This document shows positions 1 through 64,000 of a stretch of DNA of 64,000 bases, piece after piece. The notes under the pieces are model-generated. The model saw only the letters and a list, made by a program, of their open reading frames with translations. It searched no databases and had not been told where the DNA came from. The stretch is from an uncultured Chloroflexia bacterium (GTDB taxonomy: Bacteria; Chloroflexota; Limnocylindria; Limnocylindrales; CSP1-4), in the NCBI GenBank assembly GCA_963763775.1, contig CAVXPZ010000001.1, positions 416,001 through 480,000 of the forward strand. Reading direction: 5' to 3'. The translations under genes were made by a program, and so were the position numbers. How positions within the stretch are numbered: position 1 is the first letter of the stretch; the number at the start of each line of letters is the position of its first letter.

Positions 1-1
1 G

Positions 2-373
2 TTGCTCGCATCGTCGTTCGAGGCGATCGTGGGAGCGTTCTACCTGGACCTCGGGTTCAGCACGGTGCAGGACTGGCTGGTCGAGCTGGCCGCCCCCGAG
101 CTGGACGCGGACGGGCCGATCCTGGCCCTCAAGAGTCCGAAGAGCCGCCTCCAGGAGTTCACCCAGCAGCACACCGGCGCCCGGCCGTCCTACCACCTGC
201 TCGACGTGACCGGTCCGGACCACGAGAAGCGGTTCCGCATCGAGGTCACGGTCGACGGCGAGGTCCTCGGGGTCGGCGAGGGGCCGTCCCGTCGAACCGC
301 GGAGACCGCGGCCGCGGCGGAGGCGCTCGATCACCTTCGGGCCACGCAGCGTCCCGAGGCGGTCGGCGCATGA
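2..373 (+). CDS. rnc: Ribonuclease III, C-terminal part (5'-truncated by window edge)
   Basis: FEAIVGAFYLD end of the RNase III domain followed by dsRBD (PKSRLQE...GPDHEKRF...GEGPSRRTAE); upstream of smc. Confidence 0.95.
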   Translation: MLASSFEAIVGAFYLDLGFSTVQDWLVELAAPELDADGPILALKSPKSRLQEFTQQHTGARPSYHLLDVTGPDHEKRFRIEVTVDGEVLGVGEGPSRRTAETAAAAEALDHLRATQRPEAVGA

Positions 374-3300
374 GCGACGGCAACGGCACGGGCGGCGCCC
401 CGCGTCCGGCGCCGCCTCGACTGCTCGCCCTGCGCCTCCAGGGGTTCAAGTCGTTCGCCGAGCGGACCAACGTGGAGTTCGGCGGCGGGATCAGCGCGGT
501 CGTCGGGCCCAACGGATCGGGCAAGAGCAATCTCGCGGACGCGCTCCGCTGGGCGCTCGGCGAGCAGGGCAAGGCCCTCCGGTCGCGCAAGTCCGAGGAC
601 GTGATCTGGGCGGGATCGGAGAAGCGGGCGGCCCAGGGCATGGCGGACGTCACACTGGTCGTCGACAACGCCGACGGCCTGCTCCCGGTCGAGTTCTCGG
701 TGCTGGAGCTGGGGCGGCGCCTGTACCGATCGGGCGAGAACGACTACCTCCTGAACAAGCAGCGCATCCGGCTCCGCGACCTCGTCGACCTCCTCGACGC
801 CGCGCACCTTGCCGACAACGCCTTCCTGTTCATCGGGCAGGGCATGGTCGACCAGGCGCTGGCCCTGCGCCCGGAGGAGCGGCGGCCGCTGTTCGAGGAA
901 GTCGCCGGCGTCCGCCGTCACGAGCGTCGCCGGCGCCGCGCCCAGGAGCAGCTCACGGAGTCGGAGGCCAATCTCGCGCGGGTCCAGGACATCGTCGCCG
1001 AGCTGCGGCCGCAGGCGCGACGCCTCGCCGCCCAGGCCGAGCAGCAGACCAGCCGCGAGACGACTGCCGACGAGCTCGCCGGGGCCGTCCTCCTGGCGAC
1101 CCATGCCCGATGGCACGAAACCGCCGGGCGGGTGGCCGCCGCGGGGGCACGCCAGGCGGCGGCGCGAGCCGAGGCGGACCGGGCCATGGCCGAGATGGAG
1201 GCTGCCGAGACCGCCGCGGCCGCACTGGCGGCCGAGCTCGGCGCACGCGCCGAGGCCGAGCGGACGCGACGCGAGACCCACGATGCCGCACGAGCGGCAC
1301 TGACCGGCGCCCAACTCCGCGATGCCCGCCTCGCCTCCGAGCTCGAAGCGATCGACCGCGACCGGCAGCGGCTCCACGACGAGCGCGTCGCGGCCGAGGC
1401 CGAGGTGGCGGCCGGGCGCCGCGCGGCGGCGTCGCCCATCCCCGCGCGAGACCTCACGGCCGAAGCCGCCCTGGCCGAAGCGGAACGCGCATCGGCCGAC
1501 GCCCTTGCCGAGCTCGCGACCCTGCGCGCCGCGCACCGAGCGCAGGGCGAGGAGCTCGCCGCGGTCCGTCGAGCGACGGCCGCGCGCCAGGCCGAGCTGG
1601 AGACCGCCCGTCGGCGCCGGGCCGAGACCGCGCGCCAGGCGGCCGACGAGTCGGAGCGTGCCGCGGCCGCGATGGGTCGCCGACACGAGCGTGAGGCGGC
1701 GCTCGAGGCCGCCGGGACCGCGCGCGCGACCGCGATCGAGGCAGAGGAACGGGCCGTCGCCGCTCGCGAGGCCGCAAGGGCCGCGCTGGAGACAGCCGAG
1801 GCGGAGCGGACCGCGGCCGAGTCCCGGCTGGCCGCCGCCAGGGCGACGCACGCCGGGCTCGATGCGCGACGCGCGGACCTCACGGGCCGACTCGCGGAAG
1901 AGGAGGGTCGCGGGATCGCGAAGGCCGCGAAGAAGCTGGGCGGCCGGCGCCTCGATGACGATCTTGTCGTCGACCCGCCGTTCCGGGCGGCGGTCGAGGC
2001 CGCCTTGTCGGAGGCGGTCCGCGCCTACGTGGTCCGTGCTGACGCGGTGGCGACGCTTGCCGACGAGCGCGGGGCCCTGATCATCGAGGAGCGGGCGACC
2101 ACGACGATCGGTGGCGCCGTGGCCGGCGCCTCGTCGGACGCACGCGAGCGTCGGTTCCGCGACGCGCTGACCGGCGGCGGTGGGGGACTCCTCTCGGACG
2201 CGCTCCGTCGAGATGGGAGTGGTGTCGCGGGACGTGTTCTCGCCCGAGCGGCGTGGATGCCGGATCTGGCGGGATGCCTGGCCATCCAGGCGTCGCTGCC
2301 GCCAGGCTGGATCGTCGTCGCCCGGGACGGGTCGGCCGTCATCGACGAGCTGGGCGTCCGGCTGGGCGCACCAGAGTCCGTCCTGGAACGTCGAGCCGAG
2401 TCGACCCGACTCGCGGCCGCCGTCGAAGGCGCCGAGGAGGTCGTCACAGCGACCGCGGCGGAGGCGACGACGGCATCGTCGGCCGCCAGCGCGGCTCGCT
2501 CGGCCCTTGAGGCGGCACGGGCCGATGAGGCACGGACATCCGGGCTTCGCCGGGCGGCCGAGGAACGCGAGCGACTGGCGGCCCGCGACCTCGAGGCGGT
2601 CCTCCGCGAGGCGGCGTGGACCGCGGCGCAGGCGGAGCGGCTGCAAGGAGATGCCGATCGCGCGGCGGCCGCGCTCGATGCCCTGGAAGCGACGATCGCC
2701 GCCGCCGAGACGGCTGCGGCGACCGGCGGTTCGGCACCTGACGCGAGTGCCGTCGAGACGTGGGAGGCCCGCGCGGCCGAATTGCGAGCGCGCCGTGACC
2801 GTCTGGCGGAGGACGCGAGCATCCGGGATGCCGCGCGTCGCGACGCCGAGGGCCGCCGGGCGCGGTCCGAAGCCGCGGTCGGCCTCGGCGAGGAGCGCAT
2901 CACCCGAGCGGACCGCGAGGTCGCGGCGCTCGACGAGCGCGCGCAGGCGCTGGCCGCCGAGCGTGAGCGCCTGCGCGGTGAGCTGGCCGCATCGATCGCG
3001 GCCGAGACCTCGGCTCGCGAAGCCCTCGCCGAGCTGCACGCCGCGGATGCCGCGCAGCGAGATCGACTGGCGGAAGCCGAACGGACCGCCACCCACGCAC
3101 GAGAACGCCTTCGCTCGACCGACGAGCGCACCCGCGCAGCCGATCGCGAGGACCTCGAGGCCAGGCTGGGGCTCGAAGCCCTCCGTGAGGCGGTCCTCGT
3201 CGACTTGGCCGGGCTCGGGACGCTCGGCGCGGCACGCCTCGCGGCCGTGACGCGGCGAGCCGGACGTCGCGCCACCGGCCACCGGCGGGGAAGCGACCGA

Positions 3301-4090
3301 CGAGGACGACCCGATCGACGACCAGCTCGCTGCAGCGCTCGAGGCGGCGCTGGACCACGCGGCGGTCGTCTGGAGCGAGGCGGCCCCGACGACCGATCCG
3401 CCGAGCCCCGGCCGGCTCGCGCAGCTCCGACGCCGGTTCCACGAGCTCGGGGCCACGAACCCGTTCGCGGTGGAGGAGTACGCCGAGCTCCGGCAGCGCC
3501 TCGAGACCCTCGAGACGCAGGCGAACGACCTGCTGACGGCGATCGCCCGGACGCGCGAGCTCATCGTCGAACTCGAGACGATGATCACCGTCCAGTTCCA
3601 GACCACGTTCCAGGCGCTCGAGACGGCCTTCGAGCGACGGTTCGAGCAGCTCTTCGGCGGCGGGTTCGCCCGGCTGTCGCTGACCGACCCGTCGGACCTC
3701 GGCTCGACCGGGGTCGAGATCGTGGCGCGACCGCCGGGCAAGAAGCCGCAGGCGCTCTCGATGCTGTCGGGCGGCGAGCGGGCCCTGACCGCCGTGGCGC
3801 TGCTGTTCGCGATGCTCGAGGTGCGACCGGTCCCGTTCTGTGTCCTCGACGAGGTCGACGCCGCGCTCGACGAGGCGAACATCGGCCGATTCGCCGACGC
3901 GCTCCGCAGCCTGGCGCACCAGACGCAGTTCATCGTGATCACCCACAACCGGGGCACGATCGAGGCCGCGGACGCGATGTACGGCGTGACGGTGGGCGAC
4001 GACTCGGTCAGTCGTGTCATCAGCCTCCGGCTCGACGAGGCGAACGCGATGGCCGACGACCGTCGCCGCGAACTCACGACGGCGGGCTGA
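370..4090 (+). CDS. smc: Chromosome segregation protein SMC (apparent frameshift near 3250)
   Basis: GFKSF, Walker A GPNGSGKSN, coiled coils and hinge in frame from 370; LSGGE and LDEVDAALD in the ORF ending 4090; rnc-smc-ftsY synteny. Confidence 0.93.
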
Positions 4091-5306
4091 TGTTCTGGCG
4101 ACGACGCAAGGAGGAGCCGGCGGAGGCTCCGGCAGCCCCTGCGACGGAGGTCGCCCCCGAAGTCGTGCCCGAGGAAGTCGAGTCGGGCTGGGAGCCTGAC
4201 CCGGCGGACTTCGAGGACCCGGACCCGGTGGTGCTCGCGCCGCCGGCAGGAGGTGGTCGCCGAACCCGAGCGCCAGCCGGCGCCCGAAGCCGGCGCCCGA
4301 GCCGCCCGAGCCGAGCGCTCCGAGCCCGAGCCCGCCCGAACCCGACGCGTCGCCGGCCCGAGCCGAACCGGCGCCCGCCTACGCCCCGTTCGACCCGATC
4401 GCCTTCATGAAGGCGCCGCCCGCGTCGACGCTGGACGCCGGTCTGGAGCGCACCCGGGGCGGCTTCATGACGCAACTCCGCGGGTTCCTCGGCGGCCAGG
4501 ACGGCCCGGCGTGGGATGACGTCGAGGAGACGCTCATCGCCGGCGACGTCGGCGCGGCCCTCGCGATGGACGTCGTCGAGCGGGCACGGCACCGCAACGA
4601 CCCGGGTGGCGCCGAGGCCGCGGTCCGCGCCGAGCTCGCCGCGCTGCTCGTCCCCCGGGATGTCGAGTGGTCGCCGAAGCCGTCGGTCGACGGCGGTCCG
4701 GCCGTCGTCCTCATCGTCGGCGTCAACGGGACCGGCAAGACCACGACGATCGGCAAGCTTGCGACCCGCTACAGCGCGGAGGGCCGGAAGGTCATCCTCG
4801 CGGCCGCCGACACGTTCCGTGCCGCCGCGATCGATCAGCTCCGGATCTGGGCGGACCGCGCGAACGTCCCGGTCATCGCGCACGCACCCGGGGCGGATCC
4901 CGGCGCCGTCGTCTACGACGCGCTGGACGCCGCCGTGGCGCGCGGGGCGGACCTCGTGATCGCGGACACGGCCGGCCGGCTCCACACGAAGGTCAACCTC
5001 ATGGACGAGCTGACGAAGATCCGGCGCATCATCGACAAGCGCCTGCCCGGGGCCGAGCCCGAGACCCTCTTCGTGCTCGATGCGACCACCGGCCAGAACG
5101 GCCTGTCCCAGGCGAAGGCGTTCAACGAATCGGTCGGCCTCACGGGGATCGTCCTCACCAAGCTCGACTCGACCTCGAAGGGCGGCATCGTCTTCGCGAT
5201 CGAGGACGCCCTGAAGGTGCCGGTCAGGTTCGTCGGGGTGGGGGAGCAGGCGGAGGACCTGCTCCACTTCGATCCCGACGCGTTCGTCGAGGCCCTGTTC
5301 GCCTGA
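4090..5306 (+). CDS. ftsY: SRP receptor FtsY (acidic N-terminus from 4090 with apparent frameshift(s) ~4250-4370; NG domain 4407-5306)
   Basis: GVNGTGKTTT, DTFRAAA, DTAGRLH, TKLDSTSKGG; ATG at 4090 overlaps the smc stop. Confidence 0.93.
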
Positions 5307-5316
5307 CCTCGGCCGG

Positions 5317-6643
5317 TCAGCCCCCGACCGGCTGGTCGCGCTCGACCTGCACGACGACCTCGGTCGCGGATCGCTCCGGGCCGCCGTCGGCGACAGGTAC
5401 CGCGACCCGCAAGGACCGGACGGGCGACCACCACAGGATCGCGGCGCCGACGAGACCGCCCAGCGGCGCCAGCCAGCTCGTCGCCCGGAGCCCGATGACC
5501 TCGGCGAGGACGCCCGCCACGAGCGTGGCGACCAACTGTGCCGACACCGCGGCGACATGGAACGTCGAGCTGACCCGCCCGAGCGCGCGGTCGCGGACCA
5601 GGGTCTGGCGGACCGAGGTCTCGGTCACGTCGTAGACGGTCACGGCCGAGTCGGCGACGAGCTGCTGCATCACGAGGCAGCCGATGGCCACCAGCGGCAG
5701 TCCGGCGGGTGCCAGCGGGATGAAGGCGTTGCCGAGCGCGGACAGGAGCATCGCCCCGATCGCCACGTGGCCGATCCCCCAACGCCGCGTGGCGCGCGCC
5801 GCGACGACGGCGCCGATGAACGACGACGCCCCGCCGACGCCGGCGACGAGCCCGAGCACGGCCGGCCCGAGGTGGAGGTCGTCGAGCACGAACAGGAACC
5901 ACGTCGCGCCGAAGATGCCCCACAGGGCCGCCAGCGACATCTGCGCACCGGCGAACGCCCGCAGGACCGGATCGTGGATCACCAGCCGCAGGCCGTCACG
6001 GATCTCGTGCAGGACCGGCTCGCGGTCCTCGGGCGGCGGTGGCGCCGGCCTCCTGGCGGCGGATGGTGCCGAGCAGGATCGCCGACACGAGGATAGGAGA
6101 CCGCGTCGATGGCGATCGCGATGGGGGCGGTCAGCACCTGGACCAGGAAGCCGCTCACGCCGAACGCCAGGAACTCGGACGCTGACCCGCTCGCCGCGAG
6201 CGCGCCATTCGCGTCGACCAGGCGCTCGCGCTCCACGATCGTCGGCAGATAGGCGTTGTCGGCGGCGTCGAAGAACGTCGTCAGGACGGCGGCGCTGGCC
6301 GACACGACCAGCAGCTGCCAGTACGTCAGGACGCCGAGCGCGAACGCGACCGGCACCGAGCCGAGGACGAGCGCCCGCCCGAGGTCGGCCCAGATGAGGA
6401 CCGGGCGACGGCGCAGCCGGTCGACCCAGGCGCCGGCGACCAGTCCGAACACCAGGGTCGCTCCGAGCTCGAGGCCCGCGGAGCAGCGCGACCTCGATCG
6501 CGCCCGGACCCGATGACGAGGATCGCCGCCAGCGGCAGCGCGATGCGCGTGACGAGCGAGCCGAAGATCGAGATCGTCGCCGCCGACCACACCCGGACGA
6601 ACGCGGAGTTGCCCCAGAGTGGCGACGCGAACGGGTTGCGCAT
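5317..6643 (-). CDS. MFS transporter (apparent frameshifts near 6500 and 6090)
   Basis: Three fragments: MRNPFASPLW...WSAATISIFGS; GAWVDRLRRRPVLIWADLGR (MFS motif A); hydrophobic C-terminal half with LRQT-like VRQT...LGRVSS. Confidence 0.85.
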
Positions 6644-6741
6644 GACGGCGGAGCCTACATGGCGCGGCGGCGACCCTGTCCGGTGCGCCTCGTCACCGCC
6701 GTGGGACCATCGGCCCAACGGCGGCCGCGAAGGGCCTGCGC

Positions 6742-6747
6742 TACACT
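6742..6747 (+). promoter_or_regulatory. Putative -10 element (TACACT) for ffh
   Basis: GCGCTACACT ~115 nt upstream of the ffh ATG; same motif class as upstream of rplS, rpsB and asd. Confidence 0.55.
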
Positions 6748-6861
6748 TCGGTCGCCTCGGTGCGTCAGAACTCGCGCACCACCCGGATCGGCCGCGCGGA
6801 TGCCCGAAGGCGTCGCGCCACCGAACCGGTCAACCACCCTGACGGAGTCCCAGACGGACCC

Positions 6862-8198
6862 ATGTTCGACAGTCTGAGCGAGCGCCTGCGCAAGACCCTC
6901 GGCACGCTGACCGGCCGCGGCCGGATCAGCGAGGCCGACGTCGACGCCGCCATGCGCGAGGTCCGCCTCGCGCTGCTCGAGGCGGACGTCAACTTCAAGG
7001 TCGTCAAGGACTTCGTGGCGCGCGTCCGCGAGCAGGCCGTCGGCGCCGACGTCCTCGAGAGCCTCACGGCCGGCCAGCAGGTCGTCAAGATCGTCAACGA
7101 CGAGCTCGTCGCGCTGCTGTCGGCCGGCGACCGCACGTTCCACCTGTCCGGGAACCCGGCCGTCGTCTCGATGGTCGGCCTCCAGGGCTCCGGCAAGACC
7201 ACGACGACCGCCAAGCTCGCACGCCACGTCGTGAAGCTCGGCCGGCGACCGCTGCTCGTCGCCGCCGACCCGTATCGACCCGCCGCGGCCGACCAGCTCG
7301 AGACGCTCGGCAAGGCGCTCGACATCCCGGTCTTCCGCGCCCCGGTCGGGACCAGCGTGCCGGAGATCGCGCGGCTCGGCGTCGAGGCCGCGAAGCGCCA
7401 GGTCCGCGACGTCGTGATCCTCGACACCGCCGGCCGCCTCAGCGTCGACGAGGCCCTCATGGCCGAGATCGCCGCGGTCAACGCGGCGGTGAAGCCGATC
7501 GAGACGCTGCTCGTCGTCGACGCGATGACCGGCCAGGAAGCCGTCGCCGTGGCCCAGGCGTTCGTCGCCGCGGTCCCGGTCACCGGCCTGGTCCTCACGA
7601 AGATCGACGGCGACGCCCGCGGCGGTGCCGCGCTCTCGATCTCCGCGGTCACCGGCGTGCCCGGTCAAGTTCCTCGGGACCGGCGAGAAGACCGACGCGC
7701 TCGAGGTCTTCCATCCGGACCGGCTCGCGGGCCGGATCCTCGGCATGGGCGACATCCTGACGCTCGTCGAGCGGGCGCAGGAGACGTTCGACGCGAAGCA
7801 GGCCGCGACCGCTCGAGGAGAAGCTGCGCAAGAACAGCTTCACGCTCGAGGACATGCTCGAGCAGCTCCAGCAGGTCCAGAAGATGGGCCCGATCGGTCA
7901 GATCATGGGGATGATCCCGGGCATGGGCGGCATGGCCAAGGAGGCCCAGGCCGCCGTCGATCGGGGCGACCTCAAGCGGACCGAGGCGATCATCCGTGCG
8001 ATGACGCCCATCGAGCGCCGCGACCCCACCGTCCTCAACGGCTCCCGTCGCCGGCGCATCGCGGCCGGTTCCGGGACCACCCTCCCGGACGTCAACCGGC
8101 TCGTGAAGCAGTTCAGCGAGATGCAGAAGCTCATGAAACAACTGTCCGGCGCGGGTGGCCGGCGTGCCGCCTTGGGCGCGCTGTCCGGTCGCCGCTAG
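6862..8198 (+). CDS. ffh: Signal recognition particle protein Ffh (apparent frameshifts ~7660 and ~7810)
   Basis: [44 protein letters not shown], Met-rich M domain with [11 protein letters not shown]. Confidence 0.95.
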
Positions 8199-8211
8199 AA
8201 GGGGGCCCGCC

Positions 8212-10042
8212 ATGACCGACCAGAACCTCGGACCCGACGACCCGACGCAGGTCGTCCCGGTCCCGTCCGTCACCGAGACCGTCGTTCCCCCGCTCGAACC
8301 GGTCGCGGTCCAGCCCGTCGCCGCGACGGGGAGCTCGCCGAAGCCGGGTCGCGGCCGCTGGGCGATCGCGCTCGGCCTCGCCGCGCTGGTCGTGGCGATC
8401 ACCGCGGGCATCGTCTTCGCCCTCGTCGGCCGGTCCCCGGACGCCACGGTCACGGGCTACGTCCCGTCCGGGGCCGTCGTCTACGGCGAGGTCCGCCTCG
8501 ACCTGCCCGGCGATCAGCGCCAGCAGGTCGGCGAGTTCCTGTCGAAGTTCCCGGGGTTCGCCGATCAGGCGGCCCTCGACGCCAAGCTGGACGAGGTCCT
8601 CGACCGGCTCGTGTCGGACGCCTCCAAGGACAAGCAGACGTTCACGAAGGACATCAAGCCGTGGTTCGACGGCGAGCTGGCCTTCAGCGTCGGTCCGCTG
8701 CCGGATCCGAAGAGTCTGACCGGGTCAGGTGCCATGGACACGGGCAATGCGCTCGTCCTGCTGTCCGTCAAGGACCCCGCCGCAGCACAGGCGTGGTTCG
8801 ACGCGGCGTTCAAGGAAGCCGGCGCGACCACCAGCACCGAGACCTATGGCGGCACCACGATCACGGTCTTCACCGGCTCCGACGGCCCAAAGGGCGCCTT
8901 CGCGATCATCGATGGCAAGGTCGCCGTCGCCGGTGAGCTCGACGCGGTCAAGGCCGCCATCGACACCAAGGGTTCCGGCGGGTTCGCCGCCGACCCGGCC
9001 GCCAAGCAGGCGCTCGGCGCCGCGGACGGGGACCACCTCGGGTTCGTGTTCGTCGACCTCAAGTCGCTCCTGGACTGGACCTCGACGCTCGCGACGCAGG
9101 TCGGCGGCGCGGCCACGTCACCGGTCAGCGACACCCTGCGCGGGTTCGTGCCCGATTGGGGCGCGTACTGGCTGCGGGTCGAAGGTGACGCCATCGTCAT
9201 GGAGTCGACCGCGCCAAAGGCCGCCACGACGCTCGGCCCGACCCAGGACCGCGCATCGGATGTCGCCAAGCACGTCCCATCGAGCGCCATCGCCCTCGCC
9301 GTCAGCCATGACACGGGCAAGACCCTCCAGCAGGTCCTCGACCTCTACAAGTCCGAGGCCAGCCTCAAGACGGTCACCGACGCCATCGACCAGGGCCTCG
9401 GGGCGCTCGGCGGCGCCGACAATGCCATCGGCTGGATCGGCGATACCGGTGTGGTGGTCAACCGGGCCGGCGACGCCGTCGAGGGCGGCCTGGTCATCCT
9501 GCCGACCGACGCGAAGGCCGCGTCCAGCTTCTTCACCAGCGTCAAGAACCTCGCGTCGCTCAGCGGCGTCGCCGGTGTGACCTTCCGCGAGGAAGACCAT
9601 GACGGCGCGACCGATCTCGGTCGCGAGCTTCGACATCCCGGGCCTGATGGGCGCGGCCGGATCGGCCGTCCCGCAGCTCGGCGCGTTGCCGCTCGACAAG
9701 GTCGAGCTCGCCTGGGCCGTCACGGACGACGTCGTCGTCATCGGCTCCGGCCCGGAGTTCGTCAAGCACGTCCTCGACACCACGGATGCGACCTCGCTCG
9801 CCTCGAACGACCGCTACAAGGCCCTGATGGACCGGGTCGGGACGGGGACGAACTCGCTGTTCGTGGACCTGGCCGCGATCCGCGGCCTCGCCGAGGGCGT
9901 CATGGGCGGCGTGGACGCGAGTGCGCTCAAGTCGTACCAGAGCGATGTCCAGCCGTTCCTCGCCCCGCTCGACGCGCTCGCCGCGTCCAGCTCGGTGGGG
10001 GGCGACCTCACGAGCTCCACGCTCATCATCACCGTCAAGTGA
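8212..10042 (+). CDS. Membrane-anchored extracytoplasmic protein, DUF3352-like (apparent frameshift ~9610)
   Basis: N-terminal TM ([23 protein letters not shown]), [12 protein letters not shown] motif, duplicated VPS-A repeats; C-terminus continues in ORF 9599-10042. Confidence 0.65.
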
Positions 10043-10121
10043 GCCACGGGGCGCCCCCAGCGCCCCGAATCACCTGGGCGGGTCGCGACCGATCCGCTCG
10101 CAGAGGAGGAACCGCAGGGAT

Positions 10122-10376
10122 ATGGCAGTCCGGATCCGGCTGACGCGCGTCGGCGCGACGAAGCAGCCGACCTATCGCGTCGTGGTCGCCGACGGGCGCA
10201 GTGCCCGCGACGGCCGAGCGATCGAGACGCTCGGTCACTACAACCCGCGCACCGACCCGGTCGAGTTCAAGGTCGACGAGGAGAAGGCGAAGGCCTGGCT
10301 CGCCAAGGGCGCGCAGCCGTCCGACACCGTCGTCCGACTCTTCCGAAATGCGGGCATCCTGCCCGCGGCCAAGTAG
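10122..10376 (+). CDS. rpsP: 30S ribosomal protein S16
   Basis: [24 protein letters not shown]...[14 protein letters not shown]...GAQPSDTV; upstream GAGGAGG. Confidence 0.98.
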
Positions 10377-10388
10377 GGGGCGCGCACC

Positions 10389-10622
10389 GTGGCAGCAAAG
10401 GACCTGGTCGAATACGTCGCCAAGTCGCTGGTCGACGACCCGGAGGCCGTCAAGGTCGAGGTCGTCCATGAGGACGGCGCGACGGTCATCGAGCTCCACG
10501 TCGCCGAGGACGACATGGGCAAGGTGATCGGACGGAACGGCAGCGTCGCCAAGGCGCTCCGCACCCTGCTCAAGGTCACGGCCGCCCGCGACGGCGAGCC
10601 GGTCCAGCTCGAGATCCTCTGA
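10389..10622 (+). CDS. khpA: KH-domain RNA-binding protein KhpA
   Basis: [12 protein letters not shown] motif; rpsP-khpA-rimM synteny. Confidence 0.93.
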
Positions 10623-11317
10623 GCGTCGACGAACGGCTCGTGGTCGCCCTCGTCCGGGGCGTCCACGGGCTCCGCGGCGCCGTGCGGGTGGAGGTCCTGA
10701 CCGACCACCCCGAGTCCCGGTTCGTGCCGGGCGCGCTCCTGTATCGCGAAGGGCGGCCCGATCCGCTGACGATCGCGTCCGCCGAGGCCGTCGTGGACGG
10801 CCCTGGCTGGCGGATCCGCTTCCGCGAGATCGGCGACCGCGACCGGGCGGACACACTCCGGGGGTCGTACCTCGAGGCGGTCGTCCTTCCCGAGCTGGAG
10901 CTCGGCCGTGGCGAGTACTACTGGCACGAGATCGTCGGGTGCCCGGTCCGCGGGGTGGACGGGGCCGACCTCGGGACCGTCCGCGACGTCTACCGGATCG
11001 GGGAGAACGAGGTCTTCGTGGTGGAAGGCGGGACGGTCGCGCCGTTCGACCTCCCTGCGGTCCGGGCGTTCATCCGCGTGTTCGCGCCTCGCCGGGGCGA
11101 GATCGTCGTCGACGCCGACTCGCTGGACCTCCGGCCAGCCAAGTCACGAGCCCCCGATCCCGATCGGCCCAAGGCCCCGCGACGCACGACGCGGCGTCGG
11201 CCTGCGGCCGCCGCGACGCCCGAGGCGACCGAGACGGAGCCCCCTGCCGAGGCCGGACCGGCGACACCGACGGACCAGGCGGCACCCTCCGAGCCCGACC
11301 CGCCGACCCAGCCATGA
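10619..11317 (+). CDS. rimM: Ribosome maturation factor RimM (start uncertain: CTG 10619 or GTG 10640)
   Basis: [25 protein letters not shown] barrel; synteny. Confidence 0.92.
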
Positions 11318-12000
11318 CGCTCGAGATCGACGTCCTGACGCTGTTCCCGGGCATGGTCGATGGCCCGCTGACCGAGTCCATCCCCGGCCGCGTCCAGGAG
11401 CGCGGCCTGGCGACGATCCGCATCCACGATCTTCGGGACTGGGGGATCGGCCGCCACCGGTCCGTGGACGACACCCCCTACGGCGGCGGCGCCGGGATGG
11501 TCATGCGCGTCGAGCCGGTCGCCGCCGCGCTCGATGCGCTCCGACGCCCGGACTCCACGGCGATCCTCCTCGACCCGTCGGGCGAGGTGTTTCGGCACGC
11601 CCGGGCGACGGACCTCGCGTCGCGCGGGCACCTCATCTTCGTCTGTGCCCGCTATGAAGGCGTCGACGAGCGCATCCGGGCCCTGGTCGACCTCGAGCTC
11701 TCGATCGGCGACTACGTGCTGAGCGGTGGTGAGCTGCCGGCCCTCGTCGTCATCGACGCCATCCTGCGACTGCTCCCCGGCGCCATCGACGACGCCTCGA
11801 CCGAGGAGGAGTCGTTCAGCGCCGGCCTGCTCGAGTACCCGCAGTACACGCGTCCCGCGTCGTTCCGCGGCATGGACGTCCCGGCGATCCTCTCATCGGG
11901 CGATCACGGCGCCGTGCGCGCGTGGCGGGAGGCGCAGGCCATGGCGCGCACGCGCGACCGCCGGCCCGACCTCCTCGAGGATCGGTCGGCTCAGGACTGA
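11314..12000 (+). CDS. trmD: tRNA (guanine37-N1)-methyltransferase
   Basis: [42 protein letters not shown]. Confidence 0.97.
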
Positions 12001-12015
12001 CCAGTCCCGAGCCCG

Positions 12016-12024
12016 TGCTATACT
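12016..12024 (+). promoter_or_regulatory. Extended -10 promoter (TGCTATACT) for rplS
   Basis: TGn-TATACT in the trmD-rplS gap. Confidence 0.7.
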
Positions 12025-12107
12025 CCGGCCCCGGTCGCGCCTCGCGCGGCCATTCCGATGTGACCGACCCGCAGCCACGGCTGCCCACGACAGACCAAGG
12101 AACCGCT

Positions 12108-12458
12108 GTGAACGTGCTCGACGAGATCGTCAAGGACCAGCTCCGCTCGGACCTGCCGGAACTTGCCACCGGTGACACCGTGAAGGTGTCGGCCAAGGTG
12201 GTCGAGGGCAACCGCGAGCGCATCCAGGTATTCGAGGGCACGGTCATGCGCCTTCGCGGCGGCGGCATCACCCGGTCGATCACGGTCCGCCGGATCGCGT
12301 CGGGCGTCGGCGTCGAGCGGACGTTCAAGATCCACAGCCCGCGCATCGAGAAGATCGAGGTCGTCCGCCACGGCGTGGCGCGCCGCGCCCAGCTGTACTT
12401 CCTGCGCGACCGCGTGGGCAAGGCCGCGACCCTGCGCGAGCGCCGCACGAACAGCTAG
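12108..12458 (+). CDS. rplS: 50S ribosomal protein L19
   Basis: [32 protein letters not shown]; GTG start after AAGGA. Confidence 0.98.
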
Positions 12459-12482
12459 CCGCCCGACCCGCGCCGCTCCGTC

Positions 12483-12508
12483 CGACCCCGTCGACATCGA
12501 CGGGGTCG
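12483..12508 (+). terminator. Perfect 12-bp inverted repeat after rplS (terminator-like, no U tract)
   Basis: CGACCCCGTCGA-CA-TCGACGGGGTCG. Confidence 0.55.
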
Positions 12509-12539
12509 CCGCATGTCCGGCGCGCTACCCTAGGCTTCG

Positions 12540-13313
12540 ATGACCGTCATCGTCCCGACCCTCCGCCACGAGCGCCGACTCTGGAACGCGGGACTCGTCC
12601 GGGTCGTGGGCTGCGACGAGGTCGGGGTCGCCCCGACCTGCGGGGCGGTCGTCGCCGCCGCGGTGATCATGAAGCCCGGCTGCCACCGCATCCCCGGGGT
12701 CCGCGACTCGAAGACGCTTTCGGCGGCCCAGCGCGAGCGGCTCGCGCCGCTGATCCGGGCGCGGGCCGTGGCGATCGGGGTCGGCGCGGCGTCGGTCCGC
12801 GAGATCGACCAGCTGAACATCTATCACGCGACCCATCTCGCCATGCGCCGGGCCATCGCCCGGGTCGGCGGCCACGAGCACGTCCTCGTCGACGGCAACC
12901 GGATCGCCGGCTTCGAGCACCAGGTGGGTCCGTACACGAACATCGTGGACGGCGACGCGAAGGTCTACTCGATCGCGTGCGCGTCCGTCGTCGCCAAGGT
13001 CGTCCGCGACCGGATGATGGAGAAGCTCGCGCGCCGCTACCCCGGCTACGGCTGGGAGCGGAACCAGGGCTACGCGACCCAGGAGCATCGGGACGCGATC
13101 CGGGCGCTGGGCCTCACGCCGTTCCACCGGCGCTCGTTCCTCGCGCTGCAGCGGACCCTCGCCGGGGACCAGCTCGAGCTCGACCTGCTCGCCGATCCGT
13201 CCGCCTCCCCCGAGACGCACGAACGGCTCGAGCGCGAGCTCGTCCCGGTCATGGCCGACGACGCGGCGTTCGACGCCCTGGACCTCGCCGCCCTCGAGGT
13301 GGCCGCCCCGTAA
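12540..13313 (+). CDS. rnhB: Ribonuclease HII (atypical motif I)
   Basis: GCDEVG, DSKTL, VLVDGN, GDAKVYSIACASVVAKVVRD, NQGY..H; rplS-rnhB-yraN synteny. Confidence 0.92.
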   Translation: MTVIVPTLRHERRLWNAGLVRVVGCDEVGVAPTCGAVVAAAVIMKPGCHRIPGVRDSKTLSAAQRERLAPLIRARAVAIGVGAASVREIDQLNIYHATHLAMRRAIARVGGHEHVLVDGNRIAGFEHQVGPYTNIVDGDAKVYSIACASVVAKVVRDRMMEKLARRYPGYGWERNQGYATQEHRDAIRALGLTPFHRRSFLALQRTLAGDQLELDLLADPSASPETHERLERELVPVMADDAAFDALDLAALEVAAP

Positions 13314-13350
13314 GTGGTCGGTGGCTGCGCGATGAGTCGCGACCGCGACC

Positions 13351-13779
13351 ATGCGGGACGTGCGTGACGACGGACATCGGCCGCGGACCCGCGCCCAGGC
13401 GGCCGGAGACGACGCCGAGGCGCTGGTCGCCGCCCGGCTCGTGGGGCAGGGCTGGACGATCCTGGCGCGGAACGTGCGCGTCGGCCGTCACGAGATCGAC
13501 ATCGTGGCCATCGACCCGGGACCGCCCGGCGCGCTGGTGGTCGTGGAGGTGCGCTGGCGCGCTGACCGCTCGTTCGGACTGCCCGAGGAGACCGTCGACC
13601 ACGCGAAGCGGGCGCGAGTCCGGTCCGCGGCGTACGGGCTGCTCGACCGCGGCGTCCTCCCGAACGGTCGCGATCTCCCGCACCTGCCGCTCCGGTTCGA
13701 TCTCGTCGTGGTCGAGCCACCGACCCGCGCCTCGGGAACCACTGAGGTCCGCGTCCGGCACCACCGCGCCGCGTTCTGA
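13351..13779 (+). CDS. yraN: YraN family (UPF0102) nuclease-fold protein
   Basis: GDDAE, ILARNVR..RHEIDIVA, VVVEVR, PEETVDHAKR, RFDLV. Confidence 0.9.
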   Translation: MRDVRDDGHRPRTRAQAAGDDAEALVAARLVGQGWTILARNVRVGRHEIDIVAIDPGPPGALVVVEVRWRADRSFGLPEETVDHAKRARVRSAAYGLLDRGVLPNGRDLPHLPLRFDLVVVEPPTRASGTTEVRVRHHRAAF

Positions 13780-13814
13780 GTGCGCCCTCCCTGACAGGCC
13801 AGGACGGGACCCTG

Positions 13815-13823
13815 TGCTACACT
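13815..13823 (+). promoter_or_regulatory. Extended -10 promoter (TGCTACACT) for rpsB-tsf
   Basis: TGn-TACACT ~200 nt upstream of rpsB. Confidence 0.7.
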
Positions 13824-13904
13824 CCCGCCCGGTCCGGGGCCCGTGATGGGACCCGAGCCGCCAGATGATCCGCCCGCGTCGAGCCGAGGTTCGGCCCGAC
13901 ACGG

Positions 13905-14021
13905 AGCCCACACGTGGGCCCATCCCGTCCGGGGTGGTGCCGGCGCCGATCGCCACGCGCGACGAGCCGGTCCCCGGCGACGAGGCTCGCGGAGGAACGA
14001 ACCGACAGGAGGTCGTCAACC
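13905..14021 (+). ncRNA. rpsB (S2) leader, t44-like autoregulatory element
   Basis: CACAC...GGTGCC...GGAGG..AACC motif order upstream of the rpsB SD (AGGAGG), as recalled for t44/rpsB leaders; boundaries approximate. Confidence 0.55.
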
Positions 14022-14999
14022 GTGCCGTCCGTTTCGATGCGGCAGCTGCTCGAGGCCGGAGTCCACTTCGGCCACCAGACACGCCGCTGGAACCCCAAGA
14101 TGCGCCCGTTCATCTTCGCGGAGCGCAACGGGATCCACATCATCGATCTCGCCCAGACCGTCCAGCGCCTCGACGTGGCGCTCGAGGCCGTCCGCGACAC
14201 CGTCGCCCGCGGTGAGCTCGTGCTCTTCGTCGGCACCAAGAAGCAGGCCCAGGAGCCCGTCGCCCAGGAGGCGACGCGCGCCGGGATGCCGTATGTCAAC
14301 AAGCGCTGGCTCGGCGGCATGCTCACGAACTTCGTGACCATCAAGAAGCGCATGGGCCTGCTCGAGCAGCTCGAGGCGCGCCAGGCGGCCGGCGACTTCG
14401 AGCGGATGACCAAGAAGGAAGCCGCGAAGCTCACCGAGGAGATGGTCAAGCTCCAGGGCACGCTCGGTGGCATGCGCAAGATGAAGCGCGTCCCCGGCGC
14501 CATCTTCATCGTCGACCCGCATCGCGAGCGCATCGCCGTGACCGAGGCGAACAAGCTCGAGATCCCGGTCATCGGCACGGGCGACACGAATGTCGACCCG
14601 GACGAGCTCGATTTCATCATCCCGGCCAACGACGACGCCATCCGGTCGATCCGGCTGCTGTGCGCGCTGGTCGCCGACGCCGCCATCGAGGGCGCTCGCG
14701 AGCGGTCCGTTCGCGCCGCGGCCGAGCCCGAGGTCGTCGAGTCGGTCGCGATGCCCGAGACCGAGGACGAGGAGCCGGGCGCGTCCGACGAACTCGTCGC
14801 GGCGCTTGCCGGCGGCGCGGCCCTGACCTTCGAGCCCGACATGGACGAGGAGGACGAGCTGCTCCCGGGTGACCGGTCGGCCCGCGCCGATGCGGCCCCC
14901 GTCGAGGCTCCGGCCGAGGCGACGCCCGAGGAGATCGCCGCCGAGCTGGCGCGCGAGGCGGCCGAGAAGGCCGAGGACGAGGCCGCGACGCCGGCCTGA
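14022..14999 (+). CDS. rpsB: 30S ribosomal protein S2 with acidic C-terminal extension
   Basis: [39 protein letters not shown]. Confidence 0.98.
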
Positions 15000-15098
15000 C
15001 CTGGGCCGCGCGTCCGGACCGGATCCGGGCACACATCACCCATACCCACACCCGGCGGCCGCGGTGGCGCGCCGACATCACAGGAGCGACGAACACCC

Positions 15099-15694
<596 letters not shown>

Positions 15695-15698
<4 letters not shown>

Positions 15699-16477
15699 GC
15701 GAGACCGGACCCGCGACGCCGGGAGCGACCGACGGGTCGCTCCGGTACCGCCGGATCCTGCTCAAGCTGTCCGGTGAGGCGCTGCTCGGGGACCGCGCGT
15801 ACGGCGTCGACCCGGCGGTCTGTGCGTTCATCGCGCACCAGGTCGCCGAGATCCACGGCCTCGGGGTCCAGATCGGCATCGTCGTCGGCGGGGGCAACAT
15901 CTTCCGGGGCCTTGCGGCGTCCGCGCGGGGGATGGACCGCGCGACGGGCGACTACATCGGCATGCTCGCGACGGTCATGAACGGCCTGGCCCTCCAGGAC
16001 GCGCTCGAGCGGGCCGGCGTCCCGACGCGGGTCATGACCGCCATCGCGATGAACGAGGTCGCCGAGCCGTACATCCGGCGTCGCGCCATCCGGCACCTCG
16101 AGAAGGGGCGGGTCGCGCTCTTCGTCGCGGGCACGGGCAACCCTTACTTCACCACGGACACCGCCGCGGCCCTGCGCGCGGTCGAGATCAACGCCGAGGT
16201 CCTCCTCAAGGCGACCAAGGTCGACGGCGTCTACGACAAGGACCCGATGGCGCACCCGGACGCCGAGCGCTACGCGCAGCTCGAGTACGCGGATCTCCTC
16301 CGCGACCAGCTCAAGGTGCTCGATGCGACCGCCGTGAGCCTGTGCATGGAGAACGACCTCCCCATCGTCGTCTTCGACCTCAACCAGCCCGACAACATCA
16401 CGCGGGTGGCCGCCGGCGAGCCGGTGGGGACCCTGATCTCGGGCGCCACGCCCGCCACCGGAGGGGTGCGCGCATGA
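15695..16477 (+). CDS. pyrH: UMP kinase
   Basis: [34 protein letters not shown]; GTGA overlap with tsf. Confidence 0.97.
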
Positions 16478-17031
16478 GCAGCCAGTCCATCCCCGAGGCC
16501 GACCAGAAGATGGGGCGCGCGGTCGAGGCCATGGAGCGCGACTTCCAGGGCATCCGGACCGGTCGCGCCTCGACCGCCCTGGTCGAGCGGATCCACGTCG
16601 AGTACTACGGCACGTCGACGCCGCTCAACCAGCTCGCCGGGATCAGCGTCCCGGAGCCGCACCAGATCGTCATCCAGCCATGGGACCGCGGCGTGCTCGG
16701 GGCGATCGAGAAGGCCATCACCAAGAGCGATATCGGGCTCATGCCCAATGTCGACGGGACCGTCGTCCGGCTCAACATCCCGCCGCTCACCGAGGAGCGT
16801 CGCAAGGACCTCGTCCGAGTCGTCCACAAGCGGATGGAGGAGGCCCGCGTCGAGATCCGCAACCTCCGACGGGATGCGGCCGACGAGCTGAAGAAGGAAG
16901 AGCGCGACGGCGGCGTCGGCGCCGACGAGTCCCATCGCCAGCTCGAGATCCTGCAGAAGACCACCGATCGGCACATCGCCGACGTCGACCGACTCGGCGC
17001 CGCCAAGGAACAGGAGATCCTGGAGGTCTAG
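16474..17031 (+). CDS. frr: Ribosome recycling factor
   Basis: [27 protein letters not shown]. Confidence 0.97.
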
Positions 17032-17786
17032 TGGCTCGCGCACCGCTCGCCCGACCCGCGGAGGACGCCCCGAACGACGCCGGTCCGTTCGACGTCGCGC
17101 CCGAGGACCTGCCGCGCCACGTCGCGATCATCATGGACGGCAATCGCCGCTGGGCGCGCGAGGCCGGCAAGTCCGAGGCCGAGGGTCACGCCGCCGGCGT
17201 CGAGGCGATCCGACCGATCATCCGCCACGCCGTCCGGCGCGGGGTCGCGGCGCTCTCGCTGTTCGCGTTCAGCAGCGAGAACTGGTCACGCTCACCGGAG
17301 GAGGTCGGCGTCCTCCTGGGCCTCCTCGACTCGGCCATCCGCGACGAGACGCCCGAGCTCCAGGCCCAGGGCGTCCGCATCCGGCTGCTCGGCCGACTCG
17401 AGGAATTGCCGTCCGACACCCGCGAGTCGATCACCGAGGCCATCGGCGCGACCGCCGACGGCGACCGCCTGATGCTCAACGTCGCGTTCAACTACTCGGG
17501 TCGCCACGAGATCGTGGACGCGGCCCGGCGCTGCGTCCGCGACGGTCTGACCGCCGACGAGATCGACGAGGACGCGATCGACGCCCGTCTCTACACCGTC
17601 GGCCTGCCGCCCCTCGACCTGCTCATCCGGACCGGCCGCGAATACCGGATCAGCAACTTCCTCATCTGGCAGGCGCAGTACGCCGAGCTGTACTTCACGG
17701 ACCTGCTGTGGCCGGACTTCGACCAGGCTGCCTTCGATGAGGCGCTCGTGGAGTTCGCGCGCCGCCATCGCCGGTTCGGGCGCTGA
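17031..17786 (+). CDS. uppS: Undecaprenyl/isoprenyl diphosphate synthase
   Basis: HVAIIMDGNRRWA, FSSENWSR, DLLIRTG..RISNFLIWQ, RRFG. Confidence 0.96.
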   Translation: MARAPLARPAEDAPNDAGPFDVAPEDLPRHVAIIMDGNRRWAREAGKSEAEGHAAGVEAIRPIIRHAVRRGVAALSLFAFSSENWSRSPEEVGVLLGLLDSAIRDETPELQAQGVRIRLLGRLEELPSDTRESITEAIGATADGDRLMLNVAFNYSGRHEIVDAARRCVRDGLTADEIDEDAIDARLYTVGLPPLDLLIRTGREYRISNFLIWQAQYAELYFTDLLWPDFDQAAFDEALVEFARRHRRFGR

Positions 17787-17799
17787 CGGGGCCGCGAGC

Positions 17800-18627
17800 A
17801 TGCGTCAGCGAGCCATCAGCGCGGCCGTCCTCGTCCCGGTCCTGCTCGTCGTGCTGTGGATCGGCGGCATCGTCCTGGCCGCCGCCATCGCGATCGTGAC
17901 CGCGCTCGCCGCGGTCGAGGTGTTCCGGCTCCTGCGGACCGCCGGGTACGCCACGTTGGCGGCCCTCGGGACCGCGTTGGCGCTCGCCGTCGTCTTCGAC
18001 GCGGCCTTTCCCAAGGTCCTCGAGGGCAGCGGGCTGCTCCTCGTCGCCGTGGGCATCGTCCTGATCGCCGTGGCGGCCTTCGGCAAGACGGATCCGCACG
18101 AGGGGCTCGCCACCTGGCAGGCCACGGTCTTCGGCGCGCTCTACGTGTCGCTGCTGTCCTTCGTCCTCCGGCTGGGGCACGCCGCCCCGCCGATCCCCCA
18201 GGGTGCCCCCCTCTACGGTCGCGGGAACGAGACGGCCTGGATCCTGCTCCTGCTGCTGTCCGTGTGGGCCTACGACACCGGGGCCTACCTCGTCGGCAAG
18301 CAGTTCGGCCGGGAGAAGTTCCTGACCCACATCTCGCCGTCGAAGACGTACGCCGGACTCGTGGGCGGGATCGTGGCGACGACCGTCGTCATGGCCATCG
18401 CCCTGTGGGCCGTCGGCCAGTCGCCGCTGCACGCGATCGTGCTCGGGCCGCTGACGGCGCTCGCGGCCCAGGCCGGCGACCTCGCCGAGTCCGTCATCAA
18501 GCGCGCGGCCGGCGTGAAGGACTCGGGCGACCTCATCCCCGGTCACGGCGGGATGCTCGACCGCGTGGACTCCTTCCTCTTCGCCGCGCCGGTCGTGACC
18601 CTGTATGTCGTCGCCATCCTCCGCTGA
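17800..18627 (+). CDS. cdsA: Phosphatidate cytidylyltransferase
   Basis: DTGAY..G, ISPSKT, GDLAESVIKRAAGVKDSG.LIPGHGGMLDRVDS. Confidence 0.96.
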   Translation: MRQRAISAAVLVPVLLVVLWIGGIVLAAAIAIVTALAAVEVFRLLRTAGYATLAALGTALALAVVFDAAFPKVLEGSGLLLVAVGIVLIAVAAFGKTDPHEGLATWQATVFGALYVSLLSFVLRLGHAAPPIPQGAPLYGRGNETAWILLLLLSVWAYDTGAYLVGKQFGREKFLTHISPSKTYAGLVGGIVATTVVMAIALWAVGQSPLHAIVLGPLTALAAQAGDLAESVIKRAAGVKDSGDLIPGHGGMLDRVDSFLFAAPVVTLYVVAILR

Positions 18628-19795
18628 GGAGCATCCGCGCCGCGGGGTGGCGCTGATCGGCTCGGCCGGGTCGATCGGCCGGCAGACCGTCGACGTCCTC
18701 GAGGCGCATGCGGATGCGTTCCGCGTCGTCGCGATCGCCACCGGCACCAACGCCGCCGTGCTCGAGGAGCAGGCCACCAGGCTCCGGCCTTCGGTCGCGC
18801 TGCTGGGTCCGTCGCCCGCGGCCCTGGAGGACCTCGTGACGCGCGACGACGTGGACCTCGTGGTCATCGCGACCGGCGGCGTGGTCAGCCTGCGGCCGGT
18901 CCTCGCCGCCCTGGCCGCCGGCAAGGTCGTGGCGACGGCCAACAAGGAGACCCTGGTCGCGGGCGGCCACCTCGTGATGCCCGAGGCGCGCCGGCTCGCG
19001 GCCGCCGTGGCCGCGGATCGGGGCGACGTCGACCCTTTCGCGAACCCGTTGGCCTGGGTCCGTCCGATCGACTCGGAGCATTCGGCGATCTGGCAGTGCC
19101 TGGTGGGGGAGCGCATGAGCGACGTCGCGGCGCTGGTCCTCACCGCATCCGGCGGGCCGTTCCTCGACGCGACCGAGGCGGAACTCGCCGCGGTGACCCC
19201 GAGTCAGGCCCTCCGACACCCCACCTGGACCATGGGCGCGAAGATCACCATCGATTCGGCGACGCTCGCGAACAAGGGCCTGGAGGTCATCGAAGCCCGC
19301 TGGCTGTACGATGTCGGGGACGACGCCATCGAGGTCGTCATCCATCCCCAGAGTGTCGTGCACTCGGCCGTGCGCTTCCGCGACGGCTCCCTCAAGGCCC
19401 AGTTGGGCACCCCGGACATGCGACTTCCCATCCAGTACGCCCTCACCTACCCGGTCCGCCTCCCGTCGCCTGCCGTGCCCGTCGACCTGATCGGGGCGGC
19501 CAGGCTCGACTTCCGCGCCCCCGACGAGACCCGGTTCCCGGCGCTGCGCATCGCGCGTGAGGCCGGCCGGCTCGGACCGCGGGCCTCGGCGGCACTGATC
19601 GCGGCCGACGACGTCGCGGTCGCGCGGTTCCTCGAGGGGACCCTGCCGTTCACCGGCATCCCGGCCCTGCTGGAGGCCGCCGTGGACCGCTTCGGACGCG
19701 ATGGGGCGCCGGATCCCGACGTCGACGGCCTGGTGGAGCTTGACGCCGCGGTCCACGCAGCCTTCGCGACCGGGCCAGTGGGGATCGGCGCGTGA
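18605..19795 (+). CDS. dxr: 1-deoxy-D-xylulose-5-phosphate reductoisomerase
   Basis: GSAGSIG, ANKETLV, DSEHSA, TASGGPF, HPTWTMGAKITIDSATLANKGLE. Confidence 0.95.
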   Translation: MSSPSSAEEHPRRGVALIGSAGSIGRQTVDVLEAHADAFRVVAIATGTNAAVLEEQATRLRPSVALLGPSPAALEDLVTRDDVDLVVIATGGVVSLRPVLAALAAGKVVATANKETLVAGGHLVMPEARRLAAAVAADRGDVDPFANPLAWVRPIDSEHSAIWQCLVGERMSDVAALVLTASGGPFLDATEAELAAVTPSQALRHPTWTMGAKITIDSATLANKGLEVIEARWLYDVGDDAIEVVIHPQSVVHSAVRFRDGSLKAQLGTPDMRLPIQYALTYPVRLPSPAVPVDLIGAARLDFRAPDETRFPALRIAREAGRLGPRASAALIAADDVAVARFLEGTLPFTGIPALLEAAVDRFGRDGAPDPDVDGLVELDAAVHAAFATGPVGIGA

Positions 19796-20909
19796 CGGGC
19801 TTCTTCCAGTCGGTCATCACGGTCGTCCTGTTCTTCGCGATCCTCGGGATCCTCGTGATCATCCACGAGCTCGGGCACTTCGTGACCGCCCGGCTGGCGC
19901 ACGTCCGCGTGCTCGAGTTCGGCGTCGGCTTCCCGCCGCGCGCCAAGGTGCTGCGCAACAAGGGCGAGACGGTCTACACGCTCAACTGGCTGCCCATCGG
20001 CGGCTTCGTGAAGCTCGAGGGCGAGGACGGCGACGCCGCCGACGACCCGCACTCGTTCTCGGCGCAGCGGTTCGGCGTCAAGCTCTGGATCCTCGTCGCC
20101 GGCGTCCTGATGAACCTCCTGCTCGCGTTCGCGATCTTCACCGCGATCGCCTGGCTCGCGACGCCGTTCGTCGGCGTGACGGTCCCGGCGGTGCAGGCGG
20201 ACTCGCCGGCGTCCCGAGCCGGCCTGGTCGCCGGCGACTCGATCATCGCGGTCGACGGCCAGCGCTACGACTGGTTCGGCGGCACCTCGCCGCTCGACGA
20301 GCTGCGGGAACGAGCCGGACAGACGGTCGTGCTGACGGTCGTCCGGACCGGCGGGGTCCGCGAGGACCTGACGGTCACGCTCCGACCCGCCGACCAGATC
20401 GATGCCGGTCACGGGGCGCTCGGCGTCAGCCGGACCGACGCGGAGCCGTTCCAGACCTACTTCTTCGGCGAGTACACCGGGCACGACCTGTGGACCGCGA
20501 TCCAGATCGGTGCGCGCGAGACGGTCCGTTCGCTGGGCCTGATCCTCGGCGGCCTCGGCGCGCTCGTCTCGTCGATCGCCACGAACCCGACGGCTCCGCC
20601 GCCCGTCTCCGGACCCGTCGGCATCGCGACGCAGATCGGCGATGTCTTCTGGAACGCCGGTCCCGTCATGCTGCTGTATGTCGCCGGGATCCTCTCGGCG
20701 AACCTCGCGCTCGTGAACGTCCTGCCCGTTCCCGCCGCTGGACGGCGGCCGGATGCTGATGATCACGCTCAAACGCATCTTCGGCGCACGCATGAGCCTC
20801 CAGGTGGAGCAGCTGACCTACATGGTCGGGTTCGTGTTCCTGTTCGTGTTCCTGATCTGGATCACCGGGCTTCGACATCATCCGCAGTCTCGGCGGCGCC
20901 GGGTCGTGA
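19792..20909 (+). CDS. rseP: Site-2 (M50) intramembrane zinc protease with PDZ domain (apparent frameshifts ~20730 and ~20870)
   Basis: HELGH, LPIGGFV, AGVLMN, SGPVGI, NVLP..LDGG split across frames. Confidence 0.9.
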
Positions 20910-22143
20910 CCTCGCCCGACCAGGGCCGGCCGCGACGCCACGCGACGGTCAGCGTCGACGTCGGCGGCGTCCTCGTCGGGAGCGCGCATCCCATCGTCGT
21001 CCAGTCGATGACGAATACGGACACCGCCGACGCGGACGCCACGGCGATCCAGGTCGCCCGGCTCGCGCACGCCGGCTCGCAGCTCGTCCGCGTCACGGTG
21101 AACACCGAGGAGGCCGCTGCCGCGGTCCCGGAGATGGTGCGCAAGGTCCGCGGGCTCGGCGTCGACGTGCCGATCATCGGCGACTTCCACTACAACGGGC
21201 ACAAGCTCCTGACCGAGTACCCGGACATGGCCGCGCGCGCTCGCGAAGTACCGGATCAACCCCGGCAACGTCGGCGCCAAGCGCCATGACGAGCATTTCG
21301 CGACGATCGTCAAGGTCGCCATCGACAACGACGTCCCGGTCCGGATCGGCGTCAACTGGGGCTCGCTCGACCAGGCGATCCTGACCGAGCTGATGGACGT
21401 CGAACGCCGCCTCGACGCGGCCGCGCGACGCGCGCGACGTGATGATCGACGCGATGCTCGAGTCCGCGATCCGCTCGGCCGAGCTCGCGGAGGCGACCGG
21501 CCTCCGTCACGACCGGATCATCCTCTCGGCGAAGGTCTCGGGCGTGCGCGACCTCGTCGACACGTACCGGCGCCTGGCCGGCCGCTCGGACCACCCGCTC
21601 CACCTCGGACTGACCGAAGCGGGCATGGGCGACAAGGGCGTGATCGCCTCCACGGCCGGCCTGGCCATCCTGCTCAACGAGGGCATCGGCGACACGATCC
21701 GGGTCTCGCTGACGCCCGAGCCCGGCGCGCCGCGCGAGCGCGAGGTCGAGGTGGCCCAGCAGATCCTGCAATCGATGGGTCTGCGCTCGTTCCTGCCGCA
21801 GGTCAGCGCCTGCCCGGGATGCGGACGCACGACCAGCACGTTCTTCCAGGAGATGGCGCAGCAGATCCAGGCGTATCTCAAGGAACGGATGCCCGAATGG
21901 CGCGAGACTCATCCGGGCGCAGAGGACCTGCGTGTCGCCGTCATGGGCTGCGTGGTCAACGGCCCCGGCGAATCGAAGCACGCCGACATCGGGATCTCGC
22001 TGCCCGGGACCTTCGAGGAGCCGGTGGCACCAGTCTTCATCGACGGGCGACTCGACCGGACGCTCCGCGGCGACGGGCTCGTGGCCGAGTTCATCGACAT
22101 CCTCGAGGCGTACGTGCAGCAGCGGTTCCCCAGCCCGGTCTAG
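20906..22143 (+). CDS. ispG: (E)-4-hydroxy-3-methylbut-2-enyl-diphosphate synthase (apparent frameshifts ~21240 and ~21400-21435)
   Basis: [62 protein letters not shown]. Confidence 0.93.
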
Positions 22144-23321
22144 TCGACGAGGACTCGGACCGCCTTCGGCGAGCGGTATTCGTGACCGCGGAAGACCACG
22201 TCGTGGTCGGGGTCGAGCCGAAGCCGCGGGAAACGCTCCAGCAGGGCACGGATCGCGATCCGAAGCTGGACTCGCGCGAAGTGATGGCCGATGCAGTAGT
22301 GCGGCCCCGTCGCGAAGGCCAGGTGCGCGCGACGCGGCCGGCGGATGTCGAACCGGTCGGCGGTCGGCCCCCAGACCTCGCCATCGCGATTGGCGGAGGC
22401 GACCACGAGGATCGCTCGGGCATCCTCCGGCAGCGTGACGCCGCCGATCCGCGTGCCGGGCGCGACGCCGCGGAGCAGGTTCCCGATCGGTGCCGTCCAG
22501 CGCAGGCCCTCCTCGACGGCGAGCGCGATCAGGTCGGTGTCGGCGACGACGGCCGTGCGCTGAGCCTCGTCGGCCAGCAGGCACGCGGCGATGGTCGCGC
22601 CGCCATGGGCCGGTTCCTGGAGACCGCCGAGGAGCACGAGCTTGAAGGAGGGCATCGCGAAGGCGATCCGGTCCTCGAGCGGCCCGTCGGTGGCGGCGAC
22701 CAGGTGCGAGATGAGGTCGTCGGCGGGGGCGGCGAGACGTTCCGCGAACCGCGGCGCGACGGTGGCCTCGATCTCGCGGCCGATGGTGTCGCAGTGGTCG
22801 GTCTTGGCGGGGTCGTCCTCGTAGTTCGAGACGCCGTCCGCCAGCCCCGCGAACCAACGCACGAGGGTCGCGGCGTCGACGAGGTCGGCGATGCCCATGG
22901 CGTGGGCGAGGGACAGGACCGAGATCGGCTCGAAGTAGTCGGCGACGAGGTTCGCGGACCCCATGTCCGCGAGCGCGTCCAGGCGGTCGGCGCAGAGCCG
23001 CTCCAGCACGTCCGGCAGGAGCGCCTCGACGGCTCGGGGCCGGAGCGTCGGATCGAACGGCCGCCGCCGGCGTTTGGCCGGCTCCCCGTCGGTGGTCATC
23101 ATCGAGACGCCGCCCAGCGCCCGGTCGGTCGGCGAATGCGCGACGTGGGCAGGGAATGCCACGGGATCCGTGCATGCCGCCTCCACATCGGCCCACCGCG
23201 TGACCATCCAGACATCGAGGCACGGCATGTAGGCGACCGGGGCGCGCTCGCGGAGGGCCGCATAGACCGGGTACGGGTCGCGTTCCAGGTCCTCGACCGT
23301 GACGGCCGCGATGTCGATCAC
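22140..23321 (-). CDS. Cytochrome P450, GcoA/CYP255-like
   Basis: Heme loop [18 protein letters not shown] (ExxR), SANRD, I-helix LGGLQEPAH; GTG start overlaps the Rieske gene stop. Confidence 0.93.
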
Positions 23322-23632
23322 GGGACGAAGACCTCGAGCACCGAGGCGGTCGTCCGGACCTCGAACGTGGCCACGGGCGTGCGAGCCGGCGGACGGCGGA
23401 CGGCGCCCGTCGCGAGGTCGAACTCCGAGCCGTGGCAGTCGCAGACCATGCGGGCGTCCTCCACGGCGCCGTCTTCGCTGAATGCGCATCCGGCGTGGCT
23501 GCAGCGGTCTTCGAGGGCGTACCACCGGTCGCCCCACGCGACGAGCACGATGGATCGCCCGCCGACCGCGACCGGGATCGGCCGCGGCTCCGCGGTCGGG
23601 AGGGCGGCGACGGCGGTCTCGAACCAGGGCAT
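23318..23632 (-). CDS. Rieske-type [2Fe-2S] ferredoxin
   Basis: CSH...[13 protein letters not shown]; 104 aa. Confidence 0.92.
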
Positions 23633-23683
23633 GCGGGGGTAGGGTAGCGCGGTCGGCCACGCACGATCCGGGGCCGGCCGGCT

Positions 23684-23712
23684 TTGAGCGTCCACCCATC
23701 CGGGTGTATACT
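23684..23712 (+). promoter_or_regulatory. Sigma-70 promoter for the nusA operon
   Basis: TTGAGC-N17-TATACT. Confidence 0.8.
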
Positions 23713-23740
23713 TCCCGTCCAACTGAACGGCCGCTCCGTG

Positions 23741-23767
23741 ACGTGGGTGACCCCCACGTTTCTTTTT
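23741..23767 (+). terminator. Leader intrinsic terminator/attenuator upstream of nusA (rimP-leader-like)
   Basis: ACGTGGG-TGACC-CCCACGT followed by TTCTTTTT, between promoter and nusA start. Confidence 0.8.
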
Positions 23768-23811
23768 GAGCGTCGTGCCCTGAAACGAACAACAGCGAAC
23801 GGAGGCCACTC

Positions 23812-25245
23812 GTGAGTCGAGACTTCGTCGGTGCCCTCCTGCAGCTCAATGCCGAGAAGCAGATCTCCCGTGAGCAACTGATCGGCGCGGTCGAGGACGG
23901 GATCCAGTCCGCCTACCGCCGCGTCGCCGGCGACGAGGACATCCACGTCCGGATCGACGCCGAGACCGGGAAGATCCGGGTCTACCGCGCGCGCCGCGTG
24001 GTCACCGAGATCGAGGACGAGCTGACCGAGATGACCGTGGATCAGGCCAAGGCCATCGATCCCGGCGCGGAGGTCGGCGACCTCGTCGAGACCGAGCAGC
24101 TCGACGGCGACGTGTTCGGACGGATCGGCGCGCAGACCGCCAAGCAGATCGTGCTGCAGCGCATCCGCGAGGTCGAGCGCGACCAGGTCTACGACCAGTT
24201 CGCGAGCCGCGAGGGTGAGCTCCTCACCGGCACGGTCAACCGCGTCGAACCCCGCGGGCTGATCCTCGACGTCGGCAAGAACGTCGAGGCCGTGCTCCGG
24301 CCCTCCGAGCAGAGCGCCCTCGAGCACTACCGGATCGGCCAGAACGTCAAGGCCTTCGTCCTCGAGGTCCGCCGCGGCGCCCGCGGCCCGGAGATCCTCG
24401 TCAGCCGTACCCACAAGGGCTTCCTCAAGCGCTTGTTCGAGCTCGAGGTCCCGGAGATCCACAACGGCACGGTCGAGATCAAGGCGATCGCGCGTGAGGC
24501 CGGCAGCCGCTCCAAGGTGGCCGTCGCCTCGCGCCAGGACGGACTCGACCCGGTCGGCGCGACCGTCGGGCAGCGAGGCGCGCGCGTCCAGGCCGTGGTG
24601 GCCGAGCTCTCCGGCGAGAAGATCGACGTGATCCCCTGGAGCGACGACCCGGCGGTCTTCGTCGCGAACGCGCTCAGCCCGGCGCAGGTCATCTCCGTCG
24701 ACATCGACGAGGAGCACCGGATCGCCAGCGTGACCGTCCCGGAGCGGATGCTGTCGCTCGCGATCGGCCGAGAGGGCCAGAACGCGCGGCTCGCCGCCCG
24801 GCTCACGGGTTGGCGCATCGACATCCGCAGCGACGTCTCGGTCGCCGAGGCGAAGGCCACGGCCGTCGAGGATGAGGTCCAGGCCGCGTCCGAGCCGGTC
24901 GCCGCCGAGCCCGAAGCGCCCGCCGCCGCAGCCGACGCACCCGCCGAGCCCGAGACGGCCGCGCCCGCCAAACCGAAGCGCGTCACGAAGAAGGCCGCCG
25001 CCGCAGCGGCCGAGGCCGCCGCAGCGGCCGATGGCATGGCCGCCGCCGACCTCCCCGAGGCGGCAACGGTCGCCGAGGCTCCCGCCAAGGCCGCGAAACC
25101 GAAACGCGTCACCAAGAAGGCCGCGGCGCCCGAGGCGGACGCGGAACCCGTCGCCGAAGCCGCCGCCGTCCCCGCGGAAGCCGCCCCGGCCAAGCCGAAG
25201 CGGACGACGAAGAAGGCTGCCGCCACCGAGGAGGTGGCGTCGTAG
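23812..25245 (+). CDS. nusA: Transcription termination/antitermination factor NusA with Ala/Lys-rich tail
   Basis: FGRIGAQTAKQ, LFELEVPEI, AREAGSRSKVAV, AIGREGQNARLAARLTGWRIDI. Confidence 0.97.
   Translation: MSRDFVGALLQLNAEKQISREQLIGAVEDGIQSAYRRVAGDEDIHVRIDAETGKIRVYRARRVVTEIEDELTEMTVDQAKAIDPGAEVGDLVETEQLDGDVFGRIGAQTAKQIVLQRIREVERDQVYDQFASREGELLTGTVNRVEPRGLILDVGKNVEAVLRPSEQSALEHYRIGQNVKAFVLEVRRGARGPEILVSRTHKGFLKRLFELEVPEIHNGTVEIKAIAREAGSRSKVAVASRQDGLDPVGATVGQRGARVQAVVAELSGEKIDVIPWSDDPAVFVANALSPAQVISVDIDEEHRIASVTVPERMLSLAIGREGQNARLAARLTGWRIDIRSDVSVAEAKATAVEDEVQAASEPVAAEPEAPAAAADAPAEPETAAPAKPKRVTKKAAAAAAEAAAAADGMAAADLPEAATVAEAPAKAAKPKRVTKKAAAPEADAEPVAEAAAVPAEAAPAKPKRTTKKAAATEEVAS
24961..25224 (+). 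repeat. Three copies of a coding repeat (A)KPKR(V/T)TKKAAA in the NusA tail
   Basis: aaaccgaagcgcgtcacgaagaaggcc / aaaccgaaacgcgtcaccaagaaggcc / aagccgaagcggacgacgaagaaggct. Confidence 0.8.
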
Positions 25246-25589
25246 CCGCGCCGGCCCACCAGGCGGCCCCCCGGCGTGCGCCCGAGCGATCGTGCGTCGC
25301 CTGCCGGTCCGTGCGACCCAAGCGCGAGCTTCGTCGTGTCGTGCGACGTCCCGACGGGGAGATCGTCCTCGACCCGACCGGGCGACTGCCCGGGCGTGGG
25401 GCCTATCTCTGCGCTGACCGACCGGCCTGCCTGGAGCTGGCCATCGCCAAGGGTGCCCTCGGACGGGCGCTGAAGACGACGATCCCGACGGACCTGCGCG
25501 ACGCCCTCGCGTCGGTGGCCGTCACCAACGAAGACCAGACTGAACTGACTGACATGACGATCGAAGGAGGAGCCCGTGGCCAGGAGTAG
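25242..25589 (+). CDS. ylxR: YlxR (DUF448) family protein; start uncertain
   Basis: In-frame PERSCVACR upstream of GTG 25311, RELRRVV, GRGAYLC; nusA-ylxR-infB synteny. Confidence 0.88.
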   Translation, partial: VAAPAHQAAPRRAPERSCVACRSVRPKRELRRVVRRPDGEIVLDPTGRLPGRGAYLCADRPACLELAIAKGALGRALKTTIPTDLRDALASVAVTNEDQTELTDMTIEGGARGQE

Positions 25590-27483
25590 GAGCGGCACCC
25601 GCGGCCGTCGCGGGCCGCGCAAGCCGCCGCGTCGCGACGGCACATTCAACTCATCCCAGGTGCAGGTCGCCGACCCGCGTGAGCGTGGCGCGATCGAGCT
25701 GCCCGGCACGATCACCGTCAAGGAGCTGGCCGACCTGCTGTCGGTCAATCCGGCCGACGTGATCCGCGAGCTCATCAAGAGCGGGATCTTCGCGACGATC
25801 AACCAGCTCATCGACCGCGACACCGCGTCGCTGGTCGCGAGCGAGCTCGGCTACGAGGTCGCGGAGACCACGCTGACCACCGTCGGGGTCACCCCGGACG
25901 GCGACGACGACGGCAAGGTGGCCGAGGCGACCAAGGAGGTCCTCTTCGAGGAGGACGATCCGTCGCTGCTCGTGCCACGCGCCCCGATCGTCACGGTCAT
26001 GGGCCACGTCGACCACGGCAAGACCAGCCTCCTCGATGCGATCCGGACGACCGAGGTGGCGGCCGGCGAGCGCGGCGGCATCACGCAGCACATCGGGGCG
26101 AGCGAGGTCACCCACGACGGGAAGCGCGTCGTGTTCCTCGACACGCCGGGCCACGAAGCGTTCACGGCGATGCGGGCCCGCGGGGCACGCGTGACGGACA
26201 TCGCGGTCGTGGTGGTAGCCGCCGACGACGGCGTCATGCCCCAGACGCTCGAGGCGATCAGCCACGCCAAGGCGGCCAAGGTGCCGATCATCATCGCGCT
26301 GAACAAGATCGACAAGCCGGACGCGAACGCCGACCGGGTCAAGACCGAGTTGACCGAGGCCGGGATCGTGGTGGAGGAGTACGGCGGCGACGTGCCGCTG
26401 GTGCCGGTCTCCGCGAAGACCCGGCTCGGCCTCGACGAGTTGATCGAGATGATCCTCCTCGTCGCGGACCTCCAGGAGCTCAAGGCGAACCCGAAGCGTT
26501 CGGCGATCGGCACGATCGTGGAAGCGCAGCTCGACAAGGGCCGCGGTCCCGTCGCGACGGCACTCGTCCAGACCGGCACGCTGAAGGTCGGCGACATCAT
26601 CGTCGTCGGCGAGACGTTCGGGCGCGTCCGCGCGCTCGAGAACGACCTCGGCAAGCGCGTCACGAAGGCCGGTCCCTCGAGCGCCGTGGTGATCCTCGGC
26701 CTCGCGGACGTCCCCGAGGCGGGTGACATCCTGCGCGTCGTCGGCGACGAGAAGGAAGCCCGGACGCTGGTCGAGTCCCGCAAGGCCGAGCACGCCGCCC
26801 GCGCCGGGGAGGGGAGTGGCCGCGCCACCCTCGAGGACCTCTACCGCCAGATCCAGGCCGGACAGGCGAAGGAGCTGCGGGTCATCCTCAAGGCCGACGT
26901 GTCCGGCTCGCTCGGCGCCATCACGCACGCACTCGAGCAGCTGGACCAGGAAGAGATCCGGGTCAACGTCCTGCTCGAGGGCGCCGGCGACATCACCGAC
27001 AACGACATCATGCTCGCGGCGGCATCGAATGCCATCGTCGTGGGCTTCAACACGAAGATCACCGACACCGCGCGGCGGTCCGCCGAGGCCGAGGGCGTCG
27101 ACGTCCGCCTCTACGACATCATCTACAAGCTGACCGACGACATCGAGGCGGCCCTCAAGGGCCTGCTCGAGCCGGTGGTCGTGGAGGTCGTGGAGGGTCG
27201 CGCGGAGGTCCGCCAGATCTTCCGCGTCGGCAAGAGCACGGTCATCGCCGGTTGCTACGTCACCGACGGGCGGATCGTCCGCGGCGGCGCGCGCGTCTGG
27301 CGTGGCGGGAAGATCGTCGCGACCGACAAGATCGAGTCGCTCCGCCGCTTCCGTGACGACGTCCGTGAGGTCGCCACCAACTACGAGTGCGGCATCGGCC
27401 TGGCCGATTACCACGACCTCGTCGAGGGCGACATCATCGAGTGCTTCACCTCGCAGACCGTCAGCCGGGCCATTGCCGGCTGA
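25576..27483 (+). CDS. infB: Translation initiation factor IF-2
   Basis: [37 protein letters not shown]. Confidence 0.98.
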
Positions 27484-27503
27484 CGGGTGGCCGCTCGAAT
27501 GAC

Positions 27504-27595
27504 GCGCCATCCGGGCGTTGCCTCCTGCGCGGGTTCACTCACGCACCTTGGGGTGCGCTCGTTCGCGTGCTCGGCGGCGCCTTCGCCTGGCGCGA
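27504..27595. repeat. Long imperfect intergenic hairpin (REP-like palindrome)
   Basis: Nested pairs GCGCCA/TGGCGC, GGGCGTTGCC/GGCGGCGCCT, CGCACC-TTGG-GGTGCG; boundaries approximate. Confidence 0.45.
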
Positions 27596-27656
27596 CCTGC
27601 GAGCGGCAAGGCCGTTCGTTCGGCCCCCTCTGCGGGCGGCGAGGCGGTTCAGTCAC

Positions 27657-28178
27657 ATGAGTCAACGCACCGACCGGGTCGATGAGTTGCTGCGTCAGGA
27701 GATCACCGCGATCGTGGCGCGGGACGTGGCCGACCCGCGCATCGGGTTCGTCACGATCACGAGCGTCGAGACGACGCCGGACCTGCGGCACGCCAAGGTC
27801 TGGGTGAGCGTCATCGGCCAGCCGGCGGAACGCGACGCCACGGTGGCCGCGCTCGGCCGGGCCATGCCGTTCGTCCGGCACGAGCTTGGGACACGGCTCC
27901 GGCTGAAGCGGATCCCCGACCTGCACGTGCGGCTCGACGATACCGCCGAGCGTGGCACGCGCGTGCTCCAGTTGCTCAACGAGCTCGAGGACGGGGCCGT
28001 ACCCGACGGCGACGTGCCGGTCGTCGAGGCGCTGCCGACCCCAGTGGCGCGGCTGCCGCACGAGGGCGACCTCCCGGACGAGCCGACGCCGGCCGCCCCG
28101 CCGCCCACCCCAGGGCGGCGCCGACGACGGCCGTACCATCCCAAGCCGACGACACAACACCCGCCGAAGCGGCGATGA
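27657..28178 (+). CDS. rbfA: Ribosome-binding factor A
   Basis: MSQRTDRVDELLRQEI, DPRIGFVTIT.V..TPDLRHAKVWVS, LRLKRIPDL. Confidence 0.96.
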   Translation: MSQRTDRVDELLRQEITAIVARDVADPRIGFVTITSVETTPDLRHAKVWVSVIGQPAERDATVAALGRAMPFVRHELGTRLRLKRIPDLHVRLDDTAERGTRVLQLLNELEDGAVPDGDVPVVEALPTPVARLPHEGDLPDEPTPAAPPPTPGRRRRRPYHPKPTTQHPPKRR

Positions 28179-29195
28179 CCGTCGACCTCGCCCCGTACCT
28201 CGATGCGGTGCCCCTCGTCGTCGTCGAGCGGCTGCGTGGCGCTCGGAACGTGCTGGCCGTGGGTCACGAGAACCCGGACGCGGACACGCTCGGAGCATCG
28301 CTCGCGGTCGCCCGCCTCGTGGCTGCGCACGGCGGTCGGGCCGATGTCGTGACCTCCGACTCGCCGCCGCCGCTGTACGACTTCCTGCCGGCGGTCGCCC
28401 GAGTCCGGACGGATCCCGATCCGGCCGCCGGGTACGACCTGATCGTCATCTCCGATTGTGGCTCGCTCGACCGCGTGGGCGCCGTGGGGAGCCGCCACGC
28501 GTCCCTGTTCGCCTCGGTGCCGACGGTCGTGATCGACCACCATGCCTCGAACGGCGGGACGGGCGAGGCGCCACTGGATCGACGCCCGCGCCGCGGCGAC
28601 GTGCGAGATGGTGACGCTCCTCGCCCTCAGCCTCGGCGTGCCACTCGATCTCGACGGCGGCGCGCTGGCGACCGAGCTGATGGCCGGGATCGTCATGGAC
28701 ACCGCGACCTTCGCCCACCCGAACGCGACGCCGCGAACGCTGGCGGTCTCGGCTGCGCTGGTCGAAGCCGGCGCCCCGCTCTCGGAGATCTCGAGACGCC
28801 TCTACCGGTCCAAGCCCGACGCGCAGCTCCGACTCTTCGGGCGGGTGCTGGACCGGCTCCAGACGGCGGCCGACGGCCGCATCGTGTATTCCACGCTGAC
28901 CGACGCCGACCTCGCGTCGACCGGGACCCTGCCGGCGCACTCCGAAGGGATCATCGACCTGCTCGCACAGGCCGAGACCGCCGAGGTCGCCATCCTGTTC
29001 AAGGAAGACGTGCGTGGGACCCGGTTGAGCGTCCGGACGAAGCCCGGCGGCGTCGACGCGACGGTCCTGACCGGGGCGTTCGGCGGCGGCGGCCACGCCC
29101 GTGCGTCGGGTGCGACGCTCTCGCTGCCTGTGGACGAGGCGACGGTGCCGGTCCTCGCCGAGGCGACGCGCCTCGTCGACGCCGTCCGCCGCTGA
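28175..29195 (+). CDS. nrnA: DHH/DHHA1 phosphoesterase (NrnA-like nanoRNase/pAp phosphatase; apparent frameshift ~28570)
   Basis: HENPDADTLG, IDHH, GIVMDTATF, FGGGGHARASG; rbfA-nrnA-truB synteny. Confidence 0.9.
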
Positions 29196-29197
29196 CG

Positions 29198-30151
29198 GTG
29201 GCGCGGTCCTCGCTCGGTCCGGGGCTTGACGGCATCCTCGTCGTCGCGAAGCCGGCCGGTCCGACCTCACACGACATCGTGGCGCTCGTGCGGCGACTGG
29301 CCGCCACCAAGCGCGTCGGGCACGGCGGGACCCTGGACCCGTTCGCCTCGGGCGTGCTGCCGATCTTCCTCGGACACGGCACGCGGGTCGTGGAGTACCA
29401 CCTCGGCGATCAGAAGGCCTACCGGGCGACCGTATGCTTCGGCGCCTCGTCGACCACGGACGATCTGGAAGGCGAGCTGACGCCGGCCGACGGCGCCGCG
29501 CCCGATCGAGCGACGGCCGAGGCCGCCCTGGCGGGCTTCCGCGGCGCGATCACGCAACGGCCACCCGCGTACAGCGCGATCAAGGTGGGCGGGCGGCGCG
29601 CCTACGCGATGGCCCGGGCGGGTGAGACGGTCGTCCTCGCCGAACGGCAGGTGACGATCGGATCGATCGAGGTCGCGTCCTGGGATGCCACGGACCCGGA
29701 CCGGCCGATCGCGGTCATCGATGTCGTGTGCTCCGCCGGGACGTACGTGCGGGCGATCGCCCGGGACCTCGGCGAACGAACCGGGAGTGCCGCCTACCTC
29801 GGGGCGCTGACCCGGACCGCGTCGGGCCCGTTCCGCATCGAGGACGCCGTCGACCTCGACGAGATCCGATCGGCCGCGGCCGACGGCCCCGCCGGGCTCC
29901 TCCCGTTCCTGCGCCCGATCGACGCCGGCCTCGAGGCCTTCCCCGATGTGCCCCTCACGGCCGAGGAGACCCAGGCGACGGCCCGCGGGCAGTTCATCGT
30001 CCCGGGGGCGGGCATCCCACCAGACGCCGAACGGTTCCGCCTCCGCGGACCGGACGGCGCCCTCGTGGCCATCGCGACCCGGCAGGGCAGCCGGCTGGCA
30101 CCCGACAAGGTCTTCGCGACGCCCGTCGTGCCGGTGGTGCCCGGCGCGTGA
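29198..30151 (+). CDS. truB: tRNA pseudouridine55 synthase
   Basis: KPAGPTSHD, VGHGGTLDPFASGVL, PPAYSAIKVGG, CSAGTYVRA. Confidence 0.97.
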   Translation: MARSSLGPGLDGILVVAKPAGPTSHDIVALVRRLAATKRVGHGGTLDPFASGVLPIFLGHGTRVVEYHLGDQKAYRATVCFGASSTTDDLEGELTPADGAAPDRATAEAALAGFRGAITQRPPAYSAIKVGGRRAYAMARAGETVVLAERQVTIGSIEVASWDATDPDRPIAVIDVVCSAGTYVRAIARDLGERTGSAAYLGALTRTASGPFRIEDAVDLDEIRSAAADGPAGLLPFLRPIDAGLEAFPDVPLTAEETQATARGQFIVPGAGIPPDAERFRLRGPDGALVAIATRQGSRLAPDKVFATPVVPVVPGA

Positions 30152-30907
30152 CGGATCGGATGCGCGTCGTGGGCGGCATCGATCGCCTGACCGCCGTCGA
30201 CGGACCGGCGTTCATCGTGGTCGGCGTCTTCGATGGCCTCCACCTCGGTCATCAGTACCTGCTGCGGCACCTCGTGGACGAAGCCGGCGGCGCGAGACGC
30301 CCGCCCGACCGTGGTCACGTTCGACCACCATCCGGACGAGGTCCTGACCGGGCACGCGCCGCCGCTGCTGATCGCGCCGGATGAGCGTCTCGAACGGCTC
30401 GCCGCGGCCGGTGTCGACGGGACCGTGGTCCAGCACTTCGACGCCGCCCTGCGCCAGACGCCGTACGACGCCTTCGTCGAGCGGATCCGCGCGCGGACGG
30501 CCGTCGCCGGGTTCCTGATGACGCCCGACGCGGCCTTCGGATTCGAGCGGCGCGGGACACCGGAGGCCCTCGCGAGTCTTGGCGAGAGGCACGGGTTCGA
30601 GGTCGTGGTGGTGCCACCGTTCGCCCTCGGCGGGCGCCCGGTGCGCAGCACGGACGTGCGCACCGCGATCACCTCGGGCGACCTCGCGCAGGCTCGGGCG
30701 CTGCTCGGCCGACCCGTGACCCTGCGCGGCTCCGTGGACGCGACAGGGCGATTGCGGTTCGAGCTGCCGATGGCATTGCCGCCCGACGGGACCTATCGGG
30801 CCTCGATCGCCGGCACCGTCACGGACATCGACATCCGCGACGGCGCGGTGCGGCTCGACGCCCCGCCGTCGAGCTCCCATGTCTCGCTCGAGTTGCTGGC
30901 GACCTAG
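30148..30907 (+). CDS. ribF: FAD synthetase (RibF family) with degenerate kinase domain (apparent frameshift ~30285)
   Basis: [38 protein letters not shown]; short C-terminus lacking the PTAN motif. Confidence 0.85.
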
Positions 30908-30926
30908 GCTGGCCGACCGACGGATG

Positions 30927-31490
30927 CTATCGCCCGGGCTGCCAGAGCGGCTCCGGGACGCCGCGCTCGTGGTTCTCGTAGCGGGCCATCACGAAGAGCG
31001 CGTCCGACAGGCGATTGAGATACGGGAGGACCTGGTCCCCGATCGCCTCGTCGCGGCCCAGCCCGACGGCCTCTCGCTCGGCGCGCCGGCAGATGGTGCG
31101 GGCCACATGCAGGTGTGCGGCTCCCGGGGCGCCGCCGGGCAACAGGAAGTTGGTGAGCGGGCCGACCACGTCGTTGAACTCGTCGATGAGCCGCTCGAGC
31201 TTCTCGACGTGACGCAGCTCGACGGTCGGGATCCGGCTCCGCCGGGGATCGTCCGAGGGCCAGCACAGGTCCGAGCCGAGGTCGAAGAGCTCGTTCTGGA
31301 TGGTGCCGAGCTCCGTCGTCAGTCGATCGCACAGGCCGGTCGCGAGGGCGACCCCGATCTGCGAGTTCAGCTCGTCCACGGTGCCGTACGTGGCCACCCG
31401 TCGCGAGTCCTTGGCGACGCGCTGCCCACCGCCGAGCCCGGTCATCCCCTCGTCCCCGGTCTTCGTGTAGATGCGGTCCAGGCTCGGCAT
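30927..31490 (-). CDS. ATP:cob(I)alamin adenosyltransferase (PduO type)
   Basis: [41 protein letters not shown]. Confidence 0.94.
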
Positions 31491-31549
31491 ACTGCCCTCC
31501 GTGCGGATACCGGGGTAGGGTACCGGAGCGCCGCTGCGCACCCGGCCGT

Positions 31550-31578
31550 TTGCCGCATCCGTGCGAGCCTGATACCAT
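31550..31578 (+). promoter_or_regulatory. Sigma-70 promoter for rpsO-pnp
   Basis: TTGCCG-N17-TACCAT with TG extension. Confidence 0.7.
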
Positions 31579-31631
31579 CCGCCGGTCATAGATGGAAGAC
31601 ATCACGTCACACGTCGTGTTCGGAGGAACGA

Positions 31632-31901
31632 GTGCCGCTCGCGCGGGAAGAGAAGCAGGAGATCATCACCGGGTTTGCCACCAAGGAAGGTGACACCGGT
31701 TCCCCGGAAGTCCAGATCGCGCTCCTCACCGAGCGGATCAAGGAGCTGACCGGGCATCTTCGAAGCTTTCCCAAGGACAATCATTCGCGTCGCGGCCTCC
31801 TCAAGCTCGTCGGCCAGCGCCGCCGCCTTCTCGCCTACCTGATGAAGAAGGACAGCGCGCGCTACCGGGTCGTCATCGGACGACTCGGACTTCGCCGCTA
31901 G
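31632..31901 (+). CDS. rpsO: 30S ribosomal protein S15
   Basis: [33 protein letters not shown]; SD GGAGG. Confidence 0.98.
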
Positions 31902-31914
31902 CGACGCCGCTCCC

Positions 31915-31938
31915 GGACCCCGGGTATCCCCGGGGTCC
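31915..31938 (+). terminator. Hairpin in the rpsO-pnp intergenic region (terminator or processing site)
   Basis: GGACCCCGGG-TATC-CCCGGGGTCC. Confidence 0.55.
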
Positions 31939-32021
31939 TCTCGCGTCCGACGCTCATCGGCCCAGTCGGCCGGCCTGCCCGCAGGTCGAACCTCCTCCAC
32001 GGCCAAGGAGGAACAGCTCCC

Positions 32022-34604
32022 TTGTCTCAGACATTCGAGACGCAGATCGGTGGTCGCACGCTGACCATCGAGACCGGCCGGCTTGCACGCCTGGCCGGCG
32101 GGTCCGTCACCGTCCGCTACGGTGACACCCTGGTCCTCGGGACCGCCAACCGGTCCGATCCGCGACCGGGCCTCGACTTCTTCCCGCTCACCGTCGAGTT
32201 CGAGGAGCGCATGTACGCCGCGGGCAAGATCCCCGGCGGCTTCATCAAGCGCGAAGCCCGTGCGTCGGAGGCCGCCACCCTGGCCGCCCGCCTGACCGAC
32301 CGGCCGATCCGCCCGCTCTTCCCCGAGGGCTACAAGGACGATATCCAGCTCGTCATCACGGTCCTCTCGACCGACCAGGAGAACGAGCCCGACGTGCTCG
32401 GCACGACGGCCGCCTCGGCCGCGCTGAGCATCAGCGAGATCCCGTTCGGCGGCCCGGTGGGCGCCGTGCGCATCGGTCGCATCGGCGGCGAGTTCGTCGT
32501 CAACCCGACCTACAGCGAGCTCGCGGAGTCCGAGCTCGACCTCATCGTCTCGGGCACCCGGGACGCGATCATGATGGTCGAGGCCGGCGCCAAGCTGCTG
32601 CCCGAGGCCGTCATGGCCGAGGCGATCCTGTTCGGCCATCGCGCCCTGCAGCCGCTGATCGACATCCAGGAGGAGCTTCGCAAGGCCGTCGGCAAGGCGA
32701 AGATCACCCCGTTCCTGGAGGCCGGCACGGGCACCGTGCTCGACTTCGCCAAGCAGGCGGAGGCCGGTGGCGAGTTCGTGATCGTCGACGTCGAGACCAC
32801 GGGCACGGACCCGAAGATGGCCGACCTCGTCGAGATCGCCGCGGTCCGCGTCAAGGGCAACAAGATCGTCGACCGCTGGTCGACGCTCGTGAACCCGGGT
32901 CGTCCGATCATCGGCAACCAGATGCACGGCATCACGGACGCGGACGTCAAGAAGGCCCCCAAGCCGGCCGACGCCGCCAAGGACGCCCTCAAGTTCATCG
33001 GTGACGCCCCGGTCGTGGGCCACAGCGTCGGCTTCGACCTCGGCTTCCTGGAGGCCGCGCTCGGTGACGGCACCCGCTTCGAGCAGGGCCGCTATCTCGA
33101 CACGCTGACGATCGCCCGAGAGGGGTACCCGGACCTCGAGAACTACAAGCTCGCGACCCTGTCGAACTTCTTCGGCATCGAGCTCGCGCAGTCGCACCGT
33201 GCCGGACCGGACGCCGAGGCGACCGCGAACCTGCTCATCTGGTTCGCGAACGACCTCCCGGGGCGCATCAAGACGCTTCGCGAGTCCATCGCGGACGCGG
33301 TCCGGGCCAATCGGACGGGCGGCGACTCCAAGGGCCTGCTCGAGGCCGCTCGCCGCGAGGCGCGCGTCTCGAAGGGCCTGTACAACCTGATCCACAAGAA
33401 GACGTGCCGCGCCCTGGCCCTCGACGAGGGCATCCGGATGGACGGTCGCGGGACCACGGAGCTTCGGCCGATCTCGGTCGAGGTCGGGTTCCTGCCGCGA
33501 GCCCACGGCTCGGGCATCTTCACCCGCGGCGAGACGCAGGTGCTCACGATCGCGACCCTCGGCTCGTCCTCGGACGTGCAGCGGATCGACACGATCAGCC
33601 CGAAGACCGAGAAGCGCTACATCCACCACTACAACTTCCCGCCCTACTCCACGGGCGAGAACAAGCCGATGCGCGGACCCAGCCGCCGCGACATCGGGCA
33701 CGGCAACCTCGCCGAGCGGGCGCTGATCCCGGTCCTCCCCGACCATGACGAGTTCCCGTACGTCATCCGGCTCGTGTCGGAGTGCATGTCGTCCAATGGC
33801 TCGACGTCGATGGCGTCGACCTGCGGCTCGACCCTGGCGCTCATGGACGCCGGCGTGCCGATCAAGGCGCCGGTCGCCGGTGCGGCCATGGGCCTCATCA
33901 GCGAGCCGGACGGCCGGTTCGTCGTCCTCACCGACATCCTCGGCAAGGAGGACTCGGTCGGCGACATGGACTTCAAGGTGACCGGTACGCGGGACGGGAT
34001 CACCGCCCTGCAGATGGACATCAAGGTCAAGGGCATCAACGAGGCCATCATCCGGAACGGGCTCGAGCAGGCGCTCGCCGCCCGCCTGGAGATCCTCGAC
34101 AAGATGACCGAGGTCCTGCCGGACGCCCGCTCCGAGATGAGCGACTTCGCGCCGCGCATCATCACGATCAAGATCAACCCCGAGAAGATCCGCGAGATCA
34201 TCGGCAAGGGCGGATCGATGATCCGCAAGATCCAGGAAGAGACCAGCACCGAGATCAACGTCGAGGACGACGGCACCGTGGAGATCGCGGCCGTCTCCGG
34301 CGAGAACTCGCGCAAGGCCATCCAGTGGATCGAGAGCCTCACCCGCGAGGTCGAGGTCGGCGCCCTCTACATGGGCAAGGTCACCCGGATCATGGGCTTC
34401 GGCGCCTTCGTCGAGATCCTGCCGGGCAAGGAAGGCCTGGTCCGTATCGGCGAGCTCGCCGACTACCACGTCCCGACCGTCGAGGACGTCGTGTCCGTCG
34501 GCGACGAGATCATGGTGGTCGTGATCGAGGTCGACCGTCAGGGTCGCGTCAACCTCTCGCGCAAGGCCGCCATGCAGCGGCATCTGGCCAAGGATCCCGC
34601 GTAG
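32022..34604 (+). CDS. pnp: Polyribonucleotide nucleotidyltransferase with inserted DEDDh exonuclease domain (860 aa)
   Basis: RNase PH1 ([30 protein letters not shown]), RNase PH2 ([32 protein letters not shown]), KH (IIGKGG), S1; extra ~160 aa DVETTG...HSVGFD...HRAGPD. Confidence 0.97.
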
Positions 34605-34634
34605 CGGCGCGTCCGCGCACCGCTTCCGCGAGAG

Positions 34635-34662
34635 GCGCCCCGCCGGGCCACCGGTGGGGCGC
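34635..34662 (+). terminator. Hairpin after pnp
   Basis: GCGCCCCGCCGG-GCCA-CCGGTGGGGCGC, immediately followed by TGCTATACT (likely asd promoter). Confidence 0.55.
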
Positions 34663-34710
34663 TGCTATACTCGGTCGGTGCCCTGACCTGATGACCGACC
34701 GAGTGGAGCC

Positions 34711-35820
34711 ATGCCCCGGATGAACCGAGCACCTCTCACCGTGGCCGTCGTGGGCGCCACCGGCGTCGTGGGGCGGACCATGATCGCCGTCCTGCACGAA
34801 CGCGGATTCCCCATGGCGGAGCTTCGGCTTCTTGCGTCGGGCCGGTCCGCGGGTCGGACCGTGTCGGTCGAGGGACGGACGCTCGAGATCGGCGAGGCGA
34901 CGCCCGAGGCGTTCGACGGCGTCGACATCGCGCTGTTCTCGGCCGGCGCGGAGATCTCCACGCGGCTCGCGCCCGAGGCGGCGAAACGCGGCGCGACGGT
35001 CATCGACAACTCCTCGGCGTGGCGCATGGATCCGCACGTGCCGCTGGTGGTCTCGCAGGTCAATCCGGACGACCTCGAGGGCCACGAGGGCATCATCGCC
35101 AACCCGAACTGCTCGACGATGCAGATGGCCCCCGTGCTGATGGCCCTGCGCGACAGCGTCGGCCTGGAGCGGGTCGTCGTCGACACGTACCAATCGGTGT
35201 CCGGCACCGGGGCCGACGCCCTCGCGGAGCTCGAGGGCCAGATCCGCGCGCACGTGGCCGGCGAGCCGAAACGGGCCGAGGTCTACCCGCACCCCATCGC
35301 GTTCAACGCGCTCCCGGAGATCGACGTGTTCCTCCCCAACGGGTACACGAAGGAGGAGTGGAAGGTCGTCACCGAGAACCGCAAGATCCTCGGTCTGCCC
35401 GAGCTGCGCATCTCGTGTACCGCGGTCCGCGTCCCGGTCTTCGTCAGCCATTCCGAGGCGATCCACGTCGAGACCCGCGAGCCCATCACGCCGGAGCGCG
35501 CCCGACGCCTGTTCACGAGCGTGCCCGGCGTCGTCGTCCAGGACGACCCCGAGACGCACGACTACCCGCTGGCCACCGATGCCGCGGGCCATGACGAGAT
35601 CTACGTCGGCCGCGTCCGGCAGGACATCTCGATGGCCGGCGACCGTGGCCTCGCGTTCTGGGTCGTCTCGGACAACCTGCGCAAGGGCGCAGCGACCAAC
35701 GCCGTCGAGCTCGCGGAGATCCTCCTCGAGCGACGCTGGGTGGAGCACGCCTCGGCCCGCGGCGCCCAGCCGTACCGGGCCCTCGGCAGCGAGGTGACGG
35801 CCGGCGGGGGAACGGCGTGA
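34711..35820 (+). CDS. asd: Aspartate-semialdehyde dehydrogenase
   Basis: [45 protein letters not shown]. Confidence 0.97.
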
Positions 35821-36566
35821 CCGACGCCGAGCGCCGCGCGGCGCTCGAGGTGATCGCGGCGGAGGTCCGGGACTGCACGCGATGCCGCCTCCATACCGGC
35901 CGTACCCGCGCCGTCCCTGGTGAGGGGAACCCGTCGACCGAGGTCGTGTTCGTCGGCGAAGGCCCCGGGTTCAACGAGGACAAGCAGGGCCGGCCGTTCG
36001 TCGGCCGCGCGGGCGACCTCCTCGTCAAGCTCCTCGGATCGATCGGGTGGCGTCGCGAGGACGTGTTCATCACGAACGTCGTGAAGTGCCGGCCGCCCGA
36101 CAACCGCGACCCGGAGCCCGACGAGATCGCGGCCTGCGCGCCCTACCTGACCCGACAGCTCGAGGTCCTCGACCCGGCGGTCGTCGTGACCCTCGGCCGG
36201 TTCTCGATGGCGCGGTTCATGCCCGGCGTCCGCATCTCCCAGGCGCACGGCACCGTGCGGCCGGCCGACCCGGCGACGGGCGCCCGCGACGCCCTCGTGC
36301 TGGCCATGTACCACCCCGCGGCGGCGTTGCGGACCCCCGCCATCGAGCGCGAGAGCTTCGCCGACGCCGCCACCATCCCGAGTGTCCTGCTGGACGCGCG
36401 AGCCCGCCGGGCGGACCATTCGTCTCGACCGGTCCCGGCGACCGCCGCGACGAAGACGCCGCAGACGGCCGACGAGACCACCATCGACCGCCCTGCCCCA
36501 TCCGCGCCGCCCGTCCTCGAGCCCGTGGCGGCGCCCTCCGACACCGACCAACTCACCCTCTTCTAG
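35817..36566 (+). CDS. Uracil-DNA glycosylase family 4 ([4Fe-4S])
   Basis: [37 protein letters not shown]; C-terminal QLTLF. Confidence 0.94.
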
Positions 36567-36573
36567 GACCCAT

Positions 36574-38247
36574 ATGCCCACACCCAGTCCCGATCAGCCG
36601 CTCCGCATCATCCCGCTCGGCGGGGTGGGGGAGATCGGCAAGAACATGTACGTCTTCGAGTACCGCGACGAGATCGTCGTCATCGACTGCGGCCTCATGT
36701 TCCCGGACGAGGAGATGTTCGGCATCGACCTCGTCATCCCCGATGTCACCTATCTCAAGGAGAACCGGGCGAAGGTCAAGGCCTTCCTCATCACCCACGC
36801 CCACGAGGACCACGTCGGCGGCCTGCCGTACGTGCTGCCCGAGTTCCCCGGCGTCCCGGTCTATGCCTCGACGCTGGCCCGCGGGCTGCTCGGCAACAAG
36901 ATCAAGGAGCACAAGCTCCACAACAACCCGGTCCTGCCCCTCGACCCGGGCGACGAGCTCCAGATCGGCTCGTTCACGGTCATCCCGTTCCGCGTCGGCC
37001 ACTCGATCCCCGACGCGATGGGGATCGCCCTTCGGACGCCGGTCGGGACCATCGTCCACACGGGCGACTTCAAGTTCGACCACACCCCGGTCGACGGCAA
37101 GCTGTCGGACTTCGCGATCCTCGCGAAGCTCGGCGCCGAGGGCGTCCTGTGCCTGCTGTCGGACTCGACCAATGCCGAGAAGCCCGGGTACACGCCGTCC
37201 GAGCGGACCGTCGGCGAGGCCTTCCGCGAGATCATGGAGCCCCTCGAGGGCCGGGTGATCGTCGCGACCTTCGCGAGCAACATCGCCCGCATCCAGCAGG
37301 TCCTCGACGCCGCCGGCGACATGGGCCGGAGCGTGGCGGTCATCGGCCGCTCGATGGAGCAGAACTTCCGGATCGCGACGGACCTCGGGTACCTCAAGTA
37401 CGACGCGTCGATGATCGTCGCGAAGGACAAGATCAAGGACCACCCGGACGCCAAGCTCGTCATCGCGACGACGGGCGCGCAGGGCGAGCCGATGGCGGGG
37501 CTCGCGCGGATGGCCAACCGCGACCATCGCTTCGTCGAGATCCAGCCCGGCGACACGGTCATCGTCAGCGCGAGCCCGATCCCCGGCAACGAGGAGTACG
37601 TCTCGCGCACGATCGACAACCTGTTCAAGGCCGGGGCGAACGTCTACTACCACACCGTCAAGCGGGCGCACGTGTCGGGCCACGCCAGCCAGGAAGAGCT
37701 CAAGCTGATGCTCGGCCTGACCCGGCCGACCCACTTCATCCCGATGCACGGCGAGTTCCGCATGCAGGTGCAGCACGGCCGTCTCGCCATCGAGACCGGC
37801 GTGGCGCCCGAGAACGTCTTCATCATCGAGAACGGCACGCCGATCGAGCTGTATGCCGATGGATCCGCACGGCGGGGGAGCCCGGTCACCGCCGGGTATG
37901 TCTTCGTCGACGGGCTCTCGGTCGGCGAGGTCGGCGAGGTCGTCCTGCGCGACCGCCGGTCGCTGGCGAACGACGGGATGTTCATGATCGTGGTCACCGT
38001 GGACAAGCAGACGGGCCAGATCATCGGCCGCCCGGAGATCGTCACGCGCGGCTTCGTCCACCTCAACGAGCGCGACCCGATCATGGAGGAGGCCGTGGAC
38101 CGCGTCCTCGCGGCCATCTCGACCCCGGGCGACCACATCAGCGAAGTCGGGCTGCTGAAGCAGCAGATCAAGGACGGGGTCTCGCGGTACCTGTACGAGC
38201 AGACGAAGCGACGGCCGATGGTCTTCCCGGTCGTGGTGGAGGTCTAG
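36574..38247 (+). CDS. rnj: Ribonuclease J
   Basis: PLGGVGEIGKNM, THAHEDHVGG, HSIPD, HTGDFK, HVSGH. Confidence 0.97.
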   Translation: MPTPSPDQPLRIIPLGGVGEIGKNMYVFEYRDEIVVIDCGLMFPDEEMFGIDLVIPDVTYLKENRAKVKAFLITHAHEDHVGGLPYVLPEFPGVPVYASTLARGLLGNKIKEHKLHNNPVLPLDPGDELQIGSFTVIPFRVGHSIPDAMGIALRTPVGTIVHTGDFKFDHTPVDGKLSDFAILAKLGAEGVLCLLSDSTNAEKPGYTPSERTVGEAFREIMEPLEGRVIVATFASNIARIQQVLDAAGDMGRSVAVIGRSMEQNFRIATDLGYLKYDASMIVAKDKIKDHPDAKLVIATTGAQGEPMAGLARMANRDHRFVEIQPGDTVIVSASPIPGNEEYVSRTIDNLFKAGANVYYHTVKRAHVSGHASQEELKLMLGLTRPTHFIPMHGEFRMQVQHGRLAIETGVAPENVFIIENGTPIELYADGSARRGSPVTAGYVFVDGLSVGEVGEVVLRDRRSLANDGMFMIVVTVDKQTGQIIGRPEIVTRGFVHLNERDPIMEEAVDRVLAAISTPGDHISEVGLLKQQIKDGVSRYLYEQTKRRPMVFPVVVEV

Positions 38248-38250
38248 CCG

Positions 38251-40581
38251 ATGGCGACCCGCCGACGCGCTCCGAGCACGCGCGCCGCCACGACCCGCCG
38301 GACGCGCCGTCGCGCGTCCCCGGGCTGGGCGTCGCGGATCACCCCCGAGGTGGTGCGGTCGGTCGTCGGGTACATCCTCCTCGTGCTCGGCGCGATGACG
38401 CTGATCGCGCTGGTCCTGCCCGGCCGGGGGAGCCTGACCAGCTGGTGGACCGGCGTCTTCGCCCCGTGGTTCGGGGCCATGCGCTGGCTCCTGCCGTTCG
38501 TCCTGCTCCTCGCGGGCTGGTACCTCGAGTGGCGCAAGCCGAAGGCCTGGGGCTACACCCTGCTCGGCCTCGGGATCGCCTACGCGGGCTTCCTGGGGGC
38601 CGCCGAGGTCCTGGGCGCGAACGGCGGCCGAGTCGGTCGGTTCCTGCAGGGCCTGCTCGAGCCGCTCCTGACGGTCCCAGGCGCCTTCATCGTGCTCATC
38701 GCCATGATCGCCGGCGGGTTGATGCTCGCCTTCGACCTTCGCCTGGCGCAGTTGACGGCCCCCTTCACCGCGTTCCTGGCGTGGTTGCGCGTCACGGGGG
38801 CATCGGCGCTCGAGCGTGAGCCCGCCGGTCCTGGCACGCCCGTCGGGCCGGGCAAGGCCACGGCGGTCAACGGTGCCTCGAAGGCGGCGGCCAACGGTGC
38901 CGGGACACGGACGACCACCGACGTCGTCGTCCAGTCGGGCACGATCCTCGACCAGCCGGCCACGCGGACGAGCGCCGCGCCGGTCAGCCAGACCGTCGTG
39001 ACGCCCGAAGCGGGTGGCACGCTGCCGGCCAGGCGGGCGGCGGGCGCCGCCGGCGCCGTCGCGGTCGCGACCGAGGAGCCGCCCACGGCTCTCGCCGCGC
39101 TCCAGGCGATCGACTGGACGCTGCCGGCGGTCACGCTCCTCGAGGAGCGGCCGGCGGCGCGCGTCGGCTCGATGCTGGACCACGCCGCGAACGTCCGGCG
39201 GATCGAGGAGAAGCTCCTCAGCTTCGCCATCCCGGCGAAGGTCGTCGCGACGAACAGCGGCCCGGTCGTGACCCAGTACGAGGTCCGACCCGAACACCAC
39301 GTGAAGGTCTCGCGCATCGAGGCGCTGGCCGACGACCTGGCCATGGCCCTCGCGGCGCGCTCCATCCGCATCGAGGCGCCGATCCCCGGCAAGGACGTGG
39401 TCGGCATCGAGATCCCCAACGATGTGAGCGAGGTGGTCGGCTTCCGCGCGATCGTCGAGGAGCGCAACCTCCCCGCCGCCGCGAGCCCGCTCACGTTCGC
39501 CCTCGGCCGTGACGTCTCGGGCGAGCCGTACGCCGTGGACCTCGCGAAGATGCCACACCTGCTGGTCGCCGGGGCGACCGGCTCCGGCAAGAGCGTCTGC
39601 GTCAACGCGCTCATCACGAGCATCCTCATGCGCGCCCGGCCCGACGAGGTCCGGATGATCCTCGTGGACCTCAAGCGCGTCGAGCTGGCGCCGTACAACG
39701 GCCTGCCCCACCTGTTGCAGCACGTGATCGTCGAGCCGGGCGAGGCGAAGGCGGTGCTGAACTGGGCGGTGACCGAGATGGAGACCCGCTACAAGCAGCT
39801 CGCGGCGCACACGGTCCGCAACATCGCCGCCTTCAACGCGCGTCCCGATCTCGAGGACAGCGAGCGGATGCCGTACATCGTGCTGATCATCGACGAGCTC
39901 GCCGACCTGATCATGCGCGAGGGCCGCAAGGTCGAGGACCCGATCGTCAAGATCGCCCAGAAGGCCCGAGCCGTCGGGATCCACCTGGTCCTCGCGACCC
40001 AGCGGCCGTCCGTGAACGTGGTCACGGGCCTCATCAAGGCCAACGTGCCATCGCGGATCGCCTTCGCGATGGCGTCGATGGTGGACTCACGGACCGTGCT
40101 GGACTCGCCCGGCGCCGAGGACCTGATCGGGCGAGGGGATATGCTCTACCAGCCGGTCGACCTGCCGCGGCCGGTGCGGATGCAGGGCGTCTTCGTCAGC
40201 GACCGCGAGGTCGCCGCCGTGACCCAGCACTGGCTGGACCAGACCGGCGACCGGACCTTCTACGACGAGGAGATCCTCGCGTTCGCCGACAGCGACGGAG
40301 AGGGCGGCGAGAGCGGCCAGTTCGCCTGGATGGTCAAGTACGGGGTCGACTCGATGACGCCGGCGGCGGCGGAGCTCGTCACCACGTCGGGCAAGGCCAG
40401 CACGTCGTTCCTGCAGACGAAGCTCAAGCTCGGATTCGCGAGGGCCAGCCGAGTGATGGACGAACTCGAACGCTACGGGATCATCAGCCCGTCGGATCCG
40501 CGCAACCCTGCCGCGGTGCGACAGGTCTACGGCCGCGAGAACTGGTTCATGTCGACCGACGACGTGGATGCCGACGACTGA
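38251..40581 (+). CDS. ftsK: DNA translocase FtsK/SpoIIIE
   Basis: N-terminal TMs, PHLLVAGATGSGKS, IIDELADL, LATQRPS, gamma domain. Confidence 0.96.
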   Translation: MATRRRAPSTRAATTRRTRRRASPGWASRITPEVVRSVVGYILLVLGAMTLIALVLPGRGSLTSWWTGVFAPWFGAMRWLLPFVLLLAGWYLEWRKPKAWGYTLLGLGIAYAGFLGAAEVLGANGGRVGRFLQGLLEPLLTVPGAFIVLIAMIAGGLMLAFDLRLAQLTAPFTAFLAWLRVTGASALEREPAGPGTPVGPGKATAVNGASKAAANGAGTRTTTDVVVQSGTILDQPATRTSAAPVSQTVVTPEAGGTLPARRAAGAAGAVAVATEEPPTALAALQAIDWTLPAVTLLEERPAARVGSMLDHAANVRRIEEKLLSFAIPAKVVATNSGPVVTQYEVRPEHHVKVSRIEALADDLAMALAARSIRIEAPIPGKDVVGIEIPNDVSEVVGFRAIVEERNLPAAASPLTFALGRDVSGEPYAVDLAKMPHLLVAGATGSGKSVCVNALITSILMRARPDEVRMILVDLKRVELAPYNGLPHLLQHVIVEPGEAKAVLNWAVTEMETRYKQLAAHTVRNIAAFNARPDLEDSERMPYIVLIIDELADLIMREGRKVEDPIVKIAQKARAVGIHLVLATQRPSVNVVTGLIKANVPSRIAFAMASMVDSRTVLDSPGAEDLIGRGDMLYQPVDLPRPVRMQGVFVSDREVAAVTQHWLDQTGDRTFYDEEILAFADSDGEGGESGQFAWMVKYGVDSMTPAAAELVTTSGKASTSFLQTKLKLGFARASRVMDELERYGIISPSDPRNPAAVRQVYGRENWFMSTDDVDADD

Positions 40582-40584
40582 GCG

Positions 40585-41946
40585 ATGACCACCAGAGACC
40601 AGCTCCGACGCGCCGTCCGGGGTGACCGCCCCGAGCCGCCGCCGCCATCGGCCGAGCCGGTCCTGTCGCTGCCCGAACGCCTGTATGCCGCCCGCGAGCG
40701 AAAGGGCGTGGACCTGTACCGCGCCGAGCGCGACACGAAGATCCGGGCGAAGTACCTGGGCGCCCTCGAGCGAGGCGACTGGAAGGAGCTCCCGGGCGAC
40801 GTCTATACGAAGGGGTTCCTGCGCAACTACGCGCTCTACCTCGGCCTTGATCCCGACGAAGTCCTGACCCAGTGGCGTCGCGAGAAGGGCGGCGGCCGCG
40901 AGGCGGCGCCCACGATCACGGTCCCTCGGCCCATCGCCACGCCGCGCAAGGGCCTCACGTTCTCGCCGTTCCTCGTCGTCCTCGCGCTCATGACGATCGG
41001 CGTGCTCATCTTCGTCGCCTATCTCGGAGTCCAGCTGCTGCGCTTCTCGAAGCCGCCGACGATCGCCGTCACGGACCCGGCGACGGCGGTCCTCGACGTC
41101 GACGATGCGGCGACCACGTACACGCTTCGCGGGATCACGCTGCCCGGCGCCACGGTGAGCGTCGCCACGCCCGGCCGCGACCCGTACGCGGTGACCGCCG
41201 ACTCGAGCGGTGAGTGGTCCGTGCCGGTCGATCTGCGCCGCGGACGGAACCAGTTCGACGTGAGCGCGCTCGACCCGGACACGGGCAAGAAGTCCGAGGA
41301 CACGAAGCGCCTGTACATCACGGTGCCGTTCCTCGTGACCGAGTCGCCGACCCTGACGCTCGACCAGCCGGCCGAGGGCGCCACGTTCCAGAACGGGGCG
41401 ATCCCCGTCCAGGGCAAGACCACGAACGCCTCGTCGGTCGTCGTCAGCGCCGCGTATACCGGCTCGGCGGACCCGAAGGCCGACCCGGGGTCGTCCAAGA
41501 CGCCGCCAGCCGCCCCGAAGCCCGTCACGGTCAAGGTGGGCGACGACGGGGCGTTCAGCACGCCCCTGGAGCTGACGGCCGGCAAGTGGGCGGTGACCGT
41601 CACCGCGACGAGTGCCGACGGCAAGTCCACGTCGCTGACGCGGAACGTGACCGTGGCGTTCAAGGGCGTGAACGTCGTCGTCACGATCAAGGGCGGCCGG
41701 GCCTGGCTCAAGGTCTGGGTCGACGGCCAGGTGTCCGACCAGACGACCGCGGCCGGCCGCGTCTACGGGCCGGGCAAGGTCCTGACCTTCACCGCGAAGG
41801 ACTCGGTGGAGGTCCGGACCGGCAAGTCGAGCGCCACGTACTTCACGGTCAACGGGATCGACCTGGGGCACATGAACGCGCTCGGCAATCCGGAGACCTG
41901 GCTGTTCGCGCCGCCCGCCGCGCCGGTGCAGACCGGTCGACGCTGA
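40585..41946 (+). CDS. rodZ: RodZ-like protein (HTH, TM, Ig-like repeats, DUF4115-like C-terminus)
   Basis: TKIRAKYLGALE, YTKGFLRNYALYLGLD, single TM, AWLKVWVDG; follows ftsK. Confidence 0.8.
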   Translation: MTTRDQLRRAVRGDRPEPPPPSAEPVLSLPERLYAARERKGVDLYRAERDTKIRAKYLGALERGDWKELPGDVYTKGFLRNYALYLGLDPDEVLTQWRREKGGGREAAPTITVPRPIATPRKGLTFSPFLVVLALMTIGVLIFVAYLGVQLLRFSKPPTIAVTDPATAVLDVDDAATTYTLRGITLPGATVSVATPGRDPYAVTADSSGEWSVPVDLRRGRNQFDVSALDPDTGKKSEDTKRLYITVPFLVTESPTLTLDQPAEGATFQNGAIPVQGKTTNASSVVVSAAYTGSADPKADPGSSKTPPAAPKPVTVKVGDDGAFSTPLELTAGKWAVTVTATSADGKSTSLTRNVTVAFKGVNVVVTIKGGRAWLKVWVDGQVSDQTTAAGRVYGPGKVLTFTAKDSVEVRTGKSSATYFTVNGIDLGHMNALGNPETWLFAPPAAPVQTGRR

Positions 41947-41952
41947 CCGTCG

Positions 41953-42495
41953 ATGGACGCGCCATCCCCGTCGCTCGCCGAACTCGCCCAGCGACTCCAG
42001 TCCCGTTGCCTCTCCGCTGGCCTGACCGTCACGACCGCGGAGTCCTGCACGGGCGGCCTCGTCGCGCACGCGATCACCGGGCAGCCGGGGTCGTCCGGCT
42101 ACTTCCTCGGCGGGGTGGTCAGCTACTCGAACGCGGTGAAGTCCGAGGTGCTCGGCGTCCCCGCCGACCTCATCGCCGTGCATGGCGCGGTGAGCGCCCA
42201 GGTGGCGGTCGCGATGGCCACCGGGGTCCGGACGCGCCTCGCCTCGGACTTGGCCGTCGGGGTCACCGGCGTCGCGGGTCCGGACGGCGGCTCTGACGAC
42301 AAGCCGGTCGGACTCGTCTACGTCGCGGTCAGCGACGGCCTCGGCGCCGACGTCCGGCGATACCACTGGAGCGGCGACCGCGCATCGAACAATACGGCCA
42401 GCGCCGCGGCCGCCCTGGCGCTCCTGCTCGAACGCGCGGCCACCGCCGCCGAGTCCGTTCCGACCAGCGCCGCACCGAACCCGGCGGCGACGTGA
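41953..42495 (+). CDS. CinA C-terminal domain / NMN deamidase (PncC-like)
   Basis: AESCTGG, GSSGYF.GGVVSYSN, GAVS, TGVAGPDGG..KPVG. Confidence 0.92.
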   Translation: MDAPSPSLAELAQRLQSRCLSAGLTVTTAESCTGGLVAHAITGQPGSSGYFLGGVVSYSNAVKSEVLGVPADLIAVHGAVSAQVAVAMATGVRTRLASDLAVGVTGVAGPDGGSDDKPVGLVYVAVSDGLGADVRRYHWSGDRASNNTASAAAALALLLERAATAAESVPTSAAPNPAAT

Positions 42496-44049
42496 CGCGG
42501 ACCTCGGCTGATATCTCGCGCGGCCTCGCCGACGCGCGTCCGGCGCTCCCGATCGCGCCCGGCACCCGGATCCACGTCCTGGGCGTGGGCGGCGCGGCGT
42601 CGTCCGGGGCGGCCCTCCACGCGGCCGCGGTCGGCGCGACGGTCACGGCCTGCGATGCGGGTGGCGCCGACCCACTGACCGGGGCCGTGCTCGCCGCCGG
42701 CATCGAGATCGACTGGCACAACGACCCCGCCCATGTCCGCGACGCCGACGGGCGCCCGATCGTCGACCGCCTCGCCGTGACGAAGGCCGTCACCTCGGTC
42801 CAGCCCGATCATCCCGAGATCCTCGCCGCACGTGACGCCGGGATCTCGCCGGAGAGCGTCCAGCAGGTCATCGCGGACGCCGCCGAGACCGGCGGCCGAC
42901 GCCTCATCGGGGTCACCGGGACGCATGGCAAGTCCACGACGTCCGGCTGGATCCTCCATATCCTCACGTCGGCCGGGCACGACCCGTCGGGGTTCGTGGG
43001 GGCCGCCCTGCCGGCGTCGATCGCCGGGGCGTCGCGGGGAGTCGCGCGGATCGGGGCCGGCCGCGATTTCGTGGTCGAGGCGGACGAGTACGCCGGGAAC
43101 TTCGACCCGTACCGCCCGGCCATCGCCGTGCTCGTCTCCGCCGAGTGGGACCACCCCGACGTGTTCGCCTCCGAAGCGGCCGTGGTGGCCGCGTTCGGGA
43201 CGTGGATCGCCCGGCTGGAGCCTGGCCGTCCACGGCGTGCCGACGCTCGTCGCGAATGCCGGTGACGCGGGCGTGGACCGGGTCCTCGATGCCCTCGACG
43301 GCTGGACGGGCCGGCGGATCCTCGTGCGGCTCGAAGCAGCGCCGTCCGACCAGGCGAGACCCGTCGGCGACGCGACGCTCGTCGGGCGGGTCGTCGGCGA
43401 GGATCGCGACGGGACCGACCTCGAGATCACCGGCCTTCGCGGTCCCGACGCGGCCCCGGACCGGGTGCGCATCGGCCTGATCGGGCGGCACATGGCCATC
43501 GATGCGCTGATGGCGGCCGGCGGCGCCCTCGCGGCGGGCGTCGACACCGAGGCGATCCTCGCCGGGCTCGCGTCCTACGAGGGCGTCGGCCGCCGGTTCG
43601 AGCTCAAGGGCGAGGTCGGCGGCGTCACGGTCCTCGACGACTATGCGCACCATCCGACGGCGATGCACCTGACGTTCGGGGCCGCGCGGCAGCGCTATCC
43701 GGGCCGGCGGCTCTGGGCGGTGTACGAGCCGCTGACATACCACCGCACGGCCGCCATGCTCGATCGATTCGCGGACGTCCTGGCCGAGGCGGACCGTGTC
43801 GCGATCATCGACATCTGGGCGGTCCGCGACCCGGACACCACGATCACGTCGGCGCAGGCCCTCGCGGACGCCACGAGCGCCGTCAGCCGCGTCCCTGCGG
43901 TCGCCACGGGCAGTCCGGAGGCCAGCGCGGCGTGGCTCGCCGACCACGTCGAGGCGGGCGACGTGGTGCTCGTGATGGGCGGCGGGCGCTCGTACGTGGC
44001 CGCGGAGCAGCTCGTCGAGCGCCTGCTCGCTCGACAGTCCTCGGTCTAG
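42492..44049 (+). CDS. murC: Mur ligase, MurC/Mpl-like (apparent frameshift ~43220)
   Basis: IHVLGVGG, GTHGKSTT, VEADEY, DHPD, GVGRRFE, DDYAHHPT. Confidence 0.82.
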
Positions 44050-45632
44050 CTCGCGGTCGCGGCGGTCGTCTCGCCTGCCTGGTCCGTCGAGCCGTCCTCG
44101 ACCGCGCCGCCCGACCCGATCGGGCGGGCGTACAACTGGTGGCCATCGGACGTGATGCAGGCGCCCGTCGCCATCTCCCATTGCCAGCCGTGCAGGGCAC
44201 AGGTCATCACGCCGTCCTCGACGGACGCGAACCGCGTCAGGTCGGCCTTCATGTGCGGGCAGCGGCGCTGGACGTCGTACCCGGCGAGCTCGAACGTGCC
44301 CTGCGTCGGGCCGTGCTCCGCGTAGAAGCCCTCTGCGTACTGGAGACGCTCGACGTTGAGGCACTTGAACCACGTGTAGACGTAGTCGTTGTACGGGCCC
44401 CGGCGATGCGCCCGGAACCGCATCGACAGGAACAGCTCGTTGACCCAGTCCTCGACGTGCTCGCGGACCAGGTGGTCGACCAGCTCGCGCTCGATGAGGA
44501 ACTGGTAGCGCGGGTTCTCGTCGGGCAGCGGACGACGGACGCGTCGCTCGACGAAGTCGATGATGAGCTGCTCGTCGCCGATATCGAGCAGGACCGGCTG
44601 GTTGACGCCGGCGCAGATCATGTCGGCCTGCTCCAGGAGCGGATCCCACCAGACGGCGAGCTCCGTGAACACGTCGACCCGTGGTCCCTTCCATGACGCC
44701 CGCTCGGCGGCGATGACCGGCCGCTTGCGCGCCTGGTAGGCCTCGAGGTAGGCCCGCTTGTCGTCGAAGATCGTGGCCGGCTCCACCGGGTGGCGCACCT
44801 CGAACCGGCCGGGCGACACGTCGGCGACCGAGCCTGGGAGCATGAGCCGGCCGCCGTCGCGCCCGCGCTCACGGATGTACTCGAGGAAGGTCGGCTGGTC
44901 CGGGAACGTGTTCCACTCGTTGCCGTGGAGGTCGTTGTAGCCGAACAGGTCGTCGTCGAGGAAGCACGGCGGCCCCGCGGACGGCACGACGAACGCGGGA
45001 TCGAGGACCTCGATGTAGCGGAAGGCCCGGGCGAGCTGCGCGACGCGCTTCTTGTGCCCCAGCACCTCCTGGGCGTTGTCCGGGTAGTCGTAGACCATCG
45101 GGTACCAGATCGCCCCGGAGAACTGGAGGAACGCGGCATCGAGCGGGCCGTGCTCGAGCAGCCGGTCCGGCTCCGGCGGCCGCGAGTCGTTCATGTTCAG
45201 GACGCGGACCTCGCCGTCGTCGATGAGCAGCGCCGAATCGCCGATCGGGCCATCCGTGGGAGCGACCAGCGCGTGGATCGTCAGCGTGAGCGGGCCGGCC
45301 TGGAACGGCACGAGGTCCACGCTCTCGATGAACCGGTGGAACCCGAGCGCGTGCAGCTCCTTCTGGAGGTCCTCGATCGGGTACGCGGGCAGCAGCACCG
45401 TCGCGTCCTTGTCGACGTGGTCGCGCAGGTAGCGCGGGTCGAAGTGGTCGTGGTGGAGGTGCGAGACGTACAGGTACGTGGGATGGCCGATGCGTTCGGG
45501 GTCGATGCCGTCGTTCGCCGGGAACGGGTACCACGAGCCGAAGAACGCGGGGTTGAACCACGGGTCGCACAGGATGCTGACCCCGCGGGTCTCGACGTAG
45601 AGCCCCGCCTGGCCGAGGAACGTGATCTGCAC
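44046..45632 (-). CDS. Metallo-beta-lactamase-fold + C-terminal Rieske protein (Rv3818-like)
   Basis: SILCDPWFNPAFFGSWYPFP, SHLHHDHFD, SGAIWYPMVY, VPSAGPPCFL, CPH...CALHGW. Confidence 0.88.
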   Translation of the reverse strand: MQITFLGQAGLYVETRGVSILCDPWFNPAFFGSWYPFPANDGIDPERIGHPTYLYVSHLHHDHFDPRYLRDHVDKDATVLLPAYPIEDLQKELHALGFHRFIESVDLVPFQAGPLTLTIHALVAPTDGPIGDSALLIDDGEVRVLNMNDSRPPEPDRLLEHGPLDAAFLQFSGAIWYPMVYDYPDNAQEVLGHKKRVAQLARAFRYIEVLDPAFVVPSAGPPCFLDDDLFGYNDLHGNEWNTFPDQPTFLEYIRERGRDGGRLMLPGSVADVSPGRFEVRHPVEPATIFDDKRAYLEAYQARKRPVIAAERASWKGPRVDVFTELAVWWDPLLEQADMICAGVNQPVLLDIGDEQLIIDFVERRVRRPLPDENPRYQFLIERELVDHLVREHVEDWVNELFLSMRFRAHRRGPYNDYVYTWFKCLNVERLQYAEGFYAEHGPTQGTFELAGYDVQRRCPHMKADLTRFASVEDGVMTCALHGWQWEMATGACITSDGHQLYARPIGSGGAVEDGSTDQAGETTAATAS

Positions 45633-45731
45633 GACGCAAGGATACCGGCCGACCCCCGACCGCTGCCGAAGGACGACCGACGGGTCGGTGCCATACCATG
45701 GCGGTCCACCACACGAGGAGACCGATCGGTC

Positions 45732-46124
45732 ATGGCCGTCGACTACGCCACCGCGGGCGAGCTCCTCGAGACGTTCGGTCGCGCCTGGCAGACGTTCGAC
45801 GGCGACCTCATCGTCTCGATGTTCACCGACGACGCCGAATACCACGCCGACGCGTTCGCGCCGCCGATGGTCGGGCACAATGCCGTTCGCGCCTACTGGC
45901 TCGATGGGTCGAGGACGACCGAGCAGGTCGAGTTCACGGTCGAGCGCCACTGGGTGTCGGCCGACACCGTGCTCGCGGCCTGGCATGCCAGCTTCGTCGA
46001 ACGCGGGACCGGCGAGCGCGTCCGGCTGGCCGGGTTCATGACCTGGGAGATGGCGCCGGACGGCCGCATCGCGCGACTCCGCGAGTGGACGGTGACCGCA
46101 CCGACGCCCGGGTCGACCGGGTAG
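45732..46124 (+). CDS. SnoaL/NTF2-like protein
   Basis: FTDDAEY, GHNAVRAYW, GRIARLREW; SD GAGGAG. Confidence 0.85.
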   Translation: MAVDYATAGELLETFGRAWQTFDGDLIVSMFTDDAEYHADAFAPPMVGHNAVRAYWLDGSRTTEQVEFTVERHWVSADTVLAAWHASFVERGTGERVRLAGFMTWEMAPDGRIARLREWTVTAPTPGSTG

Positions 46125-46136
46125 GGAGGAGGATCG

Positions 46137-46628
46137 ATGGCGGGAGATATCTCGTTCGACGTCGTCAGTGACTTCGACGAGCAGGAGCTGCGCAACGCGC
46201 TCGACCAGGTGCGACGCGAGGCCGGGCAGCGCTACGACTTCAAGGGCGTCACGGTCGACCTGACCCAGGCCAAGGACGAGCTCACGCTCGTGACCGACGA
46301 CGAGTACCGCGCGACCGCGCTCAAGGACCTCATCGAATCGAAGGCGATCCGGCGCAACCTCTCGTTGAAGATCTTCGACTGGGGGAAGGTCGAGCCGGCC
46401 GGCGGCAACCACGTCCGCCAGGTCATCAAGCTGCGCCGCGGCCTGCCCGAGGACGTCGCCAAGCGGATCACGAAGCTGATCCGCGAGGAGTTCCCGAAGG
46501 TCAAGTCGCAGATCCAGGGCGACGCCGTCCGCGTGTCGGGGAAGAGCCGCGACGAGCTCCAGAAGGTCATCGTCCGGCTTCGCGAGCTCGACGAGCCGGT
46601 GCCGTTCCAGTTCGAGAACTACCGGTAG
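46137..46628 (+). CDS. yajQ: YajQ family nucleotide/c-di-GMP-binding protein
   Basis: SFDVVS, RYDFKG, KVKSQIQGD.VRVSGKSRDELQ, QFENYR. Confidence 0.95.
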   Translation: MAGDISFDVVSDFDEQELRNALDQVRREAGQRYDFKGVTVDLTQAKDELTLVTDDEYRATALKDLIESKAIRRNLSLKIFDWGKVEPAGGNHVRQVIKLRRGLPEDVAKRITKLIREEFPKVKSQIQGDAVRVSGKSRDELQKVIVRLRELDEPVPFQFENYR

Positions 46629-46637
46629 GATCGATCG

Positions 46638-46739
46638 ATGCCAGGTTCCCGCATCTCCAGGGTCATCATGGTCGTCGTGACGGCCATCATCGTGCTCGGG
46701 CTCGTGCTGACCACGGCCGCATTCCCGACGTCCCACTGA
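46638..46739 (+). CDS. Small single-TM protein (33 aa), not in the ORF track
   Basis: MPGSRISRVIMVVVTAIIVLGLVLTTAAFPTSH; fills the yajQ-TPP enzyme gap; GC3-rich codons. Confidence 0.6.
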   Translation: MPGSRISRVIMVVVTAIIVLGLVLTTAAFPTSH

Positions 46740-46740
46740 C

Positions 46741-48621
46741 GTGACCGATCCGCGACCCGGTCCGGACGACGGCCTGGATGGGCTGGGCGCGGCCGAGACC
46801 GCCGAGGCGCCCGATGCCGCCGAGGAGATCGACGGCGACGACATGGGCGCTCCGGCGCCCGACGGCGATGCCACCGATGGGGCCGACGATCACGACGGCG
46901 CCGATCGTCCCGCGGGCGCCGAGTCGTCCGACGGTCCCGCCGAGGACCCGGCCCCGAGCGAGCCCGCCGGTCCGGTCACCGTCGGCCGATATGTGGCCGC
47001 GACGCTGCGGGCCGCCGGGGTGCGCTACGCCTTCACGGTCCCGGGCAAATCCTTCCTCGGCCTCCTCGACGCGCTCGGGGACGTGGGGATCCGGGTCGTG
47101 GCGACACGTCACGAGGGCGCCGCGGCGTTCATGGCCGAGGCGCACGGTCAGTTGACGGGCCGTCCCGCCGCGTGTCTCGCGACGCGAGCGGTGGGTGGGG
47201 CCAATCTGGCGATCGGCATCCACACGGCCCGGCAGGACTCGAGTCCGATGTTCGCGGTCGTCGGCCAGGTGGCTCGGCGGAACCTCGGCCGCGAGGCGTT
47301 CCAGGAGATCGACCAGGTCGCCACCATCGGCGGGCTCGCGAAGTGGTCGGGCCAACCGGAGACCGCGGAACAGGTCCCGGTCGTCATGGGCGAGGCCGTC
47401 CGCGAGGCGCTCGGGGGCCGTCCCGGGCCGGTCCTCATCTCGATCCCGGAGGACCTCCTCGACGAGGTCGTCGAACTCCCACCGGCCGATGTCCACCGCC
47501 CGCCGGCGGCGCGCGCCACGCCCGAGGAGATCCGGGCCGTCATCGATCTGCTGGCGTCGGCCGAGCGCCCGGTCATCCTGGCCGGCGGCGGCGTCCTGCG
47601 CGCCCGCACCTCGACCGAGCTGTTGCGGTTCGCCGAGCTGCTGCACGTGCCGGTCATCGCGGGCTGGCGCCGCGGCGACGTCATCTCGAACGATCACCCG
47701 TCGTACCTCGGCATGGCCGGCCTAGGAGCGCCGGCCACGGTCAAGGCGCGCCTCGATGCCGCCGACGCCCTGCTGGTCATCGGGTGCCGGCTCAATGAGG
47801 CCACGTCGTACGACTACGCGGTGCCGGGACCGAACGTCCGATGGGCGCATGTCGACGTGGCGCCGGTGCGGGGCGCGGGCCTGGCACCGGCCGACATCGT
47901 CGTGGAAGCCGATGCGCGGACGTTCCTTCGCGCCGCGAACGAGCGCCTCCTGGGCGGTGCCGTCCTCGACGCCGAGCGCGTGGCCACCCGCGACCAGCAC
48001 AACGCGGCCGATCGGACGGCCTGGGAGGCGGCCACGGTCGTCGACGGCTTGCCGTGGGAAGGCCCGGGCGTCCATCCCGGCCGGACGATCACGACCCTGC
48101 GGCGCGTACTCCCGGACGAGGCGATCATCACGACGGACGCCGGCAACTTCGGCGGCTGGGTCGCTCGCGGCTTCCGGTTCCGCCGGCCCGGCACGTTCCT
48201 TGGACCGACATCCGGCGCGATGGGCTATGGCTTGCCGGCCGCGATCACGGCCGCCCTGATCCACCGCGACCGGCCGGTCGTGGCCATCGTCGGCGACGGC
48301 GGCCTGGCGATGACCATGGCCGAGCTCGAGACCGCGGTCCGCGAGCATGCGCGGGTCATCGTGCTCGTCTTCGACAACGAGCGATACGGGACGATCCGCA
48401 TGTGGCAGGACCGCCGTGGCACCGGCCAGGGCGTGGCCACCGAGCTCGGACCCGTCGACTTCACGGCGATCGCCAGGGCCTGCGGGGCCCGCGGGACGCG
48501 TGTCGAACGCGACGCGGACGTCGAGCCGGCGCTGCGCGCCGCCCTCGCGGCGGACCGACCGACGGTCATCCAGGTCGTGCTCGATCGCGGGTGGGTCTCG
48601 GTCGACCAGCCGGCAACGTGA
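46741..48621 (+). CDS. Thiamine pyrophosphate-dependent enzyme (acetolactate synthase-like family)
   Basis: RHEGAAAFMAEA, EAFQEID, SGAMGYGLP, GDGG...DN..YG; acidic N-terminal extension. Confidence 0.9.
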   Translation: MTDPRPGPDDGLDGLGAAETAEAPDAAEEIDGDDMGAPAPDGDATDGADDHDGADRPAGAESSDGPAEDPAPSEPAGPVTVGRYVAATLRAAGVRYAFTVPGKSFLGLLDALGDVGIRVVATRHEGAAAFMAEAHGQLTGRPAACLATRAVGGANLAIGIHTARQDSSPMFAVVGQVARRNLGREAFQEIDQVATIGGLAKWSGQPETAEQVPVVMGEAVREALGGRPGPVLISIPEDLLDEVVELPPADVHRPPAARATPEEIRAVIDLLASAERPVILAGGGVLRARTSTELLRFAELLHVPVIAGWRRGDVISNDHPSYLGMAGLGAPATVKARLDAADALLVIGCRLNEATSYDYAVPGPNVRWAHVDVAPVRGAGLAPADIVVEADARTFLRAANERLLGGAVLDAERVATRDQHNAADRTAWEAATVVDGLPWEGPGVHPGRTITTLRRVLPDEAIITTDAGNFGGWVARGFRFRRPGTFLGPTSGAMGYGLPAAITAALIHRDRPVVAIVGDGGLAMTMAELETAVREHARVIVLVFDNERYGTIRMWQDRRGTGQGVATELGPVDFTAIARACGARGTRVERDADVEPALRAALAADRPTVIQVVLDRGWVSVDQPAT

Positions 48622-48960
48622 CGCGGACGACGTTCCACATCGTCCCGGCCGAGGTCTGGGATCGATCGGACCCGACACAGCCGTACGCCGCCGCGTCACT
48701 CGTGTCGGAGGGCTTCATCCATTGCACCGATGGCGAGGCCGCGCTGTACGCGACCGCTGACCGCCATTTCGGCGACGATCCGCGCGAGTTGCTCGTCCTG
48801 ACGGTGGACCTGGCGGCGACCGGATCGCCCTGGCGCATCGACGATCCGGCGGGGATCTTCCCGCACGTCTTCGGCGCCGATCGACCGGGCGGCGGTCCTC
48901 CGGGTGCAGCGGCTCCTGCGCGACGAGGACGGCCACTCCCGGAGCCTGATCGCGGTCTAG
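48618..48960 (+). CDS. DUF952 family protein (apparent frameshift ~48878)
   Basis: FHIVP..W, SL.SEGFIHCT, FPHVFG then PIDRAAV in the next frame. Confidence 0.82.
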
Positions 48961-49334
48961 CGCGGCCGGTCGTCGTCCCGGAGCACCGGGAGGTCGGACC
49001 GCTCCCGGAGGTGGAACGCCACGCCGTAGATCTCGCCGTTCTCCGGATCCTTCCGGGGCGCGGCGGTCAGGCGCCACTCCTCGTCGCCACGTCGGATCCA
49101 CCGGGCGAGTGGCCGGCCGCCCTGGTAGACCGCATCGAGGAGCGTGAACGCCTCGGACGGCAGTCCCAGGATCCCCTCACGAGCCGGCAGGCCCACGGAG
49201 ACGTCGCCGAAGGCCGCCCGCAGGGCCGGGTTGCCGTACACGATCATGTGCGCCGGCCCGGCGCACAGGCCGGCCGGACGCTCGCGGGGCACGTCAGCGG
49301 GACCGCCGTGTCGCACGGTCCCCGACTCGGTCAT
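48957..49334 (-). CDS. Hypothetical protein, possible stand-alone PAS-fold domain
   Basis: GPAHMIVYGNPA...GLPARE...LLDAVYQGGRP...P.KD..GEIYGV resembles a PAS_4 pattern; ATGA overlap with upstream gene. Confidence 0.6.
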   Translation of the reverse strand: MTESGTVRHGGPADVPRERPAGLCAGPAHMIVYGNPALRAAFGDVSVGLPAREGILGLPSEAFTLLDAVYQGGRPLARWIRRGDEEWRLTAAPRKDPENGEIYGVAFHLRERSDLPVLRDDDRPR

Positions 49335-50137
49335 CGACGGTCGCCGGCCCTCGGGCGTCGGGACAGCAGGAGGCCCGCACCCGTGATGGCCGCCAGCAGC
49401 ACGAAGATGGCGGCCGCGGGCGCGCCCGGGTCGCGAGGGGTGGTCGACAGGATGGTGTCGGTCGGGGGCGGGGTGACGTGGGTCGTCGGGCCGGGTCCGG
49501 TGCTGGGCTGGGCCGGGATCGTGACCGTGAACGCGACCGCGTCCAGCAGGTTCCCGACCGAATCGTTGCCGGAGGCCGTGCTCACCGCGCGGAAGGCGAA
49601 CCGCGTGCACGTCTGCCCGGCGGGGACCACGTAGTCGGCGCCGTGGGCGCCCCAATCGGTGGTGCCGTCGGTCATGTCCGGCGAGGTGTAGTCCCAGCCG
49701 GTGGCGCCGTTGACGTCCGCGACGGACGCGTCGCCGATCAGGACCTGCATCGTGTCGTCGCCTTCGCGCCCACGGTGCAGGAGCGTCCAGCTCATGGTCG
49801 CACCCGGCGTGCTGATGACGTCCTGGTAGAGCGTGCCGGCGGTGTTCGCATTGAGCTCCGCGAAGGCGTTGCCCTGCCCGGCGGGGACGCCGAGGAACCC
49901 ATCGCCCCAGATCTCGATCTCGCCGAGGCCGTCCGTCGTCTGCCAGGGCGGCACGGAGGCGGCCGGGAACAGGGTGAACGTGTCCGGCGTGACGGCCGGG
50001 GTCTCGAAGCCGCCGTTCATGAGCTGGTCGCTGGAGCCGTCGCACGGGGCTGCCAGGACGGGACCGGCGACCGCCAGCGAGCCGATGGCCAGCATCGGGA
50101 CGGTGAGCAGCAACAGACCAGGATGACGCGCGCGCAT
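49331..50137 (-). CDS. Secreted, surface-anchored protein (carbohydrate-binding-like NGGFETP domain; PPTD-type sorting signal)
   Basis: Signal peptide (..GPVLA), LMNGGFETP, FAELNA, GNLLDAV, C-terminal PPTDT + TM + basic tail; SD AAGGAG. Confidence 0.75.
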   Translation of the reverse strand: MRARHPGLLLLTVPMLAIGSLAVAGPVLAAPCDGSSDQLMNGGFETPAVTPDTFTLFPAASVPPWQTTDGLGEIEIWGDGFLGVPAGQGNAFAELNANTAGTLYQDVISTPGATMSWTLLHRGREGDDTMQVLIGDASVADVNGATGWDYTSPDMTDGTTDWGAHGADYVVPAGQTCTRFAFRAVSTASGNDSVGNLLDAVAFTVTIPAQPSTGPGPTTHVTPPPTDTILSTTPRDPGAPAAAIFVLLAAITGAGLLLSRRPRAGDRR

Positions 50138-50310
50138 GGATGCTCCTTTCGCGGGGCACAGCGAGGAAGAGCGGGGGTTCGGTCTATGGTGCCACCCGGG
50201 CGTCGTCCCCGTCACTGTCCTGGAGCAGCGCGCGAGACGCGATCGCGATCCCGGGCTCGATCGCGCGCCGGTCGCCGGGCGCGCATCGGGCCGGTGCTAT
50301 CGTCGCGACC

Positions 50311-51546
50311 ATGAGCATCGATGTCCGAACGGTTCGCGACGACGAACTGACCGCGTTCATCGACACGCTGACGACCGGCTTCATCGAGCGGCCGTCCGAC
50401 CCCGCGCGCATCGCGGACGAGGTCCGGCCGTTCTGGGACCTGTCGCGCCTCTGGGCCGCGTTCGACGATGGGCGGCCGTGCGGCACGTTCCGATCCTGGG
50501 CGACGGAACTCACCGTTCCCGGTGGGGCCCGGCTGCCGGGGTCCGCCATCGCCGCGGTCAGCGTCCTGCCGTCGCACCGGCGGCGAGGCATCCTGCGCGC
50601 GATGACCGCCGCCGAGCACGGGGCCATCCGGGATCGTGGCGAGGTCGTCGGGCTCCTCCACGCGGCCGAGTGGCCCATCTACGGCCGCTTCGGGTACGGG
50701 CCGGCCACGCAGGAGGCCACATGGCAGCTCGACACTCGGCAGGCGACCGTGCGCGGCGAGCCGACGGGACGCGTCGACATCATCGCGGCGGACGCGGCCG
50801 CGCGTGACCGGGCCATGTCGGTCTTCGAGGCGTGGCGGCTCCGCGAGACCGGATCCCTCCGTCGCCGGGCCGTCAGCTGGGAGTACGACTTCGGGCTCGT
50901 CACGACCGCCTGGGGCGAGGACTGGAAGGGGTTCGTGGCGGTCCACGAAGACTCCTCGGGCGAGACCGACGGCTACCTGCGCTACAGCCGGGCGGAGGAC
51001 CGCTGGGAGCGCCACCAGCCGCAGTACGTCCTGCGGATCGACGAGCTGCTCGCCCTGACCGACACGGCGTACGACGATCTCTGGCGGTTCGCGGCCGGGA
51101 TGGACTGGGTGGCCACGGTGAAGGCCGAGCGTCGGCTCCCGACCGAGCGGCTGCCGTGGATCCTCTCCAACGCCCGCGCCGCCAGCGTCTCCGACGTGGG
51201 CGACGACCTGTGGGTCCGGATCTTCGACGCCCAGCGGGCGCTCGAGGCGCGCACGTACGACCGCGTGGGGCAGGTCGTCCTCGAGATCGTCGACCGTGAG
51301 GCCAGTGGTGGCCGGACGCGCCTGCTCCTCGACGCCGGCCCGGATGGGGCCCGGTGCCAGCCGACGGATCGCTCGCCGGACCTCACGATCGACGTCTCGG
51401 CGCTGGGCGCCGCCTATCTCGGCGGGACGCGCCTCCGTGATGCCGTCACGGGCTCCGGCGCCGACGAGCACCGTGCCGGCGCGCTGCTCAGGACGGAACA
51501 CCTCCTGCGGACCCTCGACGTGCCATGGTGCACGACGTTCTTCTGA
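50311..51546 (+). CDS. Eis-family GNAT acetyltransferase
   Basis: VSVLPSHRRRGIL, AAEWPIYGRFGYG, DLWVRIFD..ALEARTY, LGAAYLGG, C-terminal F. Confidence 0.9.
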   Translation: MSIDVRTVRDDELTAFIDTLTTGFIERPSDPARIADEVRPFWDLSRLWAAFDDGRPCGTFRSWATELTVPGGARLPGSAIAAVSVLPSHRRRGILRAMTAAEHGAIRDRGEVVGLLHAAEWPIYGRFGYGPATQEATWQLDTRQATVRGEPTGRVDIIAADAAARDRAMSVFEAWRLRETGSLRRRAVSWEYDFGLVTTAWGEDWKGFVAVHEDSSGETDGYLRYSRAEDRWERHQPQYVLRIDELLALTDTAYDDLWRFAAGMDWVATVKAERRLPTERLPWILSNARAASVSDVGDDLWVRIFDAQRALEARTYDRVGQVVLEIVDREASGGRTRLLLDAGPDGARCQPTDRSPDLTIDVSALGAAYLGGTRLRDAVTGSGADEHRAGALLRTEHLLRTLDVPWCTTFF

Positions 51547-52417
51547 TCAGGGACGGACCGGAGCCCGCGCCACCACCGAGAACGAGAGGGGGACCCGGCC
51601 GCGATCCTCGGGTCGGACGTCCGTGTGCCCGCCCCACCAGTCCACGGGGTGCTCGGCCACGCGATCGAGCCGCAGGCCGGCGCCGAGCAGGGCGGTGATG
51701 ACCTCGCCGAGCGTCCACGCCCGCGCGAACTTCCAGCTCTGGTCGTCGTCGCCGACCGAGAGATGGTCGATGTACTCGGGCGCCCAGCCCTTCGACGCCT
51801 CCGGGCCGCCGAAGTAGTCGTAGTCCGTGGCGACCCACCGGCCGTCCTCGTCGGCGTCGAACAGCCACTCGGCCGGGTGGCCCTCGAACAGCACGAACCG
51901 CCCTTCCGGTGCGAGGAGGCGTGCGACGACCGCCGCCCAGGCTTCGAGATCCTGCAGCCAGATGAGCGAGCCCCGGCCGGTGTAGACGAGATCGCCGGTC
52001 CCGTCCAGCTCGTGCGGGGTGTCCAGGACGTCGGCGAGGACCCATCGGGCCGGCGCGCCGGTCGCGGCGGTGAGGCGCTCGGCGAGCGCGAGCATGCGCG
52101 GGCTGAAGTCGACCCCGACCACCTCCGACGCCCCGAGATTCCAGAGTGAGAGCGTGTCGCGCCCGCCTCGCGCACTGGAGGTGGATCGCCCGGGGGCACC
52201 GTCCGCGGAGGTCGCCGATGAGCTCGACCTCGACGCCGAAGAGGTTCGTCCCGCCACGCCGGATCAGCTCGACCGCTTCGTCGAACCAGCCCTCGTAACG
52301 CTCGGCGGCCTCGTCCCAGGCCGCGCGGTTCGCGGCGTGCATCGCGCGCACGTCGGCGCGTTCCAGGTCCGTCGCGGGTCGGACGTGGTCGGGATGGCCC
52401 GGATCGACGGGTGTCAC
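51547..52417 (-). CDS. Class I SAM-dependent methyltransferase (apparent frameshift ~52170)
   Basis: ANRAAWD, IHLQC..GRDTLSL, VGVDFS, DLVYTGRGSLIWL.DL. Confidence 0.85.
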
Positions 52418-52451
52418 GCCGACCAGTATGCGTGGCGTCCCGGCGCCGGGG

Positions 52452-53201
52452 TCAGCGCCCGAGGTACGCCCGGATCCCCGCCACGACACCGTCCGCGTAG
52501 GTGGACTGCCCGCGGAGCGTCGTCATCCGATGGGCATCGGCCGTGTTCTTCATGTTCCCGAACTCGATCATCACGGCGGGCACGTCGGACATGTTGAGGG
52601 TGCCGAGGTCGGTCCGCGTCTTCAGGCCGTTCGTGCCGTAGTAGTTCGCGATCGTGAGGCCGACCCCTCGAAGGCCGCCGCGGATCGCCTTCGCGAGGGT
52701 CAGGGACGACGACAGGATGTCGTCCGTATAGCCGCGAACGAGTCCCGGGCGCATGACGACGAACCCGTGGTCCGCCCGGGCCGCGCCGTCCGCATGGAGG
52801 CTCACGAGGATGGCGGCATGGACCTTCGCGCCGAACCGCCCGCGCACGTCGACGCAGGGGCCGACGCCGGTGTCCGTCGAACGGGTCATGGCCACGGTGG
52901 CTCCGAGCGCCTCGAGTCGCGTCCGGACCCGGTTCGCGAGGGCGAAGGTGAAGCGATGCTCGGCGTACCCGCCGCGGGTCGACGTCCCCGCGGTGTTGCA
53001 GGCCTTCCAGCCGTTCCCGACGAAGACCTGGCGATGGATCGCGGCCGGGTGCGACGCGTTGCCCCCATCGTGACCAGGGTCGAGCGCGATCGTCATCCCG
53101 GCGAGGGGGAGGGGAGGCGGATCGGCGGCGACGGCCAGGGACCCGTTCGCGACGAAGGCGACCAGGACGGTCATGACGGCCGCGAGTCGACGAACCTGCA
53201 T
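52452..53201 (-). CDS. N-acetylmuramoyl-L-alanine amidase (Amidase_3), secreted
   Basis: Signal peptide, IALDPGHDG, AEH, VSLHADG, VMIEFGNM. Confidence 0.92.
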   Translation of the reverse strand: MQVRRLAAVMTVLVAFVANGSLAVAADPPPLPLAGMTIALDPGHDGGNASHPAAIHRQVFVGNGWKACNTAGTSTRGGYAEHRFTFALANRVRTRLEALGATVAMTRSTDTGVGPCVDVRGRFGAKVHAAILVSLHADGAARADHGFVVMRPGLVRGYTDDILSSSLTLAKAIRGGLRGVGLTIANYYGTNGLKTRTDLGTLNMSDVPAVMIEFGNMKNTADAHRMTTLRGQSTYADGVVAGIRAYLGR

Positions 53202-53306
53202 CGCCCGATGGTAGGCGCTCGACCACGCGGTGCAACCGGTACCGTAGGGCCGGACCGGGCAGCCATCCGCCGCCAGCGGCGCCGCAGAAGGGAGCGCACC
53301 TCGCCG

Positions 53307-54692
53307 ATGGAGATCCATCTCGCGTCGACGACCGAGCTCGCGGACGCCATCCGGTCGAGGCGGCTGTCGTCCGTCGAGGCCGTCGAGGCCCTGCTGCGGC
53401 GCATCGAGCTCGTGAACCCTCGCCTGAATGCCGTGGTGACCTTGGCCGACCGCGCGATGGATGACGCGCGCGCTGCCGACGCCGCGCTCGCCGACGGCCG
53501 GCTTGCCGGTCCGTTGCACGGCGTGCCGTTCACGATCAAGGACTCGCTCGACACGGCGGATGTTCGGACGACGGCGGGGACCGTCGGCTGGGCCGCACGG
53601 GTCCCGGAGCGGGACGCGACCGTGGTGGCTCGGCTCAGGGGCGCCGGCGGCATCCTGCTCGGCAAGACCAACACCCCGGAGTTCACCTGGGCGAACGAGG
53701 CCGACAACCTCGTCTTCGGCCGCACGTCGAACCCGTACGACCTCGAGCGGTCGTCCGGCGGCAGCAGCGGCGGCTCCGCGGCGATCGTCGCGGCCGGTGG
53801 CGCCCCGTTCGACATCGGGAGCGACACCGGCGACAGCATCCGGCAACCCTCGCACGTGTGCGGCGTCGCCGGCCTCAAGCCGACGAGCGGCCGTGTCCCG
53901 CGGACAGGCCACCATCCGTCGTACCGCGGACCGCTCGAGTCGTTCACCCAGCTTGGGCCGATCGCGCGGCGGGTCGACGACCTGGCCCTCCTGCTGCCGA
54001 TCATCGCCGGTCCCGACGGCGAAGACCCCCATGTCGTCCCCGTCGCGCTCGGCTCGCCGGACGACGTCGACGTGGCCGGCCTCCGGATCGCCTGGTTCGA
54101 TGACAGCGGCGTGGAGACACCCACCCCCGAGACGATGCGCACGGTCCGAGCCGCCGCCGACGCGCTCCGCGACGCCGGCGCGGTCGTCGAGGCCCGCCGA
54201 CCTCCCGACCAGGCCCTCGCCGCGGACCTCTGGGACCAGATGATCGCCGCGGACGGCCATGCCTGGCTGTGGCGCCTCATCGCGGAGGCCGGGACCGCCG
54301 GCCTCGGGTCCTACGAGGGCAAGGCGGCGTGGGTCACCGAGCGCCGGATCCTGCCCGGCGACGAACTCACGCGGGTGATCGAGGCGGTGGACGACGTCCG
54401 CGCCAGCATGCTCCGCTGGATGCACGGCACCGACCTGATCGTGAGCCCGGTCCTGCCGCAGCCGGCCCTCCGGCATGGTCAGGGGTTCACGTCGGCCTTC
54501 GCCGACACCTACAGCGAGGTCCACAACCTGACCGGCTGGCCTGCCGCCGTCGTGCGCGGCGGGACCTCCCCCGAGGGGCTCCCCATCGGCGTGCAGCTCA
54601 TCGGGGCGCCGTGGCGTGAGGACGTGGTCCTGGCCGCGGCTCGGGTGGTCGAGGCGGCCCTGGGCGGCTGGCAGCCGTCGCCGTTGTTCTGA
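53307..54692 (+). CDS. Amidase signature family enzyme
   Basis: [44 protein letters not shown]. Confidence 0.93.
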   Translation: MEIHLASTTELADAIRSRRLSSVEAVEALLRRIELVNPRLNAVVTLADRAMDDARAADAALADGRLAGPLHGVPFTIKDSLDTADVRTTAGTVGWAARVPERDATVVARLRGAGGILLGKTNTPEFTWANEADNLVFGRTSNPYDLERSSGGSSGGSAAIVAAGGAPFDIGSDTGDSIRQPSHVCGVAGLKPTSGRVPRTGHHPSYRGPLESFTQLGPIARRVDDLALLLPIIAGPDGEDPHVVPVALGSPDDVDVAGLRIAWFDDSGVETPTPETMRTVRAAADALRDAGAVVEARRPPDQALAADLWDQMIAADGHAWLWRLIAEAGTAGLGSYEGKAAWVTERRILPGDELTRVIEAVDDVRASMLRWMHGTDLIVSPVLPQPALRHGQGFTSAFADTYSEVHNLTGWPAAVVRGGTSPEGLPIGVQLIGAPWREDVVLAAARVVEAALGGWQPSPLF

Positions 54693-54768
54693 GCATGCCG
54701 CCGCGAGGGCGGAGAGGACGGCGACGGCGGCGAGCCGGCGCGGGGACCCGCCGGGTAGCATCGGACCG

Positions 54769-55998
54769 GTGACCGCCGTGCCGTTGCCGTCCCGCCCGAT
54801 CGTCGCCGGCGCCCTCGGTTGCGTCGCGTTCGTCCTCATCGGCTGGGGCGGGCTGCTCGTCCCCTCGCTGATCCGGTCGATCAAGGACGCCTATGACCAG
54901 TCCGATGCCGGGATCGGTGTGTACTACTTCGTGTACGCGGTGGCGTACGCGACCGGCTCGTTAGGCGGCGGGCTCGTCACGGAACGGCTCGGACGCCGAA
55001 CGGTGCTGTCGGTGGCCGCGGCGCTCTACGGGCTGGGGATGATCGCCCTCGGCGGCGCCCCGATCGTGGGCGATCCTGCTCGCGGCCGGGATCCCGGCCG
55101 GGCTCGGCGGCGGAGCGATCGACGGCGGGGTCAACGGCCTGATCCTCGACCTCTACCCGACCGGCCGAGGGCGAGCGCTCAACCTGCTGCACCTGTTCTT
55201 CAGCCTCGGGGCGCTCGCGGCACCGCTGGCGGTCGGTCGCCTCGTGGAGTCCGGGGTCGCGTGGGGGTCGATCCTCGTCGCGTCCGGCGTCGTCGCGCTG
55301 GTCGTGGCGGGGGCGTTCGTCACGATCCGCATGCCATCGGGACGGCGGGCGCCAGGCGACGCGGACACCGCGACGGCGACCGGGGACGGTGCGCCTGCGT
55401 CGATCTGGGTCGGCCGACGGCTCGCGACGCCGCTCCTACTGCTCGGCATCGCGATCGCCTGCTACGTCGCGTCAGAGGTCGGCGTCTCGAACTGGCTCGT
55501 CCTGTTCCTCGAGCCCGCGCCCCTGACGACCGCGACGACCGCGCTGTCGCTCTTTTGGGCGGGCCTCACGCTCGGACGACTCGTCTCCGCGAGGATCGCG
55601 GACCGGTTCGACCACGTCACGTTCGCGACCGTCGCAGCGCTCGCCACGGCGCTCGCGCTGGTGGCGGCCGTGCTGGCGCCCTCGCTCCCGCTTTCGGTCG
55701 CGCTGTTCGCGCTGGCCGGATTCGCGACCGGCCCCGTGTTCCCGATGATCGTGGCGATCGGCGGCGACCGCTATCCGGACCGCGCCGCCGCGGTGAGCGG
55801 GTTCCTGACCGGGGCGGCGGTGACCGGCTCGATCGTCTATCCGCCGATCATGGGCTTCCTGTCCGTGACGGTCGGACTGACCGTCGCGATGCTGGGCAGC
55901 GCCCTGCTGGCGGCGCTGTGTGCCGCCGCCCTGTGGGCGGTCGGCCCGTCGACACGAGGCGGCGGTCGTCGAGGCCGGACGCGACGACCTCCGCCTGA
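54769..55998 (+). CDS. MFS transporter (apparent frameshifts ~55065 and near the 3' end; end approximate)
   Basis: Multiple TM helices, ERLGRR motif, NLLHLFFSLG, YVASEVGVSNW, GLTLGRL. Confidence 0.82.
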   Translation: MTAVPLPSRPIVAGALGCVAFVLIGWGGLLVPSLIRSIKDAYDQSDAGIGVYYFVYAVAYATGSLGGGLVTERLGRRTVLSVAAALYGLGMIALGGAPIVGDPARGRDPGRARRRSDRRRGQRPDPRPLPDRPRASAQPAAPVLQPRGARGTAGGRSPRGVRGRVGVDPRRVRRRRAGRGGGVRHDPHAIGTAGARRRGHRDGDRGRCACVDLGRPTARDAAPTARHRDRLLRRVRGRRLELARPVPRARAPDDRDDRAVALLGGPHARTTRLREDRGPVRPRHVRDRRSARHGARAGGGRAGALAPAFGRAVRAGRIRDRPRVPDDRGDRRRPLSGPRRRGERVPDRGGGDRLDRLSADHGLPVRDGRTDRRDAGQRPAGGAVCRRPVGGRPVDTRRRSSRPDATTSA

Positions 55999-56002
55999 CG
56001 CC

Positions 56003-56863
56003 TCAGCCGTTCACCGGCACCGTGAGCGCCACGGTCATCCCGCTCGCGACGTCGCCGGTCACGGTGCCCAGCTGTCGGACCCCGCCGTCGTCGCCGAAGA
56101 CGTTGTCCGTGGCCAGCGAGACCTGCGCCAGGTTCGGGACGCTCTGCTCGTATCCGGCGGTGGCATAGACGAGCTGCGAGACGTCCTCCGGCATCGCGAC
56201 CTGCGATGTCGCGATCCGGTTGTTCTCGTCCGTGGCCAGGTCGACGCTCGGGTAGACCTCGAAGTGGATGTGCGGCCACCGGCCCGAGTAGCACCCGGGA
56301 TAGATGCTCTGGAACGTCACCACGCCGTTCGCGTCGGCCTCCTGGACACCTCGCAGGAAGTTCTCGTCGGCGACCGCGGGCGAATACAGGGAGTAGTCGC
56401 CGTCGCGGGTGCAGTGCCAGAGATAGACGGCGGCACCTTCGAGCGGCGCGCAGTCGGTCCCGTCCTCGATCGTCAGCTGGATCGTGAGCGGGACGCCCTC
56501 GGCCGTGGTCGTCGATGTGCCGAAACTCGACCGGATGTCGCTCCGCACGACGCCGCTCTGGTTCAGGACGTCCGGGCCGTTCGAGCCGTCGCCGGGGAAC
56601 GGGCCGGCGGTCTCTTCCGGGATGATGACGCAGCTCGCCCCGTCGGCCGCGCTGGCGCCGGCGGTGGACCCCGCGGCCACGGAGGCGGAGCCGGCGGCCC
56701 CGGGCGCGCATCCGGCGATGACGAACATGCTCGCGCTGATCCCGCCGAACCCCAGGAGCTTGAGCATGCGGCGTCGGTCGAGCGTCCCGATGTCGAAGAC
56801 GAGGCCCCGGTCGTGGTCCTCGAGCTCCTCGTGGTCGTGATGGGGGGCCGGTGCGTGCGTCAT
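56003..56863 (-). CDS. Intradiol ring-cleavage dioxygenase-like protein, Tat/lipoprotein signal
   Basis: DRRRMLKLLG, VIAGC, EETAGPFP, GVPL, YLWHC..GDYS, FLRGVQ, YSGRWPHIHFEV. Confidence 0.85.
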   Translation of the reverse strand: MTHAPAPHHDHEELEDHDRGLVFDIGTLDRRRMLKLLGFGGISASMFVIAGCAPGAAGSASVAAGSTAGASAADGASCVIIPEETAGPFPGDGSNGPDVLNQSGVVRSDIRSSFGTSTTTAEGVPLTIQLTIEDGTDCAPLEGAAVYLWHCTRDGDYSLYSPAVADENFLRGVQEADANGVVTFQSIYPGCYSGRWPHIHFEVYPSVDLATDENNRIATSQVAMPEDVSQLVYATAGYEQSVPNLAQVSLATDNVFGDDGGVRQLGTVTGDVASGMTVALTVPVNG

Positions 56864-56944
56864 GGGTCGTGCCTCATGGGTCGTGTGGTGGGACCCACCG
56901 TAGGCGACGGATCCTTCGAGTCGCATGAGAGCCGGGTGAGACCG

Positions 56945-57876
56945 TCATCGCAGGATCTCGACCGTGTCGCCGTCGACGACCTCGTGGGCCCGGCCGACCC
57001 GTTGCCCGTCGAAGCGGGCGGACGGCCCCCAGACCCGGGCGCCGCTGAAGGTCGCGGCGAGGTCGTGATGGACCGAGTCGGCGACGTCCGTGACCGTCGC
57101 CCCGGGTTCGAGGGCGATCGGCTCGGGGTCGACCGACCCGTTCGTCCGCAGTCGGATGCGGATCAGCCCGGTGAGGTCCCAGACGACGTCCCGGAACCGC
57201 TCCAGCGACGCTTCGTCGATGACCGAGACGGCGACGACCGGCAGGGTCGGGAAGGCCGCTTCGAGCGCGGCGACGGCCGCCGGCCCGGCTTCGTCGGCAC
57301 GCGTGGCGGCGAGGATCGCCGGCTTCTCGATCCCGGCCGCGGCCACCTCGGCGAGGACGGTCGCGAGCGTCGTGGGGGTCGGCCTCGGTGCGGCTGCAAT
57401 ACACGATGGCATCGACCGTGCGGAGGACCCCGAGGAGTGCGCGGCCGCCGCCTCGATCGTCCGCGGCCCCGCCGATGAGTCCCGGGGATCTCGACGAGTT
57501 GCACCAGCACGCCGCCGATGCGCGTCAGGGCCGGGACCGGTCGCAGCGTGGTGAACGGGTAGTCGCCGGTCTTGATCTGGATCTCCGAGAGCGCCTGGAG
57601 CAGCGAGGACTTGCCCACGTTGGGCGGGCCGACGAGGGCGACCTGGGCGACGCCCTCGCGGCGCACCGAGATCGAGTCGCGATGGACCGCACCCGAGCGG
57701 ACCCTGGTGTCCTCGATCTCGGCGAGGAGCGCCTTGCGCAGGTCCGCATACGGTCCGTTCCTGTAGTCGGGCAGCTCGGCGAGGAGGTCACGCACCTCGC
57801 GGATCCGTTCCTTGCCTTCTTTCCCGATCAGTCGACGCTTCGCCACCTGGGCGAACGTGCGATGCGGCATCGGCAT
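56945..57876 (-). CDS. DRG/OBG-family GTPase with C-terminal TGS domain (apparent frameshifts ~57485 and ~57400)
   Basis: G1 GPPNVGKSS, G2 YPFTT, G3-like EIPG, G4-like TRAD, TGS VHHDL..F..ARVWG.S..GQRVG. Confidence 0.85.
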
Positions 57877-57989
57877 CGCGGTCTCCTTCCGTCACGGGCG
57901 GGACGGCGCGCGGCGCGCCGCCATACGGCGGCGACGGCACAGCGCGTCGATCCTGCCCCTTCCTCCGACGCTGGACTGGAAGGGGCGGA

Positions 57990-58058
57990 TCAGCCGTTCT
58001 TGTTGGAGATCCGGGTGAGCCAGGCGTCCTCGGGACGCCGGCCGATCAGGGCTCGCAT
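57990..58058 (-). CDS. Candidate 22-aa leader peptide (uORF) upstream of the DRG-like GTPase
   Basis: MRALIGRRPEDAWLTRISNKNG; TACGCT -10 9 nt upstream; stop overlaps a strong hairpin. Confidence 0.5.
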   Translation of the reverse strand: MRALIGRRPEDAWLTRISNKNG

Positions 58059-58203
58059 GACGGACGAAGCGTACCGCAGGCCCGTCTGTATCCGAAAGGA
58101 CCAACCCGTCCCGACCGAAGGTCATCCGCGCCGCCCTAACGAGCGCCATTCCCGCCCGTTGTCAGGTGTAGCGATCGATCCTGGTCCCGCAACGAGGTAC
58201 GAC

Positions 58204-58711
58204 ATGCACTTCCGACCCCGAAGCATCGCGTTCGCGATCGCCGCCCTGGCGCTCTCGGCTGGGAGCGTGTTCGCGTTCTCGTCCATGCCCACCGCCGCCA
58301 CCCATGGGCTACAGCGTGCCGCGGCGATGGCGGGCAAGGTCGTCCCGGTGCGCGCCGCGGCGACGCACGAGGACCCTCGGGCGGACGAGGGCGATCGGAA
58401 CGATCCCGCCGCCGACCAGCAGGGTTCTGGCGCCGCCGACGCGACCGCGGACGCTCCCGACGCGGTCGACGGTCCGAATGATTGCCGACAGCCCGACGAC
58501 TGACGCCACGACCCCGAACCACGGCAGCGTGGTGTCGGCCGTGGCAAAGGCCCCCGATACGACGCCCGACACGAACCACGGCGCCGATGTCTCCGCCGTC
58601 GCGCGGGATAATCATGGTCACGCGACCCCCAAGAAGCCCCATCCGAGCAAGCCCGACCACACCGGCAAGCCCGACCAGCCCGGTAAGCCCGACCACACCG
58701 GCAAGCCGTAG
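58204..58711 (+). CDS. Secreted low-complexity protein with NHG and GKPD repeats (apparent frameshift ~58480)
   Basis: Signal peptide (..GSVFA), NHG..VSAVA x2, KPDHTG/KPDQPG repeats. Confidence 0.65.
58649..58708 (+). repeat. 18-nt coding tandem repeat (~3.3 copies)
   Basis: aagcccgaccacaccggc aagcccgaccagcccggt aagcccgaccacaccggc aagccg. Confidence 0.8.
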
Positions 58712-58727
58712 CCCATCGCGTCCTTCT

Positions 58728-58768
58728 GGAGGCCCCGCCCGCCACCTCCGGCAGGCGGGGTCTCTTCT
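58728..58768 (+). terminator. Putative intrinsic terminator
   Basis: GGAGGCCCCGCC...GGCGGGGTCTCT followed by TCT. Confidence 0.5.
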
Positions 58769-58823
58769 CGTCCGGATCCGTGAGGACGGACGAGCGCCCA
58801 GGGCCCTGTGGCACGATGCCCGC

Positions 58824-59330
58824 ATGGTCGACCAGCCAGTCGAGGTGCCACGCCTTCGACGCGCGGGGGACGGTGACGCGAGTGCGATCGCCGAACTCGT
58901 CCGGGCGGCATACGTGGGGTACACGCCGCTCCTCGGCCGCACGCCGTTCCCGATGCTGGCTGACTACGCCGCGGTGGTCCGTGAGCACGAGACCTGGGTC
59001 CTGGACGGCGGCCCGGCCACCGGGGTCGTCGGGGTGATCGAGCTCGTCCCGCACGCTGACCACCTCTGGATCGAGAACGTGGCGATCGCACCGGACCAGC
59101 AGGGCAGCGGCTACGGCCGCCGGCTCCTCGAGCACGCGGAAGCACGCGCCCGGGAGATGGGCCGACCAGCCCTCGGGCTGCTGACGAACGAGCGCTACCT
59201 AACCAACATCGCGATGTACGAGCGATACGGCTACCGCGAGACCCATCGCGAGCCGTACCTCGGCACGGACCTCATCCACTTCCGCAAGCCCCTCGCCGTT
59301 GCGGGACGTGCAAGGTCGGTCGGATCGTGA
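58824..59330 (+). CDS. GNAT family N-acetyltransferase
   Basis: IENVAIAPDQQGSGYGRRLL, NIAMYERYGY. Confidence 0.9.
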   Translation: MVDQPVEVPRLRRAGDGDASAIAELVRAAYVGYTPLLGRTPFPMLADYAAVVREHETWVLDGGPATGVVGVIELVPHADHLWIENVAIAPDQQGSGYGRRLLEHAEARAREMGRPALGLLTNERYLTNIAMYERYGYRETHREPYLGTDLIHFRKPLAVAGRARSVGS

Positions 59331-59332
59331 GA

Positions 59333-59350
59333 TCGTTGCAGGTGCAACGA
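59333..59350. promoter_or_regulatory. Palindromic operator upstream of the deazaflavin oxidoreductase gene
   Basis: TCGTTGCA-GG-TGCAACGA perfect 8-bp inverted repeat. Confidence 0.6.
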
Positions 59351-59391
59351 CGCATCGACCGGCCCGCTCGGGCCGACAGGAGACCGACCCG

Positions 59392-59829
59392 ATGACGACC
59401 GGCGAGTACACGTCCTTCGAGGACGCATTGATCGAGGACATGCGCGCCCATGACGGGCAGGTCACGAGCGGCCCGCTGGCCGGACACCCGTTGTTGGTCA
59501 TGTGGTCGACCGGGGCCAAGAGCGGGGAGCGGCGACGCTCGATCCTGACGTACTCGCGCGAGGGTGACGCGTACGTGGTCGCGGGGACGGCGGGCGGGTC
59601 GACGAAGGACCCGGCCTGGATCGCCAACCTGACCGCCGATCCGAACGTGACGCTCGAGATCGCCAACCGGACGTTCGAGGCGACGGCCGAGGTCATCGTG
59701 AACGGCGCCGATCGGGACCGGCTCTGGGACGCCCATGTCGAGGCGCTGCCGAACTTCGCCGCCTACCCGGAGCAGTCCGGACGGCTGATCCCGATGGTCC
59801 GCCTGGCGCCGGTGGTCGACCCGGCCTAG
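59392..59829 (+). CDS. Deazaflavin (F420)-dependent nitroreductase/oxidoreductase, Ddn family
   Basis: TGAKSGERR, GG..KDPAWIANLTADP, F..YPEQSGRLIPMV; SD AGGAG. Confidence 0.9.
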   Translation: MTTGEYTSFEDALIEDMRAHDGQVTSGPLAGHPLLVMWSTGAKSGERRRSILTYSREGDAYVVAGTAGGSTKDPAWIANLTADPNVTLEIANRTFEATAEVIVNGADRDRLWDAHVEALPNFAAYPEQSGRLIPMVRLAPVVDPA

Positions 59830-59894
59830 CGACACCCGACAAGCCGGCGATCTCTCCGAGTCGGACGCGCGTCCGACGCCGGGCCGCGCTATCG

Positions 59895-59915
59895 ATAGAC
59901 CGACGGTCGGTCTAT
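59895..59915. promoter_or_regulatory. TetR operator (perfect inverted repeat)
   Basis: ATAGACCGAC-G-GTCGGTCTAT, 13 nt upstream of the tetR ATG. Confidence 0.8.
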
Positions 59916-59928
59916 GAATGGAGCAGCG

Positions 59929-60614
59929 ATGGCCCGGACCCTGGATCGCGAGGCGCATGCCCTTCGACGGGACGAGTTCATCGACGCCGCGCAGCGCCTG
60001 ATCGCGTCCAAGGGCTACGAGCAGATGAGCGTCCAGGAGATCCTGGACGAGCTCGGTGCGTCCAAGGGCGCCTTCTATCACTACTTCGATTCGAAGGAGG
60101 CGCTCCTCAGCGCGGTCGTCGAGCGGCTGACGGACGCGGGCGTCGAGGCGACGCGCCCGGTCGCCGAGGACCCGACGCTGACCGCCGTCGAGAAGATGGA
60201 TCGCCTGTTCTCGACGGTCGCGGCCTACAAGGCGGCGCGCAAGGACTTCCTGATCGCCCTCCTCGACGTGTGGTTCTCGGACGCGAACGTGATGGTCCGC
60301 GACCGCTTTCGTCGCGGCATGGTCGACCGCCTGACGCCCCTCTTCGCCGGGATCATCCGGCAGGGCCAGGCCGAGGGGACCTTCGTCGAGGGCGACCCCA
60401 CCGACGTCGCCCGCGTCCTGGTGTCGTTCATGCAGGGGGTCAATGAGACAGGCCAGCGACCTGTTCCTCGCCCGGCAGGCCGGTCGGATCACCTTCGACG
60501 AGGCCGAGCGGGCGCTCGCCACGACCGCCGGGGCGTTCGAGCGGATCCTCGGCCTGCCGGGCGACACGCTCACGATGCTCGACCGCGAGACGCTGATCAC
60601 TCTGGTACGGCTGA
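59929..60614 (+). CDS. TetR/AcrR family regulator (apparent frameshifts ~60445 and ~60600; end approximate)
   Basis: FIDAAQRLIASKGYEQMSVQEI..GASKGAFYHYFDSKE. Confidence 0.9.
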
Positions 60615-60635
60615 CCCGAACCGCGAAGGAGCGAC

Positions 60636-61538
60636 ATGGCCGCGATCATCGAGACCGAGAAGCTGACGAAGACCTACGGATCGCACCGGGGGATCATCGA
60701 CGTCGACCTCGCGGTGGATGAAGGCGAGGCGTTCGGGTTCCTCGGCCCGAACGGCGCCGGCAAGACCACGACCATCCGCACGCTCCTCGACCACCTCCGG
60801 CCCACGAGCGGACGCGCCCGCATCTTCGGGATCGACACGACCGTGGACCCGGTCGGCATCCACCGACGCGTGGGATACCTTCCCGGCGAGTTCGTCCTCT
60901 ACGACAAGCTGACGGGCGGCCAGACCATCGAGTACTTCGCCAACCTGCGCGGCGGCGTGGACCCGGTGTACCAACAAGCCCTCGTCGAGCGCCTCGAGAT
61001 CGATCCCTCGCGCCGCTTCCGCGAGTACTCCAAGGGGAACAAGCAGAAGATCGGCCTGGTCATCGCCCTCCAGCACCGACCGGACCTGTTGATCCTCGAC
61101 GAGCCCACGTCCGGGCTCGACCCGCTGGTCCAGCAGACGTTCTACGAGGTCATCCGCGAGGCCAAGGGCGAGGGCCGAACGGTCTTCCTCTCGAGCCACA
61201 TCCTCTCGGAGGTCGAGAAGACCTGCGACCGCGTCGCGATCATCCGCGACGGGCGCATCGCCCGCGTGGACCGCGTGGAGGCGCTCCGCGACCTCGCCCA
61301 CCACCAGGTGGAGCTCGTCTTCGCCGGGCCGGTGCCTCGGGCCGAGTTCGAGGCGCTGCCCGGGGTGAGCGAGTTCGTCGCCGAGGACCACACGCTGCGG
61401 ATGCGCGTCTCCGGAGGGATCGCGCCCGTCGTGCGGGCCGCCGCCAAGTACGAGCTCGTCGACTTCGTCAGCCGCGAACCCAGCCTGGAGGAGACGTTCC
61501 TCGCCGAGTACGGTCGCGAGACGGCCGAGGTGTCGTGA
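60636..61538 (+). CDS. ABC exporter ATP-binding protein
   Basis: GPNGAGKTT, YSKGNKQK, LILDEPTSGLDP, SSH. Confidence 0.95.
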   Translation: MAAIIETEKLTKTYGSHRGIIDVDLAVDEGEAFGFLGPNGAGKTTTIRTLLDHLRPTSGRARIFGIDTTVDPVGIHRRVGYLPGEFVLYDKLTGGQTIEYFANLRGGVDPVYQQALVERLEIDPSRRFREYSKGNKQKIGLVIALQHRPDLLILDEPTSGLDPLVQQTFYEVIREAKGEGRTVFLSSHILSEVEKTCDRVAIIRDGRIARVDRVEALRDLAHHQVELVFAGPVPRAEFEALPGVSEFVAEDHTLRMRVSGGIAPVVRAAAKYELVDFVSREPSLEETFLAEYGRETAEVS

Positions 61539-61539
61539 G

Positions 61540-63228
61540 ATGACCGCCGACGCGGGCACGACGCCAGCCCATGCGTTCCCCTCGATCCCGCTCCGTCGCC
61601 GGCTCTTCGGGCTCGGGAGCGTCTTCGGCAAGACCATGCGCGACTCGCGCCGCGCGATCGTCGTCGTCGGGCTGATCCTCGGACTGGTGCTCATCGCCGT
61701 GGCCGAAGCGATCGTCTCGGAGTTCTCGACCGTCGCGTCGCGCCAGGAGATGGCCGACCTGGTCCGCGCCGTCCCGCCCATCATGCAGGGGCTCGCCGGC
61801 AAGCCCGTCCACGTCGAGACCCTCGGCGGGTACATCTCGTACAAGTACGGGACGTTCTTCCCGCTGGTGGTGAGCCTCTGGTCGATCCTCGCCCTGTCCG
61901 GGACCCTCGCGAGCGAGGCGCGCCGCGGGAGCCTCGAGTTCGTGGCCGCGACGCCCCTGGCCCGAGCGCGGATCGCCCTCGAGAAGCTGTTCGGGCACAT
62001 CGTCGGCCTCACGATCGCGATGATCCTGATCTTCGCCTCGATCGCGATCGCGGGCAGTGTCATCGCCACCCTCCCGGGCGACGACATCTCCGTCGGTGCG
62101 GCGGCCGCGTACGCGGTGTGGCTCGGCCTGCTGGCCCTGGCCGCCGGCTCGGTGGCCTTCGCGCTCGCGCCGTTCCTCGGCCGTGGCGCGGCCGCGGGCA
62201 TCGCCGGCGCGATCCTGTTCGGTGGCTTCATCCTCAACGGCTACCAGAGCGCCATCCCCGAACTGGCGCCGTTCGCGAACCTCACCTGGTTCGGCTGGAC
62301 GGCCGACCACATCCCGCTCGCGGGGGAGTTCGACTGGGCGTCGGTGGGGCTCGTGGCGGTGGTCGCCGTGGTCCTGTGCGCGGTCGGCGTGGTGGCCTTC
62401 GTGCGACGGGACCTCGGGGCGACCAGCGCCGTCCCCACGCCCAGCCTGCCGCGCGCCCTGGTGGGTCTGCGCGGGCCGGTCGGGCGTGCCGCGGGGGAGA
62501 ACCTCGCGAATGCGCTCGCGTGGGGGATCGGCCTCGGCCTGTACGGGCTGGTGATCGCGGGCTCCGGCCGGTCGTTCGTGGAGCAGCTCGGGAACTCGCC
62601 CGACTTCCAGCACCTGCTCGGGAGCGTGTTCCCGGGCATCGACATCGCGACCGTCGGTGGCTTCCTCCAGCTGCTCTACGTCGAGTTCGGTCTCATCCTC
62701 GCCGGCCTCGCCTCGGCCACCCTGGTGGCGAACTGGGCGTCGGACGAGACGTCCGGGCGGCTCGAGCTGCTGCTCGCGTCCCCGCTCGCCCGCGCCCGCT
62801 GGGTCGTCGCCGGAGGGGTCGGGATCCTGATCTCGATCGCGGTGATCATCGGGCTGGCCGCCCTGGGGATCGCCATCGGGGCGGTGATCACGGGCGGCGA
62901 CATCGTCACGCCGGTGCTCGGGACGGTCGTCCTGGGGCTGTACGCGGTCGCGCTCGCCGGCATCGGGATCGCCGTCGGCGGCCTGTTCGGCACCGCGGCC
63001 GCCGGCGCGACCGTCGCGATCCTGACCATCCTGATCTGGTTCGTCGACATCATCGTGCCGGCACTCGGGCTGCCCGGGATCGTCCACGACCTGGCGTTGA
63101 CCGCGCACTACGGCCTGCCGATGCTCGGCCAGTGGGACGCGGTGGGCGTCGTCGCGTCACTCCTGCTCGGCGTGGGCGGTGTCGCCATCGGCGCCTGGGG
63201 CTTCACGCGTCGCGACCTGAGCGGATAG
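61540..63228 (+). CDS. ABC-2 type exporter permease (internally duplicated)
   Basis: Two homologous halves each with E..G.LE...A.PL.R and ending F.RRDL. Confidence 0.9.
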   Translation: MTADAGTTPAHAFPSIPLRRRLFGLGSVFGKTMRDSRRAIVVVGLILGLVLIAVAEAIVSEFSTVASRQEMADLVRAVPPIMQGLAGKPVHVETLGGYISYKYGTFFPLVVSLWSILALSGTLASEARRGSLEFVAATPLARARIALEKLFGHIVGLTIAMILIFASIAIAGSVIATLPGDDISVGAAAAYAVWLGLLALAAGSVAFALAPFLGRGAAAGIAGAILFGGFILNGYQSAIPELAPFANLTWFGWTADHIPLAGEFDWASVGLVAVVAVVLCAVGVVAFVRRDLGATSAVPTPSLPRALVGLRGPVGRAAGENLANALAWGIGLGLYGLVIAGSGRSFVEQLGNSPDFQHLLGSVFPGIDIATVGGFLQLLYVEFGLILAGLASATLVANWASDETSGRLELLLASPLARARWVVAGGVGILISIAVIIGLAALGIAIGAVITGGDIVTPVLGTVVLGLYAVALAGIGIAVGGLFGTAAAGATVAILTILIWFVDIIVPALGLPGIVHDLALTAHYGLPMLGQWDAVGVVASLLLGVGGVAIGAWGFTRRDLSG

Positions 63229-63293
63229 GCGAGAGGTCGAGCGCCGCCGAGCGCCACCGTCGCTGGGCGCGTCGGATGGCACAATGCCGCCTG

Positions 63294-63930
63294 ATGCGTT
63301 CCGTGCCCGACCTCCCGACCCGCATCGCCGGCATCCCGGTGCCGCAGGACGACATCTCGTCCGCGACGTGGCGGTGGGCGCACCGGTCGTTGCCGGACTA
63401 CCTGCTCACCCATTCGGTCCGCGCCTACTGCTGGGGGGCGACGCTGGCCGCCGGCGAGGGATGGTCGTACGACGCCGCGCTCCTCTGGGCCGCGTCGCTG
63501 CTGCATGACCTGGGGCTCACGCGGATCCGGAAGAACACGATGTGCTTCGAGGTCGAGGGTGCCGAGATCGCGCGCCGGTTCCTGGAGGGCGAAGGCATGG
63601 CGCCCGAGACGGCGGAACGGGTCGCCGTCGCGATCATCCTGCACATGCAGCCGTCCGTGACGCTCGAGGACGGCGTCGAGAGCGTCCTGCTCGACCGCGC
63701 GACCAGCATCGACGTGCGCGGCGCCGACTACGCGCCTGATCGCGGCGACCAGGTCGGGCGTCATGGCGGACTTCCCGCGCCGGGCGTTCGACCGGCACTT
63801 CCTCGCCGCCATCCGGCGGGAGGCGGCGATCCGGCCGACGTGCCAGAGCGCGCGGCTGCTGCACGAGACGGACCTGGCCGGATGGATGGCGCGCTCGCCC
63901 TGGGCCACGGAGCCGAGGGGGCCCCGATGA
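63294..63930 (+). CDS. HD-domain metal-dependent hydrolase (apparent frameshift ~63736), not in the ORF track
   Basis: LLTHSVRAYCWG, ASLLHDLG, FEVEGA..ARRFL, AIILH; C-terminus in the +1 frame ends TGA 63930. Confidence 0.8.
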
Positions 63931-64000
63931 GCGATGAGGCGACCGGAGCCAGTGGAGCCGCCGGGGCGACAGCACCTCCCGAGGCGGAACCCTATCCGCC

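Follow-up and report, generated by a model that had tools for sequence, protein, structure and literature searches.

The gene pnp, encoding polynucleotide phosphorylase (PNPase), lies on the forward strand at 32022..34604 of the window, the whole stretch of 64,000 nucleotides that was analysed. It adjoins rpsO (ribosomal protein S15; 31632..31901, forward strand; Pfam Ribosomal_S15, E 7.9e-35) on the upstream side, starts with TTG and codes for a protein of 860 aa, which was identified as a PNPase with an inserted DEDDh domain from the ORF list, the translation, Pfam and NCBIfam. The reading frame contains no internal stop and no frameshift, in agreement with the first-pass annotation, which had described an intact in-frame pnp of this length at the rpsO-pnp locus. 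The intergenic region (31899..32021, forward strand) carries a strong GC-rich hairpin just past the rpsO stop; folded as RNA (31899-32030) it reaches -58.3 kcal/mol with a z of -2.58, and one of 200 shuffles was equally stable. No Rfam match at the gathering score was found between positions 27000 and 39000, including this hairpin. Of the 22 related loci examined, 21 have an S15 homologue upstream in the same orientation, and the remaining locus is cut by a contig end. The GC content through the insert (0.67-0.71) is the same as that of the flanks. This pnp is the only PNPase gene of its genome, that of a soil bacterium of the Chloroflexota; apart from its own two RNase_PH matches the genome has one more, in an RNase PH-like gene on contig 3. 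Apparent single-base frame breaks are seen in nrnA and ribF, both of which lie less than 4 kb upstream of pnp.

The protein begins with the first RNase PH domain (PH1) and its RNase_PH_C part (aa 144-208) at 32052..32645, where PF01138 matches the window positions 32052-32444, corresponding to 448052-448444 of the contig. It continues with the N-terminal part of the all-helical domain and the linker into the insert (32649..32777; helices aa 210-223 and 237-247 in the AF2 model), the inserted DEDDh 3'-5' exonuclease domain (32778..33236; aa 253-405) and the C-terminal part of the helical domain (33237..33431; aa 406-470). The second RNase PH domain (PH2) with the phosphorolytic site (33459..33860; PF01138 at aa 480-613), the KH domain (34161..34334; aa 714-771; PF00013, KH_1, E 8.5e-11) and the S1 domain (34350..34565; aa 777-848; PF00575, E 3.6e-18) complete the protein, all on the forward strand. 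RNase_PH was detected in two stretches (Pfam, E 2e-54), and RNase_PH_C likewise in two. RNase_T (PF00929) covers aa 253-405 with its entire profile (1-164 of 164, E 9.5e-26, 91.7 bits against a cut-off of 24); a whole-genome profile search put this match at the same place in pnp, and the NCBIfam model TIGR00573 scored 77 against a cut-off of 71.5. The PNPase model TIGR03591 (938 bits, cut-off 525) matched in two stretches, the second aligning aa 441-849 with profile positions 280-688, so that the PNPase profile is interrupted exactly at the exonuclease. Pfam thereby bears out the order RNase PH-(helices)-DEDDh-(helices)-RNase PH-KH-S1 and, with the full-length PF00929 match, the complete DnaQ/PolC-type DEDDh domain between the PH domains that had been claimed from the letters. 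The insert measures about 155 aa, or about 160 aa with linkers, and sits between helices of the linker domain. The region between the PH domains comprises 256-261 aa in the fusion versus 96 aa in the sister family f4. Fusion PNPases are conserved in length at 858-878 aa; the insert-free proteins of f4 have 736-737 aa, which fits the usual length of roughly 700 aa assumed at first.

The catalytic motifs are present in the translation ([37 protein letters not shown], [10 protein letters not shown]). The five DEDDh residues, D256 and E258 (ExoI), D339 (ExoII) and H392 and D397 (ExoIII), were confirmed with their original numbering in translation and alignment, and are invariant in 19/19 aligned insert-bearing sequences, with the region diverging to about 40% identity. 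R555, R556, H560, S594, S596, D644, D650 and K652 of PH2, which we take to correspond to the catalytic residues of E. coli PNPase, are invariant across 104 aligned PNPases. This alignment and the Pfam matches agree with the earlier statement that the phosphorolytic residues, KH and S1 are intact. As judged from their residues, both catalytic centres, the predicted phosphorolytic PH2 site and the metal-binding residues of the DEDDh domain, are intact. The remainder of the helical domain had been called diverged. PF03726 found no match at E 0.01 or better. The domain appears to be kept and split by the insert and not merely diverged; in the AF2 model, helices at aa 210-223, 237-247, about 409-431, 436-447 and 451-469 flank the insert. 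In the C-terminal helical part R428, R444, R445, K459 and R463 are conserved within the fusion clade.

The AF2 model of the whole protein reached a pLDDT of 92.5 and a pTM of 0.86, and pLDDT in the C-terminal helical part is mostly above 90. In this model the last helix of the DEDDh domain, which carries ExoIII, runs unbroken into the helical domain as one helix of 38 residues (aa 394-431), followed by the helices 436-447 and 451-469. The DEDDh domain modelled in isolation (pLDDT 87.7) shows the RNase H-like alpha/beta fold of the DnaQ type, with Foldseek matches to DinG, PolC, DnaQ and epsilon at E 1e-11 to 1e-8. The rmsd amounts to about 2.4-2.9 A over about 160-170 columns for PolC, DnaQ and epsilon, and to 7.6-8.0 A over 202 columns for DinG. 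A complex prediction with three chains (PH1; PH2-KH-S1; helical part plus DEDDh) gave a median score of 0.36, compared to 0.68 for the control, and no contacts.

By sequence the PolC exonuclease domain is the best match of the insert (PolC-type exonuclease of T. maritima, 2p1j, 1.8e-35; PolC, 9qpc, 1.6e-33; about 31-32% identity in structural alignments), followed by S. aureus DinG (8zef, 1.4e-30) and by DnaQ and epsilon at about 1e-19. In PolC, too, the DEDDh domain is an internal insertion in a larger enzyme, but the host protein is a polymerase and not a ribonuclease. RNase T was matched with E 7e-8 to 4e-10 and Orn with E about 1e-4 over only about 27-29 N-terminal profile positions. The structural ranking starts with DinG, PolC, DnaQ, epsilon and ExoX, and RNase T and REXO2 come after these. 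RNase T is hence not the closest DEDDh relative, as it ranks below PolC, DinG and DnaQ by sequence and structure, and no full-length similarity to Orn/REXO2 was found. With H392 as its ExoIII residue the domain falls outside the DEDDy group of Rrp6 and RNase D, and the RNase D-type DEDDy profile PF01612 had no match in the same genome. The DEDDh domain of DinG (S. aureus, 8zef/9ii8; B. subtilis, PMC12525004; the 834-867-aa proteins of f4) belongs to the same branch as the insert. S. aureus DinG is the top structural match (Foldseek E 1e-11), and the exonuclease domain of the f4 DinG is 39-42% identical to the insert. In DinG, defined by the exonuclease together with DEAD_2 or DEAD plus Helicase_C_2, the exonuclease is N-terminal and joined to a helicase, whereas in the fusion it is internal and the helicase part is missing. 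As the protein has no helicase domain and its genome contains no match to PF13307 or to the f4 helicase, it is not a DinG.

To analyze the distribution of the architecture, 401 Chloroflexota genomes were sampled. Matches spanning the whole of aa 200-480 were found in 44 of them, namely the genome studied here and all members of the families f1 (23/23), f2 (4/4) and f3 (16/16), with identities from 82% down to 41%. All other listed matches in this sample cover the exonuclease part only (about query positions 50-215). The best 120 of 1414 protein hits, which come from several sources, all combine PF00929 and PF01138, and of 559 related stretches retrieved from species-representative genomes, the 80 top-ranked are almost all titled as Chloroflexota or as Candidatus Limnocylindrales/Limnocylindria MAGs. 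The same architecture was thus found in other genomes, as the first-pass annotation had proposed to check, and clade-wide in f1-f3. Among the best 150 PNPase representatives (50% clusters) the insert was found only in P0122 and in fragments. Besides P0122, no RNase_T was found in 9 of the 11 listed PNPases of at least 850 aa; P0246 and P0226, two long PNPases outside the RNase_T scan, show only two matched stretches each.

In a PNPase tree calculated with the insert columns removed, the 20 rows with an insert, out of 104, make up a single clade with a support of 100, and its sister group is f4, whose PNPases lack the insert. A DEDDh-domain tree, obtained by a quick tree search, unites 19 inserts in one group (SH-aLRT 96), and its split between f3 and f1+f2 follows taxonomy. 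The fusion is inherited in three Limnocylindria families and goes back to a single ancient gain in their ancestor, followed by vertical inheritance. In the domain tree the Orn-like domains of genus g220 are separated from every other row by a branch of length 4.07, and the inserts fall outside a 32-row group (SH-aLRT 85) that contains all DinG-like domains. The insert also carries 'HGI', presumably typical of epsilon-like domains, at the position taken by 'TGI' in the DinG and PolC domains. A tree constrained to join the inserts with the Limnocylindria DinG domains was worse by 12.1 lnL and was not rejected (AU p 0.247). The best domain tree therefore lends no support to DinG as the donor of the insert, but by the AU test the domain may still have come from there.

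The DEDDh insert is under purifying selection, with a dN/dS of 0.11-0.33 in seven computable pairs; the PH cores have values of 0.05-0.16 and the flanking helices 0.18-0.70, with the N-terminal helical segment showing the highest within the gene (0.24-0.70). Both this and the invariance of the five catalytic residues in all 19 sequences speak against an insert that serves without catalysis, as a binding platform or as a lid over the PH2 site; dead DEDD domains usually lose these residues. Such a role would be compatible with the tolerance of the PNPase helical domain for length variation of other kinds (at the same site a helical segment is repeated in one representative, and a low-complexity linker is present in another), and we consider it very improbable.

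An assembly chimera or annotation artefact could have been suspected from the apparent single-base frame breaks in nrnA and ribF, up to 4 kb upstream in this assembly. However, the same junctions recur in the 44 genomes of the 401-genome sample, in all 80 of the top-ranked loci, which stem from different MAG projects, and in the top 120 protein clusters. The gene has an open reading frame, and its length stays within 858-878 aa. In addition, a metagenome contig of another study bridges the 3' junction. The chimera explanation is refuted by these independent assemblies, and its probability is negligible. The read evidence consists of short Logan contigs of about 130-300 nt, and among those listed none covers the gene from end to end or reaches across the two junctions together. 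The boundary between DEDDh domain and helix is crossed by one DNA contig (X2 record 28, 33201-33351, 2 differences). The piece from an RNA library nearest the 5' boundary (X19 record 20, 32658-32797) extends only 20 letters beyond it and was therefore not counted as bridging. Of the check suggested at first, reads across both junctions, the 3' junction is thus covered by one such contig. Contigs from two metatranscriptome libraries with at least 85% likeness cover all 30 bins, which proves neither transcription nor the identity of the organism.

The insert and the DinG exonuclease-helicase show complementary distributions in the class. In f4 the PNPase is of the normal kind, about 737 aa long, and the DEDDh domain resides on a protein of 834-867 aa with RNase_T, DEAD and Helicase_C_2. 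Among 121 genomes of the class, Helicase_C_2 (PF13307) was detected in f4 (38/39) and f83 (1/1), but only once each in f1 (1/35) and f3 (1/40) and not in f2 (0/5). The f1 exception is a different protein in a 2041-aa frame, the f3 exception a 107-aa fragment at a contig edge. Neither PF13307 nor the f4 helicase part has a match in the genome studied here, and the PNPase insert is its only PF00929 match. RNase II/R (RNB, PF00773) was found neither in this genome nor in any of the 121 class genomes. An NrnA-like gene is present in f1 (35/35), f2 (5/5), f3 (39/40) and f4 (35/39), with open frames of about 280-580 aa in the relatives. The nrnA frame neighbouring pnp is broken in the assembly studied here, and as the gene is intact in relatives this break looks private to that assembly. 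In genus g220 no NrnA was found (0/4); all four genomes contain an Orn-like DEDDh in a short frame. The genome also encodes two DnaE-type polymerases with full PHP domains and without a PolC-type insertion. PHP-domain proofreading occurs in such bacteria, and with both polymerases so equipped a role of the insert as replication proofreader is unlikely.

With the predicted catalytic residues of both nucleases present, a nuclease of two chemistries is the natural reading. RNA reaches the PH2 site of PNPase through the KH/S1 face and the central channel. The fusion would still be a trimeric PNPase that degrades RNA with phosphate, and each protomer would additionally bear a Mg2+/Mn2+-dependent hydrolytic 3'-5' exonuclease head, which would be rigidly mounted on the helical domain via the continuous helix. 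Given the route of the RNA, the head most likely acts on separate 3' ends and not on the end held in PH2. We propose, with a confidence just short of even, that the fusion is a bifunctional 3'-5' exonuclease in which a DinG-type activity has been re-housed on PNPase. The hydrolytic head probably took over the exonuclease role of DinG on ssDNA 3' tails and on RNA in hybrids. Two observations prompt this proposal: the DinG exonuclease-helicase was not found in just that lineage which acquired the insert, and the insert is nearest to PolC, DinG and DnaQ. B. subtilis DinG is reported to digest ssDNA in the 3'-5' direction as well as the RNA strand of hybrids, to remove R-loops and, with Mn2+, to degrade ssRNA (PMC12525004). 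PNPase of B. subtilis and E. coli is reported to work on ssDNA ends during DNA repair (PMC2709576, PMC3241651, PMC5379764). The link to DinG consists of one gain and one loss, perhaps on the same branch, and so makes no statistical association. Against it stand the position of the inserts outside the DinG-containing tree group and the 'HGI' motif. Sequence does not reveal the substrate choice of DEDDh enzymes, and DinG-like substrates are a proposal in this sense.

PNPase, the fusion partner, works mainly on RNA, and the usual logic of gene fusions would favour a role in RNA metabolism. The heads might then assist RNA decay in an 'exosome-like' PNPase by removing 3' ends at which the enzyme stalls (structured or modified ends, or low phosphate), by trimming precursors of stable RNAs or by taking RNA past the ring. 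A hydrolytic 3' exoribonuclease would thereby be joined to the only processive one of the lineage, RNase II/R having not been found. We regard this as possible but doubtful. It fits with the partner being the only PNPase of the cell, fused domains usually sharing a pathway, with the lack of an RNB domain in this genome and in all 121 class genomes and of an RNase D-type DEDDy domain in this genome, and with RNase T and REXO2 being detectable as structural relatives. A DEDDh of the same branch can also cut RNA, since B. subtilis DinG is reported to act on RNA in hybrids and, with Mn2+, on ssRNA (PMC12525004). On the other hand, the nearest relatives of the insert are DNA- or hybrid-directed exonucleases and not RNase T or Orn. 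In a class without recognisable RNase II/R an extra hydrolytic RNA exonuclease could be useful, but f4 manages without one; as the lack is class-wide and includes f4 with its plain PNPase, it fails to explain an insert in f1-f3 only. A built-in nanoRNase that degrades limit products of 2-5 nt, as Orn does, is improbable. PNPase leaves short end products and the nrnA frame is broken in this assembly, and the first-pass annotation had suggested that the domain could finish such products. However, the slot is already filled by an NrnA-like gene across the class or, where none was found (g220), by an Orn-like DEDDh in 4/4 genomes, so that the gene distribution gives no support to such a role. Moreover, Orn matches the insert at only about 1e-4 over about 27-29 profile positions, the insert being nearest to PolC, DinG and DnaQ, and the suggestion is weakened accordingly.

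For the DinG-type activity proposed here, one can picture a PNPase trimer with three DinG-like heads, uniting RNA decay and genome maintenance in one polypeptide. In it the KH/S1 face and the ring would find RNA, and the heads would remove substrates beyond the reach of phosphorolysis, for instance the hybridised RNA of R-loops or, at breaks and stalled forks, ssDNA 3' tails; in a variant, RNA would thread through the active PH ring to the heads, as in the exosome with Rrp44. In this detail the scheme is speculative and rather unlikely. The exosome with Rrp6 or Rrp44 is a functional analogy, combining an RNase PH-type ring with a hydrolytic 3'-5' exonuclease. The first-pass annotation had drawn this analogy loosely and had placed three hydrolytic heads under the PH ring; both ideas would depend on the geometry of the trimer. 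In the fusion, in contrast, the ring should itself be phosphorolytically active, and the hydrolytic unit is covalently inserted and of the DEDDh type instead of DEDDy (Rrp6) or RNB (Rrp44). Cas2-DEDDh fusions (8fy9; 6e-19 by sequence, also a Foldseek match) likewise place a DnaQ-like DEDDh domain, which trims 3' ends, on a scaffold handling nucleic acids, but they are terminal fusions with an unrelated partner and pathway, whereas the PNPase fusion is an insertion.

PNPase is among the best-studied ribonucleases and, to our knowledge, its five-part architecture has been treated as constant from bacteria to human mitochondria. Canonical PNPases (E. coli 7ogl/3gcm, C. crescentus 4aim/4am3, S. 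antibioticus 1e3p, M. tuberculosis 8wxf) share PH1, PH2, KH and S1, apparently the helical linker, and the rpsO-pnp order with the fusion and match it with Foldseek E-values down to 1e-75 at 32-41% identity, but none of the listed solved structures (at most 730 residues) has a DEDDh insert. The architecture had been thought uncharacterised, and no description was found in the literature searched, which excluded subscription journals. A widespread uncultured lineage of Chloroflexota has long borne, under selection, a second nuclease of different chemistry inside its PNPase, and the insertion also shows the helical domain to be permissive, which is of use for engineering PNPase fusions. Should the head prove active, the protein would be a naturally occurring 3' exonuclease with both phosphorolytic and hydrolytic activity. 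One could then examine in it how the active site of PNPase and the peripheral helical domain communicate, whether a dedicated hydrolytic site can strengthen the reported role of PNPase in DNA repair, and how cells make up for the loss of DinG. If the DinG-type reading is true, a ribonuclease-coupled nuclease would replace the helicase-coupled DinG throughout a class of bacteria that are abundant in soil and freshwater.

The pnp gene (32022-34604, forward strand) is read in a single open frame of 860 codons that begins at TTG. Pfam profiles recover from it the order RNase_PH and RNase_PH_C, RNase_T (PF00929), RNase_PH and RNase_PH_C, KH and S1, i.e., the PH-DEDDh-PH-KH-S1 arrangement predicted by the first-pass annotation. 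The RNase_T match at aa 253-405 covers profile positions 1-164 of 164 (E 9.5e-26; 91.7 bits, cut-off 24). The PNPase equivalog of NCBIfam, TIGR03591, matches in two stretches with a score of 938 bits; in the second, aa 441-849 fall on profile positions 280-688, and the PNPase profile is therefore broken within the helical linker. All exonuclease motifs quoted in the first-pass annotation are present in the translation with correct residue numbers, and its statement that the gene carries no frameshift holds, the frame being intact and agreeing with relatives over its full length. This is the sole PNPase of the genome, where RNase_PH matches are this pnp (twice) and one RNase PH-like gene. The genome comprises 3.30 Mb in 4 contigs and is 87% complete; gene absences from it are to be read as 'not found in those searched'.

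A search of protein collections with aa 215-470 returned 1414 matches, the best 120 of which share 73-95% identity, all carry PF00929 together with PF01138, are mostly 860-863 aa long and derive from NCBI, ENA, JGI and Logan assemblies. When a sample of 401 Chloroflexota genomes was searched with aa 200-480, full-span matches were obtained in 44, namely the own genome, 23/23 of its family (f1), 4/4 of a family of the same order (f2) and 16/16 of a family of another order of the class (f3), with identity dropping from 82% to 41%. The other matches listed in this search cover the exonuclease part only, in frames of ~930-1060 aa, ~600-790 aa or shorter. Species-representative genomes yielded 559 related stretches; the best 80 span all or nearly all of the query at 66-87% identity and are titled Chloroflexota, 'uncultured Chloroflexia' or Candidatus Limnocylindrales/Limnocylindria MAG, with a few short contigs binned under other names. 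In 30 complete insert-bearing genes the length is 858-878 aa. An assembly chimera is ruled out by the identical architecture in 44 of the 401 genomes and in assemblies of several sources, and it is practically certain that the fusion is real. As for its clade distribution, a point raised in the first-pass annotation, the architecture was found in families f1, f2 and f3.

The insert-free PNPase of a sister family (f4, two genomes) has 736-737 aa and aligns with query residues 8-242 and 459-851 and with none between. The region between the two RNase PH domains measures 96 aa in f4 against 256-261 aa in the fusion, a net gain of ~160 aa that corresponds to one DEDDh domain plus short linkers. The helical domain is retained but split. 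In a FastTree phylogeny of PNPases (104 rows, 612 columns, insert columns taken out) all 20 proteins with the insert fall into a single clade (support 100), whose sister group is the f4 PNPases. A quick IQ-TREE search on 59 DEDDh domains likewise places 19 inserts in one group (SH-aLRT 96), dividing into f3 versus f1 plus f2. On these phylogenies, the insert is judged to have been gained once and inherited since.

An AlphaFold2 model from the 104-row alignment reached a mean pLDDT of 92.5 and a pTM of 0.86, and shows in the insert the beta-alpha order expected of a DEDDh domain. The insert is flanked by helices 210-223 and 237-247 on its N-terminal side and by helices 436-447 and 451-469 on its C-terminal side. 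H392 and D397 lie on the ExoIII helix, which runs unbroken to residue 431 and enters the helical domain; the model suggests a DEDDh domain stiffly mounted on the helical domain. Foldseek with the whole model against the PDB returned PNPases only, of at most 730 residues, and none of the solved PNPases listed has the insert.

The DEDDh residues D256, E258, D339, H392 and D397 are invariant in 19/19 aligned insert-bearing sequences, five catalytic residues unchanged across an f1-f3 divergence that leaves this region only ~40% identical. Eight sequence pairs were compared by the Nei-Gojobori method, and dN/dS was 0.11-0.33 for the DEDDh part (7 pairs, the eighth being saturated), 0.05-0.16 for the PH domains, 0.03-0.24 for KH-S1 and 0.18-0.70 for the helices flanking the insert; the DEDDh part is thus under purifying selection. 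In the second RNase PH domain R555, R556, H560, S594, S596, D644, D650 and K652 are invariant in 104 PNPases, in line with the intact phosphorolytic site described in the first-pass annotation. With both sites invariant, both nucleases look catalytically competent from their sequences.

The gene lies in a conserved setting, rpsO (S15, 31632-31901) being directly upstream of pnp in 21/22 related loci inspected, while the remaining locus ends at a contig edge. The 120-nt rpsO-pnp spacer (31899-32021, forward strand) folds into a strong hairpin (fold z -2.58), a perfect, GC-rich 10-bp stem (GGACCCCGGG/CCCGGGGUCC) just past the rpsO stop, for which no Rfam match was found. In E. coli the rpsO-pnp hairpin is a processing site; here it could be a terminator, an attenuator or a processing site. 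On the 3' side, pnp is followed by asd, a family-4-type uracil-DNA glycosylase and RNase J, the latter two 1.2-1.8 kb downstream. Their longest candidate frames on the forward strand (UDG-superfamily glycosylase, 35817-36566; RNase J with beta-CASP and RNase_J_C domains, 36382-38247) overlap by ~185 nt, and the RNase J start is therefore probably further downstream, near 36553. The upstream order is nrnA-truB-ribF-rpsO-pnp. The NrnA-like DHH/DHHA1 gene (28175-29195, forward strand) changes frame near 28570-28600, so that its DHH and DHHA1 parts are read in successive frames. In most relatives the C-terminal part belongs to an open frame of ~280-580 aa; this break therefore appears private to the assembly, the explanation being either an indel error or very recent pseudogenisation. 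Also on the forward strand, ribF (FAD synthetase, 29728-30907) shows an apparent frame change near 30285-30300, its N-terminal part being read in a different frame from the remainder, which matches Pfam FAD_syn (profile 35-157). Two apparent single-base frame breaks less than 2 kb apart point to indel errors in the assembly, which is nearly closed at 4 contigs, and such errors may also account for its estimated completeness of 87%.

In a profile search against PDB sequences the insert matched best the T. maritima PolC-type exonuclease domain (2p1j, E 1.8e-35), PolC (9qpc, 1.6e-33) and S. aureus DinG (8zef, 1.4e-30), followed by DnaQ (8h18, 2.7e-19), Cas2-DEDDh (8fy9, 6e-19), epsilon (1j53, 1e-18), exonuclease X (4fzx, 3e-12) and RNase T (4e-10 to 7e-8). 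Oligoribonuclease came last, with an E-value of about 1e-4 and some 27-29 profile positions aligned. Structurally, a model of aa 215-470 (pLDDT 87.7) ranked DinG, PolC, DnaQ, epsilon, ExoX and Cas2-DEDDh before RNase T, ExoI and REXO2, and the best NCBIfam domain-level matches were the actinobacterial 'DEDD exonuclease domain-containing protein' PRK07883, DinG and PolC. These matches place the insert in the branch of the superfamily that is directed at DNA or hybrids.

For the class Limnocylindria 121 genomes were surveyed, 95 of them at least 90% complete. RNB (RNase II/R) was matched in 0/121, the own genome included, and in 11/14 control genomes; the class may rely on PNPase as its sole processive 3' exoribonuclease. 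The insert is the only PF00929 match in the own genome, which has no PF01612 (DEDDy) match. Both of its DnaE-type polymerases have full PHP domains, and the missing dnaQ therefore needs no special explanation. PF00929 was matched in f1 35/35, f2 5/5, f3 39/40, f4 37/39 and a further family (f83) 1/1. In f1-f3 the top match lies in a PNPase-sized frame, most genomes having exactly one, whereas in f4 it lies in a ~890-1000-aa frame of a DinG-type exo-helicase (RNase_T, DEAD, Helicase_C_2). Helicase_C_2 (PF13307) was matched in f4 38/39, f83 1/1, f1 1/35 (a different protein with a 2041-aa frame), f2 0/5 and f3 1/40 (a 107-aa contig-edge fragment), and not in the own genome. These tallies take in four unpublished f4 and two unpublished f3 genomes, without which the pattern is the same and f4 PF13307 becomes 34/35. 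The lineage with DEDDh in PNPase is therefore the lineage without detected DinG, a complementarity that counts as one evolutionary event. Most f2 genomes (1.0-1.4 Mb; G133, G309, G357, G459) have a second, stand-alone DEDDh gene in a frame of ~206-246 aa, on a very long branch adjoining DinG-like exonuclease domains in the domain tree.

The complementary distribution prompted the idea that the DinG exonuclease domain itself moved into PNPase, but the best domain tree shows no such transfer. There, DinG-like domains, those of the class included, group together (SH-aLRT 93) within a 32-row group (85) that excludes the inserts, and the inserts read 'HGI' where DinG and PolC domains read 'TGI'. 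A constraint joining inserts and Limnocylindria DinG domains was 12.1 log-likelihood units worse and was not rejected (AU p 0.247).

Source annotations name the protein 'polyribonucleotide nucleotidyltransferase', 'exonuclease domain-containing protein' or 'DNA polymerase III epsilon subunit family exonuclease'. In open full texts (subscription journals and supplements being outside the scope) no description or test of a PNPase carrying a DEDD domain as an insertion was found, in keeping with the first-pass annotation, which knew of no characterised example. The fusion is a new combination of two well-known parts and no new kind of enzyme. Other long PNPase representatives vary in non-catalytic parts, and none has a second enzyme domain. 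The linker position that holds the insert here is occupied in P0158 by a repeated, K/E-rich helical segment of ~160 aa and in P0195 by a linker rich in Ser/Gly/Ala; P0195 also shows three stretches of KH, and P0132 and P0137 each show three of S1.

A bifunctional PNPase fusion is well supported by sequence, and its DEDDh head is quite probably an active hydrolytic exonuclease; a non-catalytic insert, which conflicts with the invariant catalytic residues, is very improbable. A nanoRNase is distinctly unlikely, since similarity to Orn is marginal and the NrnA/Orn distribution gives no support, which also weakens the finishing of short products proposed in the first-pass annotation. NrnA-like nanoRNase was found in f1 35/35, f2 5/5, f3 39/40 and f4 35/39, and the four genomes of the f4 genus g220 in which it was not found (G401, G409, G412, G417) all carry a short DEDDh gene in a frame of 193-245 aa, with an Orn-like 'DLEMTGLDP' start in the two whose domains were retrieved (G401, G417). 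Such NrnA/Orn alternation is already known and serves here as a positive control for inferring functions from distributions.

The main rival reading is that the head assists PNPase on RNA, in a class where RNase II/R was not found. This is a lesser but real possibility that follows the logic of the fusion partner; f4 equally lacks RNase II/R, yet has no insert. We tentatively favour a DinG-exonuclease-like head that would act, tethered to PNPase, on ssDNA 3' tails and on the RNA of RNA:DNA hybrids, because the nearest relatives of the insert are PolC, DinG and DnaQ-type domains and DinG was not found in the insert-bearing lineage. The published activities also argue for it: B. subtilis DinG degrades ssDNA 3'-5' and the RNA strand of hybrids and removes R-loops (PMC12525004), and PNPase has a reported role in repair, at ssDNA ends (PMC2709576, PMC3241651, PMC5379764). 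In the f1-f3 lineage, a DinG-like exonuclease activity would now be housed on PNPase.
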